This document shows, piece by piece, positions 1-64,000 of a stretch of DNA of 64,000 nucleotides. Origin of the DNA: Acidobacteriota bacterium (GTDB taxonomy: Bacteria; Acidobacteriota; Blastocatellia; RBC074). Position 1 is the stretch's first letter; the number at the start of each line of letters is the position of its first letter. The translations under genes were made by a program, and so were the position numbers. The notes below the pieces were generated by a model. The model was not told where the DNA came from. It ran no database searches and was given only the letters and a program-made list of their open reading frames with translations. The stretch lies in NCBI GenBank assembly GCA_018268995.1, contig JAFDVL010000009.1, positions 987 through 64,986 of the forward strand, written 5' to 3'.

Positions 1-118
1 CTGGGGGATTGACTATGACGTGACACCGGACGGGCAACGATTCCTGATTGGAACGCTCGTGGGAGAACCCGCGCCCGTCAGCGTGATTCTGAACTGGATG
101 GCGGAAATGAAGAAATAA
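1..118 (+). CDS. C-terminal fragment (gene starts before the window) of a paralog of the Ser/Thr kinase-TolB-like beta-propeller protein at 4947-7878
   Basis: Frame 2 translates to ...DYDVTPDGQRFLIGTLVGEPAPVSVILNWMAEMKK*. This is nearly identical to the C-terminus of ORF 5692..7878 (...EYDVTPDGQRFLVGTLVGKPAPVSVILNWEAEAKK*). The DNA is also ~85% identical to 7762-7878. Confidence 0.6.
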   Translation, partial: WGIDYDVTPDGQRFLIGTLVGEPAPVSVILNWMAEMKK

Positions 119-254
119 TGCCTACGATTTTCAAGCCGATAATGAAGCCTACGCCGATTCGATCAGGCAATTCCTCGACAGTGGCAGGCGCAAAAGTTCA
201 AAGGCGGAACCGCTCACCCGTTGCTCTGCCCGGCAATCAAGACAACCTCTTGCC

Positions 255-3200
255 TCAGAACTCCAACCGCAAGCCGAGTTGAATCTGGCGTGGGCTGGCG
301 AACTGGGACGTGATGACGCCGAACGCGCCGCGATTGCGTAAATCCATGCCGGGGTCGTTGAATTCCACTCGATTCAGTGCATTGATCATGTCAAAGCTGA
401 AAACAGTCTTCAGCCGCTCGGTGATCTGCGTTTTCTTGCCAATAGACAGATCAAGGTTCCAGCGTGGGAAGCCACGCAGCACACCGCGCCCGTGCCGCGT
501 GTCCTGACTGAGCAGAATCGGGCGGAAGCTGTTGTAAGCGGCTTCCGGGTTAGCAAAGTAATTAAGTCCCGGCCCGCTTCCACCCGCATTTGTCCCGACA
601 CCATTGACGCCAGCAGAGGCATTGACTGCATTGCCGAAATCCAGCTTGCCCTTCGGAATCGCGCCCGACACGATTGCGAAATCGTTTGGGTCGCCGCCAA
701 ACGCTTGCGCGTGTTGTCCGACACTGAGCGGCAGTCCGCTGTTGGCGGTGTAGATGCCGCTGAGATACCAGCCGCCTACAATTCGGTTCAGCACGGTGTT
801 ACCGACGTTCCATCGCTTGCCTTTGCCGATAGGCAATTCGTAACTGAAGAGCGAGTTGAAAACATGCGTTCGGTCAAAGAGCGCCGGGCCGTAATCGAGG
901 TTGAGATCAAAACCGTTGGAGTTACTGCTACCGCCAGAGCCGAAGAGTTCCTGATTCACGCCCAGTTGATCCAGCGCCCGCGAAAGCGTGTAGTTCGCCG
1001 TGAAGCTCATCCCGCTGGAAAAGCGTTTGGTCACGGTGGCGAACAGGGCGTGATAATTCGACAATCCGCCGTTGGTGCGCACCGAAATATTGGTTACCTG
1101 CCGATTGATAATTGGCCCCGCCGGACGCCGGGTATTCAGGAAGTTGAAGAGCGTATTGACTGCTCCGATTTGGAAGTTGCCACCCTGCGCCGCCACGAGC
1201 GCCGCTGTGCATGCTCCTGTGCCACAGAACGTCGCGCCCCTGAATTGATTCTCGAACCAGGGTTGTGCGGCGGGCGACTGACCCGTGCGCAAAGCCGTAG
1301 CGACTGCGTCATACGCTTGTGCGAAGCTCTGGCCTGACGCGCTGTCTTTCATAAACAATGGCACGCTGTTGAGCTGGATCGTTTGTTGCAGATTGCGGCT
1401 CAATCGTCCGGCATAGCCGACCTCAACCAGAAAGTTGCCCGGCAATTCGCGCTGGATCGTGAAATCAATGCTGTGCGAATAGCCGTGCGTGAGGTCTGGG
1501 TCAATGGAGAATTGCAAGGTCTCTGCCGAAGTGTTTGAACCGGGAACAGCGCTCCCGCCGGGGATCACGGGCGATGTGCCTTGGCTCACAATGGGCAGCG
1601 GTACGGTTGTGCCGTCCACGCCAATTCGGAAGGCATTGGTGGGATTGCTGCCCAGCACACAGGTTCCATCGCGGCGCGGCCCTTCGCACGCGCTCGTCTG
1701 CACGAAGGCGACGCCAAAGATCGGCAGGGCAATGATTGCCGTGGCGTTGATGCGATCATACGTGACTGAATAACCGCCGCGTAGCACCGTCTTTTGCTCA
1801 CCCGTGAGTTTGCGTAGCCAGTCAGCGCGGAAGTTCGGTGTCCACGCCGCCGAAAGGCGCGGGCCGAAGTTATTCTTGTCTGTCGGGTAAATGCGATCAC
1901 GCCCTGATTCTCGAATCGGCAACCAACCCAGCGTCGGATTGTAAACGTTGCCTTGCAAAGCGGCTTGGCGGCGCTGTTCCAGATAATCCTTCGACGTAAT
2001 GATTTGCTTCGTCGCTGTGTCAATGATGAAGCTTTGCCTGCCGTTCTTGTCCACGGGCGCGGTTTGCAGCGCGTAGGTCAGCCCCGCCGTGAGAGTCAGA
2101 TTGTTCCGCAGCCGCCAGACATCGTTGCCGTAAAATTCCAGCGAGTGATACTGACTATCAATCTGAATCGGCGTATTCAAGGGCAGCAGGTTCAACTGAC
2201 TGTCGCGCATCGCCAGAATCCCAGCTCTGTCCACAATGCCGAGTGCGCCTGTGTACAAATCATTCCAACGCGCGACATCACCCGTTTGCAGGCAATTGGT
2301 TGTTACACCGCTGCCGCAGGTCGCCGGGCGATTGGCCGCCGGAACGCTGGTCGCAGTCCGTGCGTTCAATTCATAAACCAACGAAGTCAACGAACCTAAT
2401 GCGCTCTTGTCAGTGCGTTCCTGAACGACGGGCATGCGTCGCCACGTGCCGCCGAATTGCACGTTGTGGTTGCGTTTGACCCAGGTCAGATTATCGCCAT
2501 ATTGCCAGACGCGGTCATTCCAGATGCGGTCGCGCGCGTTGATTGTCTCAGCATCGAATCCTTGCGAGAGCGTGCCAGAAGCAACCAACAACGCGCCCGT
2601 CGTGCCTGCAATTTGGGGAATCGGTTTCTGCCGTTTGAGCGCATACCAATTGCGTGCGTATCCGAAGACGAACTCATTGATGAGCGTAGGCGTGAGTTGG
2701 CCTGTGAGCCGGGCGCTGGCATAGCGCGGCTCGACGGGAATGGCGCTCAACGTGGCAATTTTTCCTGATGTATTGCCGGGCAGGATGCCTGCGAAATCTA
2801 CCTGGCCTGGCTCATTGAAACGCTGTCGGGCATAGCGATAAGTTGCGTTGAAATTCCATTTTTCGTTGATGAAGTGATCCAGTCGCGCCACCGCGAAATC
2901 CATGCGCCGCGTGGCATCAGTCGGCCCCGCAAAGCCGGTGGTATTGAGGCCATCACCAAGTGTCGAATCGTTACCCGCTGGAAACTTGTTCCAGAAAGCT
3001 TGGATCACGGGGCTGACGCCGAGAGTGCGCGGATCAAAGGTTTTCAGGTCGAAGCTGTTGATCGTGCCTGCCGCATCGCGGAAGCGCAGGATGCCTTGTT
3101 TGAGAGACGCGGTCGGTACCAGCCGCGCGACGATGGCTGATTGCGGAAAACGCCGTCCTTCGTAATGACCGAAGAGAAATGTCTTGTCGCGCCAGAGCGG

Positions 3201-4106
3201 CCCACCCAAACTGACGCCAAAGCGGTTGTCTTTCAACTCTGGCTGTTTGATGCCGAGGCGATTTGCTTGCCATCGGTTGGCATTCAGATTGTCGTTCTGA
3301 TGATACCAATACGCTGAGCCGTGCAGTTGATTCGTGCCACGCTTAGTCACCATCGAAACCTGTCCGCCTGCCGAACGTCCGAAGGTGGCGTTGGGATTGG
3401 TCGTGCTGACGCGGAATTCCTCAATACTTTCTGCCGGGACAGGAATCATCGGCGACGGCCCTTGGTGGTCAATGGCACCCGGCCCGCCGATCAGGCCATT
3501 GGTGCCCGTTACCAGATCAGTCGCGTCCGCGCCGTCCAGATTAAACGTACTCTGCTCGCTGCGTGCGCCCGCCACCTGACCGCTCGTAACCAAGAGGTTG
3601 CCGCGTGTTGGTTGCACTAGCGGTTGCAAGGAGAGCAACGTCGCCGCACCGCGATTGATGCTGGGCAAACGCAGCAGTTGTTCGCCACCGATGACTGCGC
3701 CGACAGTCGCATCGCTGCGCTGCAAGCCGACGGCGACGCTGGTGGTGATTTGCACAATTTCACTAACACTACCGACTTCCAGCGTCAGGTTGACGGTGTA
3801 CGATTTGGCGATCTCAATCTTGAGCGCTGACACGACTGACTGGCGAAAGCCGCTGGATTTGGCGGTGAGTTTGTACTCCCCCGGCAAGACTTTGCTGAAG
3901 TCATAGCGCCCCGCCGCATCGGTCACGAGTTTCTGGGTTTGGTTGGTAGACTCGTCAAGCAACTCAATATCTGCCCCGGCGATAACCGCGCCGCTGGTGT
4001 CGGTGATAATCCCGGTGATCGTCGCGGTGGTTGACGTCTGGGCTTGTGCCGTCAGCACAACGCCGCACAGCATTCCGATGGCAAACAAAAGCGTGAACTT
4101 GCGCAT
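255..4106 (-). CDS. TonB-dependent receptor-like outer-membrane beta-barrel protein with N-terminal carboxypeptidase-regulatory-like domain (secreted, 1283 aa)
   Basis: Signal peptide MRKFTLLFAIGMLCGVVLTAQA. An N-terminal CarboxypepD_reg-like beta-sandwich (ITGIITDTSGAVIAGADIELLDESTNQTQ...YKLTAKSSGF) is followed by a plug-like region. The long beta-barrel body ends in a terminal aromatic residue (…LGLRLEF), the classic OMP C-terminus. This family is expanded in Acidobacteria. Confidence 0.8.
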   Translation of the reverse strand: MRKFTLLFAIGMLCGVVLTAQAQTSTTATITGIITDTSGAVIAGADIELLDESTNQTQKLVTDAAGRYDFSKVLPGEYKLTAKSSGFRQSVVSALKIEIAKSYTVNLTLEVGSVSEIVQITTSVAVGLQRSDATVGAVIGGEQLLRLPSINRGAATLLSLQPLVQPTRGNLLVTSGQVAGARSEQSTFNLDGADATDLVTGTNGLIGGPGAIDHQGPSPMIPVPAESIEEFRVSTTNPNATFGRSAGGQVSMVTKRGTNQLHGSAYWYHQNDNLNANRWQANRLGIKQPELKDNRFGVSLGGPLWRDKTFLFGHYEGRRFPQSAIVARLVPTASLKQGILRFRDAAGTINSFDLKTFDPRTLGVSPVIQAFWNKFPAGNDSTLGDGLNTTGFAGPTDATRRMDFAVARLDHFINEKWNFNATYRYARQRFNEPGQVDFAGILPGNTSGKIATLSAIPVEPRYASARLTGQLTPTLINEFVFGYARNWYALKRQKPIPQIAGTTGALLVASGTLSQGFDAETINARDRIWNDRVWQYGDNLTWVKRNHNVQFGGTWRRMPVVQERTDKSALGSLTSLVYELNARTATSVPAANRPATCGSGVTTNCLQTGDVARWNDLYTGALGIVDRAGILAMRDSQLNLLPLNTPIQIDSQYHSLEFYGNDVWRLRNNLTLTAGLTYALQTAPVDKNGRQSFIIDTATKQIITSKDYLEQRRQAALQGNVYNPTLGWLPIRESGRDRIYPTDKNNFGPRLSAAWTPNFRADWLRKLTGEQKTVLRGGYSVTYDRINATAIIALPIFGVAFVQTSACEGPRRDGTCVLGSNPTNAFRIGVDGTTVPLPIVSQGTSPVIPGGSAVPGSNTSAETLQFSIDPDLTHGYSHSIDFTIQRELPGNFLVEVGYAGRLSRNLQQTIQLNSVPLFMKDSASGQSFAQAYDAVATALRTGQSPAAQPWFENQFRGATFCGTGACTAALVAAQGGNFQIGAVNTLFNFLNTRRPAGPIINRQVTNISVRTNGGLSNYHALFATVTKRFSSGMSFTANYTLSRALDQLGVNQELFGSGGSSNSNGFDLNLDYGPALFDRTHVFNSLFSYELPIGKGKRWNVGNTVLNRIVGGWYLSGIYTANSGLPLSVGQHAQAFGGDPNDFAIVSGAIPKGKLDFGNAVNASAGVNGVGTNAGGSGPGLNYFANPEAAYNSFRPILLSQDTRHGRGVLRGFPRWNLDLSIGKKTQITERLKTVFSFDMINALNRVEFNDPGMDLRNRGAFGVITSQFASPRQIQLGLRLEF

Positions 4107-4376
4107 GGTTATCGTTCTCCTTACTTGGTTCGTTACTCCGCCGCATCGCGGCGGCTAAATTCAAACTGCCGCTAACGCGGCAAAGAGGCTGAATCGTTAC
4201 TTGATTATTTTCATTCCCATTGATAGACGCGGAATTTGCGGCAAAAACCTCTAACGACCGCGCAAGTTTTTTTTACTGAGTCTTCGGGTTGAGTGGAAGA
4301 GAGAGTATAATTTGCGCCGTCTACGAACAAGCCTGGTAAGACATTACTCTCAAGACACAATCGGCAACAGGAGATT

Positions 4377-4943
4377 ATGGACTCGACTGCAACCTCGGAA
4401 ATGACGCATTTGTTGCTGGCCTGGGGCGATGGCGATCACGCGGCGTTGGATCGGTTGATGCCGCTGGTCTATGCGGAGCTGCGGCGGCTGGCACATCGCT
4501 ATCTGGCGGGCGAACGTGCGGGGCATACGCTGCAAACCACTGACCTCGTCAATGAAGCTTACTTGCGATTGGTGGATCAGAAGCAGATGCAATGGCAGAA
4601 CCGTGCGCAATTCTTTGCGGTGTCGGCGCAATTGATGCGGCGCATTTTGGTGGACTATGCGCGCACGCGCCACGCGGCGCGGCGCGGAGGCACAGCGTTG
4701 CAGGTGACGCTGGAAGAAGCGGCAGAAGTGTCGGTGGATCGCTCCGCCGAGATGGTCGCGCTGGATGATGCACTGACCGAAATGGCGCGGTTTGACGAGC
4801 GCAAGAGCCGCTTGGTAGAGCTACGATTTTTTGGTGGCTTGAGCATTGAGGAAACAGCAGAGGTTTTGCAGGTTTCACCCGGCACCGTGATGCGCGAATG
4901 GACGTTGGCCAAAGCCTGGTTACAACGAGCAATAGGGAAGTGA
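4377..4943 (+). CDS. ECF-type RNA polymerase sigma-70 factor
   Basis: Sigma-70 region 2 (…DLVNEAYLRL…) and region 4 HTH (…FFGGLSIEETAEVLQVSPGTVMREW…). An AGGAG RBS lies 7 nt upstream of the ATG and a TATAAT-like -10 sits near 4305. The stop TGA at 4941-4943 lies 3 nt before the ATG of the downstream kinase, indicating translational coupling. Confidence 0.85.
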   Translation: MDSTATSEMTHLLLAWGDGDHAALDRLMPLVYAELRRLAHRYLAGERAGHTLQTTDLVNEAYLRLVDQKQMQWQNRAQFFAVSAQLMRRILVDYARTRHAARRGGTALQVTLEEAAEVSVDRSAEMVALDDALTEMARFDERKSRLVELRFFGGLSIEETAEVLQVSPGTVMREWTLAKAWLQRAIGK

Positions 4944-4946
4944 CGA

Positions 4947-7878
4947 ATGCACGAGAACGACGAAGCCCTGACGCTTGCAATGGCACCTGCCATGACGCCA
5001 GAACGCTGGCAACACATCGAAACGCTGTTCTATGCCGCGCTCGAACGCGAGCCGCCGCAGCGCGCGGCATTTCTAGCCGAAGCCTGTGCCGACGAGAAAG
5101 CCTTGCGCGAGGAAGTGGAAGCGTTGCTGGCGAAAGCGGAGGTGGAAAGTTCTTTTGACAATCTCGCGGTACAGGTAGCGACAGAAGTACTCGCCACTGA
5201 CAAAGCCGCAACGATTGTGGGGCGAATGATGGGCCATTATCGCTTGCTCGCGCATTTGGGGGCAGGCGGGATGGGCGAAGTCTGGCGTGCCACCGACACC
5301 CACCTGCACCGCGAAGTCGCGCTGAAAGTTTTACCTGCTTCCTATACCAGCGATCCTACGCGGTTGCGTCGCTTTGAGCAGGAAGCCCGCGCCGTTGGGG
5401 CGCTCAATCATCCCAATATTTTGACGGCGTATGACTTTGGCACGCACGAGGGCCATCCCTTCATCGTGATGGAATTGCTGGAAGGCGAAGATTTGCGCGC
5501 TGTCTTGCAGCGCGGCCCGATGTCGCTGCGGCTGGCAGTTGACTATGCCGAGCAGGTGGCGGAGGGCCTAGCGGCGGCGCACGAGAAGGGCATTGTTCAT
5601 CGTGATCTGAAGCCAGAGAATTTATTTGTTACGAACGACGGGCGCGTCAAGATTTTGGATTTTGGTTTAGCCAAGCTGCGACCGCTCCCCTATGTCAAAG
5701 CAGCTCACCAATCCGGGCACAGTGATGGGAACGGTGGCGTATATGTCGCCCGAACAAGTGCTGGGAAAAGACGTGGAGCAACGCTCCGATATTTTCAGCT
5801 TCGGCATCATTCTGTTTGAAATGTTGAGCGGCAAACGCGCGTTCACGGGCGATTCGCACGTCGAAGTGATGAACGCGATTCTGAAAGCAGACCCGCCCGA
5901 ATTGAGCGAAATCAACGCCAGGATTTCGCCCGCGTTAGAAAAAATCGTGCGCCGTTGTTTGGAGAAAAAACCAGAACGCCGCTTTCATTCGGCGCACGAT
6001 CTGGGCTTTGCACTCGAAGCGTTGTCCACGCCCAGCACATCGGGTGCGAATCGCACCGCAGTCGTATCTACGCTCAACACAACATCCATCAAGCGGAGCG
6101 GCTGGCGGGATCGTGGCTGGATGCTGGCCGCAGGGGTGTTGGGCTTGGCGGTTCTCGTGATGAGTTTTGCGTACTTCTTCAAGCGTTCGGCAACTGCACC
6201 GCAGTCCGCGCGGCTGGCGTTTGTGCCGCCAGAGAACCTGACGTTTGACAATGCATCGTGGGACTCTTGTATCGTCTCACCCGATGGACAGAAACTGCTG
6301 TTTACAGGCCGCTCTGCCGATGGCAAACGACAACTCTGGGTGCGCTCGCTCAATGCCTCCGACGCGCAGTTGCTCCCCGGCACAGAAGACCCGATGAGTC
6401 CTTTCTGGTCGCCGGACAGCCGCTCGATTGGATTTGCTTCCAAAGGGAAGCTGCGACGACTTGATCTTAATGGCGGGCGTCCACAGGAACTTGCTGATGC
6501 AGTCAGATTTCATGGCGCAGCCTGGAGTCATACAGGCGTCATCCTCTTTCAACTATCTTCCGGCAGTGATTTGTTCCAAATCCCCGACACAGGTGGTCAG
6601 CCACAGAAAGTGCCGTTGGATTTTAAGGGGTACGTCCCCACGCACCTGAACCCATCTTTCCTGCCCGATGGTCGTCACTTCCTCTATCGCCTGATTGACA
6701 ATGTAAGTGAGCCAAAAGTTTTCGTTGGTTCCCTTGATTCCACAGAGGTGAAACAGGTGCTGTCCGATGGTGGGCCTGCTTTGTACGCGCCGCCCGGCTG
6801 GATCGTCTTTGTGCGCAATGGGGCATTAATGGCGCAGGCGTTTGATGCTGAGAGGCTGGAAATTAAAGGCGAGGCCGTTCCCATCAGCCAATCGAATAAC
6901 AATGCTCTGATCATTGGCGTCCCTTTTTCCGTCTCGACGAATGGCGTGCTGATCTGGCAGGGAGATCGGCGACCGCCTTATCAGCTTGTCTGGTTTGATC
7001 GTGAGGGCAACCAGCGTGGTGTCGTCGGCCCGCCCAGCAATTCGACGAACGGACATCACCCGCGTCTCTCGCCAGATGGAAAAAAAGTTGCTCTCTTTCG
7101 CACCGACCCGCAAGTTCGCAATGACGACATTTGGGTGATTGATCTGGCGCGGAATCTCCCGCTCCGAGTGACGACGAGTCCCTGGTACGATCAACTTCCA
7201 ATCTGGTCACCGGATGGGAGCCAGATCGCCCATTTTAGAGGTGCGCCAGATGCCAGCACGAGTGGTCTTTTCAAAACAGCAACCAGCGGTACGGGAACAG
7301 AAGAGCGTTTAATGAACATCCCGGCTCGTACCACGGATTGGTCGCCGGATGGACGGTTCATTGTTTACACTTTTCCCAAACAAGGGAATCGCTGGGATGT
7401 GTGGTGCCTACCACTTTTTGGCGACCGTCAGGCGTATACGCTACTGGCTACTGAGTTCTCAGAATCCCAGGGACAGTTTTCGCCTGATGGGCGCTGGCTG
7501 GCTTATGTCTCGGATGAATCGGGTAGCTATGAAATCTACGTGCAACCGTTCACGGCAGAAGGGAAACTGGGCGGCGTTAAAGTGCGAGTCTCTCCACAAG
7601 GCGGCAATCATCCTCGTTGGCGACGTGATGGGCGGGAACTATTTTATGTTGCTACAGATGGGCAGATGATGACGGTTGCAGTGAAAACAGGCGGCACTAC
7701 TTTCGAGGCAGATGCTCCTGTTGCCTTATTCAAAACACATCTGATGCCACAACTTTTTAACCCTACGACTGAATATGATGTGACACCGGACGGGCAGCGA
7801 TTTCTGGTTGGGACGCTGGTCGGAAAACCAGCGCCCGTCAGCGTGATTTTGAATTGGGAGGCAGAGGCGAAGAAGTAG
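4947..7878 (+). pseudogene. Ser/Thr protein kinase (ECF-sigma-associated N-terminal domain + Hanks kinase) - TM helix - TolB-like beta-propeller, interrupted by an apparent 1-nt frameshift near 5689-5692. Pseudogene, sequencing error, or programmed shift.
   Basis: ORF 4947..5819 carries kinase motifs ([34 protein letters not shown]) and then runs out of frame. ORF 5692..7878 in the +1 frame resumes exactly with the expected activation-loop/P+1 sequence ([18 protein letters not shown]…[11 protein letters not shown]). It continues through a TM segment (WMLAAGVLGLAVLVMSFAYFF) and TolB-like beta-propeller repeats (SPDG…, WSPDG…). The shift maps to the CCCC-T-ATG homopolymer at about 5686-5692. 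Confidence 0.6.
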
Positions 7879-8023
7879 CATTTACTGTTGGCCCGTTAAT
7901 GATGAATCCTGTGCTGATTTCAGCGGGCAATATTTTACGGTTTACCCGTCACTATGCGTATACTGCTCGGTGACTACTTCATCTTGGTCTACTGATCAGT
8001 TTATCAATCAAGGAGAAATCTTC

Positions 8024-8533
8024 ATGTCTATTGCACAATCTTTACTACCAGAATTCGATCAGGAGATGGCCGGGACTCGGAAAACATTGGAGCGTGTTCC
8101 CGAAGACAACCTGGATTGGCGTCCGCATGAAAAGTCTATGACGCTGGCAGGCTTGGCTACGCACATTGCCAATATGGTGAATTGGGCGACGATCACACTG
8201 ACGCAAGATAGCTTTGATGTCCAGCCGGAGGGCAGCGAACCATACCGTGAAGCGCCAATCAAATCTCGTGCTGAGTTGTTGGAGAAGTTCGATAACGGCT
8301 TGGCCGCTGCGCGCGCCGCCTTGGCTGCAACCAGCGATGAAGCAATGATGAAAGACTGGTCTTTGTTGGGTGGCGGCAAAGTGTTGTTCACCATGCCGCG
8401 CGTTGCCTGTTTACGCGGAATGATCTTCAATCACATCATTCATCACCGTGCGCAACTTTGTGTTTACCTGCGAATGAACGATGTGCCCGTGCCTGCGCTG
8501 TATGGGCCATCGGCAGACGAAGGTGGAATGTAA
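8024..8533 (+). CDS. DinB-family (DinB_2/metal-dependent hydrolase-like four-helix bundle) protein
   Basis: Sequence and size are consistent with the DinB/YfiT-like family (…RPHEKSMTLAGLATHIANMVNW…IIHHRAQLCVYLRMNDVPVPALYGP). An AAGGAG RBS lies 8 nt before the ATG at 8024, so the annotated ORF start at 7970 is probably too long. Confidence 0.6.
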   Translation: MSIAQSLLPEFDQEMAGTRKTLERVPEDNLDWRPHEKSMTLAGLATHIANMVNWATITLTQDSFDVQPEGSEPYREAPIKSRAELLEKFDNGLAAARAALAATSDEAMMKDWSLLGGGKVLFTMPRVACLRGMIFNHIIHHRAQLCVYLRMNDVPVPALYGPSADEGGM

Positions 8534-8558
8534 GAGCAACAAAAATCAAAATTAGCCT

Positions 8559-8606
8559 GGGCGGAATCTTGGATAAAGGACGACAAGATTCCGCCCTTTT
8601 GCTTTT
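8559..8606 (+). terminator. Rho-independent terminator downstream of the DinB-family gene
   Basis: A 12-bp perfect stem (GGCGGAATCTTG … CAAGATTCCGCC) is followed by TTTTGCTTTTCC. Confidence 0.7.
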
Positions 8607-8748
8607 CCACTCCGCACGCTGCTTATTTTTTATTCATCAAAAAAGTTGTGTCGCCCTAAATCCATTCCTCTTTCCCTGCGCGTAGGTGTGAATGAAACAG
8701 GGAATAAGCCCTGAAAAAGATTAAGCAAGAAAGATCAAGGAGAACATT

Positions 8749-9300
8749 ATGAAAGCAAGAATCGCACTGTTTTTATTAGCTATCGGGACTGTCTTTACCA
8801 GCATTGCATTTGCGCAAAAGCCTGTCACTGTTGGTGGCGCACCGATGTATGCCAATAAAAACATCATTGAGAATGCGGTGAATTCTGCCGATCACACCAC
8901 GCTTGTCGCCGCGGTCAAAGCCGCCGGTTTGGTCGAAACGTTGCAAGGCACAGGGCCGTTCACTGTGTTTGCACCAGTAAACTCTGCGTTCGATATGTTG
9001 CCGAAAGGTACTGTGCCAACGCTGCTCAAGCCGGAAAACAAAGGCACGTTGACTGCCGTGTTGACCTATCACGTGGTTGCGGGACGCCTGAATTCAAAGG
9101 CGTTGGAGCGCATGATTAAGCAAGGTGGCGGAAAAACAATGCTGAAAACAGTGCAAGGTGCAGAGTTAACCCTGACGATGAGCGGCGACAACATCAAGGT
9201 GATGGATGCCAAGGGTGGTGCGGCGACGATTACTATCACGAACGTGAATCAATCGAACGGCGTGATTCACGTGATTGATCGCGTGTTGTTGCCGAACTAG
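8749..9300 (+). CDS. Secreted fasciclin (FAS1) domain protein
   Basis: Signal peptide MKARIALFLLAIGTVFTSIAFA and the canonical FAS1 motifs (TVFAPVNSAFDMLPKGT, LTYHVVAGRL). Confidence 0.85.
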   Translation: MKARIALFLLAIGTVFTSIAFAQKPVTVGGAPMYANKNIIENAVNSADHTTLVAAVKAAGLVETLQGTGPFTVFAPVNSAFDMLPKGTVPTLLKPENKGTLTAVLTYHVVAGRLNSKALERMIKQGGGKTMLKTVQGAELTLTMSGDNIKVMDAKGGAATITITNVNQSNGVIHVIDRVLLPN

Positions 9301-9383
9301 ATAGGTGTTGGTCTGCAAACAGAAGAAAGGCGTCTGTGAGCGAAAGCTTGCGACGCCTTTTGTTCTCTCAGGGGAAGAAAATC

Positions 9384-10115
9384 ATGAAGACAGATAATCT
9401 CCATCTGGATCAACGTGGTCTACGGCGAATACAACGCCGCGAATGGTTGAAGATGCTGCCACTCGCTGCGCTGGGCGCAATCGCAGTTCCGAGCGTCAAC
9501 GAAAAGCTCATCAAGCGCGGACTGGCCTTGAGTGATCGCGCTTCGGAAACGTTCTTTCGCCGACAACAGCTCGCGCCCACATTTAGCGACCGTGAGGTGA
9601 CGGCCTTTGATAAATTTCCCATCAATAGCTATTCGACCTATGACGCAGAAGCTGATCTCGCCAATTGGAAGTTGATTGTCGAAGGGATGGTTGCGCGCCC
9701 CGGTGAATACACGCTGGAGCAAATCAAAGCATTGCCGAAGCAGGTGCAAAATGTGAAGCATATTTGCATCGAAGGCTGGAATGTCATTGGCAACTTCGGA
9801 GGTGCGCGATTGGCCGATTTTCTGCAATTGGTCGGCGCTGATCCGCAGGCGCGATTTGTCGAATTCACATGCCTTGATGATTACTTCACTTCGTATGACA
9901 TCGCAAGCTGTCAGCATCCGCAAACATTGCTTTGCTACGAAATGTATGGGCAGCCACTGACCAAAGAACACGGCGCGCCGCTCAGAATTCATACGCCGAT
10001 CAAGCTTGGCTACAAATCCGCCAAGCATCTTTTCACGTTGCGAGTGTCGAATGTCTTAAGCCGTGAAACAGGCTTTTGGGAAGATCAGGGCTATTCGTGG
10101 TACGGCGGGATTTGA
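9384..10115 (+). CDS. Periplasmic molybdopterin-dependent oxidoreductase of the sulfite-oxidase fold (MsrP/YedY-like), Tat-exported
   Basis: Tat motif RRIQRREWLK + hydrophobic stretch. Oxidoreductase_molyb-like core (…KHICIEGWNVIGNFGGARLADF…CYEMYGQPLTKEHGAPLRIHTP…). The start is probably the ATG at 9384 (MKTDNL…), because the ORF-track start at 9336 overlaps a terminator hairpin at about 9327-9362. Confidence 0.7.
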   Translation: MKTDNLHLDQRGLRRIQRREWLKMLPLAALGAIAVPSVNEKLIKRGLALSDRASETFFRRQQLAPTFSDREVTAFDKFPINSYSTYDAEADLANWKLIVEGMVARPGEYTLEQIKALPKQVQNVKHICIEGWNVIGNFGGARLADFLQLVGADPQARFVEFTCLDDYFTSYDIASCQHPQTLLCYEMYGQPLTKEHGAPLRIHTPIKLGYKSAKHLFTLRVSNVLSRETGFWEDQGYSWYGGI

Positions 10116-10153
10116 GAAAGAAATCAGGTGGTGGGTCAACCACGGGAGATAAA

Positions 10154-10227
10154 GGCGGAAGCCCGCCTGTGAAGGAGGGCGCGGAAGCAGTGCGTAATAC
10201 GCCCTCCTTCACAGTCGGGCTTCTGCC
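10154..10227. repeat. Copy 1 (2 stem mismatches) of a hairpin-forming intergenic repeat: GGC(A/G)GAAGCCCG(A/C)CTGTGAAGGAGGGCG - loop - CGCCCTCCTTCACAGTCGGGCTTCTGCC
   Basis: The same ~28-31 bp inverted-repeat arms are seen again at 14500-14573 with a perfect 31-bp stem. The loops differ (19 nt versus 12 nt). This copy lies between the MsrP-like and cytochrome b genes. Confidence 0.75.
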
Positions 10228-10280
10228 TTCATTTCTCTACCTTCAGCCACTACCAGAAATCAAAGGGCAAAGGCAAAAAT

Positions 10281-10991
10281 ATGGCAGTGACTAAATCAGG
10301 ATTAGCAATTCCGGCAATCGAAGCTGAGCGCAAAGGCAAGCACGAAACGTATACGCGCGAGCATCCGTGGCTCGTGCGTTTTACGCATTGGCTCAATGCT
10401 ATTTCGTTGTTGGTGATGACGGCGAGTGGGCTGCAAATTTTTATGGCGTTTCCCAGCTTCGGCGACAAAATTCCGCAGAAAGACTTGGTACACGTGCCCG
10501 CAGTTTTAGGCCTTGGCGGCTGGCTCGGCGGGGCGTTGCAATGGCATTACAGCTTTGCTTTTTTGTTTACGGCAACCGGGCTGGCGTATGTGCTTTACTT
10601 GTCCCTCAGCGGACACTGGCGACAGGTCATTTTGCAGCCGAAAGAATTGCGCGGCATTTGGCCGATGGTGCGGCATTACTTTTTCTTTCAACCCAAGCCG
10701 CCGCAGCTTGAGCCGTACAATCCACTACAAAAACTTGCCTATACCAGCGCGATTTTGCTTGGCATCGGAGCTGTTCTGACAGGCATTGCTTTATCAAAGC
10801 CTGTGCAATTTTCGTGGTTTGTGCAATTGCTGGGGGGATTTGGATTTGTTCGCGTCTTTCACTTTGTCGCAATGGCCGGGTTTTTGGCGTTTATACCGGG
10901 ACATTTGCTGATGGTGGCTTTGCACGGATGGAATAATTTTTATTCGATGATTATTGGCTGGAAACGCAGTCCTGATTATCTTGCGGATTGA
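10281..10991 (+). CDS. Membrane di-haem cytochrome b (cytochrome b561 / Ni-hydrogenase b-type family; likely electron-donor partner MsrQ-like for the upstream molybdoenzyme)
   Basis: Multiple TM helices with conserved His (…HPWLVRFTHWLNAISLLVMTASGLQIF…FHFVAMAGFLAFIPGHLLMVALHGW…). It is co-directional with and 165 bp downstream of the MsrP-like gene. Confidence 0.65.
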   Translation: MAVTKSGLAIPAIEAERKGKHETYTREHPWLVRFTHWLNAISLLVMTASGLQIFMAFPSFGDKIPQKDLVHVPAVLGLGGWLGGALQWHYSFAFLFTATGLAYVLYLSLSGHWRQVILQPKELRGIWPMVRHYFFFQPKPPQLEPYNPLQKLAYTSAILLGIGAVLTGIALSKPVQFSWFVQLLGGFGFVRVFHFVAMAGFLAFIPGHLLMVALHGWNNFYSMIIGWKRSPDYLAD

Positions 10992-10993
10992 TT

Positions 10994-11620
10994 TTAACTC
11001 TCCAAAAACTGCGCTGACAGATAGTTCTTTAATACCAGCATTCCAGCTCTGACTCGGGTTTTCACCGTTCCCAGCGGTAAGTTGAATTTCTCTGCCAGTT
11101 CAGATTGACTGAGTCCTTCAAAATACGCCGATTCGATCAGTCGCCGCTGTTCTGGAAGCAGCTGATTCAATGCGGCGCGCACAAGTTTTTGTCGCTCGGT
11201 ATAGAGAGTGTTTCTTTCAGGATTGTCAGCTGTGACGGCGTGATGCATCACCACATCCAGCGATTCAGTTTCCTGGCGCAAATGTGAGGAAGAGCGCAGC
11301 CGATCAATCGAACGCGTGCGCGCAATCGTCATCAACCAAGAGAGCGGCGTGCCACGCACCGCTTCAAAATTCCCTGCTTGTCGCCAGACTTGCATATAAA
11401 CATCTGTTGTTACTTCTTCCGCCAAACCACGGTCATTCAGAATGCGTAACGCAAGGCTGAAGACAAGGCGGTTCGACTGGTCGTAAAAGTCGGTAAACGC
11501 CTCTTGCTTACCTTGTGCGATAGCCACCAGCAGCGCAGTCAATTGCCGATCAGTTTCGGTTCGCGCTAAATCTCGTACGTGGCTTTGCGAATTGGGTGCA
11601 GTTGCTGCGGGTGACTGCAT
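10994..11620 (-). CDS. ECF-type RNA polymerase sigma factor
   Basis: Region 2 (…EVTTDVYMQVWRQAGNF…) and region 4 (…YFEGLSQSELAEKFNLPLGTVKTRVRAGM…). Its stop codon lies 2 bp from the stop of the convergent cytochrome b gene. Confidence 0.85.
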   Translation of the reverse strand: MQSPAATAPNSQSHVRDLARTETDRQLTALLVAIAQGKQEAFTDFYDQSNRLVFSLALRILNDRGLAEEVTTDVYMQVWRQAGNFEAVRGTPLSWLMTIARTRSIDRLRSSSHLRQETESLDVVMHHAVTADNPERNTLYTERQKLVRAALNQLLPEQRRLIESAYFEGLSQSELAEKFNLPLGTVKTRVRAGMLVLKNYLSAQFLES

Positions 11621-11634
11621 AGTCAGTTACCTCC

Positions 11635-11859
11635 CTAACAATTTTTAGCTTGTAACGAACTCTCTTCTTCCATCTCGTCAGGTTGATGATTGCGACAGGC
11701 CGTCACCATCCACTGCATTGCTTCCTCTGCGGAAGCTGCTCGTTGGTGCTCACCTTTTTGGATATGTTCAATATCAAAGACAAGCTTTTCAGCGACGGAT
11801 TTTTCCGACTCTTCTTGAATCACCCAGCAACGGACTAAAAACGAACTGTAAAGTTTCAT
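11635..11859 (-). CDS. Small hypothetical protein (74 aa) immediately upstream of the ECF sigma gene
   Basis: The ORF is co-directional and 15 bp upstream of the sigma gene. No domain was recognised, and it may or may not be expressed. Confidence 0.3.
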   Translation of the reverse strand: MKLYSSFLVRCWVIQEESEKSVAEKLVFDIEHIQKGEHQRAASAEEAMQWMVTACRNHQPDEMEEESSLQAKNC

Positions 11860-12046
11860 TGCCTAACCCTTCCTTCTCCTAATGGCATCAATAAACAAAG
11901 ACATCCTACAAAATCGCCCTTCCACAAAAGTTCCGCTTGCCGAAGTTTCGTGCTTCCAGTGAGGTTCCAAATGCGTTCCAAAATGGAAGTGCAGAAATAA
12001 TTGGACTTAAGAGGGTGAAGGAGACAGCGGCAGTGCAAGTTAATTT

Positions 12047-14425
12047 TCAGGGTATTGTACTTTTGAGCCGTTGCAGCAGCGCGGCGTAGCGCGGATCAGC
12101 GCGTAATTTGTCGAGACGCGGATCAGCTTTGATCAGTAGCATGGAAAAAACATGTTCATCGTGGGCTTGATTCAGCAGCTCAAACACGCGATCAAAATCA
12201 CCGAGTTGCAGGTGAACCAATGCCAAATGAAAAGGGGAGACATATTTTGTGGCTGATAACTGTTTCAGTTGCGCGAGCGTTGCTTCGGCTTCGCTTCGTT
12301 GACCTGCTGCTCCGTATGTGTAGCCCAGCAGCGCCAGGATGTAGGCGTTATTGGCAGACATCTCAACCGCTTTTTTCAACGCTGCAATGGCTTGCTGATG
12401 CAAACCCTTTTGGGCATAGGCCAGGCCAATTGTTTGATGCGCTGGGATAAAGGTGGCGTCCATTTCCAACGTTTTGCGGCAGCGTTCAATGGCCTGATCG
12501 TACTGACGCGCAAACCAGTAAATTTCTCCAACATCGTTATTGATGCTCAGCGAAACTGGGTCGAGTTCCTGGGCGCGCTTGATTTGTTGGATTGCTTCGT
12601 CAAGTCGCCCCTGAGCAACCAGGTCATACGCATACCAATGATGTGCGGTCGGATAGTTCGGGTTGAGTTGAAGGCTACGATTAAATGATGCTTCTGCACC
12701 TGTCAAATCCCGATCCTGAATCATTTTGGCAAAAGCCAGAGAGGTATGCGCTTCAGCGAGCGTCTCATCCAACTCAACCGCTTTGATTGCCGTGGATTTG
12801 ACGCGTTTTGCTGTTTCCAATCGCGTTAGGGAATCATCCGGCCAGACGGCGAAAGCATCGGCCAGTCCCGCATACGCCAAGGCATAATTCGGGTCTACTT
12901 TGATGGCTTGCTGATAATATTCGACAGATTTTTTTACTCCTTCGGCAGTGCGTTTATTCCAATAAAACCGGCCTTTTAGATAAGCCTGATACGCTTCGAT
13001 GTTTTCAGTATGCTGCTTGGCCACAAGCTGTTGCTGTTCATTCGTCAACCGCAACTGTAATTTTGCCGTGATCTCACGCGAAATCTCAGATTGGACAGAA
13101 AGCAAGTCGGCCAATTTGCGATTGTATTGTTCGCCCCAAAGTTGCGCGCCATCTTTGACATCAATCAACTCTGCCTGAATGACCAGATCATCGCCACGTT
13201 GTAAAACCCGCCCGGTTAGCAGGGCCTGAACTTTCAGTTCGCTGCCGATTTTTTGCGGATCAACTTCGCGACCTTTGTACCGAAACGAGGTCGTGCGCGC
13301 CATCACGCGCAGGTTTGGCAAATGGGAAAGGCTGTTAATCAGGCTTTCTGTGATGCCATCGCTTAAATACTCAACGTTCGCATCGGCACTGGTAAATGGC
13401 AAAACGGCAATAGCCTCGACCTCTTGTTGATTTCGGCTACGGAAGAAAAATGCTCCGGCCAGCGTGCCAATCAACAAAAGCGCGATAAGCGCACCGATCA
13501 GCAGGCGGGAAGACTTACGGGGAATCGGAATTGGTTCAGCCGTAGCGGGAGCGACGGCCAGCGCTTCTTCCTTTTTTGCCAGGGGCGAGGGAGCTATGGC
13601 ATTTAGTCGAAGCTCCGCACTTTGCAGCACAGGCTGAATTTGTCCCGCCGCAATTTGCTCATACAAGGCAATTGTTTTGGGTTCCGGCTCTGCATCTAGT
13701 TCTTTGCGCAAAATAGCCTGGCACCGTTGGAATTGTGACAACGCTTCATGCCGACTGCCAATCAAGGCGTACAGACGCATGAGTTGCCGATGAGCGGATT
13801 CATGAGACGGATTGAAGGCGATCAGGTGCTGGATTTGTTCAATGCTTTGCTGCCATTGCCCGGCTGCTTCATAGATTTGCGCGGATTCAGAAAGCAATCG
13901 TTCAGCCAGCCGACTTAAGCGCTCCCGCCGGGCCGCTGCCCAGTCTTCGTAACGATCTTCGGCCAGCAACTCTCCGGCATATAACTTCAACGCCGCTTCA
14001 TAATCACTGATGGCTTTGGTCTTGAGTGCAACGGTTGCGCATTGCTCAAATTCTTCGACATCAATCCACAAACCACCGGGGGCGCGTAATAATACGTGTT
14101 GGTCGTGCGTCAGAATAAAGCGTGAATCGGTGCCGGATTTTAGCTCCGGTTCCAGCGCACGTCGTGCCGCGTGAATGATTTTGTTCAGATTATTGGCGGC
14201 TAGCTCAGGCTCTTGTTCCGGCCATAAGAATTCCATTAACTGTTCGCGATGGAGTTGATGCTGTGGTGTGAGGGCGAGAATTTTGAGCAGGGCTTTGGCT
14301 TTGCGGCGAGTCCATACACGTTCTTCGATCAGCAGGCCATCAACACAGATGCAAACTGACCCAAGCAAACGCAATTCAAGTTTTCCAGTAGTGGCTGGCT
14401 CCTGACTTGTCATTTTGTATCTCAC
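12047..14425 (-). CDS. Membrane-spanning one-component transcriptional regulator: N-terminal OmpR/SARP-type winged helix + BTAD, single TM, periplasmic TolB-N-like module and C-terminal TPR array (CadC/ToxR-like topology)
   Basis: wHTH (LELRLLGSVCICVDGLLIEERVWTRRKAKALLKILAL…). TM (LLIGALIALLLIGTLAGAFFF). A conserved post-TM module (IAVLPFTSADANVEYLSDGITESLINSLS…VQALLTGRV…LIDVKDGAQLW) is shared with ORFs 40487..42481 and 42626..44569, followed by many TPR-like repeats. Confidence 0.75.
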   Translation of the reverse strand: MRYKMTSQEPATTGKLELRLLGSVCICVDGLLIEERVWTRRKAKALLKILALTPQHQLHREQLMEFLWPEQEPELAANNLNKIIHAARRALEPELKSGTDSRFILTHDQHVLLRAPGGLWIDVEEFEQCATVALKTKAISDYEAALKLYAGELLAEDRYEDWAAARRERLSRLAERLLSESAQIYEAAGQWQQSIEQIQHLIAFNPSHESAHRQLMRLYALIGSRHEALSQFQRCQAILRKELDAEPEPKTIALYEQIAAGQIQPVLQSAELRLNAIAPSPLAKKEEALAVAPATAEPIPIPRKSSRLLIGALIALLLIGTLAGAFFFRSRNQQEVEAIAVLPFTSADANVEYLSDGITESLINSLSHLPNLRVMARTTSFRYKGREVDPQKIGSELKVQALLTGRVLQRGDDLVIQAELIDVKDGAQLWGEQYNRKLADLLSVQSEISREITAKLQLRLTNEQQQLVAKQHTENIEAYQAYLKGRFYWNKRTAEGVKKSVEYYQQAIKVDPNYALAYAGLADAFAVWPDDSLTRLETAKRVKSTAIKAVELDETLAEAHTSLAFAKMIQDRDLTGAEASFNRSLQLNPNYPTAHHWYAYDLVAQGRLDEAIQQIKRAQELDPVSLSINNDVGEIYWFARQYDQAIERCRKTLEMDATFIPAHQTIGLAYAQKGLHQQAIAALKKAVEMSANNAYILALLGYTYGAAGQRSEAEATLAQLKQLSATKYVSPFHLALVHLQLGDFDRVFELLNQAHDEHVFSMLLIKADPRLDKLRADPRYAALLQRLKSTIP

Positions 14426-14499
14426 ACAAAACCGGGTGTTTCGAGCGCTATTCTAAACTACGAAGCAAGTCGAGAGAAGGCTGGGAACGGTTTTAGAGA

Positions 14500-14573
14500 G
14501 ACGGCAGAAGCCCGACTGTGAAGGAGGGCGTGGTTTCTGTTACGCCCTCCTTCACAGTCGGGCTTCTGCCGTC
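14500..14573. repeat. Copy 2 (perfect 31-bp stem, 12-nt loop) of the same hairpin repeat family as 10154-10227
   Basis: GACGGCAGAAGCCCGACTGTGAAGGAGGGCG / CGCCCTCCTTCACAGTCGGGCTTCTGCCGTC are exact reverse complements. The element lies in the divergent intergenic region between the CadC-like regulator and the large secreted protein gene. Confidence 0.8.
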
Positions 14574-14784
14574 TGCACGGTTCTTTCTCAAAACACATTA
14601 TTCAGCGACGAATAGACTGAATTATGCTAAGCTGACGCAGTTTTTATAAGCTCCCACAACTTAGCCGGCACGTGCTCGTAACAGAGCAGCAAAAATATTT
14701 CTATCCTCGCCACTTGAATAAAAAGCAAGCGGCACTCCCCCCAGTTGATTTTGTCTGCTTGCGAAATAAAACGAGGAAACTACG

Positions 14785-17700
14785 ATGAAAAAGCAAATTC
14801 TGGTGTATCTGTTCGCCCTATTTTTATTGGGTCAGGCCGCGTTCGCTCAGCAAAAAAAGATTTATATCGCGCTCGACGATCATACTGATTATGTTTACGC
14901 CCTGGACGAAGAAGAGCATCGGCAAATCTTTCTGGAAACGTTGGATTACTATTTAAACCTCGCCGACGCTACCGCCAATAATCCCTCTGCACACCAAAGC
15001 CGTTGGAACTGTGATGGCAGCTTTTGGCTGTGGACTTACGAGAAAAACAAATCGCAGGCGGACTTTGATCGCCTGATCAATCGCGTTCGTGATGGGCATA
15101 TCAGTGCGCCGCTGAATGCATTGGTTTCGACCTATGGCGCGCAACCCTCCGAAGCTGTGCTACGGGGTATGTATTATCCCGGCTCGCTTGAACGGCGGTT
15201 TGGTTTGCGGTTCCCGCTGGCTGTGGCGATGGAAAACGCGACGATCCCCCTGGGGCTGGGCGCGCTCTGGGCTGGAGCGGGTGCGAAATACAGTTGGCGC
15301 GGCATTTGCGGTTGCGCCTCCAAAACTCCTTATGGCGGAAACCGACCAGACATTTATTGGTGGCAGGGGCTGGATGGCAGTCGCGTGCTGATGAAATGGA
15401 ATTACTTTTACCCGTATGAAGGCGCTTCGATTGGGGATTATCAGGAATGTCGCTTTCCTGAACGTGCAGTGAATACTGTCGAGACGAATCAAAACTTCCT
15501 GACCAATTGGCCTTACAACGTGATCGGCATTTTCGGCAAAGGCGGCGATGATGCGAAAACCTTGACCGATAGTTTCGTAACGTTTGCCCAAACTAACTCC
15601 AATGCAAATCGCCAGATTGTCGTTTCCAATCAGGAAGATTTCTTCCGCGACTTTGAATCCAGTTATGGCGCAAGCGTCCAACCGCACACGGCAAGCTACG
15701 GCAACGAATGGGATATATTATGTGCCTCAATGGCAGAGGTCTCAGCCAGCGTCAAGCGCGGCGTTGAGAAGCTGCGCGGGGCTGAAGCCATTCAAACTTT
15801 AGTGAGTCTGAAAAATCCGAACTTTATGCGTGACCACGTCGCCGAACGTGATCAGACGTGGATGAATTTGGGGCTTTTCTGGGAACACGATTGGACGGCG
15901 GATGGCGCGATTCGGGAACAGCGTGATGAATGGCAGCGAAAAATTGCGAATCAAATCACTGGGTACGTGGATACCCTGGCAAAAGATTCCGCCGCCGCGC
16001 TGGGCGCAATGATTCCAAATCCAAGCAGCAACAAACGTTTCTATGCCTTCAATCAATTGAGCTGGACGCGCACCGATGTTGCCGATGTCGCCTATGCTGA
16101 AACTGATCCGATGCATGTGGTGGATGTCAGCACTGGATTGGAAACGCCTTCGCAATTCGTGACGATTGATGGGCAGCGCTATTTACGGGTGCTGGCGAGC
16201 GACATTCCGCCCGTTGGTTATAAAGTCTTTGAGATTCGCTCCGGCACGCCGGGCAATTTTTCTGATGCCGCCAGCGTTTCCGGCAATGTGATTGAGAATG
16301 CGTTTTATCGTCTGACGATTGGCAACAATGGCGCGATCAAAAGCCTGATTGACAAGACACGCGGCGATCAGGAATTTGCCCGCGAAATTAATGGCAGATT
16401 CATCAATGATCTTGGCGCAAGCGAAGGCAGTTTTGAGGTCGAAAGCGTTGGCCCGGTTTCTGTGACGATCAAAACTATCGCTACTGCCCCGTTGCAACAC
16501 ACCACACGCATCACTTTATTCCGCGATTCCGACCGCATCGAAATCCGCAATGAAATTAACCAGAATTTCAGCGAGGTTCATACGTGGGGATACAGCTTTA
16601 ATCTGGACAATCCCGATACGTGGCATGAAGAAGTTGGCGCAGTCATTCGCGCTAAGCAACTGGCACAAGGCGGACATTATGCAGATCGCGGCGCGCGGCT
16701 GGATTGGCAAACGCTCAACCATTTTGCCGATATGACAGGCAGCAATAACACAGGCGTGACCCTGTCGAATGCGGATTGTTATTTCATGCGCGTTGGCAAT
16801 AGCGACGTGCTGACGCTGGACACCAACACGCCGCAGCTTTCACCGCTGGTTGGTGGGCAGGTTGACGGCGCTCGCCTTGGAATTTCAGATCAGGCAGGTG
16901 ACGCAAAATTCTTGCAACGCTTCGCCTTGAGAACACATGGCGAATACGACGGAACGGCGGCAATGCGCTTTGCTCTGGAGCATCAGAATCCCTTCGTTGC
17001 ACAACTGATTACAGGTGGGAGCGGCTATCCTGAAACGACCTATTCGCTGGTGAATATTTCCGATCCGAATGTGTTGTTGTGGTCAATCAAACCGGCAGAA
17101 GAAGGTATCGGGCAAGGCATCATTGCCCGTGTGTACAATGTCGCGAATCAAGCGACAAATACTTCCTTGCAATTGGCCAATTCTATCACCAGTGCCAATC
17201 GCACATCACACATTGAAACCAATCTGGATTCAGTTGCACCCAATGATGGTACGCTCCCGCTCACTTTTGCGCCTCAGCAATATCAAACCTTCCGCCTGTT
17301 TACGAGCGAAGTCATTAACGATGTGCCGCCTGCGGTCAGTATCGTTGGCGTAAGCAACGGTTCTTTATTTGCCGCGCAATCGAATATTCGACTGGATGCC
17401 GTCGCCAGCGATGCCGATGGGAGTATTGCGAAGGTTGAATTTTTCGATGGGACGACGAAGCTTGGAGAAGCTGCCGCTGCGCCGTATAGCCTGACCTTGA
17501 ATTCACTTCCATCTGGCAGCCATCAATTCATTGCCCGCGCGACAGACAACAAAGGCAAAGCTGTTTCTTCCGCCCCAATCCGCTCGATTGTGACGAATGC
17601 TGTAGCTGGCGTTACCAGCGTTTCTGCCGCAAGCTATCGTCGTGTCGTGTTGGCGCGCGGGGCAATCGCTTCGGCCTTTGGCACAAACCTGGCCACTGCC

Positions 17701-18321
17701 TCTGGCAGTGCAACGGGCACTCCGTTGCCGACGAATCTGGCAGGCACGACCGTCACAGTCAAAGACAGTTTAGGACGACAGCGATTTGCCTCTTTGTTTT
17801 ATGTGTCGCCAACGCAGGTCAATTATCAAATCCCCGCTGACACTGCGACGGGCACGGCAAAAGTTGAAATCAACAGCCCCGGCATTCCTGCGCAAACGGA
17901 GTTCATTCAAATCACAAACGTTATGCCCGGATTGTTTTCTGCCACGACTGATGGACAGGGGATTGCGGCGGGCGAAGTGACAAGAATTCGTGGCGATGGT
18001 TCGCGCAGTGAAGAAAAAGTGGTGACGTATGATCCCACGATAGAGAAGTTCGTTGCGCTCCCGATTGATCTTGGGATTGAAACAGATCGCGTCTTTTTGA
18101 TCTTGTACGGCACTGGCCTGCGCGGGCAGAATCTGAAGGCATCAGCTTTTGTTGGCGGTGTAATTACCCCAATTGATTTTATCGGTGCGCAGGGAACGTA
18201 TGTGGGGTTGGATCAAGTGAATTTACTACTGCCTCGCAGCCTGATTGGACGCGGCGAGGTGGATATTCATCTGACAGTGCAGGGACAGGCTGCAAACACG
18301 GTTAAGGTCAAGATCAAGTAA
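14785..18321 (+). CDS. Large secreted (1178 aa) carbohydrate-active-like protein. N-terminal ~800-aa catalytic-like region (glycoside-hydrolase/deacetylase-type fold, family not resolved), bacterial Ig-like (Big) domain and Solibacter-type C-terminal beta-sandwich domain.
   Basis: Signal peptide MKKQILVYLFALFLLGQAAFA. The N-terminal IYIALDDHTDYVY metal-binding-like motif resembles the GH38/GH57/polysaccharide-deacetylase superfamily. A Big-type Ig domain follows (…VASDADGSIAKVEFFDGTTKLGEAAAAPYSLTLNSLPSGSHQF…). The C-terminal ~120 aa (…TQVNYQIPADTATGTAKVEINSPG…VDIHLTVQGQAANTVKVKIK) resembles the TIGR03437 Solibacter C-terminal domain. The family assignment was made without a search. Confidence 0.55.
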   Translation: MKKQILVYLFALFLLGQAAFAQQKKIYIALDDHTDYVYALDEEEHRQIFLETLDYYLNLADATANNPSAHQSRWNCDGSFWLWTYEKNKSQADFDRLINRVRDGHISAPLNALVSTYGAQPSEAVLRGMYYPGSLERRFGLRFPLAVAMENATIPLGLGALWAGAGAKYSWRGICGCASKTPYGGNRPDIYWWQGLDGSRVLMKWNYFYPYEGASIGDYQECRFPERAVNTVETNQNFLTNWPYNVIGIFGKGGDDAKTLTDSFVTFAQTNSNANRQIVVSNQEDFFRDFESSYGASVQPHTASYGNEWDILCASMAEVSASVKRGVEKLRGAEAIQTLVSLKNPNFMRDHVAERDQTWMNLGLFWEHDWTADGAIREQRDEWQRKIANQITGYVDTLAKDSAAALGAMIPNPSSNKRFYAFNQLSWTRTDVADVAYAETDPMHVVDVSTGLETPSQFVTIDGQRYLRVLASDIPPVGYKVFEIRSGTPGNFSDAASVSGNVIENAFYRLTIGNNGAIKSLIDKTRGDQEFAREINGRFINDLGASEGSFEVESVGPVSVTIKTIATAPLQHTTRITLFRDSDRIEIRNEINQNFSEVHTWGYSFNLDNPDTWHEEVGAVIRAKQLAQGGHYADRGARLDWQTLNHFADMTGSNNTGVTLSNADCYFMRVGNSDVLTLDTNTPQLSPLVGGQVDGARLGISDQAGDAKFLQRFALRTHGEYDGTAAMRFALEHQNPFVAQLITGGSGYPETTYSLVNISDPNVLLWSIKPAEEGIGQGIIARVYNVANQATNTSLQLANSITSANRTSHIETNLDSVAPNDGTLPLTFAPQQYQTFRLFTSEVINDVPPAVSIVGVSNGSLFAAQSNIRLDAVASDADGSIAKVEFFDGTTKLGEAAAAPYSLTLNSLPSGSHQFIARATDNKGKAVSSAPIRSIVTNAVAGVTSVSAASYRRVVLARGAIASAFGTNLATASGSATGTPLPTNLAGTTVTVKDSLGRQRFASLFYVSPTQVNYQIPADTATGTAKVEINSPGIPAQTEFIQITNVMPGLFSATTDGQGIAAGEVTRIRGDGSRSEEKVVTYDPTIEKFVALPIDLGIETDRVFLILYGTGLRGQNLKASAFVGGVITPIDFIGAQGTYVGLDQVNLLLPRSLIGRGEVDIHLTVQGQAANTVKVKIK

Positions 18322-18340
18322 GAACATCGGGGAGGAACAC

Positions 18341-18440
18341 CGTACCGTAGACTGTCCAGTCTGCGGAGTCACAGCGACAATTTCCTTGATCAAAACAGGA
18401 CGTTCTTGGCATCAGCCGCAGACTGGACAGTCTACGGTAC
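18341..18440. terminator. Long bidirectional hairpin between convergent genes: 25-bp perfect stem (CGTACCGTAGACTGTCCAGTCTGCGG / CCGCAGACTGGACAGTCTACGGTAC) with a 49-nt loop
   Basis: Seen directly in the sequence. It sits between the stop of the 14785..18321 gene (18321) and the stop of the minus-strand methyltransferase (18432). Confidence 0.6.
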
Positions 18441-19322
18441 AGCGTCTGCGTTCATCTGACGAATCTGTGGCAAATCCTCTTTCCGCAACAGCATCCAGAA
18501 CAAATCATCTGCCAGATAGGGCAACGGCAAATATTCCGGCAGCAAATTCAAGAGCCTCCCTGCCTGGTTTCCTAGCGGTATTCCTTCCAGCTTGTATTGC
18601 AACAATGATTTTGCGTGACCGCCGTTGATCCATTTTGAGGGTCTGCCGCATGCGACTTCTCGAAATCCATATTGTGCAGCCAGTGACTTCAGCGTCGTCG
18701 GCGAAAACCAATGCAACACGCTTGGCGGGCTGTATTCATGCCAGTTCTGGCCAAAGAATCGTGCCGCAAGGCTATCTTTGTTCCAGGTTTCGATGAGCCA
18801 ATATCCTGAAGGTTTTGTCGCATCACAGGCCACTTGCAAGGCGCGTCGCAAATCGGCGAAATGGGCGACGACTTGAATCATGCTGACGAGGTCATATGGT
18901 TCAGTGGTCTGTAAGTTTTCCAATGCGCCTGCCTGCACCGGAATCCCCAGCGTTTCACGCGCATACGACGCCATCTTCGGATTTGGCTCAATGCCGTGCC
19001 CCTGCCATCCACAATCCATAAAGCCCTGGAGCACGAAGCCGGCTGCTGCGCCTACGTCCAGCATCGTTCCCGCTGACAGATAATTCGCTAATCGCTTGCC
19101 GTACCATCGTCCGTGATTGCGCAGGATGCGCGCTTCGCCCAGGTAATCCGGGTAACCCGCGCCGCCACCCTGAAAATATTGGTCATCGTACACTTGTTGC
19201 GTGTGTGTCGCGTCAACTGAAACATCGGCGAAGCGATGGTGACAAGCTGAGCAATCGCGGATTCCATAGCCGTGAGCTGTAAATGTCACCTGACTAGATT
19301 GATTGCAAATCGGACAAAGCAT
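18432..19322 (-). CDS. Class I SAM-dependent methyltransferase with N-terminal Cys4 zinc-ribbon (last gene of the glycosylation operon)
   Basis: Zinc ribbon CPICNQ…CSACHH. Methyltransferase motif I (MLDVGAAAGFVLQGF) and post-I acidic motif. The start lies 3 bp after the stop of the upstream GT-C gene. Confidence 0.75.
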   Translation of the reverse strand: MLCPICNQSSQVTFTAHGYGIRDCSACHHRFADVSVDATHTQQVYDDQYFQGGGAGYPDYLGEARILRNHGRWYGKRLANYLSAGTMLDVGAAAGFVLQGFMDCGWQGHGIEPNPKMASYARETLGIPVQAGALENLQTTEPYDLVSMIQVVAHFADLRRALQVACDATKPSGYWLIETWNKDSLAARFFGQNWHEYSPPSVLHWFSPTTLKSLAAQYGFREVACGRPSKWINGGHAKSLLQYKLEGIPLGNQAGRLLNLLPEYLPLPYLADDLFWMLLRKEDLPQIRQMNADAVP

Positions 19323-19324
19323 TT

Positions 19325-20953
19325 CTAATCCGTAGCGTAAATCACAACCGGTTTTGTATGTGACCAGTTGGCAAATTTGTTGTTGATCTGCTGCGCTAGA
19401 TTGCTTTGCAGCAAGCCTCGTTGCGAAAGCCAGTTGGTTGTCCCTTCAACATATTTTCGCAGCCAGTTTGGCTGACGTTGATAGCGATACACCTCGCGCC
19501 AGCCGGGCGGCGGATTGATAATTTCAGGCGGGTACGAATCTTCTTTGTGATAGCTCAGCAAATACGAATTGATCGCCACATACGTGTGCTCGAACTTAAT
19601 CGGCGGAGTTGTATGCACATCTTCATCCGGCTTCGGGAGCCGGAAGTTTTTGTATCTTTCGTCCTGCTGAAAACCAGCGAAGTATTGAAGAAAGCGTTGA
19701 TCGCTGCGGTGCATATACACCGGGCGATCCTGATACTTTTGTGCAAAAGCAAAGATGGCGCGAGCATTGTCTCTGTGAGCGTGATAGCCCTCGCGTAATA
19801 AATACACAAATGAGAGCGAACTCAGCACAATCAGCGCAATCACTGTCCATTGCAATTTCCTGGCGTACTCACTGAGCCAGACAGCCGCCAACACTAGGAA
19901 TGGTGCAGTGAACATCAGCATATAAGCTTCGATTTTGTACAACGGCACGTACGGCTTTGTGCTGGTGGGATAAACGCTCAGAACCAATAAAAATGTCAGT
20001 GCCCAGAGAAACGGCATCCAACTTTCACCCAGGATGTTTTGTTTGGCTCGCCAGTATTTTTTTATTCGATGCAGCAGCATTCCCAACGACACCAGCAAGC
20101 TCAACCCCACATAATGAAAATCCACGAACATCCAGTAAAGATACAGCCCCACACTGTTTTGCACCTGAAACCCACCTGCGGTGATTGGGGCATTGGACGT
20201 TTGATCGTGTAGCACCAGATTCAACCGTGCAAACCCGCTTCCCATCACCTGCCAAAAGACGAAAAACTCAAAGGCAAAAACAAACACAAAGCCAAGTGCG
20301 AACCAGCTCCAATTCCATTCAATCCGTCGTCTGAAGAACAGCACGAGCAGAAAGAACGGCGCGATCAGAACCGCAACAAATTTGGTTGCATATGCCAGCG
20401 CCAGCGCGACGCCGCCGAAGAAATAAAACCATCGTTTGTGCTTGTGAGATTCGCTTTTGTCAGCACGCACGAAAAGATACAGGCTTAGCAATAACCAAAA
20501 ACTCAGCGGACAATCGGCCATTGGCTGCGAAGCGTAAATGATTTCCAGCGGAAACGTCGCAACGATGATTCCTGCCAGCAGCGCGGCCTGTTCATTTTTT
20601 AAATGTAGCGCCATCAGATACGCTATGGCTACAGTTCCAACCGAGGTCAGCAGCGGCCAGAGCATCGAACTGAAGTTATCCACTCCGAATAATTTGTAGC
20701 TGGCTGCCAACGGAAACAGTACTCCCCACCGTGTCGTCTGCTCATAAAAATAGGCTGGATTCCATTTCCCCTGTGCAATGTCCCAGGCAGATAAGCTATA
20801 GGTAAAAGGATCGCCCGGCGAAATCCCATGCCAGAAAATAATCCGCAGCAAGAGCGCAATTAAAAGTAGAGCGGCTAATTTAAGCAGGGACGGATTCAAG
20901 TTATTTGGCGTCACTTGCACGTTGCTGGATGTTTGCTTGGGGTGAAGCTTCAT
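19325..20953 (-). CDS. Polytopic GT-C fold glycosyltransferase of the ArnT/PMT (GT39/GT83, PMT_2) type - transfers a sugar from a polyprenyl-phosphate donor
   Basis: Contains 11 or more predicted TM helices. The N-terminal region has an acidic periplasmic-loop motif (…ISPGDPFTYSLSAWD…) in the position of the ArnT/PMT DE-loop. The C-terminal soluble periplasmic domain is about 200 aa. It is tightly linked (3-bp gap) to the next gene. Confidence 0.65.
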   Translation of the reverse strand: MKLHPKQTSSNVQVTPNNLNPSLLKLAALLLIALLLRIIFWHGISPGDPFTYSLSAWDIAQGKWNPAYFYEQTTRWGVLFPLAASYKLFGVDNFSSMLWPLLTSVGTVAIAYLMALHLKNEQAALLAGIIVATFPLEIIYASQPMADCPLSFWLLLSLYLFVRADKSESHKHKRWFYFFGGVALALAYATKFVAVLIAPFFLLVLFFRRRIEWNWSWFALGFVFVFAFEFFVFWQVMGSGFARLNLVLHDQTSNAPITAGGFQVQNSVGLYLYWMFVDFHYVGLSLLVSLGMLLHRIKKYWRAKQNILGESWMPFLWALTFLLVLSVYPTSTKPYVPLYKIEAYMLMFTAPFLVLAAVWLSEYARKLQWTVIALIVLSSLSFVYLLREGYHAHRDNARAIFAFAQKYQDRPVYMHRSDQRFLQYFAGFQQDERYKNFRLPKPDEDVHTTPPIKFEHTYVAINSYLLSYHKEDSYPPEIINPPPGWREVYRYQRQPNWLRKYVEGTTNWLSQRGLLQSNLAQQINNKFANWSHTKPVVIYATD

Positions 20954-21066
20954 TGATCACTCACCATTACGCTGTACGACCGTGGGCAGGAAAGACGAAA
21001 CTCTCAAGATAAAAGAATGAGCAATGGGGGATGGGTCATGGTTAATATTGCTGTTAGATTGGACAT

Positions 21067-22557
21067 TTAATCTCTCACGTCGAGGGGCTTGAGTTGGAAT
21101 AAGCAATAATCATTGCATTCCGCCAGCACAGGATAGATTTGTCGCAAGTCTTCTTCAAGATGTTTTTTATACCGGAAAGTGCTTTTGGCGGCGAGGTAGT
21201 ATTTCGCTCCCCGCTTAATGAATGTTGCGATGGATTCCAGGGATTGCTCTTCAATACAAACATTGAAGCCTTTGCGGTCAGCCCAATACATCATAAACGA
21301 GGCGTTATATGCGACCGGAAATCCTTCATCCTGACAGACGCCACCAGTGACCAGAATCAATTCATTTCTGGAAATCATCGCCGCGAATGATTTCGCACAG
21401 TTCATTAATTCTGATGGTTTCCAGGCTTTTGCATCAACGACAATTTGCCGCATTTGAAATAAGAGAATGCCTGCCAGACTGAAAATGCCTGCGGCTTTCA
21501 ATGCCTTGTTCCAACGTAGGTCGGTTTTTAATTGTCGAATGGCTTCAATGCCGCTGCCGATCAGCAATGCATAGCCAGGCAGGGAGACAACGTGATAATA
21601 GGCAGCCCATTGATCGCTGGTGGTTCGCGCCGCAATCAGGTAATAAGTCACCGCCGCAAAAAGCCAGCTCAGCCCATAATTGACAGGCTTTTCGCGCCAT
21701 TTCAGAAACACGCCAAGCAGGGCCAGAATGATTCCCGTCGGCATCAACACATAAAAAAGCTCCGAACGGCTGATCCCAACGATGAACGACGGATCGGTGA
21801 ATAAATCCAATCCTGCCCAATGATATTCGTTGGAAACGCCCAGCGAGTTGCCGTATTGCAACCAGAATTTGTGCGCGTGGACATACCACAATGCTCCGGG
21901 CAACAACGCCACGACGGCAAAGAGCCACAGCCGAACCTGCTTGATCGCGGCCAGACTGTATTTGCCAAGCAGCAGCAGCGTAAAAAATAAACCAATATGC
22001 GCTGCTGGAGCTTTTGCCAGAATGGCTAACGCCGTTGCTGTACAAGCGACGATGAAATGCCAGATTGCCTCACTGTCCAGCCAGCGAATGAAGAAATATC
22101 CCGCCAGCACATAGCCCAAAAACATCAGTCCTTCTGGTTGCAATGAAGTCGAAATGTTGATGAGGAGTGGATTAAAGGTGAAAAAAATAAAGGCAACGAT
22201 GGCTCCCACAGGCGGCAATAAATACCGCGCCAGCCGATAAAAACTGATGAGCGTCAGCAGCGAAAAGACAAAGTTAATGATCCGGCCCAGACGTTCGTCA
22301 AAGCCAAATAGCTTGTATCCCGCCGCAATTAACCAGGGATAGAAAGGAAACTCCATCTCGGCATAGCCGGGGCCATCGCCACGCCAGTCAACGCGCGGAT
22401 AAAACAGGTTCATGTCCTCGCGATAAAAACTGCGGGCTATTCCTGCCACATCACATTCACGCCAGGAGGGGCGATCTACCGTATGCCGCAGGTCTGCCAT
22501 TCGGATTGCCGCACCCAACAGAAAAACAACGACGAAAATCAGCGAAAATTTCTTCAT
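21067..22557 (-). CDS. Second polytopic GT-C fold glycosyltransferase of the ArnT/PMT (PMT_2) type
   Basis: Signal/TM1 MKKFSLIFVVVFLLGAAIRMA and an early loop (…RECDVAGIARSFYRED…) typical of ArnT-like proteins. It has many TM helices and a C-terminal soluble domain. Confidence 0.65.
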   Translation of the reverse strand: MKKFSLIFVVVFLLGAAIRMADLRHTVDRPSWRECDVAGIARSFYREDMNLFYPRVDWRGDGPGYAEMEFPFYPWLIAAGYKLFGFDERLGRIINFVFSLLTLISFYRLARYLLPPVGAIVAFIFFTFNPLLINISTSLQPEGLMFLGYVLAGYFFIRWLDSEAIWHFIVACTATALAILAKAPAAHIGLFFTLLLLGKYSLAAIKQVRLWLFAVVALLPGALWYVHAHKFWLQYGNSLGVSNEYHWAGLDLFTDPSFIVGISRSELFYVLMPTGIILALLGVFLKWREKPVNYGLSWLFAAVTYYLIAARTTSDQWAAYYHVVSLPGYALLIGSGIEAIRQLKTDLRWNKALKAAGIFSLAGILLFQMRQIVVDAKAWKPSELMNCAKSFAAMISRNELILVTGGVCQDEGFPVAYNASFMMYWADRKGFNVCIEEQSLESIATFIKRGAKYYLAAKSTFRYKKHLEEDLRQIYPVLAECNDYCLFQLKPLDVRD

Positions 22558-22618
22558 AGCTTCAGCATCATCTGACCGACAGAAACGACCTTGATTCAGG
22601 CCGCCTCCAGACCTTGTC

Positions 22619-24112
22619 CTAACGCAGTGATTTTGTCGTCATGACAGGTTGTAATTCATTCAGCAATTTGAAATCGCGTCGGCCAAACCGATGCCGAAAG
22701 ATCGTGCGCAGCATTCTCAGTGCTGTCTGCGCGATTTTGAAGTAGTTGGCGGAATGCTTGGATTCGCCTCCAATGCGAACGTGGTAGGACACCGGAACTT
22801 CGATGATACGTTTGTTGACTTGCAACACGGCGACCATCATTTCCGGTGCCAGTTCCGGCCCGACGCCTTTCAGCAAGGGCCGAATGCCTTGATATGTTTC
22901 GCGCCACAACGCGCGGTAAGTACATCCAACATCCGTAAAGCGCGGTTGTTGTGACCACCACAGAAGTTCCACTCCTTTGGCCACAAGCACATTGCCCCAA
23001 CGCAACAGCCCGCGCATATTCGCTGCCTGTTCGACCAATTCTTTTGTGGTGCGCGTGCCAATCACCATGTCTGCGTCTTTCAGATATTCCAGCAGCTTGC
23101 TCAGGTCACGGGATTTGAAGGAATGATCTGCCTCAACAACGACCAGAATATCGCCAATGGCGCGATCCAGCCCGTAGCGAATCGTATCACCGTAGCCTGT
23201 GAGTTTCGCCGTTTCGACGCGCGCTCCGGCTGCTGCCGCGACTTGTGCCGTGTTGTCCAGCGAAGAATTATTCACGACCAGCACTTCGTCCACCTGATCC
23301 TTGAAATCATCCACGACGAAGCCGATGGATTGCTCTTCGTTGTAGGCCGGGATCACGACACTGACTTTGCAATTCTCGAATCGCTCCGCGCGTATTTTGT
23401 ATTGCGCGTAGTTGTAATCGTCCACGGTGTTGATGTTGAAGTATTTGCCTTCCAGGAAAAACGGGCGAACGCTTCCAGTCTGCGTAGCCAACGAGTTGAT
23501 CGCGTCAATTAATTCTATGCGACCAGAACGAGGAGAAATGGGCGTTTGCCTGATCGTCGTAAAAATCTCAGGCGTGAAAACAAACGTGCCGCAGCCGAGC
23601 AAATTGTTTTCAATGATCTCTGGCTTTTCGATTAAAGAAACGATGTGGTTGTCGTTGATCTTGAGCGAATAGTTTTTCTTGATTTGATGCAGGTCTCTGG
23701 TTTGTAAAACGCCGCAAATCGCTTTTGTTTCTGCGTTGAACTGCGCCCGCAATTGTTGATGATTGGAATGATGATACAACTCGTCGCCAAGGATTGTGAC
23801 GAATGGTTCCTGTAAGACTTCCTCGGCCAGCAGCATGCCGCGCGCCAGGCCGATGTCTGGATCGTTGCATTTCAGATAGCGCAATGAAACATCCAGCGCC
23901 GCGCCGCTGCCAAAGCGACTGATGATTTGCTCGCCTTCGTAGCCGACAATGATCGTGATGTCATGAATATTAAGTTCATCGCGCAAAATTTCGATGTTGC
24001 GCTGAAGTAAGGTTTTGCCGTCAATTTCGAGTAATGGTTTCGGTAGGTATTGGGTTTTCGGAAAAGCCCGTATCCCGCGGCCAGCCGCAGGGATCAAAGC
24101 CTTGGTTATCAT
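22619..24112 (-). CDS. Bifunctional fusion: N-terminal sugar-1-phosphate nucleotidyltransferase (RmlA/GlmU-like) + C-terminal DPM1/ArnC-like GT2 glycosyltransferase domain
   Basis: The N-terminus (ITKALIPAAGRGIRAFPKTQYLPKPLLEIDGKTLLQRNIE) is the nucleotidyltransferase signature. The C-terminal half (VSVVIPAYNEEQSIGFVVDDF…VVNNSSLDNT…VVVEADHSF) is the GT2 DXD fold of polyprenyl-phosphate glycosyltransferases. Confidence 0.75.
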   Translation of the reverse strand: MITKALIPAAGRGIRAFPKTQYLPKPLLEIDGKTLLQRNIEILRDELNIHDITIIVGYEGEQIISRFGSGAALDVSLRYLKCNDPDIGLARGMLLAEEVLQEPFVTILGDELYHHSNHQQLRAQFNAETKAICGVLQTRDLHQIKKNYSLKINDNHIVSLIEKPEIIENNLLGCGTFVFTPEIFTTIRQTPISPRSGRIELIDAINSLATQTGSVRPFFLEGKYFNINTVDDYNYAQYKIRAERFENCKVSVVIPAYNEEQSIGFVVDDFKDQVDEVLVVNNSSLDNTAQVAAAAGARVETAKLTGYGDTIRYGLDRAIGDILVVVEADHSFKSRDLSKLLEYLKDADMVIGTRTTKELVEQAANMRGLLRWGNVLVAKGVELLWWSQQPRFTDVGCTYRALWRETYQGIRPLLKGVGPELAPEMMVAVLQVNKRIIEVPVSYHVRIGGESKHSANYFKIAQTALRMLRTIFRHRFGRRDFKLLNELQPVMTTKSLR

Positions 24113-24191
24113 AAACGCTCCTAATCAGAATAACTTCAGTTCAGGACTGAAGTTCGGGACACATTCCGTGAGGAGGCCGTATCTCGTTTTG

Positions 24192-25301
24192 CTAATTTGC
24201 AAATTGCTTGTCGTAGGTGAGGCTCGCCGGACTGACCAACATTAGTTCCGACTTTTTGATTGCCTCTGCATGTTGCTTCATTGGGACGACTGCAAATTCT
24301 GAACGCAACATCGCAAGCATCTCGTGGACAATAGAGACCTTTCGCTTCCCGGTCATTTGCATGCCAGGAAAGAAGGCCAATTCCTTCACATCATCACAGC
24401 CCAGAAAATCCAGTGGATGCAGAAGGATTGACGGTTGCACTCCTGCCAACTTGCACATCGTTAGTGCAGTGCGGAAATACAACTTCGCCAGCGCAGGGGA
24501 ATAGCTGCTGGCATACAACAGATAACTGATATGAATCGGAGTCTTGAAAACAGGTAACGTCGTGACCGGGATTTCGATCAACTCGCCTTCAGCAAGTTGC
24601 CATTGATATGGCTTGAGCGGGCGTAATCCTTCAGAGAACTTGCCAAATAACGCTTTCCGCTTTTCACGTTCTTCCGGCGTGAGCTTTGCCGTCGCAAAGT
24701 AATACGCACGCGCCAACGGCCCCAAATACGTGGGAAATGTCGAGCAATCGTATTCATAGCCGCGCCGTTTCAGTACGCGCAACAAGGGTTCTGAACAACT
24801 AAAGCCAGGGCCGCGAAAGCCTGTTGTGCGTTTTCCTGTGACGCGTTCAATCTGCTCTTCTGCCTGCGCGATTTCCTCTTCGATTTGTTGTTCGGTGTAC
24901 AAATGCAACCACGGTTCGTGATGAAACGAATGGTTGCCGATTTCGTGTCCCGCTTCTGCGAGAGACGCCAGCGCCTGCGCATTCTTCTCCAGCGCAGCAT
25001 CCTGCCCGACAATGAAAAATGTAATGGGTTGCTGAATCTGTTTCAGAAAGCTCAACACGCGCGGCACAACAATATCCAGATACGACGGAAAGCTTTCCCA
25101 TCCCGCATCGCCATGCGTTTTCATATACGACCATTGATTGTCGAGATCGAGCGATAAACTAGCGATGGGTTTCGTTCGTTGCATAAACTGTACAACAAAC
25201 ATCTTGTTTGTTGCTCTGAGAGGTTCTTTCCAATCTACTGTCAATGCACATCGTTCTTTGAATGTTGGCCGTTGCCCACAACGTCCAACATTCAAATTCA
25301 A
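24192..25301 (-). CDS. NodB-homology polysaccharide deacetylase (ArnD/PgdA-like)
   Basis: NodB motifs (ITFFIVGQDA…, EIGNHSFHHE). The start is uncertain: the track start at 25301 overlaps the upstream gene by 4 nt, and an internal MFVVQF start near 25202 is an alternative. Confidence 0.7.
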   Translation of the reverse strand: MNLNVGRCGQRPTFKERCALTVDWKEPLRATNKMFVVQFMQRTKPIASLSLDLDNQWSYMKTHGDAGWESFPSYLDIVVPRVLSFLKQIQQPITFFIVGQDAALEKNAQALASLAEAGHEIGNHSFHHEPWLHLYTEQQIEEEIAQAEEQIERVTGKRTTGFRGPGFSCSEPLLRVLKRRGYEYDCSTFPTYLGPLARAYYFATAKLTPEEREKRKALFGKFSEGLRPLKPYQWQLAEGELIEIPVTTLPVFKTPIHISYLLYASSYSPALAKLYFRTALTMCKLAGVQPSILLHPLDFLGCDDVKELAFFPGMQMTGKRKVSIVHEMLAMLRSEFAVVPMKQHAEAIKKSELMLVSPASLTYDKQFAN

Positions 25302-26650
25302 GCCACTTGCCGCAACGCTACGGGCTTGGCCTTCGAGGCAGACAACAATTTCGGCATCACTTGTTCTGCCAGCTTGATGCCTTCATTTACATTTAATGTG
25401 CCGTTCAAAATATGCGATGAATTCACAATGAACACGCCTGGCACGGATGTTTCCATCGCAGGAACGTTGTCTGAATAATGCAAGGTTGGCAACGGAAACA
25501 CATTGCGAACGCGCGAGACTTTGAATGCCAGCACATCATCGCGCTTGATATGCGGATACATGCGCACCAACGCCGTAATGAACCTGGCTTCAATTGCTTC
25601 GTCAGAAAGGTTCAGAATGGAATCACCTGCCGCAAAATACTTTGGCAGATAGACGAGCGTTTGCCCGCCAAATTCTCTTGGATCTACTAACGCCGACATT
25701 TCAATCACGGCAGTGAAGGGAACCCAATCCGCAGTGATGTTCGTGACATAAAATCCGGCCAAAGGTTTCTTGAGGAGTACGGAGGCACAGATGATGCCTT
25801 GATATTGCACTTCGTTCAGTTTGTGTTTTTCTGCTTCACTTAGCTGCGTGCAAACCTGCGCCGCAACATTACCCGGTACAGTGAAGACAACCTGATCGTG
25901 ATCCGCTGTGGTGCCATCCGTCATTTCAAGTCTGACCACATCATTCATTACAGAAGTCGCTTTGCTAATCCCGCTGTGAAGTCTGAGCGTGACACCTTCG
26001 CTTTTTAGAACTTCAGCAAATCGTCCTAACACGCGTGCATAGCCACCGGGCAGGTATCCAAACATTTCTTTCTTCAGCCCGGTTCGTCGGGCAGCATACA
26101 TCCGCGCAATCGTTGTCCAGATAAAGGCTGCTGATGTTTGCTGGTAATTGTCACCTAATTTTGCGCGTAACAACGGCAACCAGATTTTTTCAAACGTCCG
26201 TTTGCCGGAAAGTTTTTTGAGCCAATCTGCAACGGGGATACTTTCAAGCTTTTTCCAATCCTGGATTTTAGAGGCGTAAAAAATCGTGGCCCCCAGGCGG
26301 AATTTATCAAGCAGATTGAGCGGCGGGAATTTCAAAAATTCCACTGTATTCGACATCGAATACAGCTTGTCATCGGTATAAAATCCGGTGCGCGTTTCGA
26401 CCCACTGCATTTCTTGTTCGAGTCCTAATTCATTGAGCAAGGAGCAAAGAAAAGTGTCCGACAGGAGCGTAACGTGGTAATGCCGATCCCATGTGATGCC
26501 GCCGAATTCCCAGGCACTGGCTAAGCCACCCAGGTACGGCGCGCTTTCATACAACGTGACTTGTTTTCCTGCCTGGGTCAGCCGATGTGCGAGGGTCAGA
26601 CCAAGCATTCCCCCACCCACGACTGCCCAGGACTCTGTGTTTGCTTTCAT
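25298..26650 (-). CDS. FAD/NAD(P)-binding oxidoreductase of the amine-oxidase/protoporphyrinogen-oxidase-like family
   Basis: N-terminal Rossmann motif WAVVGGGMLGLTLAHRL…LYESAPYLGGLASAW. Confidence 0.7.
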   Translation of the reverse strand: MKANTESWAVVGGGMLGLTLAHRLTQAGKQVTLYESAPYLGGLASAWEFGGITWDRHYHVTLLSDTFLCSLLNELGLEQEMQWVETRTGFYTDDKLYSMSNTVEFLKFPPLNLLDKFRLGATIFYASKIQDWKKLESIPVADWLKKLSGKRTFEKIWLPLLRAKLGDNYQQTSAAFIWTTIARMYAARRTGLKKEMFGYLPGGYARVLGRFAEVLKSEGVTLRLHSGISKATSVMNDVVRLEMTDGTTADHDQVVFTVPGNVAAQVCTQLSEAEKHKLNEVQYQGIICASVLLKKPLAGFYVTNITADWVPFTAVIEMSALVDPREFGGQTLVYLPKYFAAGDSILNLSDEAIEARFITALVRMYPHIKRDDVLAFKVSRVRNVFPLPTLHYSDNVPAMETSVPGVFIVNSSHILNGTLNVNEGIKLAEQVMPKLLSASKAKPVALRQVA

Positions 26651-26779
26651 TCGGTAATAGTTCTATCGGTCAAGCGAAGTTCGTTGTCTCCGCCTTTTTC
26701 TGATTTGAAAATCAAGTCAGTCGCACATTCCCCAAAATGGTGAATGCCTCCTGCCGGAACACACTGAAAAACTCTTTGG

Positions 26780-27400
26780 CTATTGCGGCGGATTTAGCTC
26801 CGTCACAATTTGGTCGTTAATCTCATAGGGCAAGCCGCACACGCTGCAATCAACGATCTGCTTTTCTGTTGCTTCTGCAAAGCGCAACAACAATTGACCG
26901 CAACGACAAACCGCGCCCACCGATTTCGCCGGATGCCCAATCACCAGATGGAAGTCCGGCACTGACTTTGTCACTAGCGATCCCATCCCGATCATCGCAA
27001 AACGCCCGATGCTCAGGTCATTGCCAATCGTGCAGCCTGCGCCAATTGTCGCACCTGCTTTGACCAGCGTTGGCAACGTATGTTCATCGGGATCAGACGA
27101 CCGCAATTGTTTCAAATCCGGCGTTGTCGCACGTGGGAAACGATCATTCGTGAAAATCGTACCCGCACTGATCATCACACCGTCTTCAATTGTCACAGCA
27201 TTGCAGATGTACACCATCGCATTGATTTTGACGCGATGCCCGATGTGGACGCCATACGCAACGTACGTCTTTTCGCCGATGATGCATTCTTCGCCAATTG
27301 TGCTGGAGTGGCGAATATGAACATTATCCCAAACGCTCGTGCCTGCCCCGATTTCAACATTGCTTTCAATGAGGGCAGTCGGATGAATGCGAACGCTCAT
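26780..27400 (-). CDS. Left-handed beta-helix (hexapeptide-repeat) sugar N-acetyltransferase, WbpD/PglD-like
   Basis: Hexapeptide repeats (…IESNVEIGAGTSVWDNVHIRHSSTIGEECIIGEKTYVAYGVHIGHRVKI…). The likely start is MSVRIH at about 27400 and overlaps the stop of the upstream oxidoreductase gene (27397), so the longer track ORF start at 27478 is probably not used. Confidence 0.75.
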   Translation of the reverse strand: MSVRIHPTALIESNVEIGAGTSVWDNVHIRHSSTIGEECIIGEKTYVAYGVHIGHRVKINAMVYICNAVTIEDGVMISAGTIFTNDRFPRATTPDLKQLRSSDPDEHTLPTLVKAGATIGAGCTIGNDLSIGRFAMIGMGSLVTKSVPDFHLVIGHPAKSVGAVCRCGQLLLRFAEATEKQIVDCSVCGLPYEINDQIVTELNPPQ

Positions 27401-28446
27401 GCGATCTTCCTCAAAGAAGATTCCTGATCCACCAGCCGCAGATAATTTTGATCCAGTGCGTGGCTGACCTTTGTCCATTGATTGCGCGCCAATGCTGTAT
27501 AGGCAGCTTCGATCACTTCCACCGAAGCAATGGCATCTTGTGGAGTCACCAGCAACGCTTCTTCGCCGCGAATGCCGCCGCAGAAGTTGATGATATTGCT
27601 GCGAAACGCCTGCACTTTGTCATAGCCGTTGCCGAACACGATCCATTCATTGCTGGTATTTTGCCTGTATTTCGACGACTTCCACCCTACGACAACTGTG
27701 CCTTTGGTGCCGTGAATATTGATGTAACTTTCCAGTTCTTTGTTGATGCTCCACGAAAGATCAATACGTCCCAGCACCCCGTCGGAGCTTCGTACAAACA
27801 CTTGCGCGCATTCTTCAACCGCCAGGTTGTGCGCGCGCACACCTTCGATCACCTGCACTTCACTGACCGGCCCCAGAAAGTAGCGCATGATGTCCGCTGA
27901 ATGCGTGCCGTTATCAATTAGCACGCCGCCACCGCTAATTTCACGCTGTGAATTCCAGCGTGTGGACATATCAATGCGCGAGGTAAAAGCGTTTTCGATC
28001 AGCAGAATGTCGCCCAAAATGCCAGATCGCACGATGCTTTTGGCTCGTACCACATCTTCCACATAGCGAAATTTGGACGCCATTGTGAGCTTCACTCCAC
28101 AACGACGCGCCGTATCCAACATCAACTCGGCGCTGCTGACATCAATGCTCAAGGGCTTTTCACAGAGCACATGGACCTTACGCTGGCAAAAATGCAGGGC
28201 AATTTCGGGATGACTAACGGGCGGTGTGCAAATGATCACTGCGTCCAACGGCCATTCATCACCGAGTGCTTCATAGGAGTCGTAGCTGCGACAGCCAATC
28301 TGTTCGCCCAATTTGCGAGCAGCTTCGACATTGACATCGGCTACTCCGACGAGACGGGCGATTTTTAAATTCTTGAATGCTTGGGCGTATGCTTGGGCGA
28401 TGCCGCCAGCCCCAACCAAGCCGAAGCGAATGACTTCTTCAGCCAT
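27397..28446 (-). CDS. Gfo/Idh/MocA-family NAD-dependent sugar oxidoreductase (WbpB/GnnA-like UDP-sugar 3-dehydrogenase candidate)
   Basis: N-terminal Rossmann IRFGLVGAGGIAQAYAQAF and the EKP motif (VLCEKPLS). Confidence 0.75.
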   Translation of the reverse strand: MAEEVIRFGLVGAGGIAQAYAQAFKNLKIARLVGVADVNVEAARKLGEQIGCRSYDSYEALGDEWPLDAVIICTPPVSHPEIALHFCQRKVHVLCEKPLSIDVSSAELMLDTARRCGVKLTMASKFRYVEDVVRAKSIVRSGILGDILLIENAFTSRIDMSTRWNSQREISGGGVLIDNGTHSADIMRYFLGPVSEVQVIEGVRAHNLAVEECAQVFVRSSDGVLGRIDLSWSINKELESYINIHGTKGTVVVGWKSSKYRQNTSNEWIVFGNGYDKVQAFRSNIINFCGGIRGEEALLVTPQDAIASVEVIEAAYTALARNQWTKVSHALDQNYLRLVDQESSLRKIA

Positions 28447-28462
28447 CGTCTTGTTCCTCTGG

Positions 28463-29698
28463 TTAATTCGCTAATTCGTTCACTGCTTGATGAATCGAGT
28501 CAGCGATGTAATGAACGTGTTCGTCGTTGTAGCGTTCGTTCCAGGGCAGGACGAGAATGCTTTCCAGGCCAGAAAAAGTGCCAGGGAATTTGCTGGGGCT
28601 GTAATCAACTGCTTCAGGCCGTGCGAGTGTAAACGGCCAGCGACTATTGCCGAAGGTGCGCTGTTCTGCCAGTACCTGACATTGGAATGCAGGCTTCTGA
28701 ATGTAACGAGGCGCAGAGAATATGCCGCGCTCTTCCTTGAGTTTCTTTGCTAACCCAACCGCACCGCCGGGAATCACCGCGCCATCAACGCGCAGGCAAT
28801 ATTTCCAGTAACTGCTTTCATTGCCGGGGGCTACATACGGCGTTTCAATACCACGCACTCCGATCAGTAATTCAGATAACTGATTGGCCGTGCGACGACG
28901 TTGTTGGACTGACCAGTACATTTTGTCGAGTTGTGCTAATGCCACCGCACCTGTAATTTCATTCATTCGATAATTCAGCGCGATGAAATAATGATCAGGA
29001 TTCGGATCACCATAGCCAAATGCTTTATTGATTAGCAGGAAGATACGGCGTGCAAGTGCATCATCATTGGTGACGACTAGTCCACCTTCGCCAGTCGTGA
29101 TGTGTTTGCCTTGTTGCAAGCTGAAGCAGCCGATGTCGCCAATTGTGGCCACGTATCGCCCATGATGTTTAGCAAGAAAGGCTTGTGCCGTATCTTCAAT
29201 GACAGGAATATTGCGTGACTGCGCCAATTGCATAATTTCTGCCATCTCGCACGGATTTCCGAACAGGTGTGTGACGATAATGGCGCGTGTGCGTTCGCTC
29301 AGGCACGGTTCAATGGTTTCGGCTGTTACATTCCAGGTTTTGGGATCTACGTCGGCAAAAACCGGAATCGCGCCTTGATACAGAATCGGCGTCAAGGCTC
29401 CCATATCGGTGATTGACGTCGTGATGACTTCATCGCCGGGTTCGGGATCAATCGCTGCGACTGCAAGATGAACAGCGGCAGAGCCGGAAGTACAGGCATA
29501 GGCATGCTTCACGTCCAGTATTTCCGCAAAACGGTTTTCCAGCTTCTTGACGAACTGTCCTTTAGTGCTGGTCAAGGTGCCAGTGCGAATTGCTTCGGCC
29601 ACAAGGGCAATTTCTTCCTCGCCCAGAGTTCGCCCAGAAGCATCCTGGTCAGAAGGCAATGTAAGGATTTCTGTAGATGGTAATACGGTAGTAGTCAT
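28463..29698 (-). CDS. DegT/DnrJ/EryC1/StrS-family PLP-dependent sugar aminotransferase (WbpE/GnnB/ArnB-like)
   Basis: Family-typical motifs, including the PLP-lysine region (…GCFSLQQGKHITTGEGG…). Confidence 0.8.
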   Translation of the reverse strand: MTTTVLPSTEILTLPSDQDASGRTLGEEEIALVAEAIRTGTLTSTKGQFVKKLENRFAEILDVKHAYACTSGSAAVHLAVAAIDPEPGDEVITTSITDMGALTPILYQGAIPVFADVDPKTWNVTAETIEPCLSERTRAIIVTHLFGNPCEMAEIMQLAQSRNIPVIEDTAQAFLAKHHGRYVATIGDIGCFSLQQGKHITTGEGGLVVTNDDALARRIFLLINKAFGYGDPNPDHYFIALNYRMNEITGAVALAQLDKMYWSVQQRRRTANQLSELLIGVRGIETPYVAPGNESSYWKYCLRVDGAVIPGGAVGLAKKLKEERGIFSAPRYIQKPAFQCQVLAEQRTFGNSRWPFTLARPEAVDYSPSKFPGTFSGLESILVLPWNERYNDEHVHYIADSIHQAVNELAN

Positions 29699-29796
29699 TG
29701 GTCGTATCCTTAAAGCTGTAGGTAGATAATCTACGGGTGCTTTTTCTAAGTGTTAGGTGGTTCTTTTGGCTCGTAATCGTGGCAGATTACGGGGAG

Positions 29797-31497
29797 TTAC
29801 TTAATAGTAACATCTCTTATTTGCAGTTTTTGTTGCGAACCATCACTAATCGTGTTGCGAGATGACAAACGAAGCTTTAATAACCGGGACAAGAGCTTCA
29901 AATGTCCAAGAATTGTTTTTAAGAGTTTCATCTTAGAGTATCCGAATAATCGCACCGCTAATGTGGCTGGATACTCTACGATTTTCTTTCTTTGTATATC
30001 TAACTTACCGAGTAACTCGGCTACACCGAGGAACCCATCTTCTTCAATTACTAATTTATCAACCGCGCTTTTTCTATACACACGGAAACAACTTGTGTAC
30101 GTTGCAAGTTTTTGACGAAGAACCTGACGATAGAGAAACGAAGACCCTTTTGATAAGGTCAATCGCCAGGCTGGGACATTTAAGACTTTGCCCTCAGGGT
30201 GATAAGGAGAAGCCGTTACCAACGAAACATCTGTTTGTAACAACGGAATCATGTTTTTTAATTCGTGCGGATCATAGGTACAATCGCAATCCATTGAGCA
30301 AACGATTTCCGTTTTAGCTGCACCAATGCCAGTCATAATTGCCGCTGCTACTCCACGATTCTTTTCGTGGCGAACGATAGTAAAATTCGCCTTTGCGCCG
30401 AAAAGTTTTTTTAGTAGCTCGTTCGTTTTGTCTGTGCTGCAATCATCTACAAAAATAAAGGTTGGTCTGTACTTATCTGAGAGTGTTTCTTCGACACTTA
30501 CTAAAGTATTCGCCAGATATGGCAGCGAAGATTCTTCATTGAAGCAGGGGATGACGATACTTACAGGTACTTTAGCTGCTTCTGAAGATTGTACCTTGAT
30601 TATATCTCTGGATTTGACGGACTTACTTTTTACAAAATCAGGTCGCGGCGTTGTATCTAAGCTTAAATAGTCAGCAAAAGATGTGAAGTTGTATTTTTTT
30701 AAGTAATCCTCAATCACCCAATACATCTTCCCCAAATTGCGATAATGCCGGATTTTGGCTAGTGAAGAAGCACTGTTGATGCGCGGTTGTAAGCGATCCA
30801 GTTCCCAGACATGGAAGTACATTACAAAGGGGGCATCGAACGATTCGTGCCATTTTCTGACGGCTTGTTTGATGATCGTATGAGGGAATTGCCGAAAGAA
30901 ATTGCCCCCGGCGATTGGCATCAGAAACCCTGGCAACTTAAAAGTTGAAACGGGAAACTCCCAGAATTGCTTTTCCCCTAACTGAAGTTGATGGGCGAAT
31001 CTTCGTTCAGGGTGCGACCGCAATACTTCCATCGTTGGAGCAATGCTGGCATCGTAACTAAAACCCTCTGCGGCCAACGTCTCCAGCGCCCACAGCGCAT
31101 TCTTTAGTTGCCATCGTTGCGCCGCCCGAAAACCTAAGACCTGTTTACCGCCTGCCTCTTCAAGCGATTCACGGGCACGCAAAACATCCTCTTTGAATTC
31201 AGTTGGATTGGTTCGCGTCAGATCAAGGTTGGAATAGATCGCGATTTCGTGTCCGCGCCGGGTGATTTCCCGAATAATTTCCGGCTGGCGTTCGGCAATC
31301 CAGCCTAATGAAAAGAAGGTAACCTTAGCCTGAAACCGATCTAACAAGTCGAGCGCGACGATGGTGTTGTGTTCAAATCTGGCTTCAAAACGCGACCATT
31401 GACCGCGCTGGATTAAGTAATCGAACGCACCAACGTGATAATAATCCTCTAAGAGGACAGCTAATAGATGTTGCTTTGTCGGTAACGGCTGGGTCAT
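29797..31497 (-). CDS. Fusion protein: N-terminal polysaccharide-deacetylase-like domain (DUF3473/PEP-CTERM-locus subfamily; ArnD-like) + C-terminal DPM1/ArnC-like GT2 glycosyltransferase. First gene of a ~13 kb minus-strand operon.
   Basis: The N-terminus (…LLAVLLEDYYHVGAF…VTFFSLGWIAERQPEIIREITRRGHEIAIYS…) is the deacetylase-like domain. The C-terminal half (VSIVIPCFNEESSLPYL…IFVDDCSTDKT…CSMDCDCTYDP) is the GT2 domain. The AT-rich 430-bp region upstream (31498-31930) looks like a promoter. Confidence 0.75.
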   Translation of the reverse strand: MTQPLPTKQHLLAVLLEDYYHVGAFDYLIQRGQWSRFEARFEHNTIVALDLLDRFQAKVTFFSLGWIAERQPEIIREITRRGHEIAIYSNLDLTRTNPTEFKEDVLRARESLEEAGGKQVLGFRAAQRWQLKNALWALETLAAEGFSYDASIAPTMEVLRSHPERRFAHQLQLGEKQFWEFPVSTFKLPGFLMPIAGGNFFRQFPHTIIKQAVRKWHESFDAPFVMYFHVWELDRLQPRINSASSLAKIRHYRNLGKMYWVIEDYLKKYNFTSFADYLSLDTTPRPDFVKSKSVKSRDIIKVQSSEAAKVPVSIVIPCFNEESSLPYLANTLVSVEETLSDKYRPTFIFVDDCSTDKTNELLKKLFGAKANFTIVRHEKNRGVAAAIMTGIGAAKTEIVCSMDCDCTYDPHELKNMIPLLQTDVSLVTASPYHPEGKVLNVPAWRLTLSKGSSFLYRQVLRQKLATYTSCFRVYRKSAVDKLVIEEDGFLGVAELLGKLDIQRKKIVEYPATLAVRLFGYSKMKLLKTILGHLKLLSRLLKLRLSSRNTISDGSQQKLQIRDVTIK

Positions 31498-31930
31498 CTA
31501 TCTTAAAAATCGCTTTGGCTTACTGGGTTTGTCGGAAGGCATGCGCAGGCGAGGCTAGGCAAGTTTGTAACAATGCCTAGTCGCTTTTTTATTACAAGAC
31601 CGTGACAACTCCCATTTTTAGGCTTTTACCCTGGAAAACCCACTGTATTTACAACCCAACGAAAATGTTTATTGCACCAAGAAACTAAAAAAATATTTAT
31701 CGCAATTTACGGCAGATAAATCGCAGCACGCTTCGCTCCAGGAGAGGCAGAGCACGGATAGATATAGGAGGAGAAATGACCTCCTAATTGCCAATAGGCG
31801 CTACGGGACATTAAGCACATAAAGTAAATTAGGAATATTAGCTTGAATGGCGCGGGCACAATATACTGCCCAATGGCCGCGAACGCAAGGCGATATTTAC
31901 TTCTAAATAAAGGCTTTAACTCTGATTAAC
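31498..31930 (-). promoter_or_regulatory. AT-rich intergenic region upstream of the 10-gene minus-strand operon; probable promoter/regulatory region
   Basis: The region is markedly AT-rich relative to the flanks, with A/T runs (…CTAAAAAAATATTTATCGCAATTTACGG…). It lies between the stop of the TlpA-like gene and the start of the operon. No -35/-10 is assigned with confidence. Confidence 0.45.
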
Positions 31931-33247
31931 TCATCGTTTTTTCGCTGCCTCAATTTTTTCGCTGATCATTGCGACAAAATCTTCGCGCGAATTAAAGCCC
32001 GCTTGTCGAAAGGCAACCTGGCCCTGGCGGTCAAAGATAATGGTGGTGGGAATAGAGGTGACCCTGAACTCTGCATCCAGATAATTAGCATAAACGACAG
32101 GCAATTTGATCTTTTGCCCTTTCACATAAGGCTCAACATAGTTTCGGTCATCATCTGTATTGATGGCTAAAAAAATGACGTCTTTATCATTTTTATATTT
32201 CTCCATTGCACGTTCAAGTTCGGGCATTTCTATGCGACACGGCCCGCACCACGTTGCCCAAAAGTTCGTAATAATGACTTTGCCTTTGTAATCGCTCAGA
32301 CGTACATCGCCACCGTTGAGCTTGGTCAGCTTATACTCAAGAGGATTAGTAACGTTCTCATTTGGATTCGGCGGTTCGATTTTGGCTAAGCGCTCGGCAT
32401 TATCCTTTGTGATTACATCGTAGGTTTTTAGCAACTTATCGCCCAATCCCTGCTCAGAGCCGTTCTTGGCTGTGTATAGCTGCCCTAACTTGCGGCGGAT
32501 TTCGTCTCGATCTGCTCCTTCAGGGGCTTCAATTGAACGAATAAATGCCTGGAGGTAATAGTCAATTGCCTGATCCGTGTTCTTTCGTTTTTCTGCGATG
32601 GCGGCAAGGGTTGCAGCAGCAGAGGCAAGAGGCGATTGTTTATAACTCTTATGCAAATCAGATTCAGCCTGGTCGAGATTGCCGAGATCATTGTGTATTT
32701 GTCCGCGTAGCAGGTACACCGAAGCAATTGTACGGCCCTTCTGTTGTTCCCATTGTCCAGGACTCATCCGTGCGGGTTTGATACGGGATGCAAAAATATC
32801 TTCTACTGCCTTCACTAATTTGTCGCCGTAGCTGAGTGCTTTGGCTAGATCGCCTGTACCTTTGCGGTCGCGCAGAGTCGAAACCAGAAACGTCATTTTT
32901 TCGAGGTCTTGCGGATTACTCGCTACCAGTTTTTCAGCGTATGTGATCTGGCGGTTTTTATCGCGAATATTGCCGGCCATTTTGTACAGTTCGCGTTCGA
33001 TTTCGTCGCGGCGACTGCTGGTCGGATATTTCTTAAGAAAAGCTTCGAGATTTTCGAGCATTTGCTGCTCACTGCCGCCAGAGCCTTCAATGGCTTTGCG
33101 TAACTCTTCATCTTCGTCAGGTTCTTGTACCTCAATTTTTGCCGCATCTTCTTTGGCGTTTGTTTTAGGCTTTTCCTGCGCAATGGCCGATAAGCCTAAG
33201 CATAGAGAGAGGGCGAACACAAACGACGTAGCTTTCAGTTTCATCAA
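31931..33247 (-). CDS. Secreted TlpA-like thioredoxin-fold thiol-disulfide oxidoreductase with N-terminal TPR-like domain
   Basis: Signal peptide MMKLKATSFVFALSLCLGLSAIA. Redox motif WATWCGPCRIEMPELE in the C-terminal ~150 aa, with TPR-like helical repeats in the N-terminal half. Confidence 0.8.
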   Translation of the reverse strand: MMKLKATSFVFALSLCLGLSAIAQEKPKTNAKEDAAKIEVQEPDEDEELRKAIEGSGGSEQQMLENLEAFLKKYPTSSRRDEIERELYKMAGNIRDKNRQITYAEKLVASNPQDLEKMTFLVSTLRDRKGTGDLAKALSYGDKLVKAVEDIFASRIKPARMSPGQWEQQKGRTIASVYLLRGQIHNDLGNLDQAESDLHKSYKQSPLASAAATLAAIAEKRKNTDQAIDYYLQAFIRSIEAPEGADRDEIRRKLGQLYTAKNGSEQGLGDKLLKTYDVITKDNAERLAKIEPPNPNENVTNPLEYKLTKLNGGDVRLSDYKGKVIITNFWATWCGPCRIEMPELERAMEKYKNDKDVIFLAINTDDDRNYVEPYVKGQKIKLPVVYANYLDAEFRVTSIPTTIIFDRQGQVAFRQAGFNSREDFVAMISEKIEAAKKR

Positions 33248-33408
33248 TGGCTCCAGATAAATTTCTTGCAGGGCAAATGTCAGAGATAAAAAGTAAACTA
33301 TAGGCGCGGCCTGTATTGCAACAAAATACTTGTGGCGACGAATTTCAGCGATGCTTTTGGCATTTCCTGAAATTCGTCGCCACTTGGATGGAATGATTTC
33401 CTGATTAC

Positions 33409-35247
33409 TTACTTACCGTGTAATTCAGCATAGTGAACAAAGAACCAATAGGTAATTCCTGCCCACACAACCAAGTTCGCTAATGAAACAATCAGGCCAG
33501 TGGTTTTGACCTGAGCACTTCGTGCGCCGCGATTGGCCTTGCTGCCATACATCAGCATAGCAACCAATAGCCCGACGACTACCCAGAAGAAAAGGCGAAT
33601 TCCGTACTCAACAGGGCCAGCATTTGGAATGTACTTCCAGACCTGCCAGATGGTCAGAATGATAGTCAGGATAATCGCTACGATGGCGGCCACAGGCGGC
33701 GTAGCGTTCTCAATAGTGCTGGTTTCGAGCGTCGCGCTGCTTTCTTCGCTAAGTCTGCTGTGGGAATAGCTGTAAGCGAAGTACACCACCAATCCAATAG
33801 ACATCCAGATAATCAGGCGAATCCATGTGTCAAGCGGCAGACTGTTCATCAAATACGCCGCTGAAACAACCGTCGCAATGGGAATGAAAGGTGAAAGGGG
33901 TACCTTGAAAGGCCGATTCATTCCCGGATTAGTTCGGCGCAAAATGATGATGCCTGTGCCAACAATTACAAACGCAAACAAGGTTCCGATACTCACTAAC
34001 TCACCAAGCAGGCTGATGGGCACAAATCCTGACAAGATGGCGACGATTACACCGGTAATTGCCGTTGTGACGTGGGGGGTCTGGTATTTGGGATGAATTT
34101 TGGCGGCCCAGGTTGGGAGCAATCCGTCCTTGGACATGGAATAGAAAACGCGTGGCTGTCCCATGACCATCACCACCATCGTTGAACTTAGGCCAAGCAC
34201 GGCTCCGACTTTGATAATGGTCGGGAAGACTTGCAGGATTTTCCCCATTGTTGTGCCTTGTGCCTGATTCAATGCTGCATCCACTGCCACAGCAATCGGA
34301 GCTGCTGCGTTAGTCAGCAACTTGTAATCCACCAGTCCCACCATGATTCCTGCGACCAGCACATAAAGTACCGTACAAATCGCCAGCGAACCCAGAATGC
34401 CCATCGGCATGTCGCGTTGTGGGTTTTTGGCTTCCTGTGCGGCGGTAGAGACTGCATCAAAGCCGATATAGGCAAAGAAAATTACGGCAGCTCCAGTGAT
34501 AACACCGGCAAATCCAAAGGGCATAAAGTCCGCGCATCCTGGCGTGCCGGGCGCACAACCCATACCTAAATTGCCTTTATTGACATACCCAATGCCCGCG
34601 ATGATAAATAGCACAACGACCAGCACCTTGATCATCACGATGATCGAGTTGAAGGAGGCCGATTCCTTGATTCCCTTAATCAGCAGCCACGTCACGCCAA
34701 TCGCAATCAACAGGCCGGGAAGATTGATGAGACCGGAAACCTCGCTCCCATCCGCGAGAGTTACTTTGTCCCACGGCCCCTTCGTTAAAATTGCAGGTAA
34801 ATTTACTGAGAATCCTACCCATTGGCTGATGTCTTTTAATAAGCTAACCACATATCCTGACCACCCGACGGCAACTGTTGCCGCGCCAAACGCATATTCC
34901 AGGATCAAATCCCAACCGATAATCCACGCCACAAATTCGCCCAGCGTGCCATAGCCATAAGCGTACGCAGACCCTGAAATCGGCACGCTCGCGGCAAATT
35001 CTGAATAGCAAAGAGCTGCAAATGCGCTGACAATCCCGGCGAGGATCATCGAAACCACCACGGCGGGGCCTGCGTGTTTCCCGGCGGCTTGTCCCGTTAG
35101 CACAAAGATTCCGGTGCCAATGATCGCGCCGACGCCAAGCAGCGTCAGGTCCATTGCACTAAGCGTTTTTTTGAGTGTGTGTTCGCCAGACTCTTGAGCC
35201 TCGGCGATGATTTGATCAATAGGCTTTGTCGCAAATAATGACATCAA
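33409..35247 (-). CDS. Amino-acid permease of the APC superfamily (12 TM core + C-terminal TM extension)
   Basis: APC signature near the N-terminus (…LTLLGVGAIIGTGIFVLTGQAA…) and multiple TM helices throughout. Confidence 0.8.
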   Translation of the reverse strand: MMSLFATKPIDQIIAEAQESGEHTLKKTLSAMDLTLLGVGAIIGTGIFVLTGQAAGKHAGPAVVVSMILAGIVSAFAALCYSEFAASVPISGSAYAYGYGTLGEFVAWIIGWDLILEYAFGAATVAVGWSGYVVSLLKDISQWVGFSVNLPAILTKGPWDKVTLADGSEVSGLINLPGLLIAIGVTWLLIKGIKESASFNSIIVMIKVLVVVLFIIAGIGYVNKGNLGMGCAPGTPGCADFMPFGFAGVITGAAVIFFAYIGFDAVSTAAQEAKNPQRDMPMGILGSLAICTVLYVLVAGIMVGLVDYKLLTNAAAPIAVAVDAALNQAQGTTMGKILQVFPTIIKVGAVLGLSSTMVVMVMGQPRVFYSMSKDGLLPTWAAKIHPKYQTPHVTTAITGVIVAILSGFVPISLLGELVSIGTLFAFVIVGTGIIILRRTNPGMNRPFKVPLSPFIPIATVVSAAYLMNSLPLDTWIRLIIWMSIGLVVYFAYSYSHSRLSEESSATLETSTIENATPPVAAIVAIILTIILTIWQVWKYIPNAGPVEYGIRLFFWVVVGLLVAMLMYGSKANRGARSAQVKTTGLIVSLANLVVWAGITYWFFVHYAELHGK

Positions 35248-35499
35248 ATCCTCCTGTGGTTCATTAGCGGATGGTCAAGATTGTCGTGCAAAGCATCCGC
35301 GTAATTTGGAATCGGTAATACTGCGATTTGGCGACTGCGAGCGAAGGTCGAAATTTTCCGCAATCGAATGGCGCTTACTCTAAACGCAAGAGTTCGAGTG
35401 GTCAATGCCTGCTAAGTTTTAATGGGGGATGAGGACTGAATAATTAGTGAAACAAAAATGGGCGACTCATTCCTGAAATCGCCCGTTTTCCTTGCTTGC

Positions 35500-36900
35500 T
35501 TATTTGCTTGGTTGCGGTGCCGGAGAGGATTGTGCCGCAGGTGTCTGGTTATTTGACTTACCAAACGGCAACAACCGGGCAATGTCATTGAAAATGACAA
35601 AGCCCATCAACAGCATCAGGGCTACGAACCCCACTTGCTGGAATCGTTCGCGCACCTTCATGGTGAGCGATAGCCCCACCAGACCAAGCAGCGCTTCGAC
35701 TATCAGCAGCAGGATCATGCCACCGTCCAGCACTGGAATGGGCAACAGGTTCATAATGCCGAGATTCAAACTCAGTAAGCCCATTAACTGAATCGTTTCT
35801 GCCCAACCACCGGATTCAAACGCATCCGCCGTCATCTTGGCCATGCCAATCGGGCCAGACAAGGAATCGCGGGCTGACAAGCGCCCCACAATGATTTGTT
35901 TGAAGGCTACGCCAGTGATTTTCAGGATGCGCCAGTTGTAATCAAGCGCAAATCCTAAGGCCGCACCAATCCCTGTTTTTCTGATAAAAACGGTTTCTTG
36001 TTGCAGTTCAGCGCCAATCCCAAACAAATCGCTTTTTACCGGATCACTTACCTTAACGGTAGCGATAACGGTTTGACTGCCGCGCTCAAGGCCCAGCGTG
36101 GTGTCTTTGCCTTTCCCTTCCTTCACAATGTCAAAGGTTTTGCTCCAGGTCATGATCGGCTGACCGTTAATCGTTGTGATGCGATCTTGCGGTTGGACAC
36201 CTGCCTGCGCTGCTGCCGAGTCTGGCTTGACCGAAGAAACCAGAATATTTTTCAGATACGGCTCAATACCGATGCGCGCTCCCTGGCCTTGTCCATCGGC
36301 TTTCGGACGCACAACGACATTGATTAACTGTCCGTTGCGGTCAATTGTCATTGGGATGTCTTCGTCAGCGCGGAGCGTTACATCCAGCTTGAAATCATTG
36401 AAGGCCGGGTCTTTGACGCCATTGGAAACCACAATGCGATCCATCGGTTGCAGTCCCGCTTTTTCCGCTGGAGAATCTTTGACAACATTGCCGATGATGA
36501 TGGGCTGGGAATTTTGTGCGCTTTCCTGAAAGCCAATCATAATCGCCGCCATCGGAATTAAAATCGCCGTGAAAATATTAAATGCCGGGCCTGCCAACGC
36601 CACCAAAAAGCGTTTCCATTTCGGGTGCGAGAGGAATTCTTCCACTGAGCCTTCGCTTTTACCCTGAATCATTTCCAGATTTTCGCCGCGAAACTTAACG
36701 TATCCGCCCAACGGGATTGCACTCAGTCGGAAATCTGTGCCGCCCCAGTTGAAGCCAAAGAGGCGAGGGCCGAAGCCAACAGAAAACACTTCTGCCGGAA
36801 TGCCCAGAATTTTGGCGACGATAAAATGCCCGAATTCGTGGATTGTCACCATTGCGCACAGAATAATGATGAAAGGCAGGTAATTCAGAATGGTACTCAC
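35500..36900 (-). CDS. rseP: RseP-type site-2 zinc metalloprotease with PDZ domain(s)
   Basis: HExxH in TM1 (TIHEFGHFIVAKILGIP), PDZ-like segments and a C-terminal LDGG motif (…LPIPVLDGGMILLL…). The likely start is a GTG (VSTILNYLPFIIIL…) preceded by an AAGGAG RBS at 36908-36913. The longer ATG-initiated track ORF (to 37047) is probably an over-extension. Confidence 0.75.
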   Translation of the reverse strand: MSTILNYLPFIIILCAMVTIHEFGHFIVAKILGIPAEVFSVGFGPRLFGFNWGGTDFRLSAIPLGGYVKFRGENLEMIQGKSEGSVEEFLSHPKWKRFLVALAGPAFNIFTAILIPMAAIMIGFQESAQNSQPIIIGNVVKDSPAEKAGLQPMDRIVVSNGVKDPAFNDFKLDVTLRADEDIPMTIDRNGQLINVVVRPKADGQGQGARIGIEPYLKNILVSSVKPDSAAAQAGVQPQDRITTINGQPIMTWSKTFDIVKEGKGKDTTLGLERGSQTVIATVKVSDPVKSDLFGIGAELQQETVFIRKTGIGAALGFALDYNWRILKITGVAFKQIIVGRLSARDSLSGPIGMAKMTADAFESGGWAETIQLMGLLSLNLGIMNLLPIPVLDGGMILLLIVEALLGLVGLSLTMKVRERFQQVGFVALMLLMGFVIFNDIARLLPFGKSNNQTPAAQSSPAPQPSK

Positions 36901-37040
36901 TACACGCTCCTTAAAACAACGCCGAAAACAATTGTTAGCAACAAACTGTTTGCGGCAGACCGCTGTCGCTGTAAAAATAGGCGCGCAACCTGAACGCCCC
37001 CAGCGACGGATATGTTCAGTGTAGGCCACGGGCAAAGAGG

Positions 37041-37844
37041 GTGTCAAACAGACAATTTATGTCCCTATTAACGGAACCTTTTCAAAAGCATCAACAATCT
37101 GTGCGCATTCCCCTCTGGCGCGAGGCGGCCCTGATTCGGGAATGGGTGCAACTCTGGGCCGCTCCCGTATTTTACGGCAAAGGGATTCCATTTGGGAAAG
37201 CTCAGGCCGTAATTACGATCCCCGGCTTTATGTGTCGTGATGTGTATACCAATTGTCTGACGAAATGGCTGGCTCGCATTGGCTATCGCGCTTATCCGTC
37301 GGGATTGGAACGAAACAATGACTGCATTGAAAGATCGCTTGACCGCCTGCTGCAAACAATTGAAACCGCTGCGACTGAAACGAATGGGAAAGTGCATTTG
37401 ATCGGGCATAGTTTAGGCGGATTGTTGGCGCGGATTGCCACCGCGCGACGGCCTGAATTCGTCGCCTCTGTCATTACACTTGGCTCGCCCTTTCGCGGCA
37501 TTCGCGCCCATTCGTATGTTCTTTGGCTCAGTCGGCGTGTGCGTCAGCGTGTGCAATCCGCCGACGTGCCGCATTGCTTTACAGGGTATTGTGACTGTGC
37601 TTCGATCCTGGCATTGCAAAAGCCCTGGCCGCAACAAGTGCTGAACACTGCGATTTACACCAGGGCCGATGGTGTTGTGGATTGGCAAATGTGTGTGAAT
37701 GAAGACCCGGCAAGCAATTTTGAAGTGTCAGGAACGCACGTCGGGTTGGTTTTTAATCCTGATGTTTACCGATTAATTGCAGGACAATTGGCTCAAGCGA
37801 ATGGGGCGAGGATTGCGCCGATAAGTCAGTACCGAGACCGGTAG
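37041..37844 (+). CDS. Alpha/beta-hydrolase-fold lipase/esterase-like protein (PGAP1/lipase-class-2-like)
   Basis: Nucleophile elbow HLIGHSLGG, followed by …LGSPFRG…. Confidence 0.6.
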   Translation: MSNRQFMSLLTEPFQKHQQSVRIPLWREAALIREWVQLWAAPVFYGKGIPFGKAQAVITIPGFMCRDVYTNCLTKWLARIGYRAYPSGLERNNDCIERSLDRLLQTIETAATETNGKVHLIGHSLGGLLARIATARRPEFVASVITLGSPFRGIRAHSYVLWLSRRVRQRVQSADVPHCFTGYCDCASILALQKPWPQQVLNTAIYTRADGVVDWQMCVNEDPASNFEVSGTHVGLVFNPDVYRLIAGQLAQANGARIAPISQYRDR

Positions 37845-37845
37845 G

Positions 37846-37888
37846 GAGCGCGACCCTATACTATTGGACGCTCCCTACCGGTCTTGGT
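37846..37888. terminator. Bidirectional terminator hairpin between convergent genes
   Basis: A 15-bp perfect stem (GACCGGTAGGGAGCG / CGCTCCCTACCGGTC) with a 13-nt loop. Confidence 0.7.
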
Positions 37889-37893
37889 ACTGA

Positions 37894-38916
37894 TTATTTT
37901 TCCAGCAGGCTCTTTGGCTTCCCCGGCAACTCACTGCGATAAATGCGAGCAACGCTGTAAGTGGTTCGTTGCTCCGGCGCATAATATAAACGAGCGAACA
38001 AATCGCCGATAAAGCCTAAACCGAGAAATTGCATCCCGCCCAGAAATGTTACGGCGCAGAAGAGCAACAGCGGCCCGTTTTTGATGAAGATGTCTTCGTG
38101 CCAGACAAGCTTTTTCGCCAGCAACCACGTCGCAATCATTCCCGACAAGACAATCATTGTCAGGCCGATTTTGCCGAAGAAATAAAGTGGTCTGGCCATA
38201 TAACGCAGCAAAAATCGAATTGTCAAAATATCGAACAGCACGCGAAACGTGCGCGAAATGCCGTAATGCGATTTACCTCCACCGCGCGGCATGTCTTCGA
38301 TGGGCACCTCGACAATCGAAGCGCCTTCAATATGCGCCAGTGCTGGAATGAAGCGGTGCATTTGTCCGTACAACGGAATGCGTTCCAGGATTTCGCGGCG
38401 GTAGGCTTTGAAGGTTGTGCCGAAATCGTGCAGAGGCACGCCGGAAGCCTGTGCCATTAGCCGATTGGCAATCAGCGAAGGAAACGTCCGCAAGAAGCCA
38501 TCGCGCCGATGCTGTCGCCAGCCACTGACAACATCGTAGCCGCCTTCTTCAATCTTTTCGATAAAGCGCGGAATATCTTCCGGCTTGTGCTGCTGGTCGC
38601 CGTCCATCGCGATGATGATTTCACCTTGTGCTCGATCAAAACCAGCGGCAAGACCGGCTGTTTGACCAAAGTTTCGACGTAGCCGCACGCCTAAAACGCG
38701 CGGATCAAGGGCGGCAATGTCCCGAATTAATGCCTGCGTGCGATCTGTGCTGCCGTCGTCTACCAGAATTAACTCATACTCATCTGTCACCGATTCCATC
38801 ACTTTCGTGAGGCGTTCGTACATCGGAGTTATGTTCAGTTCTTCGTTGTGAAACGGGACGACAATAGAATAACGCACGTGTGATTTTTGTTCGGATTGAG
38901 AGTTAATACTATTCAT
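37894..38916 (-). CDS. Membrane-anchored GT2 polyprenyl-phosphate glycosyltransferase (ArnC/GtrB/DPM1-like)
   Basis: GT2 motifs (YSIVVPFHNEELNI…LILVDDGSTDRT…IIAMDGDQQH). Two C-terminal TM helices (…IGLTMIVLSGMIATWLL… and …LLLFCAVTFLGGMQFLGLGFIG…) are characteristic of GtrB/ArnC. The start is probably MNSINSQ at about 38916, since the 5' extension to 39051 has no coding features. Confidence 0.8.
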   Translation of the reverse strand: MNSINSQSEQKSHVRYSIVVPFHNEELNITPMYERLTKVMESVTDEYELILVDDGSTDRTQALIRDIAALDPRVLGVRLRRNFGQTAGLAAGFDRAQGEIIIAMDGDQQHKPEDIPRFIEKIEEGGYDVVSGWRQHRRDGFLRTFPSLIANRLMAQASGVPLHDFGTTFKAYRREILERIPLYGQMHRFIPALAHIEGASIVEVPIEDMPRGGGKSHYGISRTFRVLFDILTIRFLLRYMARPLYFFGKIGLTMIVLSGMIATWLLAKKLVWHEDIFIKNGPLLLFCAVTFLGGMQFLGLGFIGDLFARLYYAPEQRTTYSVARIYRSELPGKPKSLLEK

Positions 38917-39060
38917 TGGCGAACAAAAGCTTAGAGGGCAAGCGAAAACTTTGCAAATGATTGCATGTCCGAAATGACGTGGGAAAATAGCTTGAGAAGA
39001 AAAAAGGACAGCAATTAAATTTGCTGTCCTTTCGTAGCGTGTGCATTTCACTGCATGGTT

Positions 39061-40383
39061 TTACCGCATCGTCACTGTGCTGCCAGCGCCGAGCGAATCA
39101 AGATTCAACTTCAGGTTCCATTTTTCGTTGGATTTCATCATCTTGTCCCAACTCACTTCGTGGCCTTCGTAAGCAGCCATCCGACCCAGAATCGTTGTCA
39201 GCGTTGTTTCGGCTCCATGTTCGCACTGGTTGTCGAACTTGCCCGTTTTGATGCTTTCGACCAGGGCTTTCATCTTCGTACCAACGGCTGCGTGCAAATC
39301 AACCTTGCCGCAATCAATTTTGTCGGCTGTTTTTTGGCCTTCTGCGACTTGATTGTAGCTGATGGTGGCCGGGCCGCTTTGCAACGAATCGGACGCGCCT
39401 TTGGTGCCAAAGAAGCGTTCGCCGGATTGGCGATAGCCTTTGTTCTTGAACTGGTTCGAGTTGAAGCTGATATGAACATCACCCGGATAGGTGTAGGTCA
39501 GGATGAAGTGGTCGCTGCACAGATAATCTGCCGGAACGCCATCCACCTGTTTGCGCAACGCACGACCATTGGTGCCTGTAGCTTTGATCGGATGCGATTT
39601 CAGCGCCCAGTTGACGATGTCCAGAATGTGAATGTTTTGCTCAACCAGAATGTCGCCGGACAAGGCACGGTCAAAGACCCAGTTGCGAATGCGCGCTTCC
39701 AGATCTATCATGCCGGGCTTGTTCTGGCGTCCCAGATCATTGGTGTAATAGAACGTCTGGCCCAGCACGATGTCGCCAATTTCGCCCGCGTGAATACGCT
39801 CAATCATGCCGCGATAGCCCACATCGTACCGCTTTTGCAATCCGACGTGCATGCTGACTTTGCCGTTGTATTTCTTGCCGATATTCATCACCTTCAGACA
39901 ACCCGTGACATCGGTCGCAACGGGTTTTTCAAGATACACGTGCTTGCCCGCGCTGACTGCCGCTTCCAGATGATCAGGATGGAAATACGGTGGGCTGGTG
40001 ACGAGCACCAAATCTACATCTTTGGATTGCACCAATTTTTCATAAGACTTGTGGCCTTTGAAAAGGTTCGTTTCGGCAATTTTGCCGTGGCCTTTTTCTT
40101 CGGCCTTTTTGTCGAAATTGGCGCGTGCTGCCAGCACCTTGTCTTCAAAGATGTCCATCAGTGCCGTGACACGTACGTCGGTGTTGGCGACAAATTCGCC
40201 GCCGTCGTAATTGCCACGTCCGCCGCAGCCAATAATGCCAAGCCCCAGCGATGAATTGGCTTTGTATCCGAAAGCGGTGGCTGCCGGAACGATCAGCAGT
40301 CCCGCGCCTGCTGCCGTAGTGGTTCGCAGAAAGTTACGACGCGAGAGTGATTTCCCGAAAATTGATTTTGATTGCACTTTCAT
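39061..40383 (-). CDS. Tat-exported Gfo/Idh/MocA-family oxidoreductase (periplasmic sugar/inositol dehydrogenase-like)
   Basis: Tat signal SRRNFLRTTTAAGAGLLIVPAATAFG. Rossmann LGLGIIGCGGRG and the EKP motif. The start is assigned to MKVQSK with an AAGGAG RBS. Confidence 0.75.
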   Translation of the reverse strand: MKVQSKSIFGKSLSRRNFLRTTTAAGAGLLIVPAATAFGYKANSSLGLGIIGCGGRGNYDGGEFVANTDVRVTALMDIFEDKVLAARANFDKKAEEKGHGKIAETNLFKGHKSYEKLVQSKDVDLVLVTSPPYFHPDHLEAAVSAGKHVYLEKPVATDVTGCLKVMNIGKKYNGKVSMHVGLQKRYDVGYRGMIERIHAGEIGDIVLGQTFYYTNDLGRQNKPGMIDLEARIRNWVFDRALSGDILVEQNIHILDIVNWALKSHPIKATGTNGRALRKQVDGVPADYLCSDHFILTYTYPGDVHISFNSNQFKNKGYRQSGERFFGTKGASDSLQSGPATISYNQVAEGQKTADKIDCGKVDLHAAVGTKMKALVESIKTGKFDNQCEHGAETTLTTILGRMAAYEGHEVSWDKMMKSNEKWNLKLNLDSLGAGSTVTMR

Positions 40384-40486
40384 GGTGATGATCTCCTTTG
40401 CGCTCATTATAACCAAATGAATGCTTTATGCCAGCTGTTTTAGGTGAATCTGCCAAAGAGAGTGACCGTTAACAATTCGACTTGGA

Positions 40487-42481
40487 TTATCGGGCAAAAA
40501 ATTGCCGCTTGAATTCCTCGTGCCGTTGTCGTGCTATCTCCAGCAGCTTTGTGTACTCGGCCTCACCGCGCAAATTGCTGAGCAGCGGATCATTGACGAA
40601 GTACGGATAGCAAAAAAATCCGCCTTCAATGCTACGCCGAAGCAGCCGCAACGCGGCAGATTTATCGCCTAGTTCAGCAAAGGCTTGCGCGACCTTGTAC
40701 AGTGCTTCGGCATCAGTCACTTTTTGCCTTTCAACTTGTTGTTCGATAGCGCGCAATTGTTCCAACCCCTGTGTGGTTTGTCGGGCGACGTGCAATCGTA
40801 AGGCGTGACCGATTTGGATGTATAACGAGGTCGGATTGCTTTGGTAGGCATCGTCAAAATCAGACATGGCGCGTTCCCAGTTCTTTAAGTAGTAATGACC
40901 CAGACCACGATAAAACATAATAAAGGCTGAAGGGGTTTTGGTCGGCAAACTGGAAAGGAACTTTTCGTATTGCCCATCATAAAAATAACTATTGAAAGCT
41001 GAGCTGTTGAGCTTTACTTCAGGGTCAAGTTGCCGCGCGCGTTCGCCTTCTGCAATAGATTCTTTCAGCATTCCGCCGAACCGATAAGCGTAGCCGAGTT
41101 CCCAGTGCGCTTCAGGATGGTTTGGGTTTGTTGCCAGCGCTTCACGTAACAGTGGCACCGCCTGTTCGACACGTCCCGTATCGGTGAACAGGTTTGCCAT
41201 GAAAATGCGTGCTTCGATCAAGTCAGGATTTAGCGACAATGCTTTTTCATAATCGCTCTGTGCCTTGCGGTAATATTCTTCACCACCGAATTCAAACGCA
41301 GCCTTAGCCGTGTGTGCGCGTCCGAGGTGTGCCCAGGCCAGCGGATAATTGGGCGAAAGACGCACCGATTGTTCCAACATCTGCGTGGCCAGATTGAATT
41401 CATTGCTCGCGTATAAATCCACCCCACGCAGATAAAATTCATATGCCTGTGCATTATCCGGCACGTCGCGTTGCAATCGTGCAGATTCAGCAGAGGTTAA
41501 GGACAAATGCAAGCCGCGAATAATTTCCTGTGCGACACGATCCTGTAGGATCAACTGACCTGTATCTTTCAAATCAATTTCATCTTTCCAAAGCAATCTA
41601 TCCGCCACCACGTCAATCAACTGGGCGGTGACACGCAAATGGCTTTCTTCTTTCAGATAGCTGCCAACCAACAAGGTATCAACGTTCAAGTCCGTCGCCG
41701 CCTTGCGCACATCGAATTCCTGATTTCGGTACTGGCTGACATAGGACGACGGTTTCACGGTCAACGCACTGACATAACCAAGTTTCGTGATGATGGCATC
41801 CGCGAGCGGAAAGCCTAAATAATCGGTTGCTGCATCTGGTTTGAGATTACGAAATGGCAAGACTGCTAAGCGTCGTGCCTGCGGGGAGTTTTTTTGCTGC
41901 CACTTAAATGCTAGAAAGACTCCGACCAGCAGCACCACAAACAGCATCGCCAGGCCGATAAAAAGAATTCTTGCTCTTTGTGGCTTTGTGGTCTGGCCCT
42001 CAGCTATTGGTGTGACGGGATGACTGGGGTCTGGAGTTGATGCCGTATCTTCAGTTGATGGCGGTAACTCTTCGCTTTTGTCCGGGATGGATTTTTCTGC
42101 GGGGATTTTCTGTACGGGAGCAACAAAGCGATAGCCGCGCCGAGGCAAGGTTTCGATGTATTTGATGCCATCGCTGTTTTCGCCTAAGGCTTTGCGCAAG
42201 GTGGAAACGTTTTGTGCCAGATTGGCTTCTTCCACATAAGTATTCGGCCAGACACGATCCATCAAATCGTCTTTGCTCACAAGCTGTCCACTATTTTCCA
42301 GCAACACGAGCAACGTATCGAAGGCTTTGGGGGTCAACCAGACAATCTCGTCTGTCCGCCAAAGTAATCTTTCCTGCGGATCAAGCCGGAAGGGGCCGAA
42401 TTGATATAAAAAATAAGCTGGATCGTTCATCTGCTCTTTCAGAATCGTGTCAGGCACACGCCCATATTTACTGCTTGCCAT
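40487..42481 (-). CDS. CadC-like membrane one-component regulator: N-terminal OmpR-type winged helix, single TM, periplasmic TolB-N-like module + TPR domain
   Basis: wHTH (…FGPFRLDPQERLLWRTDEIVWLTPKAFDTLLVLLENSGQLVSKDDLMDRVWPNTYVEEANLAQNVSTLRKAL). TM (ILFIGLAMLFVVLLVGVFLAF). Conserved periplasmic module (LAVLPFRNLKPDAATDYLGFPLADAIITKLGYVS…) and TPRs. Confidence 0.8.
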   Translation of the reverse strand: MASSKYGRVPDTILKEQMNDPAYFLYQFGPFRLDPQERLLWRTDEIVWLTPKAFDTLLVLLENSGQLVSKDDLMDRVWPNTYVEEANLAQNVSTLRKALGENSDGIKYIETLPRRGYRFVAPVQKIPAEKSIPDKSEELPPSTEDTASTPDPSHPVTPIAEGQTTKPQRARILFIGLAMLFVVLLVGVFLAFKWQQKNSPQARRLAVLPFRNLKPDAATDYLGFPLADAIITKLGYVSALTVKPSSYVSQYRNQEFDVRKAATDLNVDTLLVGSYLKEESHLRVTAQLIDVVADRLLWKDEIDLKDTGQLILQDRVAQEIIRGLHLSLTSAESARLQRDVPDNAQAYEFYLRGVDLYASNEFNLATQMLEQSVRLSPNYPLAWAHLGRAHTAKAAFEFGGEEYYRKAQSDYEKALSLNPDLIEARIFMANLFTDTGRVEQAVPLLREALATNPNHPEAHWELGYAYRFGGMLKESIAEGERARQLDPEVKLNSSAFNSYFYDGQYEKFLSSLPTKTPSAFIMFYRGLGHYYLKNWERAMSDFDDAYQSNPTSLYIQIGHALRLHVARQTTQGLEQLRAIEQQVERQKVTDAEALYKVAQAFAELGDKSAALRLLRRSIEGGFFCYPYFVNDPLLSNLRGEAEYTKLLEIARQRHEEFKRQFFAR

Positions 42482-42625
42482 ACCGCTTGAGTGCTACTTA
42501 TTGGACGGTGAAAGGAGAGTTCCATTTGTAGACTGACGCTGCCGGGAGTCAGCCCTCAAGAATGGATTGTAGCTGGTCGAGCCGGCAAAACTATTCACCG
42601 CGCGGACTCGAAAGGCCACGATAGT

Positions 42626-44569
42626 TTAGAAAAAAGTTCTTTTGAATTCTTCATGGCGTTTGCGCGCCAATTCCAACAATACCGCGAATTCTTTGTCCTT
42701 GCGGAGTGAATCAAGCAAGGGATCGTTCGTAAAATACGGATAACAAAAAAATCCACCTTCCACGCTGTGTCGCAGCACGCGAAGCGCCGCTGCCGTGTCT
42801 CCCAGTACGGCATACGCCTGCGCAATTTTGTAAATCGCTTCGGCATCATTTACCCCGCGCGCCTCAATCACCTTTTCTGTTTCTTTCAATTGTGCAATCC
42901 CGACTTGATTTTGCCCGGCAATGACAAATGACAACGCTTTCCCGATATTGGTATGCAGCAATTCGCGACTTGCCTCAAAGGCTTGATTGAATTCCGTCGT
43001 AGCGCGCGAAAAATCCTTTTGATAATAAAATCCCAACCCACGATAAAACCCAATGTACGGCGAACTGGTACGGGGCAGTTTGTTCAGAAAGGCGTCGTAT
43101 TGCCCCAGATAAAGATAGGTCGCAGGAACGGAGTTGTTGGCTTTGACTTCCGTGTCGAGTTGTCGCGCTCGCTCGACTTCTTCCAGCGATTCTTTCAGCA
43201 TTCCACCGAAGCGATACGCATAGCTCAATTCCCAATGGGCCTGCGCCAATGTGGGATTGGTTTTGAGCACTTCACGCAGGAGCGGCACCGCCTGTTCGAC
43301 GCGATTCGTATCGGTCAGAAAAGTTGCCATCGAAATACGGGCTTCGTTTTGCTCCGGGTTCAGCGCCAGCGCTTTTTGATACGCTTGCTGGGCCTTGGCA
43401 TAATCTTCACGACCTCCGAGATTAACCGAAGCCTTTGCTGTATACGCTGAGCCGAGATGTGCCCAAGCCAGTGCATAGTTGCCGTCAACTGCCAGGGATT
43501 TCTCGATCATTTCAATTGCTTGTGGCAGTTTGTTGATAGCGTACAGATCAATCCCACGAAGATAATATTCATAGGCTAATGGGTTTTGCGGAACATCGCG
43601 TTTCAATCGTTCTGCCTCTGCTGAAGTCAGATTGAGTTGCAAGCCACGGATGACTTGCTCAGCAACACGATCCTGCACCGTCATCAGATTTTCGTATTTC
43701 AGTGCCAGCGCATCTTTCCACAGAATTTCATTGGTCACGACATCCACTAATTGAGCCGTGATGCGCAATTCATCGCCTTCTTTGATGTATGTGCCTGTCA
43801 GCAACGTATTGATATTCAAATCAACGGCGACGCGTTTGGGATCAATATTCTGATCGCGGTATTTGTCTACATAGGATGATGGACGCACGGTCAGCGAACT
43901 GACATAACCAAGTTTCGTGATGATCGAATCCGCCAGTGAAAATCCAAGAAAGTCAGTGGTTGCTTCCTGCTTGAGATTGCGAAACGGCATGATTGCCAGC
44001 GTGCGAGGTGCTGTGATTCCAGGATTCGTTTTGGCTGGTTGTCGAAAGAACGCAAAGTAGGCGAACGCCAGTGGGACAATGATCAGGGATAACGCAATCG
44101 CCAACTGATAGGGCAAGAGCTTTTTCGTTTCGGGTTGTGATGTGGGTGTTTGTGCTTCTGCGACAGCGTCATATTCCTGTGTTTGCATCTCGCTCAGGGC
44201 CGTTCCCTGAGCGTAAGAAGCAAATCCGTTTTCCTGAATTGCTGTAACGTTAACGGTAAAACGATACCCTCGCTTCGGAATCGTTTGGATCAATTGCTGT
44301 CCATCTGGCCCCAGCGCTTTTCGCAACGTTGAAATGTTTTGCGCCAGGGTTGTTTCTTCAACTTTGGTGTCTGGCCAAATGCGGTTGAGCAACTCTTCTT
44401 TGGTTAAGACGCGCCCGCTGTTTTCGACCAAAACCAGCAAGGTCTCAAATGCTTTTGGCGTCAGCGGAATCGGAACTCCGTCGCGCCACAGAATGCGCTC
44501 TTCACGCTCCAGGCGAAACCCCTCGAATTGGTATAAAACCGTATCCTGACTGGTCTTAGCCTCTTTCAT
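42626..44569 (-). CDS. CadC-like membrane one-component regulator, tandem paralog of 40487..42481
   Basis: Same architecture and clearly alignable blocks (…YQFEGFRLEREERILWRDGVPIPLTPKAFETLLVLVENSGRVLTKEELLNRIWPD… and …LAIMPFRNLKQEATTDFLGFSLADSIITKLGYVSSLTVRPSSYV…). Confidence 0.8.
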   Translation of the reverse strand: MKEAKTSQDTVLYQFEGFRLEREERILWRDGVPIPLTPKAFETLLVLVENSGRVLTKEELLNRIWPDTKVEETTLAQNISTLRKALGPDGQQLIQTIPKRGYRFTVNVTAIQENGFASYAQGTALSEMQTQEYDAVAEAQTPTSQPETKKLLPYQLAIALSLIIVPLAFAYFAFFRQPAKTNPGITAPRTLAIMPFRNLKQEATTDFLGFSLADSIITKLGYVSSLTVRPSSYVDKYRDQNIDPKRVAVDLNINTLLTGTYIKEGDELRITAQLVDVVTNEILWKDALALKYENLMTVQDRVAEQVIRGLQLNLTSAEAERLKRDVPQNPLAYEYYLRGIDLYAINKLPQAIEMIEKSLAVDGNYALAWAHLGSAYTAKASVNLGGREDYAKAQQAYQKALALNPEQNEARISMATFLTDTNRVEQAVPLLREVLKTNPTLAQAHWELSYAYRFGGMLKESLEEVERARQLDTEVKANNSVPATYLYLGQYDAFLNKLPRTSSPYIGFYRGLGFYYQKDFSRATTEFNQAFEASRELLHTNIGKALSFVIAGQNQVGIAQLKETEKVIEARGVNDAEAIYKIAQAYAVLGDTAAALRVLRHSVEGGFFCYPYFTNDPLLDSLRKDKEFAVLLELARKRHEEFKRTFF

Positions 44570-44882
44570 AATTCTTTGAAAAGAATCTCAAAACAATTTG
44601 AAGTATTCCTTAAGACTCTTCTGCCTCCAAGAGTGCAAACTCTTACCCTGCACAAAAAGACCGAAGACTGAGTGGATAAAAATAGACCGCTTTTTGGGGG
44701 ATGGGGGAAGTTTATCCCTAAAACGGCGTTCATTTTACCTGCAAGGCATTCTTTGGACAACTGAAGCAGTCAGGGGAAGTTGACACCAGGATCAGAAAGC
44801 TGGGCGCAACGGTTCGTTACCGCTCACAGCACTGGGGTAGGAGCGACTTCCCGTCGTTCTAAAAATTCCAAAAGGGGGGAAA

Positions 44883-47162
44883 ATGAATACTCGTATCAAG
44901 ATTATCTGTTGTTTTGTTTTTCTCGCGGTCGGAGCAGCGATGCTGTGGCCGCGCGGCAATCGCTCGTTTGCGAAGGCCGACGATTTCGATGGACGGTTTA
45001 ATAAGAATCCGCCTACGGCCTCCGGCCCAATTGCTGTGACCTCGGACGACCGTTTTGTGTGGGTCGTCAACCCGGATAACAATTCGGTTTCGATCATTAA
45101 CGTCCACGATGATGCCAATGTCAAAGACGGCGAAATCCGTGTTGGACGCGAACCAAACAACCTTGCGATTTCGCCTGATGATCGGTGGGTTGCGGTCAGC
45201 AATACGGTCAGCGGTACGATCTCAATCATCAATGCCAGAACGCGCCGCGTGGTAGATAACATCCGCGTCGGCACAGAACCTTACGGCATTGCCTTCACGC
45301 CCAACGGGGACAAGCTATATGTTGCCAATGCGACTTCCAACGATATTTCGGTGATTGACACAAATCGCTGGCGTGTGGTCAGAACCATCCGCAATGTTGG
45401 ATTGCAACCACGCGGAATTGCCATTACCAACGATGGCGATGCGCGAGATGATGATGAAAAAGTCTACGTCACACAGTTCTTCGCCGTGCAACGTCCCGGC
45501 ACAGTGATCGGCGCGGATGATTACAAAGAAGGTCGCGTCACCGTGATTTCCACCCGCAATGATCGCGTCGTCAAAGAAGTTGCGTTGGCTCCAATGGCCG
45601 ACGTTGGCTTCAACGCAAACGGCTCCGCGCTCAAACGGATTCCAGCAACCGATCCGGCGACGTTTACCGTGCCGACGGGGGCATTTCCGAACTTCCTCAA
45701 CGCGGTTGTCATCAAAGGCGACAAAGCCTACTTGCCCAACAACGCAGCCTCACCTGATGGCCCGGTGCGATTCAACGTCAACGTGCAATCATTCCTCAAC
45801 GTCATTGACACGACAACAGACAAAGAAGGCGAAGTTGGCGGGCAAAAGCAGACGATCAACATGAATCGCGGCATTCAGTTTGAGGCTGCGACACCGAATC
45901 GTTTGTTTCTGGGTGTCCCGTGGCACATCGCTTTCAAGCGCAACAGCAACGAGGGGTATGTGGTTGCGCAAGCCGCGAACATCGTTGTCAAAGTCGTGTT
46001 GGACGCGAACGGAACGCCTACGATCAACGCTCCGACGCAAGCAGGTGGCTCTGGCAATGTCATTCGCATTCCGGTCGGACAAAATCCGCGCGGCATCGTC
46101 ATCAACAGCACTGACAATCGTGCCTATGTGATGAACGAAGTTTCGCGGGATGTGTATGTGCTGAACCTGGAAACCAACACGGTCAAGTCTGTGGTCAAAG
46201 CCGCTGACCTGCCGCCCCCTGGCACGCTTGAGGCCAGAGTTCACATTGGCAAAGCGATCTTTCACAGCAGCACGGGTGTGAGTTTGCCCGAACTGGGGGC
46301 GGAAGGCGTCATCGGACAACGGCTTTCCAGCGGTGGCTGGAGCGGTTGCATTTCGTGCCATGCCTTCGGGACGACAGACGCCGTCGTCTGGATTTTCGGG
46401 GCAGGCCCGCGTCGTTCGGTGCATTTGAACGGCTCGTTCAATCCGCATAATCCTCAAGACCAAAAGATTCTGAATTACTCAGCAATCTTTGACGAAGTGC
46501 AGGATTTTGAAAACAACATTCGCGGCGTTTCCGGCGGGCTGGGGCTGATCACGCTGGCAGATGGCGTCACGCAAGACCCAACGCTTAACGCCTTTCCGCT
46601 GGCGAATACAGGCCGCAGCCGCGCGCTGGATTCATTAGCAGAATACGTTGCCCGCATTCGCACGCCGATCTCGCCGTTTTCAAATGTCGCTCCATTTACG
46701 CCTTTGGGACGTGAACTGGCACTTGGCCGACAGGTGTTTGAGCAAATGGGCTGTGTGAATTGCCACTCCGGCCCGGGCTGGTCGTCAGCACGTCGCGATT
46801 ACACGCCGCCACCTGCTGCCAGTGAAATCGTTAATGGGCAGGTGATTCGTTTGCTACGCAAAGTCGGCACGTTCAGTGCGGCGAATAGCAATGAAATCCG
46901 GCAGAACGGAGCCGCCCCGCTCGGAGCGGATGGCTATGCGCCGCCTTCGCTGCTGGGAGTTCATGCAATGGGCGAGCTATTCCACAATGGCTCGGCGGAA
47001 ACTTTGGAAGATTTGCTCAAGCAAAAGCCGCATCGGCAAGCGGGCCTGACGAATCCTGCCAATGATGTGCTGGATAATCCGGTTTTCTTCCGCGCCTTAT
47101 TACGATTCGTCCAGTCCATTGATTCTTCGACGCCCCCGTTCCCGTTGAAGAAACTAAATTAA
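44883..47162 (+). CDS. Secreted fusion of a YVTN-family beta-propeller with a C-terminal di-haem cytochrome c peroxidase (CCP/MauG)-like domain
   Basis: Signal/TM MNTRIKIICCFVFLAVGAAML. Repeated YVTN-like blades (…VWVVNPDNNSVSIINV…, …VAVSNTVSGTISIINART…, …LYVANATSNDISVIDTN…). Two CxxCH haem motifs (CISCH, CVNCH) are separated by about 135 aa. The CCP-family distal motif follows (…PPSLLGVHAMGELFHNGSAETLEDLL, compare VPSLRNV…PYFHNGS..TLEE). Confidence 0.7.
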   Translation: MNTRIKIICCFVFLAVGAAMLWPRGNRSFAKADDFDGRFNKNPPTASGPIAVTSDDRFVWVVNPDNNSVSIINVHDDANVKDGEIRVGREPNNLAISPDDRWVAVSNTVSGTISIINARTRRVVDNIRVGTEPYGIAFTPNGDKLYVANATSNDISVIDTNRWRVVRTIRNVGLQPRGIAITNDGDARDDDEKVYVTQFFAVQRPGTVIGADDYKEGRVTVISTRNDRVVKEVALAPMADVGFNANGSALKRIPATDPATFTVPTGAFPNFLNAVVIKGDKAYLPNNAASPDGPVRFNVNVQSFLNVIDTTTDKEGEVGGQKQTINMNRGIQFEAATPNRLFLGVPWHIAFKRNSNEGYVVAQAANIVVKVVLDANGTPTINAPTQAGGSGNVIRIPVGQNPRGIVINSTDNRAYVMNEVSRDVYVLNLETNTVKSVVKAADLPPPGTLEARVHIGKAIFHSSTGVSLPELGAEGVIGQRLSSGGWSGCISCHAFGTTDAVVWIFGAGPRRSVHLNGSFNPHNPQDQKILNYSAIFDEVQDFENNIRGVSGGLGLITLADGVTQDPTLNAFPLANTGRSRALDSLAEYVARIRTPISPFSNVAPFTPLGRELALGRQVFEQMGCVNCHSGPGWSSARRDYTPPPAASEIVNGQVIRLLRKVGTFSAANSNEIRQNGAAPLGADGYAPPSLLGVHAMGELFHNGSAETLEDLLKQKPHRQAGLTNPANDVLDNPVFFRALLRFVQSIDSSTPPFPLKKLN

Positions 47163-47233
47163 TCCGGCCACCCAGACACGCAGGCAAGGTTTAGTTGTCG
47201 GGCCTTGCCTGCTTCCTCACCTGAGAAACCATT

Positions 47234-47359
47234 ATGGCTCCGTTTGATTACTTCCTCATTGGCGCAGGTTCCGCCGGTTGCGTCCTGGCCTGCGCGTCGT
47301 GGACGCTTCCATTTTCCCAACCCAGACAAATGGCTATCCATCGTGATTGCCGTCGCTGA
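47234..47359 (+). pseudogene. Relic of a GMC-family (choline-dehydrogenase-like) FAD oxidoreductase gene: only the N-terminal FAD-binding motif survives
   Basis: The 41-codon ORF MAPFDYFLIGAGSAGCVLACASW… matches the hallmark GMC N-terminus (FDY[IF][IL][VI]GAGSAGCVLA) and then diverges and terminates. It sits in an otherwise ORF-free 530-bp intergenic gap. Confidence 0.5.
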
Positions 47360-47694
47360 AAAGGCGGCTGCGATGATTGGTTAGAATTGGCTTAGTTGGC
47401 ATCGCCCTGAGAAAGAAGTGTCAAGGGTTCAAGCTTCAGCTTGTTTTGGGCCTGCAAAGCCAAACTAAAGTTTGTACTCTTAACCCCTGTCTTCACGCAG
47501 CCTTCAATTCGGCAATAATCCTGCTCGCTAAAAAATCTCTCTTTGTCTGGCAGTTTTCCCGCCCGCATTTCGTCTTACCCGATAGCAGCAAATATTCAGC
47601 ATTCCGTTTCAGCCATTGGCCTGAACGCTAAAAAGCAAACACACAGGGGCCGCATTAGGCTGTCGTGTATTTGCCTGCGAAAGGAGCGATGTGA

Positions 47695-48645
47695 ATGAGA
47701 GCCTTATTAATATTGGTGTTAAGCCTGTTTCTGGCAACTATGGTGTATGCCCAGACCTCGCGTCGCGACTCCGCCAGTTCTTATCTCGAACGCGGCAATC
47801 AATGGTTGAAGAAAGGCGAGGTCGAACGCGCAATTGAAGACTTTTCGCTTGCCGTATCTTCCGATCCAACGCTGGATCAAGCCTACTTCAATCGCGGCGT
47901 CGCGCGCGAACGCAAGGGCGATGCTGAAGGGGCGCTGAGTGATTACAACAAGGCGCTGCGACTCAATGCTCGCAATCTTGATGCCTACTTGAGTCGCGGC
48001 ATTCTGTTTACGCAGCGCAAAGAGTACGAAGCGGCGCTCGGCGATTTCGAGGCCGCGAGCGCGATCAATCCCCGCGATCCGCGTGCGTGGATCAATCGCG
48101 GCGCGACGAATCACATGCGACGTGATTTTGCGGCGGCGTTGCAGAATTACACGCAGGCGGTGAATCTTGCGCCCAAAGATGCCAGAGCGTGGGCGGGGCG
48201 GGGCGGCACGCGGTTCTTTTTGGGCGATCTCGCAGGCGCATTGGCCGATTTGCAACAGGCGTTGCGGCTCAATCCACGCTTGGCACTTGCCTATAATCAG
48301 CGCGCGGAAATCTGGCTGCAACAAAGCGCGCCGGACAAGGCGTTGGCAGATGCAGAGAAAGCGATTCAATGCGACCCGACAATTGCTGAAGTGTGGGCCA
48401 CTCGCGGCGAGGCGTGGTTCGCCAAAGGCAAGCTGGAACGCGCTGTGTCAGATTACGACGAGGCATTGAAGCTGAACCCACAGTTTACGCAAGTCTGGTG
48501 CAATCGCGGCATCGTGCAGTTGCAGTTGAAGCAGGACGCAGCAGCGGAACAGGATTTCGCGCGTTGCCGGGAATTGGGCAGCAGCCTTTCGCCGTATGTC
48601 GAGCAGTGGTTGCAAGCGCAACGAAAGAAGCGAGAGGCGAAATAG
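47695..48645 (+). CDS. Secreted TPR-repeat protein
   Basis: Signal peptide MRALLILVLSLFLATMVYA. Eight or more 34-aa TPR repeats (…AYFNRGVARERKGDAEGALSDYNKALRLNARNLDAYLSRGILF…). Confidence 0.85.
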   Translation: MRALLILVLSLFLATMVYAQTSRRDSASSYLERGNQWLKKGEVERAIEDFSLAVSSDPTLDQAYFNRGVARERKGDAEGALSDYNKALRLNARNLDAYLSRGILFTQRKEYEAALGDFEAASAINPRDPRAWINRGATNHMRRDFAAALQNYTQAVNLAPKDARAWAGRGGTRFFLGDLAGALADLQQALRLNPRLALAYNQRAEIWLQQSAPDKALADAEKAIQCDPTIAEVWATRGEAWFAKGKLERAVSDYDEALKLNPQFTQVWCNRGIVQLQLKQDAAAEQDFARCRELGSSLSPYVEQWLQAQRKKREAK

Positions 48646-48661
48646 CGTTTCGTTGGCAAGC

Positions 48662-48921
48662 GTAGCGCAAGCGAGTTGTCCCGGAGGGACAGGGGAAATT
48701 AGCCGGGGGTGGAGTGGTAACGGAACCCCCGGAGCCGCCCACCACAGAGTCGCCAGCCCCAGCGGGGCGCAGGACGAAAACTCGCATGTCGCCCCGCTGG
48801 GGCTGGTTTGCTCCTCCGGCTGCCTCCGGGGGGGGGCGCGTTCGCTTCCCCCGGCTAATGTCCACCGTGCCTCCGGCACAAAGACTTGTGTCGAAACCAA
48901 TGCATGGCTCGCTTGCGCTAC
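48662..48921. repeat. ~260-bp nested palindromic element filling the gap between two convergent stop codons
   Basis: Outer inverted repeat GTAGCGCAAGCGAG (48662-48675) / CTCGCTTGCGCTAC (48908-48921). Next layer ATTAGCCGGGGG (48698-48709) / CCCCCGGCTAAT (48848-48859). Inner 17-bp stem CCAGCCCCAGCGGGGCG (48753-48769) / CGCCCCGCTGGGGCTGG (48790-48806). It also contains a small CCGGGGG/CCCCCGG hairpin and a G9 run. Confidence 0.65.
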
Positions 48922-48923
48922 TG

Positions 48924-51900
48924 TTACCGCGAAGTGATTTCCGCTTCCGTGGCGGCGCGCCAGAAGCATACGTTCCGATCCCAATCCCCGGCGTAGAGCA
49001 GTTTGCCATCGGGCGAAAAGCCAATGGAATTGTCAGCAATCCAGGAATGATTTTCTTTGAAGACCAGCAACTCTTCGCCCGTCGTCACATCCCAGAGCCG
49101 GACGGTATGATCCTGACTGCCCGTGACCAACCGGCGGTTATCCAGTGAGAACGCCAGGGCGGTAACAACTGCCGCGTGGCCTTTGAAAACGAACAACTCG
49201 CGTCCGGTTTGCGTGTCCCACAACCGCGCCGTCCCCTCACGGCTGCCAGTGGCAAACAGACGTTCATCCGCCGATAACGCAAAGGTTTCAATGCCAGCGT
49301 TGCCACAACGATATTCGCGGCGCATCTGGCCCGTTGCCACGTCCCACACGCTGACGACACTGTTCGTGCTGGCGACGTAGAGGCTTGCGCTGTCCGCCGC
49401 GAAGCGCAAACCCACGATGCCGCCGAAGTACACCTTCATTGAGTTGCGTGCTTTGCCGGTGCGCGGCTCCCAGAGTTGCACAGTGTTGTGAATGCTCACG
49501 GCCAGCGTGCCATCCGGCGCAAAGCTGAGCGCCGTCGCGGGGGTTGGCAAGGGAAGGGTGAAGACCTCTTTGCCAGTGGCCGCTTCCCAGACTTTGACTT
49601 CCACGGCATTGCCCGTGGCGTACCATTGGCTGTCGGCGGAAACGGCGACGTGGAAATTCGTAGGGCTGTTTGGCGGCAAAGGCGTGCGGTGGCGCAACGT
49701 CGTGATTTCCTGTCGCGTCGCCATATCCCATACCGTTACGGATTGCTCTTTCTGCCCCGTCAACAACCGCTTGCCATCCGGGGTCAACACGATGTGCGCA
49801 AAGGCTCTCATCTTTCTCGGATCGTACAGCGAATCGTCGGCGCGCTCACGTGTCAAATCCCAGAGCTTGACGGTGTGATCTGCCGCGCCGGACGCGAGCC
49901 GTTGACCGTCGGGCGAAACAGCCAGCGCGAAAATCACATTGCCGTGCCCGCGCTGCACCGCTTTGTCTTTCCAGGTTGTGGTGTCTAAAAACGTGATTTC
50001 GGATTGCTTTGCTGCGTCCTCTCCACCGATGATCAGCGTGCGGCTGTCGGGTGTGAAGGCCAGCCGACGGCCTCTGTTTTCGAGCTGCATAAGCTGTTTG
50101 CCTGTTGCCGCTTCCCACGCGGTCGTGAGGCCATTCCCTGACACCACGACGATGCGCCCATCGGGAGAAAACAACGCGTTTTGCGGCTTCGCCCACACGC
50201 CTCCCAGTGCGAACAATTCGGTGCCGGAAGCCAGGTCCCAGAGATAGACGTTGCGTTTATGATCTGCGCTGCCGGTGATGAACCGCTGACCATCCGGCGC
50301 GATGGCAACGGTAAAGATGCGCGGCAGGTCTTTTTTGATGCGATAGATTTCGCGCCCGCTCGGCAACTCCAACAGGCTGATCGAACCATCACTAAACCCA
50401 ACGATCATCTGATTGCCATTGGGAGTGAAAGCAAAACAACTGAGGCCGCCTTGCAGGTCTGCGATCTTGTACAGTTCGGCTCCCGTGGTCAGCGAAACGA
50501 CACGAATGACTTTGTCGCCGAGACGGGCCATCGCCAACACCTTGCGATCCTGCGTCAGCGCCGTGATCCCCGCGCTCACAGCCGGGTATTCATATCGTCG
50601 CAGCACCTCGCCCGTGGCCGCGTCGCGCCAGACGACTTCCGTGCCAAGCGAAGCAGGGCCGACATCGCTTTGTTGCGCTGCTACGGTCAGAAGCTGCGTG
50701 CTGTCGAGGGAAAACGCGGTCAGGTGGATAAGTCCCGGAAGAGCAAACGAACGTTCTTCCTGATGGCTGAGCCTCCACAGGTAATACCACTCAAAGCCGC
50801 GATAATCCGGCGCGTTCGGTTGCGGCAAATAGGGCGTGAGCAGTTCGCGCATCCGTTCGATGTTCGCGTTGTTCCACGCCTGATGTGCCAAGCCCATCCG
50901 CGAAGTATAGAGCAATTGCCGATTCGAGAGTTCCTGTGTTTCGGCACGCTGGCGTTGCGTTTGCGCGACGTTACGTTCTGCTTCTGCGGTGAGTCGTTGC
51001 GTCTCAGCCACAGCGCGTTGTTGATTGGCTTCAGCCCGCGCGGCTTCGGCTTGCCGTCGGCGTTGCTCAGCAGTAGTCAATGCGTTTTCAGCGCGCGTTC
51101 GTTGCGCCTCGACTTCGGCCAACGCTTGTTCGGCCAAGCGGCGTTGCTCATCGGCAACGGCTAAAGCTTGTTCGGCACGAATTCTTTGCGCTTCGGCTTT
51201 GGCCTGTTCGGCGCGTGCGATTTGGGCTTGTCGTGACGTAGCTCCGATGCCGCCGACCAACGACAATAAAATCAAGGCAGCAGCGGCGACGGGAACTTTG
51301 TAGCGGCGTACATATTTCACTGCGCGATAGGCCAATGTGCCTTTACGCGCGAGTGTAGGCAAGCCAGCTAAGTAGCGTTGAATGTCAGTGGAGAATTGCT
51401 CGACTGAAGCGTATCGCTCATTTGGTTCTTTGCGTAGCGCCATCAGGACAATGCTGTCGAGATCACCACGAAGTTGCGACGGAGAGAAGGAGAGAGGGAG
51501 TGACGGAGTGACGGAGCGAGAGGACGGATCACCTTGTCCTGTTGTCGCTCTTTCCCACTGTCCCTCTTTCTCTCCTTCTTGCGCGCTTGGTCGCGTCGGT
51601 TCCTGTTCGCAGATTGCTTTTGCCAATTCGCCGAAGGTGTTGGTGGTGAGTTGATACGGGCTGCGTCCGGTGAGTAATTCATACAACACAACGCCCAACG
51701 AATACACATCGCTAGTGGTCGTGAGCGTTTCGTTGCGCACTTGTTCAGGACTGGCGTAGGCGGGCGTCATTGGAGTTTGGCCTGCCTGCGTTTGGAAAGA
51801 TTGCATCAGGTCGGGTTGCAGCAGTTTGGCGATGCCGAAATCCAATAGCTTTGGCGTGCCATCGGCAGTCACGAGAATGTTTGCAGGCTTCAGGTCGCGG

Positions 51901-52508
51901 TGAATGATAAGGTGTTGATGGGCGTATTGCACTGCCGAACAAACTTGACGGAAAAGCTGCAATCGTTCACGCAGGGAAAGCTGTTGTTGCTGGCAATAGA
52001 CATCAATCGGCACGCCTTCGATGTATTCCATCACAAGGTACGGTTGTCCGCTGTCGGTCGTACCGCCGTCGAGCAGGCGCGCAATGTTGGGATGATTCAG
52101 GCTGGCCAGAATCTGCCGCTCGTGGCGTAGTCGGTGTGCGATGTCAGGATGTTCCGTTTTCAGCAGTTTGATGGCGACCTGTTGCTGATATTGCTCGTCA
52201 GCGCGTTCTGCTAACCAGACTGTCCCCATTCCGCCTTGTGCCAGTTCGCGGAGCAATTGGTAAGCGCCGATGCGCTGTGTCGTGAGAGTCACAGAATCTT
52301 CTAGGGCTTGTTTCGCGGAAATTGGAGCTGCTTGTGATCCCAGAAAACCGTTGGCTTGACGGTGTGCAACGAGCAGGGAAGTTACTTCGCGTTGTAATGA
52401 TTCATCGTCCCGGCAGGCTTGCGCCAGAAATGCGGTTTGCTCCGTTTCAGGCAATTCCAGCATTTCATCAAAGATGCGTTCGATTTCGCGCCAACGATGA
52501 TTTTCCAT
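48924..52508 (-). CDS. Ser/Thr protein kinase (ECF-sigma-associated N-terminal domain + Hanks kinase) - TM - coiled-coil - WD40/beta-propeller repeats (1194 aa)
   Basis: The N-terminal conserved domain (MENHRWREIERIFDEMLELPETEQTAFLAQAC…) is shared with ORF 4947. Kinase motifs (GGMGTVWLA, VAIKLL, HRDLKPANIL, DFGIAKL, …ASPEQ). TM (AALILLSLVGGIGA). A Q/A/E/R-rich coiled coil is followed by many WD40-like repeats (…LWDL…, …VWD…). Confidence 0.85.
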   Translation of the reverse strand: MENHRWREIERIFDEMLELPETEQTAFLAQACRDDESLQREVTSLLVAHRQANGFLGSQAAPISAKQALEDSVTLTTQRIGAYQLLRELAQGGMGTVWLAERADEQYQQQVAIKLLKTEHPDIAHRLRHERQILASLNHPNIARLLDGGTTDSGQPYLVMEYIEGVPIDVYCQQQQLSLRERLQLFRQVCSAVQYAHQHLIIHRDLKPANILVTADGTPKLLDFGIAKLLQPDLMQSFQTQAGQTPMTPAYASPEQVRNETLTTTSDVYSLGVVLYELLTGRSPYQLTTNTFGELAKAICEQEPTRPSAQEGEKEGQWERATTGQGDPSSRSVTPSLPLSFSPSQLRGDLDSIVLMALRKEPNERYASVEQFSTDIQRYLAGLPTLARKGTLAYRAVKYVRRYKVPVAAAALILLSLVGGIGATSRQAQIARAEQAKAEAQRIRAEQALAVADEQRRLAEQALAEVEAQRTRAENALTTAEQRRRQAEAARAEANQQRAVAETQRLTAEAERNVAQTQRQRAETQELSNRQLLYTSRMGLAHQAWNNANIERMRELLTPYLPQPNAPDYRGFEWYYLWRLSHQEERSFALPGLIHLTAFSLDSTQLLTVAAQQSDVGPASLGTEVVWRDAATGEVLRRYEYPAVSAGITALTQDRKVLAMARLGDKVIRVVSLTTGAELYKIADLQGGLSCFAFTPNGNQMIVGFSDGSISLLELPSGREIYRIKKDLPRIFTVAIAPDGQRFITGSADHKRNVYLWDLASGTELFALGGVWAKPQNALFSPDGRIVVVSGNGLTTAWEAATGKQLMQLENRGRRLAFTPDSRTLIIGGEDAAKQSEITFLDTTTWKDKAVQRGHGNVIFALAVSPDGQRLASGAADHTVKLWDLTRERADDSLYDPRKMRAFAHIVLTPDGKRLLTGQKEQSVTVWDMATRQEITTLRHRTPLPPNSPTNFHVAVSADSQWYATGNAVEVKVWEAATGKEVFTLPLPTPATALSFAPDGTLAVSIHNTVQLWEPRTGKARNSMKVYFGGIVGLRFAADSASLYVASTNSVVSVWDVATGQMRREYRCGNAGIETFALSADERLFATGSREGTARLWDTQTGRELFVFKGHAAVVTALAFSLDNRRLVTGSQDHTVRLWDVTTGEELLVFKENHSWIADNSIGFSPDGKLLYAGDWDRNVCFWRAATEAEITSR

Positions 52509-52531
52509 AAAATTTCCCTTCCCTTTGTAGA

Positions 52532-52656
52532 CGCGAAGCGCCTGGGAGCGCAGGCATCCTTGCCTGCTTGTATTCGTACGCTGTAATTTTTCTCGTCGCG
52601 AATTTGCTCTCCAAGTCTGAAGTAGGCAGGGATGCCTGCGCTCCCAGGGCTACGCG
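52532..52656. repeat. Long imperfect hairpin (~30-bp stem, ~54-nt loop) between the ECF sigma gene and the downstream WD40 kinase gene
   Basis: Left arm CGCGAAGCGCCTGGGAGCGCAGGCATCCTTGCCTGC (52532-52567). Right arm GTAGGCAGGGATGCCTGCGCTCCCAGGGCTACGCG (52622-52656). The reverse complement matches with 3 mismatches and 1 indel. Confidence 0.6.
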
Positions 52657-52667
52657 CTCTCAAGCGG

Positions 52668-53234
52668 TCATTTCCTATTCAACTCTCGGTATAACCACGC
52701 TTGTGCCAATCGCCATTCGCGGGCAATTGTGCGCGGTGATACGCCCAGAACTTCGGCAGTTTCTTCGACGCTCAAGCCACCGAAAAAACGTAGCTCGACG
52801 ATGCGGCTGCGACGTTCATCGAATTGGGCTAAGGTCTTCAGTGCATCATCCAGTGCGATCAATTCCGGGCTTTGCTGCCACGCCATTTCTTCTGCTGCAC
52901 CAAGCGTGACGCGGATGGCTTTGCCGCCGTGTTTTTGCGCCTGTTGCTTGCGGGCTTCGTCTACTAGAATGCGCCGCATCAAAATAGCCGCGACGCCAAA
53001 GAAATGTGCGCGGCTTTGCCAACTGACGTTGCGCCAATCAATCAGGTGCAACCAGGCTTCATTGACAAGTGCAGTGGCTTGCAGCAAATGATCCGGCGTT
53101 TGCTGGTGCATGTAGTGTGCGGCCAGGCGATGGAGTTCAGCTTGCACCTGCGGCAGCAATTTTTCCAGTGCCGCTTGATCCCCCGCGTTCCAGGCTTGCA
53201 ACAACTGCGTTACGTTGGAGTTGGTGACAACCAT
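52668..53234 (-). CDS. ECF-type RNA polymerase sigma factor (paralog of 4377..4943)
   Basis: …ALVNEAWLHLIDWRNVSWQSRAHFFGVAAILMRRILVDEAR… / …FFGGLSVEETAEVLGVSPRTIAREW… These blocks are alignable with ORF 4377. Confidence 0.85.
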   Translation of the reverse strand: MVVTNSNVTQLLQAWNAGDQAALEKLLPQVQAELHRLAAHYMHQQTPDHLLQATALVNEAWLHLIDWRNVSWQSRAHFFGVAAILMRRILVDEARKQQAQKHGGKAIRVTLGAAEEMAWQQSPELIALDDALKTLAQFDERRSRIVELRFFGGLSVEETAEVLGVSPRTIAREWRLAQAWLYRELNRK

Positions 53235-53499
53235 CGTCCCTCCTGAAAATTATGTGGCAGTTTTCGTTTTTGTTTTTCGTCTTACTGATTAGGCAGACAC
53301 CATTGCCTTGGTGCAGCATCCGCGTTTGGCGCGGGCGGCACATCTGGGGAGTGGGCTGAACTCCGCTTCAGTCCAAACTGTGTTCTTGATAACGCAGGGC
53401 ACGGGAAAGCGGTCTGGCTAAGTCTTCTTTTCCGTGTTTCCCCTGAAAGTGAACAGGCGCATTGTACGGCTGCAAATTGGTCGGCGCAACCAGCCCGGC

Positions 53500-56400
53500 T
53501 TATTCCTTTGTGATTGCTTCGTCCAGATTGAGCAGCACGCGTGTGACTGCCGTCCAGGCTGCAAGTTGCGGATTGGTGATGCCTTGGGGCAATGGCAGCG
53601 GTTTGTCCGAAAACGCAAAACTTTCAGGATTTAAAGAACCACTGGCGAAGCGTTCGCGCTGTTGCTTCAGCAATCGCAGCAATTCATCACTTTCCTGCAC
53701 TGATGGCTTACGCGTCAGCACGCGGCGAAAGGCAAAGGTTACGCGCGCTGCATCGGTTGCGCCGCCTTCCTGCAAGGTTTTCAAGGCCAGGGCGCGTGCG
53801 GCTTCTAAAAAAATGGTTTCGTTCAAAGTCGTCAACGCTTGCAGCGGTGTGTTGGATTGGGCACGGCGTACGCAGGAAACATCGCCATTGGGCGTATCAA
53901 ATGCTTGCAGGACGGGGTAGGGAACGGAACGAAAACGAAATGTGTACAATGCCCGCCGATAACGATTCTCGCCCTTTTCCTCTTTCCAATTTTTTGTGCC
54001 GTAGCTGACGGGCGGTAAATATAAAAACTCTGGTGCAGGCGGATACACACTGGGGCCACCGACTTTGGCATTCAGCAATCCACTCGCAGCCAAAGCAATG
54101 TCGCGCACGATTTCACCTTCGACCCGAAAGCGCGGGCCACGCGCCAGCAAACGATTGAATGGGTCTTTTTCCAACAACTGCGGCGTGACTTTGGACGATT
54201 GGCGATAAGTGGCGGAAGTCACGATCAGGCGGTGCAAATGCTTCAAACTCCAACGCGGAGTGCGGAGCGTGGAATGCGGAGTGGCTTTTGATACTGCACT
54301 CGAAGCTTCCATAAATTCTACGGCGAGCCAATCCAGCAGTTCTGGATGCGAAGGAACCTCACCCTGTTTGCCGATGTCTTCGGCTGTGGCGTACAGCCCT
54401 GTGCCGAAATAGCTTTGCCAGATGCGATTCACCATTGCGCGCGCGGTCGTGGGCGATTGCCGATCTACGAGCCATTTGGCAAACGTGAGGCGATTCGCGG
54501 GTGCGCCAGCAGGCAACGGATTCAGAAACGCAGGCACTGCGGGCGTGATGGTTTTATCAGGACGCAGAAAATCGCCGCGTTTCAGCGTGAAGGTTTCGCG
54601 TGTTTCTGTTCGCTCGTTCATCACCAGTTGCGAAGTGCCTGCGGGATGTTGTTTCCACAGCTCGGCAATTTGTTGGTTGTATGTTGCGAACTCCGGCAGC
54701 GTCGTCCGCCAACAACTGAACACGGTTTCAAGTTGCGCTTTAGTGCGCTGATCGCGCGGAATCGCAAAAATTTCGCGCACGCCTGTGGTTAGCGGATCGG
54801 CGGTGACATTAGCCGCATCCGTCAAAGACAGGCGAAGCCGTCCGATGCCTTGTTGTTCATTGTCGTTGTTGTTCCATCCGCCGTGACGCTGGCTCAGGTA
54901 AAAGCTCAGGATCAGCCCATTTTCATTGGTGATTGGCTCGGCCAGATTGAAAACGGCTTTGCGCGGCTGATTGCGCAAGCCGGGGCCGACGTCAATGCTC
55001 CAGCCCGTGTCTTCTTTGCCATCAATCGCAAATTGAATCAGCCCTTCAATGCGATGCTTGCCGCTTTTGTCATTGAACTTGGGTTCCAGGTCGCGTTCAG
55101 GCGCGCTGGCGTCTGCCGTGGCGCTGGCGATTTTGAGTTTGGTGATTTTCTTCGGATCGTTGATTGGCGCGGCTTCGATTTCAAATTCTGTCAGCGCGCA
55201 AGTGCCTTTGTACGAACGACCGGGGCCGCCAAACGGCAAGTTCGGATCGGTCAGCAATTCCAAGCGAATCGCCGAGATTTTCGGCTCTTGCGTTTTCAAA
55301 ACCATCTTCACGCGATGCTTGGCTGGCGCGTAGCCCCCGACCAGAAACGAACCGTCTTTTTGCGGCAGATATTTTGCGCCGTCGGTGGAAATATCTATGA
55401 CCTCCGGCTGCACGATTTTCCAATTGGGCTGATCGTTTTTGACCTTGTCTTCCCACGCGTTCATTTGCGCCTGCCAGTCGGGTTTGATCTCTTGCAATTT
55501 GGCTTCGATTTCGCGCGTCTGGCTCAGAATGTGTGCGCGTTTCATTTGTTCTTCGGGCGTGTAGACGGCCATCGCGCCTTCATACGAATTGTTCAGGAAG
55601 GCGAACATCCGGTAATACTCTTCCTGTTTGAGCGGATCGTATTTGTGATTGTGGCATTGCGCGCAGTTCACCGTGAGGCCGAGGACACTTTTGCCAATCG
55701 CGTCCATGCGGTCAAACATCGCTTCCATGCGGAATTGCTCCGGGTCTACGCCGCCTTCTTCGTTGATCATCGAATTACGCAGAAAGCCTGTGGCGACGCG
55801 CTGTTCCTGCGTGGCATTTGGCAAGAGATCACCTGCGATTTGTTCGATGATGAATTGGTCGTAGGGCAAATCGCGATTCAGCGCATTGATGACCCAATCG
55901 CGGTAAAACCAAACCGAGCGCGGCTTGTCTTTTTCAAAGCCATCCGAATCGGCATAGCGCGCTGCATCCAGCCAATGACGGCCCCATTTTTCACCGTAAT
56001 GCGGGGACGCGAGCAACCGTTCGACCTGTTTTTCATAGGCTTTGGCCGAAGTGTCTTTCAGAAACGTATCTACCTCTTCCGGTGTCGGGGGCAAGCCAAT
56101 CAAGTCCAAACTCAAACGGCGCAGCAACGTGATTTTATCGGCTTCCGATGAGGGCGTGAGGTTTTCCTTTTCCAGCCGTGCAAGAATGAAGGCATCAATC
56201 GGATTGCGCGCCCAGGCTTTGGTTTTGACGGCGGGAACTGCCGGACGAACGGGCGCAACAAACGCCCAGTGCTTTTGCAGCTTTGCCTCTGCCGATGCGG
56301 TGTCCGGCCAGATTGCGCCTTCCTCAATCCAGCGTTTGATGAGTTCGATTTGCTCTGGTTTCAATGCCTCGCGTCCAAGCGGCATGCGCTTCTCGCCACC

Positions 56401-56655
56401 TTCGCCCAAAATTCGATGCACGAGCCGCGAATCTTTGCTGTTGCCAGGAATGATTTGCTTGAGCGCAAGTGTTTTGTTGCCCAGATGCAAATCCGCCTTC
56501 GGCTTATCGCCAAAATGACAAGGCGCGCAGGAGGTCTGCAAAATCGGCTGAATGTCGCGCACGAAATCCACTTTGGTTTGGCTTGAGGCGACGAAGCGCG
56601 GAATCAACGCCAGGCTGAAAAGCAAAATGATGGGAGCTTGCAAAATTCGTTTCAT
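53500..56655 (-). CDS. PSCyt1 (Planctomycete-type cytochrome c) - DUF1549 - DUF1553 multidomain secreted protein (1051 aa)
   Basis: Signal peptide. The N-terminal PSCyt1 domain has a CxxCH (…DFVRDIQPILQTSCAPCHFGDKPKADLHL…RMPLG…). The size and downstream conserved blocks are typical of DUF1549/DUF1553 proteins of Planctomycetes/Acidobacteria/Verrucomicrobia. Domain names are from memory, not a search. Confidence 0.7.
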   Translation of the reverse strand: MKRILQAPIILLFSLALIPRFVASSQTKVDFVRDIQPILQTSCAPCHFGDKPKADLHLGNKTLALKQIIPGNSKDSRLVHRILGEGGEKRMPLGREALKPEQIELIKRWIEEGAIWPDTASAEAKLQKHWAFVAPVRPAVPAVKTKAWARNPIDAFILARLEKENLTPSSEADKITLLRRLSLDLIGLPPTPEEVDTFLKDTSAKAYEKQVERLLASPHYGEKWGRHWLDAARYADSDGFEKDKPRSVWFYRDWVINALNRDLPYDQFIIEQIAGDLLPNATQEQRVATGFLRNSMINEEGGVDPEQFRMEAMFDRMDAIGKSVLGLTVNCAQCHNHKYDPLKQEEYYRMFAFLNNSYEGAMAVYTPEEQMKRAHILSQTREIEAKLQEIKPDWQAQMNAWEDKVKNDQPNWKIVQPEVIDISTDGAKYLPQKDGSFLVGGYAPAKHRVKMVLKTQEPKISAIRLELLTDPNLPFGGPGRSYKGTCALTEFEIEAAPINDPKKITKLKIASATADASAPERDLEPKFNDKSGKHRIEGLIQFAIDGKEDTGWSIDVGPGLRNQPRKAVFNLAEPITNENGLILSFYLSQRHGGWNNNDNEQQGIGRLRLSLTDAANVTADPLTTGVREIFAIPRDQRTKAQLETVFSCWRTTLPEFATYNQQIAELWKQHPAGTSQLVMNERTETRETFTLKRGDFLRPDKTITPAVPAFLNPLPAGAPANRLTFAKWLVDRQSPTTARAMVNRIWQSYFGTGLYATAEDIGKQGEVPSHPELLDWLAVEFMEASSAVSKATPHSTLRTPRWSLKHLHRLIVTSATYRQSSKVTPQLLEKDPFNRLLARGPRFRVEGEIVRDIALAASGLLNAKVGGPSVYPPAPEFLYLPPVSYGTKNWKEEKGENRYRRALYTFRFRSVPYPVLQAFDTPNGDVSCVRRAQSNTPLQALTTLNETIFLEAARALALKTLQEGGATDAARVTFAFRRVLTRKPSVQESDELLRLLKQQRERFASGSLNPESFAFSDKPLPLPQGITNPQLAAWTAVTRVLLNLDEAITKE

Positions 56656-56661
56656 AGCTTT

Positions 56662-58347
56662 TTACACGGGACGCAGCTTGGGCCACGCGATTTCGACGCC
56701 CTGTTGTTGCAGCTTGGCCTGAAAGTCAGCCAGCAGCTTTTTATTGTTGCGGATGCTGCGCGGCGTTTGTTTGAGCAGATTGGCTTGTGCGGCCAATGCT
56801 CCTGCGGCTTCGCCGATGTTCCATTCTACCGGATGCAGCCGATAGCAACCGTTCGTGATGTGCGTTACGCCCAGGTTTTTGCACGCGGGCAGCAGATTTT
56901 CTACGCGTTTCGGAATCAATGCGCCGAGCGGAATTTGAAACGGCAGCGAACTAACATCAATGTAATTGTTGCCGCCTGTGCTCATATGCAAATCAATGCG
57001 GTATGAACCAACGCCAACGGAATCCGCAAACGCTTCGGCAGTGAGGTCTTCGGCTTTTTGGTTGAGTATTGCTGTGCGGGCTTCTGTGCCGACGTGTTGT
57101 TCCAGCACAGTGAATTCTGCCTGAATCCGACGTGACTCACGAATGTATGGATACTTGGCCAAGCCGTCTTCTGTGCCCGTAATATCGGGGCGCAGGCGCA
57201 AGCCTTTCCAGCCAATGCCGCCATCCGGGCGCGGCGCTTCAGTTTGCATCCAGTACAGAAACGACAAACTTAATTGCTTTGCTCCGCGCAGATGTTTCGC
57301 TGCTTCGGCTTCGCTGACCTCGATAATCGGACCGAGGAAATAATCATTCATCGGCCAGTTCACGACGGTTGTGTCTGCCGCAAATGTCCCTGTCGCAAAA
57401 TTCTTTCGATCAATGATGCGGCGATAGGTCCAGAAATTTTGGACGTTTGGCGGCAATCCATTGCCTTCGGGATCAATCGAGCCGACGCGGGATTTCAGCG
57501 TGTGTGGATGCGGTTGTTCCCACGCCAGAAACTTGCCGGGCCACGGTGTGTCGAGTTTGGGAATGTAATCGCGCCAGAATGGGTAATCTTCAGGCCGATC
57601 AATCGTGTGGTCTTCGCCTGCACGGTGTTCCATCGCAAAGCACCACGTGATGGCTTGCATATTCAGCGGCTGTGCTTGTTCGGGCGCGTGCAATTCGCCT
57701 GTCTGCTGTTTGGATTCAAAGCCTGTGACGTATTCAGTTTTGGTGAGTGGTAACAAGTCTCCAAGTTCGGTTGCATCCAGAAAATACGGCGCGTTGATGG
57801 TGCGGGTTTGCCCGCTTTCCAGGCTTTTTATTGTCACAGCGCGCACCTTGTTGCCTTGCACTTCGGCGGCAATAGGTTTGTGTTTGAGCAGGATGGTCAA
57901 ATAGCCACTGCTTACATACGGCGCAAGCATTGCTTCCAGCACGGCAACAGAAACGCGAGGTTCGTGGCAAATGCGCGAAACGCTGCCGTTGCCGGGGTTC
58001 AAATTTAATGTCGCGCGTGCTGCTTCGGTCAAGGGATAGTGCTGACGATAATATTCGCGGATAGCGCTGCGGTAGCGGCGATAGGTAGCGGTGCCGCCAA
58101 AAGATTCGATGTACCGATGTTCGTCAGGCGGCACAATCTGCGATGTGGTTTGGCCGCCGATCCAATCCGTTTCTTCAGTCAAAATTACTTTTTGACCATT
58201 GCGTAAGGCCGCAAGCGCAGCAGCAACACCACCCAATCCGCCACCGATAATGGCTACGTCGCCGCGCAATTCTTTGGCGGCAGCGAGGGTGAACGGTAAC
58301 ACGAGAAACGCACTGGATAGTTGGAGAAAGTCACGCCTGGTTGTCAT
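56662..58347 (-). CDS. Tat-exported FAD-dependent oxidoreductase (FAD_oxidored/PF12831-like), operonic with the DUF1549/DUF1553 gene
   Basis: Tat motif TRRDFLQLSSAFLVLPFTLAAA. FAD Rossmann VAIIGGGLGGVAAALAALRNGQKVILTE. The stop at 56662 lies 7 bp from the start of the downstream gene. Confidence 0.75.
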   Translation of the reverse strand: MTTRRDFLQLSSAFLVLPFTLAAAKELRGDVAIIGGGLGGVAAALAALRNGQKVILTEETDWIGGQTTSQIVPPDEHRYIESFGGTATYRRYRSAIREYYRQHYPLTEAARATLNLNPGNGSVSRICHEPRVSVAVLEAMLAPYVSSGYLTILLKHKPIAAEVQGNKVRAVTIKSLESGQTRTINAPYFLDATELGDLLPLTKTEYVTGFESKQQTGELHAPEQAQPLNMQAITWCFAMEHRAGEDHTIDRPEDYPFWRDYIPKLDTPWPGKFLAWEQPHPHTLKSRVGSIDPEGNGLPPNVQNFWTYRRIIDRKNFATGTFAADTTVVNWPMNDYFLGPIIEVSEAEAAKHLRGAKQLSLSFLYWMQTEAPRPDGGIGWKGLRLRPDITGTEDGLAKYPYIRESRRIQAEFTVLEQHVGTEARTAILNQKAEDLTAEAFADSVGVGSYRIDLHMSTGGNNYIDVSSLPFQIPLGALIPKRVENLLPACKNLGVTHITNGCYRLHPVEWNIGEAAGALAAQANLLKQTPRSIRNNKKLLADFQAKLQQQGVEIAWPKLRPV

Positions 58348-58558
58348 AGCGATTTATGTTTGCGGTTGTTTGCGAAAAACGTTGTACCTTTTCTGGACGG
58401 GCGAGCCGCCGATCTTCTCTTGGTTCATGAAATGCGAATCGTTGATTTTTCGGATTATGTCGCAAGAACTCGCTTTCTACAAAGTTGACTCGCACATTGT
58501 TTCTACCATAGACTGCGCGGTCTGCTGATAGATCAAAATCCATTCTGAAAGAAAGTGA

Positions 58559-59497
<939 letters not shown>

Positions 59498-59539
59498 ACC
59501 TCTTTCACCCCAGACCTAATCTGTGGTAGCTTTTTGGAC

Positions 59540-59602
59540 TGCCGCAGCTTTGCTACTGATGACAGTAACGCACAGCTTGCGGCAGTCGCGTTTTTTTATT
59601 GG
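59540..59602 (+). terminator. Rho-independent terminator after mdh
   Basis: Stem GACTGCCGCAGCT … AGCTTGCGGCAGTC (one bulge) followed by TTTTTTT. Confidence 0.7.
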
Positions 59603-59645
59603 TTGTTACAACGTAACTTTGAACGCCCCATAAGGAATAAAGATT

Positions 59646-60128
59646 GTGAGTGATGCAACAGAATTAAGCGGAAGAGATAAAGTCGCAGCGGAATTGAAAG
59701 CGCTCGAATATGAATTATCGGTGGAATTGCCACGCGCCCTGCGCACCGCAGCCGCGCACGGTGATCTTTCTGAAAACGCCGAATATAAAATGGCACGGGA
59801 ACGGCAGGACTTTGTGCGCGCGCGCGTTCAGCAATTGCAGCAACAAATCGCCAAGCTGGCGAGCATTGACATCAGCAAGTTGCCACGTGACCGGGCGTCT
59901 TACGGCTCTACGGTTGTCCTGAAAGATATGGATCGCGGCGTGGAAATTACCTATCGGTTGGTCGCGCCGGAAGAATCGGACTTTGAGAAAGGTCTGATTT
60001 CAACTTCTTCACCCATTGGGAAAAGCCTGCTCAATAAAGAAGAAGGCGATGAAGTCAAAGTCCAGACTCCCAACGGTGTGCGAAATTTTGAAATCATCAA
60101 GCTAACGACGATTCATGACGAATCATAA
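59646..60128 (+). CDS. greA: Transcription elongation factor GreA
   Basis: GTG start. GreA signature (…[16 protein letters not shown]…) and the C-terminal FKBP-like domain (…[20 protein letters not shown]…SPIGKSLL…). Confidence 0.9.
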
Positions 60129-60371
60129 AATCAGCTTGCTGTTTGACTCTCGGCGGCGACAACACTAGACTTTCTCGCTGGGATTTAAGACACATGTAAA
60201 AGTTTCTTGTACCAGGAGCACGATTGGGTTGATCATGCTCGCTCCGATAAGAGTTGCCCCCCAAAGCGTAATTCACAGGTGGTCTTCTGGGTGACGTAGA
60301 GAATCGCACCACATAAAATTCACTTTACGCTTTTAGAGGTCGCCAAAAAAATCATAGAGTAGGGTTACGGT

Positions 60372-60983
60372 TTGGCTTCTAATTTATCATCTCTTAACAG
60401 TTCCCTTGTGCAGAAGCTGCTGACCACAGTTATCCTTGTGGTCGCGTTTTTGCTTAGTGCCGGGTTGGTGATTTACCTTTCATTAAAGGGAAAAGAAGTG
60501 GCTGTCCCGAACTTGATCGGCAAATCGGAAGGGGACGCAGAACGATTGCTTGAAGCAGAAGGGCTGCGGCTGAAAGTCCGTAATCGCACGACGGACGAGA
60601 AAATTCAGGCTAACCTGGTTAGCGATCAGATTCCCAATTCAGGCACAAATGTTAAGGCGGGACAAATGGTTAGCGTAACCATCAGCACCGGGATTGAGGC
60701 GAAAAAGGAAGACGCAAAAGCAACGCCAACTCCCAGGCCCGCAGCGAGTGCAACGCCCAAGCCCAAACCGAAACCTAGTCCTTCTCCCGGTGACACTGCG
60801 GGCAAAGATAAAGACACCGCCGAAAAGAAATCCGAGGGCGACAAAGGAAAAGGAACTACAGCTGTAGCAGGTAAAGACGCTGGGAAAGGCGAGACGGGGA
60901 AGCCGAAATCCACCGTGACGCCTTCGCCAAAAACATCCCCTAAAGCTACCCCCAAGCCAAGTCCTAAGAAGACGGATAATTAA
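60372..60983 (+). CDS. Membrane-anchored PASTA-domain protein with low-complexity Lys/Pro/Thr/Ala-rich C-terminal tail
   Basis: TM ([20 protein letters not shown]). PASTA-like fold region ([27 protein letters not shown]…GQMVSVTIS). The tail is …[21 protein letters not shown]…. Confidence 0.6.
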
Positions 60984-60988
60984 GCTGT

Positions 60989-61657
60989 ATGGTTGAGATC
61001 GCTCCTTCTATTCTTGCGGCAGACTTCACTCGATTAGGCGAGCAAATCGCTGCCGTTGAGGAGGGTGGAGCAGCGTATGTGCATGTGGATGTAATGGATG
61101 GGCATTTCGTCCCCAATATTACCGTTGGGCCGTTTATTGTGCAGGCCGTGCGACGAATTACGAAATTACCGATAGATTGTCATTTGATGATTGAAGACCC
61201 TGACAAATATATTGGCGAATTCGCGCGGGCAGGGGCAAATATGATTTCGGTGCATCCCGAAGCGACCTCTCACTTGCATCGCACGATTGGCTTTATTCGT
61301 CAGGCTGGCTGTCGCGCAGGCGTTGTTTTGAATCCAGCCACACCGCTTTCTGCTATCGAAGAGATTGTGAAGGATGTGGATTATGTCTTATTAATGTCTG
61401 TGAATCCCGGTTTTGGCGGACAACAGTTTATAATGTCATCGCTCAACAAGCTCCAACGGTTGCGTGCATTACTACAAAGCTGTGGTTCGCAGGCGCGTAT
61501 TGAAATTGACGGTGGCATTAGCGCGGAAAACGCTGCTGTTGTTGCCGGAGCTGGTGCCGAGATTTTGGTGGCAGGGTCAGCCATTTTTGGCCAGGCTAGC
61601 CCCGCCAAAGCCGTGCAACAGATGCTTCAAGTCGTTACTGAAGCACAACGAGTTTGA
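60989..61657 (+). CDS. rpe: Ribulose-phosphate 3-epimerase
   Basis: [10 protein letters not shown]…[14 protein letters not shown]…[10 protein letters not shown]…. Confidence 0.9.
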
Positions 61658-61726
61658 TTTTCGGATAGATTTTTACCAGCAGGTCAAAGAGCCTGCACTC
61701 CCTGGTTATTTCAAAGGAGTTTCTTT

Positions 61727-62893
61727 ATGAATCACAAAAGCCTCACTTTGGCGCTGACCTTGCTCCTCTCAACCTTTCTTGGTTTGATGGCAGGTTGTGG
61801 CAAAGGGAAAGACTCAGTTAAGAACGACAACGTTGCTGCTCCCGGTCGTGACAAGGAGCTTTACGAACAGGCTTCTGAAAAACTTCGCAAAGGCCGCTAT
61901 GATGAAGCACGTCTGACGTATAACGTGATTATTTCCACTTATCCTGACAGCGAATACTTGTCGCTCTCGAAACTGGCGGTGGCGGATTCTTTCTATTTGG
62001 AAGGTGGCTCAAGCAATCTGGAACAGGCGGTGGCGCAATATCGGGACTTTGTTCAATACTTCCCGACACACCCACGTGTTTGCGATGTGTACCTGAAGAT
62101 GGCGGAGTCTTATATGCGACAAATGGGCGCATATAATCGCGACATGACCAAGGCCAATCAGGCGTATTACCAGCTCAAAGCTGCGCAGCAAAAATGCGGC
62201 AGCTCCAATTTGAAAGATCAGATCGTCAAGAGCATCAATGAACTTGAGCAAATCAGAGGCTTACACGAACTGGATGTGGCACAGACTTACTGGAAGCGAC
62301 AGGCTTACAAATCGGTTGAGTTGCGATTGAAGGAAGCCGAAAAGTACAAGAACTTTACTTATCGCGATGAAGTTCTTTATATGTTGGGAGTCGCGCTGAT
62401 TGAGCAGGAGTTACCGGAAGAAGCGACGCCGTATTTTACGGAATTGGTTCGTGACATTCCTAACAGCGAACTGGCACCAGACGCCAAAAAATTCCTGGAA
62501 AAGCTAGGCAAGCCTATTCCCGCACCTTCAAACAATAATCCTGCACCTGTTCGCCCAGGACGTGTCGAGCAGTTCCGATTGATTCTTGGAAAAAATAACC
62601 TGGACATCCGAAAAGAGGGAATCCTCGTGGATCGCAAGGGGCGCATTGATGAACAGGAAGAACAAAAACGCGCAACTCCAGTGCCGGATGCCAACAGCGA
62701 CATCAAGACGGTGAGAAGCGGGCCGCGTAATCGGCAGGAAACTTCAGCGACAGAGGAATTAAAGTCACAGCCAGTCGGAAATGGTGCAAATCCTGCTGCA
62801 CAACCGGAAGGTGCAAAACCGGAGGCTACACCGGCAGCTAAACCCGAAGACCCGAAAAAGAAAAAGAAAGGGATCTTCGGAATCTTTAAATAA
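61727..62893 (+). CDS. bamD: Outer-membrane lipoprotein of the BamD/YfiO (TPR-like) family with C-terminal low-complexity extension
   Basis: Lipobox LMAGC. BamD-like helical repeats (…YEQASEKLRKGRYDEARLTYNVIISTYPDSEYL…QAVAQYRDFVQYFPTHPRV…). A charged/Pro-rich tail ends the protein. Confidence 0.55.
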   Translation: MNHKSLTLALTLLLSTFLGLMAGCGKGKDSVKNDNVAAPGRDKELYEQASEKLRKGRYDEARLTYNVIISTYPDSEYLSLSKLAVADSFYLEGGSSNLEQAVAQYRDFVQYFPTHPRVCDVYLKMAESYMRQMGAYNRDMTKANQAYYQLKAAQQKCGSSNLKDQIVKSINELEQIRGLHELDVAQTYWKRQAYKSVELRLKEAEKYKNFTYRDEVLYMLGVALIEQELPEEATPYFTELVRDIPNSELAPDAKKFLEKLGKPIPAPSNNNPAPVRPGRVEQFRLILGKNNLDIRKEGILVDRKGRIDEQEEQKRATPVPDANSDIKTVRSGPRNRQETSATEELKSQPVGNGANPAAQPEGAKPEATPAAKPEDPKKKKKGIFGIFK

Positions 62894-62949
62894 TAGGGTA
62901 GCGGAAAACCGCTTTCAGATCATAGAGTGCTTTTCGAGCGAGTACTTAG

Positions 62950-62985
62950 GGTCAGGAGGCGGTTTTCTTTTTTTTATTGTTTCTG
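62950..62985 (+). terminator. Rho-independent terminator after the BamD-like gene
   Basis: GC-rich stem (…GGTCAGGAGGCGG…) followed by TTTTCTTTTTTTTATTG. Confidence 0.55.
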
Positions 62986-63175
62986 AAAGTAGATAATGCT
63001 ACTTTCTCCCTGCCCTCCAACGCTTGTCTGCCTCGATAAGTGCAACGTCCCAGTAAATAACAACAAGACAACCCTCAAGCAACCGCGAATCAAGCTCTCT
63101 GAACGCATTGCAAATGCCAAAACTCCCAAGCGCTATCGCCCAGTTTCCAGGCATATTTTCTCGGAGGTTAACGTT

Positions 63176-64000
63176 ATGGGGCATAAAGTCCTACTGGCGG
63201 ATGACAGCATCACTGTCCAAAAGATTGTCAAGTTAAGTTTGACAGAAGAAGGTATTGAAGTCATTGCTCTTGGCAATGGTGAACAAGCTGTGCAGCAGAT
63301 CGAATCGCTTCAGCCGGATTTAGTCATGGCTGATGTCTTCATGCCAGGAAAAGATGGCTACGAAGTCTGTGAGTTCGTAAAATCTCACCCGCAATTCAAG
63401 CATACGCCAGTGATTTTGCTCGTCCATGCATTTGAACCCTTTGATCCTGAACGCGCAAAAAAAGTAGGCGCAGATCAGCAATTAACCAAGCCGTTTCAAT
63501 CTATTCGTACGCTGGTGACAACGGTGCGAGATTTGTTGTCGGTCTCACCTCCTGTTGCTGCTTCGGTAGAAACGAATCGGCAGGAAGCCGCAGCAACTGT
63601 TACTGCTGTTCCTGAAGCAATAATACCTTTGACGCCTTCAATTCCTGTTAGCAGTCAGCCAGAAGAAGAATTTGCAGTTGTGTCGTCTTTAACCTCGACA
63701 GCCAACGCTGCCGTTGAACCGGAATCTGCTTTTAGTGGAATGTCCGGTTCCTCGCCTTCGATTCCCTCGCCGCTGCCTTCATTCGATTCGCTCTCGCCAT
63801 TATCCTTCTCGGAAGGTAGTCTGCCTATTCCTCCAATGGGATCGCCTGTTTCAGATGAGGACGCAAAAACAGATTTTCTACCGCCCCTTGATTTGTCCGT
63901 TTTTCCATCAACAGAATGGCAGTCACCTGCGGCCTCAATGGCTGAAACCTCAACCGCAGAAATGGGAGCAGCGGCTTTTTCTTCTGTTTCAATGTCATCT
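63176..64000 (+). CDS. Response regulator (CheY-like receiver domain + Ser/Pro-rich linker), 3' end beyond the window
   Basis: GGAGG RBS. REC motifs (KVLLADDSITVQK…, …PDLVMADVFMPGKDGYEV…, …PVILLV…, …KPF). The frame is open to the window end. Confidence 0.8.
   Translation, partial: MGHKVLLADDSITVQKIVKLSLTEEGIEVIALGNGEQAVQQIESLQPDLVMADVFMPGKDGYEVCEFVKSHPQFKHTPVILLVHAFEPFDPERAKKVGADQQLTKPFQSIRTLVTTVRDLLSVSPPVAASVETNRQEAAATVTAVPEAIIPLTPSIPVSSQPEEEFAVVSSLTSTANAAVEPESAFSGMSGSSPSIPSPLPSFDSLSPLSFSEGSLPIPPMGSPVSDEDAKTDFLPPLDLSVFPSTEWQSPAASMAETSTAEMGAAAFSSVSMSS

What the first reader, a model, noticed from the sequence alone, without database searches (positions are those of the whole stretch)
48662..48921. 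260-bp three-layer nested palindrome occupying the whole space between two convergent stop codons
Concentric inverted repeats (14 bp outer, 12 bp middle, 17 bp inner) plus extra mini-hairpins and a G9 homopolymer give this region the look of a folded MITE or a large structured RNA rather than a simple terminator. G-runs of this length are also slippage-prone.
Basis: seen in the sequence. Interest (0 to 1): 0.5.

Follow-up and report, generated by a model that had tools for sequence, protein, structure and literature searches.

The report
Gene-less palindromic repeat of Y1 transposase
The 260-bp nested palindrome is one copy of a widespread palindromic repeat whose two arms are inverted copies of the Rfam 'Acido-Lenti-1 RNA' motif; in related genomes the same arms flank a small IS200-like single-strand-DNA transposase gene, so this is most likely a gene-less mobile-element relic, not a purpose-built RNA or terminator.

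Summary
Window 48662-48921 holds exact 14-bp outer and 17-bp inner inverted repeats, a 34-nt (85%) middle one and a G9 run, and folds far better than shuffles (z about -9 to -10).

It is not a one-off. Each arm is a sub-threshold match to Rfam RF01687 (Acido-Lenti-1; 30.8 and 30.0 bits, cutoff 37), and the two arms point away from each other. A genome scan found at least 119 loci in Acidobacteriota, Verrucomicrobiota and Planctomycetota. The same roughly 200-nt doublet recurs there: 78 of 114 adjacent module pairs are in (-,+) orientation.

In 16 of the 119 loci a 148-aa HUH/Y1 transposase gene lies close to a module, usually between the arms. It is Pfam Y1_Tnp and fits subclass 1.2 of Quentin 2018. 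The same holds for all four Y1 genes picked by protein similarity alone.

Across 30 copies, six local hairpins are kept by compensatory changes (98% paired). The long-range 'nested' pairing is not (88%; the variable pair breaks in 12-13 of 30).

Copies within one genome reach 99% identity at different loci, and there is no target-site duplication.

Verdict: a non-autonomous REPIN/PATE-like element. The kind is known. The link between Acido-Lenti-1 and subclass-1.2 Y1 genes did not appear in the literature I searched.

The parts
48662..48675 (+). Left terminus, GTAGCGCAAGCGAG. This is the outer inverted repeat and it starts with GTAG.
   Evidence: Exact reverse complement of 48908-48921. The same GTAGCGCAA... 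terminus lies outside the arms in L011 (both ends), L016 and L070. The flanks show no direct repeat.
48677..48732 (-). Left arm module, read on the - strand. Parts: hairpin hp1' 48703-48710/48725-48732; linker with ATTAGCC 48691-48702; hairpin hp2' 48678-48682/48686-48690.
   Evidence: Rfam RF01687 Acido-Lenti-1, 30.0 bits, E 5e-5 on the 451-nt region and 0.007 on the whole window; below the gathering score of 37. Both hairpins are kept by compensatory changes in 30 copies.
48753..48769 (+). Left half of the central hairpin. It contains its own mini-hairpin hp0', 48756-48760/48764-48768.
   Evidence: 17-bp exact inverted repeat with 48790-48806. The local mini-hairpin is 98% paired across 30 copies. 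In gene-bearing relatives this hairpin lies just upstream of the Y1 gene.
48770..48789 (+). Central loop, CAGGACGAAAACTCGCATGT. This is the position where relatives carry the 148-aa Y1 transposase gene.
   Evidence: Gene-bearing copies read ...GGGGCGCAGGAC[leader-ATG...stop]GTCCTGCGCCCC.... The window keeps GGGGCGCAGGACGA, then runs into the right hp0. That this is a remnant of the gene leader is inference.
48790..48806 (+). Right half of the central hairpin, with mini-hairpin hp0 48791-48795/48799-48803.
   Evidence: 94% paired locally. It lies just downstream of the Y1 stop codon in relatives.
48826..48880 (+). Right arm module. Parts: hairpin hp1 48826-48832/48848-48854, whose 5' arm and loop hold the G9 run 48828-48836; linker GGCTAATGTCCACC 48853-48866 (its GG is also the last two bases of the hp1 3' arm); hairpin hp2 48867-48871/48875-48879.
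   Evidence: Rfam RF01687, 30.8 bits, E 3e-5 on the region and 0.0045 on the window. Covariation. The hp2 stem here (GTGCC/GGCAC) differs from the left one (GTCCC/GGGAC) by a locally compensated pair.
48881..48907 (+). Right sub-terminal segment, AAGACTTGTGTCGAAACC... It has no partner on the left in this copy.
   Evidence: Conserved next to hp2 in L011, L016, L024, L025, L087, L122, L141 and L143. In those copies a matching segment is present on both sides, so the window copy appears to have lost about 34-45 nt from its left arm.
48908..48921 (+). Right terminus, CTCGCTTGCGCTAC (outer inverted repeat).
   Evidence: The same ...GCGCTAC end is seen in L011 and L016.

Best explanation
Window 48662-48921 is a non-autonomous palindromic repeat of the REPIN / BIME / PATE type. 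It is the gene-less form of a REPtron-like unit.

The full form of the unit carries a roughly 148-aa HUH/Y1 single-strand-DNA transposase. That protein is IS200-like and fits subclass 1.2 of Quentin et al. 2018.

Each arm carries three small hairpins. hp0 lies next to where the gene would sit. hp1 and hp2 are joined by the conserved linker GGCTAAT. Together, hp1 + linker + hp2 is what Rfam calls the Acido-Lenti-1 RNA motif. This subfamily has extra outer layers that end in GTAG.

Because the two arms are inverted copies of each other, the sequence looks like a three-layer nested palindrome.

Proposed mechanism, inferred from IS608/ISDra2 TnpA and E. coli TnpA-REP biochemistry: a cognate Y1 enzyme encoded elsewhere in the genome binds the hairpins when the DNA is single-stranded, for example on the lagging-strand template. 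It cuts and rejoins at short sequences next to the hairpin feet through a phosphotyrosine intermediate, and so copies or moves the doublet without a target-site duplication.

The window copy has no transposase gene and has lost part of its left arm, so it may be an immobile relic. Whatever it does for the two convergent genes (blocking read-through, protecting 3' ends) would be a side effect of its hairpins. That has not been shown.
For: SHOWN

1. Both arms match RF01687 on opposite strands, pointing away from each other.

My own estimate of chance hits for 18 fixed bases in 596 Gb is about 17. In those loci 78 of 114 adjacent module pairs are (-,+), mostly with 120-200 nt between them. blastn aligns most of them to window 48676-48881 over 200-250 nt.

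3. Rfam's own seed has the same divergent pairs, with 94-107 nt start to start; the window has 94.

4. Sister doublets pass Rfam's gathering score: L109 at 44.8 and 40.4 bits, and L041, L075 and L007 at 50-61 bits. So do the modules on both sides of the Y1 gene in L050.

5. Long versions (L003, L019, L116, L103, L008, L050) hold a roughly 148-aa ORF between the arms; in L003, L019 and L116 it lies exactly between the two hp0 mini-hairpins. The ORF scores 80-96 bits on Pfam Y1_Tnp and 71 bits on NCBIfam IS200/IS605 transposase, cutoff 55. Its closest solved structures are the ISDra2 and IS608 TnpA proteins. The gene is present in 16 of 119 module loci.

6. Reverse test: four Y1 genes chosen by protein similarity alone all carry the arms, in four unrelated gene neighbourhoods.

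7. Across 30 doublets the six local hairpins are 98.1% paired, and 18 of 35 pairs show changes on both sides.

8. Copies within one genome at different loci reach 99% identity (L025 / L087). Median identity is 0.73 within genomes and 0.62 between genomes.

9. No target-site duplication flanks the termini.

10. One copy has been split by an IS3-like insertion.

INFERRED: the cutting and joining chemistry, and mobilisation in trans.
Against: - No other copy and no Y1 gene lies in the 64-kb window. The rest of the source genome could not be searched.
- Both arms score below Rfam's cutoff.
- The Y1 protein belongs to class 1 (IS200-like), not to the class 2 RAYTs that drive known REPINs. NCBIfam's REP transposase model gives only 20.5 bits against a cutoff of 80. 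Quentin et al. 2018 list subclass 1.2 as having no REP.
- No empty orthologous site was found, so insertion at this locus is not demonstrated.
- No enzyme of subclass 1.2 has been shown to bind or cut such hairpins.
Confidence: 0.8

Rival explanations
1. Two divergently oriented small-RNA genes. Each arm would be transcribed as a free-standing Acido-Lenti-1 sRNA that acts in trans, as Rfam files the motif.
For: Rfam RF01687 is typed 'Gene; sRNA', and Weinberg 2010 reported covariation. The local hairpins are indeed kept by compensatory changes.
Against: - Hairpin covariation is equally expected for hairpins read as single-stranded DNA by HUH/Y1 enzymes.
- No sigma-70-like promoter or terminator lies in or next to the modules.
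- The modules come as inverted doublets that flank a transposase gene.
- They are multi-copy, with near-identical copies within a genome.
- They lie in all orientations relative to neighbouring ORFs (a crude analysis).
- Weinberg 2010 gave no function for the motif, and a 2026 preprint still says little is known of its function.
Confidence: 0.08
2. The outer 14-bp stem is a separate GTAG-tagged REP-like hairpin, and the Acido-Lenti-1 doublet inserted into it. The layers would then be nested independent elements rather than one unit.
For: - In L011 the left end, GTAG-CGCAACCT-GCCG-AGGTTGCG, is a complete hairpin on its own.
- Outer layers differ between subfamilies...CTGCGTAACATCAGTTA in L006, L015, L034, L100, L108 and L112...CCCCGTACTGTACC in L025 and L087.
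- The outer layer of L122 resembles a different palindrome in the window, at 18337-18445.
- These genomes hold several palindromic repeat families.
Against: The same order, GTAGCGCAA - AAGACTTGTGT segment - hp2, recurs at six element ends in four loci of three genomes (window, L011 both ends, L016, L070). GTAGCGCAAGCGAG occurs nowhere else in the window.
Confidence: 0.1
3. A bidirectional transcription terminator or mRNA 3'-end stabiliser that evolved in place for the two convergent genes.
For: It fills the whole gap between two convergent stop codons and folds very stably on both strands.
Against: - No T-run follows the stems on either strand, and the scan found no terminator-like site.
- Homologous copies lie at unrelated loci in many genomes. 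A crude ORF analysis found no preference for gene 3' ends: 42 element sides face a 3' end and 40 face a 5' end.
- The origin of the family is tied to a transposase gene.
- A secondary role after insertion is not excluded.
Confidence: 0.04
4. A classical MITE: a deletion derivative of a DDE-transposase insertion sequence, mobilised through its terminal inverted repeats.
For: 14-bp exact terminal inverted repeats, small size, no coding capacity, many copies in related genomes.
Against: - No target-site duplication.
- Every gene-bearing relative encodes a Y1/HUH enzyme, not a DDE enzyme. The single DDE (IS3-like) gene seen, in L074, interrupts an element rather than belonging to it.
- The conserved features are local hairpins, not the termini.
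Confidence: 0.03

Closest known systems
REPIN / BIME with its RAYT (TnpA-REP) in a REPtron (Nunvar 2010; Bertels & Rainey 2011, PMC3116915; Ton-Hoang 2012; Quentin 2018, PMC6006769)
   Same: - Two inverted hairpin-forming repeats make a doublet.
- The doublets are extragenic and multi-copy.
- The same repeats flank a low-copy HUH/Y1 gene.
- There is no target-site duplication.
- In this subfamily the termini start with GTAG, the tag of canonical REPs.
   Different: - The enzyme is class 1, subclass 1.2 (DHVH, WQ, YIxxQxxHH; about 148 aa), not a class 2 RAYT (Y...NP). It fails NCBIfam's REP transposase model.
- Each arm is a roughly 100-nt compound of three hairpins, not one 20-40-bp REP.
- The Y1 gene sits in different neighbourhoods in different genomes, which looks more like an IS.
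Rfam RF01687, the Acido-Lenti-1 RNA motif (Weinberg 2010, PMC2864571)
   Same: - Two hairpins joined by the GGCUAAU...CGU linker.
- Same spacing.
- The same divergent pairs about 94 nt apart occur in the seed alignment.
- Taxa overlap.
- Sister copies pass the gathering score.
   Different: - The window arms score 30.8 and 30.0 bits against a cutoff of 37, because hp1 has a loop of about 14 nt where the model has 4-6 nt.
- Rfam treats the motif as an sRNA gene. Here it behaves as the arm of a DNA repeat tied to a transposase.
IS200/IS605 insertion sequences and their gene-less PATE derivatives (the PATE label is from my own knowledge: Dyall-Smith 2011)
   Same: - The transposase is most similar to IS200-type TnpA by Pfam, NCBIfam and PDB comparison.
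- Sub-terminal hairpins.
- No target-site duplication.
- Gene-less derivatives exist.
   Different: - IS200/IS605 ends are asymmetric (different left and right hairpins on one strand) and are not inverted repeats. Here the arms are inverted copies.
- No tnpB gene.
- The tnpA-bearing form shows no sign of high copy number.
TIRtron / TIRYT (Di Nocera 2013, PMC3733652)
   Same: Y1 genes are flanked by long inverted repeats, some of them self-complementary. Gene-less dimers and clusters are dispersed in the genome. An acidobacterial group is included.
   Different: According to Quentin 2018, TIRYT proteins are mostly subclass 2.1: about 238 aa, with a C-terminal HTH domain and a GGGGWSAS motif in the repeats. 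None of these features is seen here.

Membership tests
Rfam RF01687 Acido-Lenti-1 | Covariance-model score at or above the gathering score (37 bits) | tested here: not met
   48826-48880 (+) scores 30.8 bits and 48677-48732 (-) scores 30.0 bits. Nothing in the window reaches the gathering threshold.
Rfam RF01687 Acido-Lenti-1 | Hairpin 1, conserved GGCUA linker of fixed length, 5-bp hairpin 2 with a 3-nt loop | tested here: met
   Both arms align to the full model, positions 1-46; only the hp1 loop is longer. The stems covary across 30 copies.
Rfam RF01687 Acido-Lenti-1 | Homology to accepted members | tested here: met
   The L109 doublet aligns to the window element at 67% over 220 nt, and both of its arms pass the gathering score. 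L041, L075, L007 and L050 also pass.
REPIN / REPtron (RAYT-associated) | Two hairpin-forming repeats in inverted orientation, separated by a short spacer | tested here: met
   The (-,+) orientation holds for 78 of 114 adjacent module pairs.
REPIN / REPtron (RAYT-associated) | Many copies within the same genome | not testable with these tools
   Only 64 kb of the source genome is available, and it holds one copy. Related MAGs have 2-6 hit loci each even though the scan was cut short.
REPIN / REPtron (RAYT-associated) | A Y1 gene flanked by the same repeats | tested here: met
   Met in relatives: the Y1 gene is present in 16 of 119 module loci, and all 4 Y1 genes chosen by protein alone carry the arms. 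In MAG CAVUPU the arms around the Y1 gene (L116) match the gene-less doublets L025 and L087. Not testable for the source genome.
REPIN / REPtron (RAYT-associated) | The transposase is a class 2 RAYT (Y...NP motif; matches the REP transposase model) | tested here: not met
   The motifs are DHVH / WQ / YIxxQxxHH, which fit subclass 1.2. NF047646 gives 20.5 bits against a cutoff of 80. The E. coli RAYT structure is not among the PDB hits.
IS200/IS605 and gene-less derivatives | HUH/Y1 TnpA | tested here: met
   Met in relatives: PF01797 at 80-96 bits, NF033573 at 71 bits against a cutoff of 55. HUH and Tyr align to ISDra2 TnpA.
IS200/IS605 and gene-less derivatives | Asymmetric left and right ends without terminal inverted repeats | tested here: not met
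   The arms are inverted copies of one another.
IS200/IS605 and gene-less derivatives | No target-site duplication | tested here: met
   Window flanks read ...CAAGC | element | TGTTA... L011 flanks read ...AAAAA | element | TCCTG....
Classical DDE-type MITE | Terminal inverted repeats plus a target-site duplication, and a related DDE-transposase parent | tested here: not met
   Terminal inverted repeats are present, but there is no duplication and the parent gene is Y1.
Intrinsic terminator | G+C-rich hairpin followed by a T-run | tested here: not met
   No terminator-like site on either strand in 48300-49300.

The most novel reading that the evidence does not exclude
The Acido-Lenti-1 'RNA' motif (RF01687) has been an orphan sRNA candidate since 2010. 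On this reading it is really the hairpin-bearing arm of a REPtron/REPIN-like system run by subclass-1.2 Y1 (IS200-like) transposases. Quentin et al. 2018 described that subclass as having no associated repeats. The system would then span Acidobacteriota, Verrucomicrobiota and Planctomycetota, and probably Lentisphaerae and Bacteroidota too. It would use compound three-hairpin arms, intermediate between IS200 ends and REPs.
Probability: 0.6. Interest if true: 0.5.

Novelty: new member of a known kind. Interest (0 to 1): 0.4.

Why it matters
For this window it settles the matter. The palindrome is a repeat-element copy, not a locus-specific regulator, and the G9 run is incidental.

More broadly, the result gives a testable identity to an Rfam family with no known function. 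It also assigns a candidate DNA substrate to a subclass of Y1/HUH enzymes that had none.

That in turn offers a possible evolutionary intermediate between IS200 insertion sequences and domesticated REP/RAYT systems.

There is a practical point for annotation. Gene callers place spurious ORFs across these elements; a 173-aa 'gene' is called over this one in L001. RNA annotators label them as ncRNAs.

Tried and rejected
- **Rfam at gathering threshold, whole window:** nothing.
- **Other copies of each layer in the window:** none.
- **Empty-site test:** the kinase has no exact record. The TPR protein is found only on two contigs whose spacer is 100% identical to the window's. Its homologue search returned only generic TPR proteins at 58% identity or less, and no orthologue. 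Presence/absence at this locus therefore stays untested.
- **Metagenome scan with CGGCACAAAGACTTGTGT:** 28 hits, only about 6 of them real elements; the rest were unrelated coding sequence.
- **Gene-context analysis with raw ORFs:** too noisy in G+C-rich DNA. 18 of 52 elements were 'spanned' by spurious ORFs. It showed no preference for 3' ends.
- **Viral contigs:** 2 hits only, so no sign of a phage link.
- **Rejected:** G-run phase variation, intrinsic terminator, class 3 Y1 (motifs do not fit) and TIRYT.

Full report
**1. Observation**

- A 14-bp exact outer inverted repeat, GTAGCGCAAGCGAG at 48662-48675, with its complement at 48908-48921.
- A 12-bp exact core, ATTAGCCGGGGG at 48698-48709 / 48848-48859, inside a 34-nt, 85% inverted repeat.
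- A 17-bp exact inner inverted repeat at 48753-48769 / 48790-48806.
- Two mini-hairpins.
- A G9 run at 48828-48836.

The element begins 16 nt after the stop codon of a TPR gene (47695-48645, + strand). It ends 2 nt before the stop codon of a Ser/Thr-kinase-WD40 gene (48924-52508, - strand).

Either strand folds far better than shuffled sequence. The z-scores are -9.0 and -9.6 as RNA and -10.3 as DNA. The one qualification is that the right arm has a 27-nt segment (48881-48907) with no partner on the left.

**2. First lead**

Rfam at gathering thresholds finds nothing in the window. A permissive scan gives two near-equal hits to one family, RF01687 Acido-Lenti-1.
- 48826-48880 on the + strand: 30.8 bits.
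- 48677-48732 on the - strand: 30.0 bits.

The cutoff is 37 bits. The E-values are 3e-5 and 5e-5 for the region, and 0.0045 and 0.007 for the whole window.

The 'middle layer' of the palindrome is therefore two copies of one 46-nt, two-hairpin module pointing away from each other. The Weinberg 2010 seed alignment holds 89 sequences, many of them clustered. It includes the same divergent pairs with 94-107 nt between starts; the window has 94. The paper gives no function, beyond noting that some copies lie near group II introns.

**3. Relatives**

I scanned one genome per species with a pattern taken from the arm, GGCTAATN7GTNCCTCCGGNAC. They belong to Acidobacteriota (many Blastocatellia), Verrucomicrobiota and Planctomycetota, with a few others.

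A tolerant rescan found 253 modules. Of 114 adjacent pairs, 78 are (-,+), mostly 120-200 nt apart. Only 11 are (+,-), 8 are (+,+) and 17 are (-,-).

blastn aligns most loci to window 48676-48881 over 200-250 nt. The best is L011, a Blastocatellia MAG, at 73% over 257 nt.

The shared plan is: hp2' - ATTAGCC - hp1' - spacer - central hairpin - spacer - hp1 - GGCTAAT - hp2. Each half of the central hairpin is itself a mini-hairpin, hp0.

In the window's subfamily the similarity continues outward. It runs through AAGACTTGTGTCGAAACC to a terminus ...GCGCTAC, seen at both ends of L011 and at one end each of L016 and L070.

Sister copies have a matching sub-terminal segment on both sides. The window copy lacks about 34-45 nt on the left.

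**4. The gene**

Seven (-,+) pairs are 540-1430 nt apart. Six of them (L003, L019, L116, L103, L008, L050) hold a roughly 148-aa ORF between the arms. In L003, L019 and L116 it lies exactly between the two hp0 mini-hairpins. The seventh, L074, is an element split by an IS3-like insertion.

The ORF is an HUH/Y1 transposase.
- Pfam PF01797: 80-96 bits.
- NCBIfam IS200/IS605 transposase: 71 bits against a cutoff of 55.
- NCBIfam REP-associated tyrosine transposase: only 20.5 bits against a cutoff of 80.

The closest solved structures are ISDra2 and IS608 TnpA, with the HUH and Tyr residues aligned. The E. coli RAYT structure is not among the hits.

The motifs DHVH, WQ and YIxxQxxHH and the length fit subclass 1.2 of Quentin et al. 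2018. That paper lists subclass 1.2 as low-copy, lacking IS200 ends, found mainly in Cyanobacteria and Bacteroidetes, and with 'REP: no'.

tblastn finds this gene in 16 of the 119 module loci. My own estimate for a one-or-two-copy gene in 8-kb blocks is under one. The window has none.

As a reverse test I took four homologues chosen only by protein similarity and contig length. All carry the arms 70-80 nt from the gene ends, in four unrelated neighbourhoods. One of these is inside a cas operon.

Modules on both sides of the L050 gene pass Rfam's gathering score, as do both arms of the L109 doublet.

**5. Which structure is conserved**

I compared two structure models on an alignment of 30 doublets.

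| Model | Cells paired | Pairs changed on both sides | Covariation score |
|---|---|---|---|
| Six local hairpins | 98.1% | 18 of 35 | 0.274 (shuffles 0.105; 0 of 500 reach it) |
| Long-range nested palindrome | 87.7% | 21 of 49 | 0.202 (shuffles 0.124) |

The variable hp2 pair is paired in 29-30 of 30 copies locally. In the long-range model it is unpaired in 12-13 of 30.

Among 69 doublets, 36 have different hp2 stems on the two arms, and each stem is still locally paired. The window itself shows this: GTCCC/GGGAC on the left and GTGCC/GGCAC on the right.

The big fold is therefore a by-product of inverted duplication. What is conserved is a set of small hairpins, as expected for sites read on single-stranded nucleic acid.

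One caveat applies. The loci were collected with a pattern that fixes some stem positions. The pairs that carry the argument were left free in that pattern.

**6. Signs of mobility**

- Copies within one genome at different loci reach 99% identity. L025 and L087 lie on different contigs of one MAG, and their flanks diverge outside the element. Other within-genome pairs reach 94%, 88% and 86%.
- Median identity is 0.73 within genomes and 0.62 between genomes.
- No direct repeat flanks the termini in the window or in L011.
- L085 and L098 share 91% identity, and their flanking sequences are also similar. This suggests, but does not prove, an orthologous site and long persistence.

**7. The window copy**

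The window copy is identical, G9 included, in two other assemblies: GCA_044222815.1 and a Logan contig. The G9 belongs to the 5' arm and loop of hp1 and is absent from sister copies. Nothing points to phase variation.

The central loop begins GGGGCGCAGGACGA. The same words abut the Y1 leader in gene-bearing copies. This is consistent with loss of the gene from a longer parent, but that remains inference.

**8. Mechanism**

*Shown:* the architecture, the tie to the Y1 gene, the local-hairpin conservation, the multiple copies and the absence of a target-site duplication.

*Inferred from established IS608/ISDra2 and TnpA-REP biochemistry:* a Y1 dimer binds the hairpins on single-stranded DNA. It cleaves beside a hairpin foot through a 5'-phosphotyrosine link. 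It then moves or copies the segment without a duplication.

The window copy would depend on an enzyme encoded elsewhere. Having lost part of one arm, it may be inert.

*Speculative:* its hairpins may also stop or stabilise transcripts of the two convergent genes. There is no T-run or terminator-like site.

**9. Rivals**

- **Free-standing sRNA genes (about 0.08).** Rfam files the motif this way. There is no promoter or terminator, and the doublet and transposase context argues against it.
- **Nested independent elements, with the outer stem being a separate GTAG-tagged hairpin (about 0.1).** This remains possible, because outer layers differ between subfamilies.
- **A terminator evolved in place (about 0.04) and a classical DDE-type MITE (about 0.03).** Both fail their defining tests.

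**10. Comparison and novelty**

It works like a REPIN/REPtron. It fails one defining feature of that family, the class 2 RAYT. It also fails one feature of IS200/IS605, the asymmetric ends. TIRtrons (Di Nocera 2013) look similar in layout but use subclass 2.1 proteins.

The kind is known, so the window element is a new member of it.

In the searchable literature only five papers mention Acido-Lenti-1. Of the two I read, neither links it to a transposase; a 2026 preprint says little is known of its function. The only description of subclass 1.2 that I found reports no repeats. The link appears to be unreported. I cannot exclude a report in a paper outside the library.

**11. Dead ends**

These are listed under Tried and rejected. 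The most important is that no orthologous empty site could be found.

Noticed in passing
window 10124-10257 and 14499-14574: Two copies of another palindromic repeat family, with shared core GGCAGAAGCCCGACTGTGAAGGAGGGCG. The copy at 14499-14574 is a perfect 33-bp inverted repeat with a 10-nt loop. The two copies are 82-84% identical to each other. They draw spurious weak microRNA-precursor hits in Rfam.
   Followed up: partly
window 18337-18445: 30-nt inverted repeat, 93% complementary, containing CCGTAGACTGTCCAGTCTGCGG. Similar words (CCGTAGTCTGTCCAG / CTGTCCAGTCTGCGG) form the outermost layer around an Acido-Lenti-1 doublet in metagenome locus L122. Different palindromic families in these genomes may nest in or recombine with one another.
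   Followed up: partly
window 37826-37893 and 52541-52648: Two further strong intergenic palindromes (25 nt at 96% and 29 nt at 93%). The first has a relative in L059, an Acidobacteriota chromosome. The second lies just upstream of the kinase gene and is also present in L001. Function unknown.
   Followed up: partly
L001 10754-11275 (window equivalent about 48448-48969, - strand): The public annotation calls a 173-aa gene with no Pfam hit straight across the palindromic element, overlapping both real genes. It is almost certainly a spurious ORF created by the G+C-rich repeat.
   Followed up: no
L155 / L156 3001-3447: A Y1 subclass-1.2 gene with its hairpin arms sits inside a CRISPR-Cas operon, between GSU0053/GSU0054-type cas genes and cas4-cas1/cas2. 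The arrangement is identical in two assemblies. Downstream there are tandem 73-nt repeats that each end in a hp2-like hairpin.
   Followed up: no
Rfam seed of RF01687 (PMC2864571, supplement file 183), e.g. NZ_ABCK01000001.1 416513-416780: In Lentisphaera araneosa, seed copies form same-strand arrays with a regular 74-nt period (46-nt module plus 28-nt spacer). Nested (-,-,+,+) arrangements occur in L041, L075 and L107. The meaning of these arrays was not examined.
   Followed up: no
L074 1123-2606: An Acido-Lenti-1 doublet is interrupted in its centre by an IS3-like element with orfA/orfB-type ORFs. These repeats may, like REPs, serve as landing sites for other insertion sequences.
   Followed up: no
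L116 6945-7400: The Y1 gene flanked by arms in MAG CAVUPU is split into two reading frames. It could be a pseudogene or a long-read homopolymer error. The same MAG holds the 99%-identical gene-less doublets L025 and L087.
   Followed up: no
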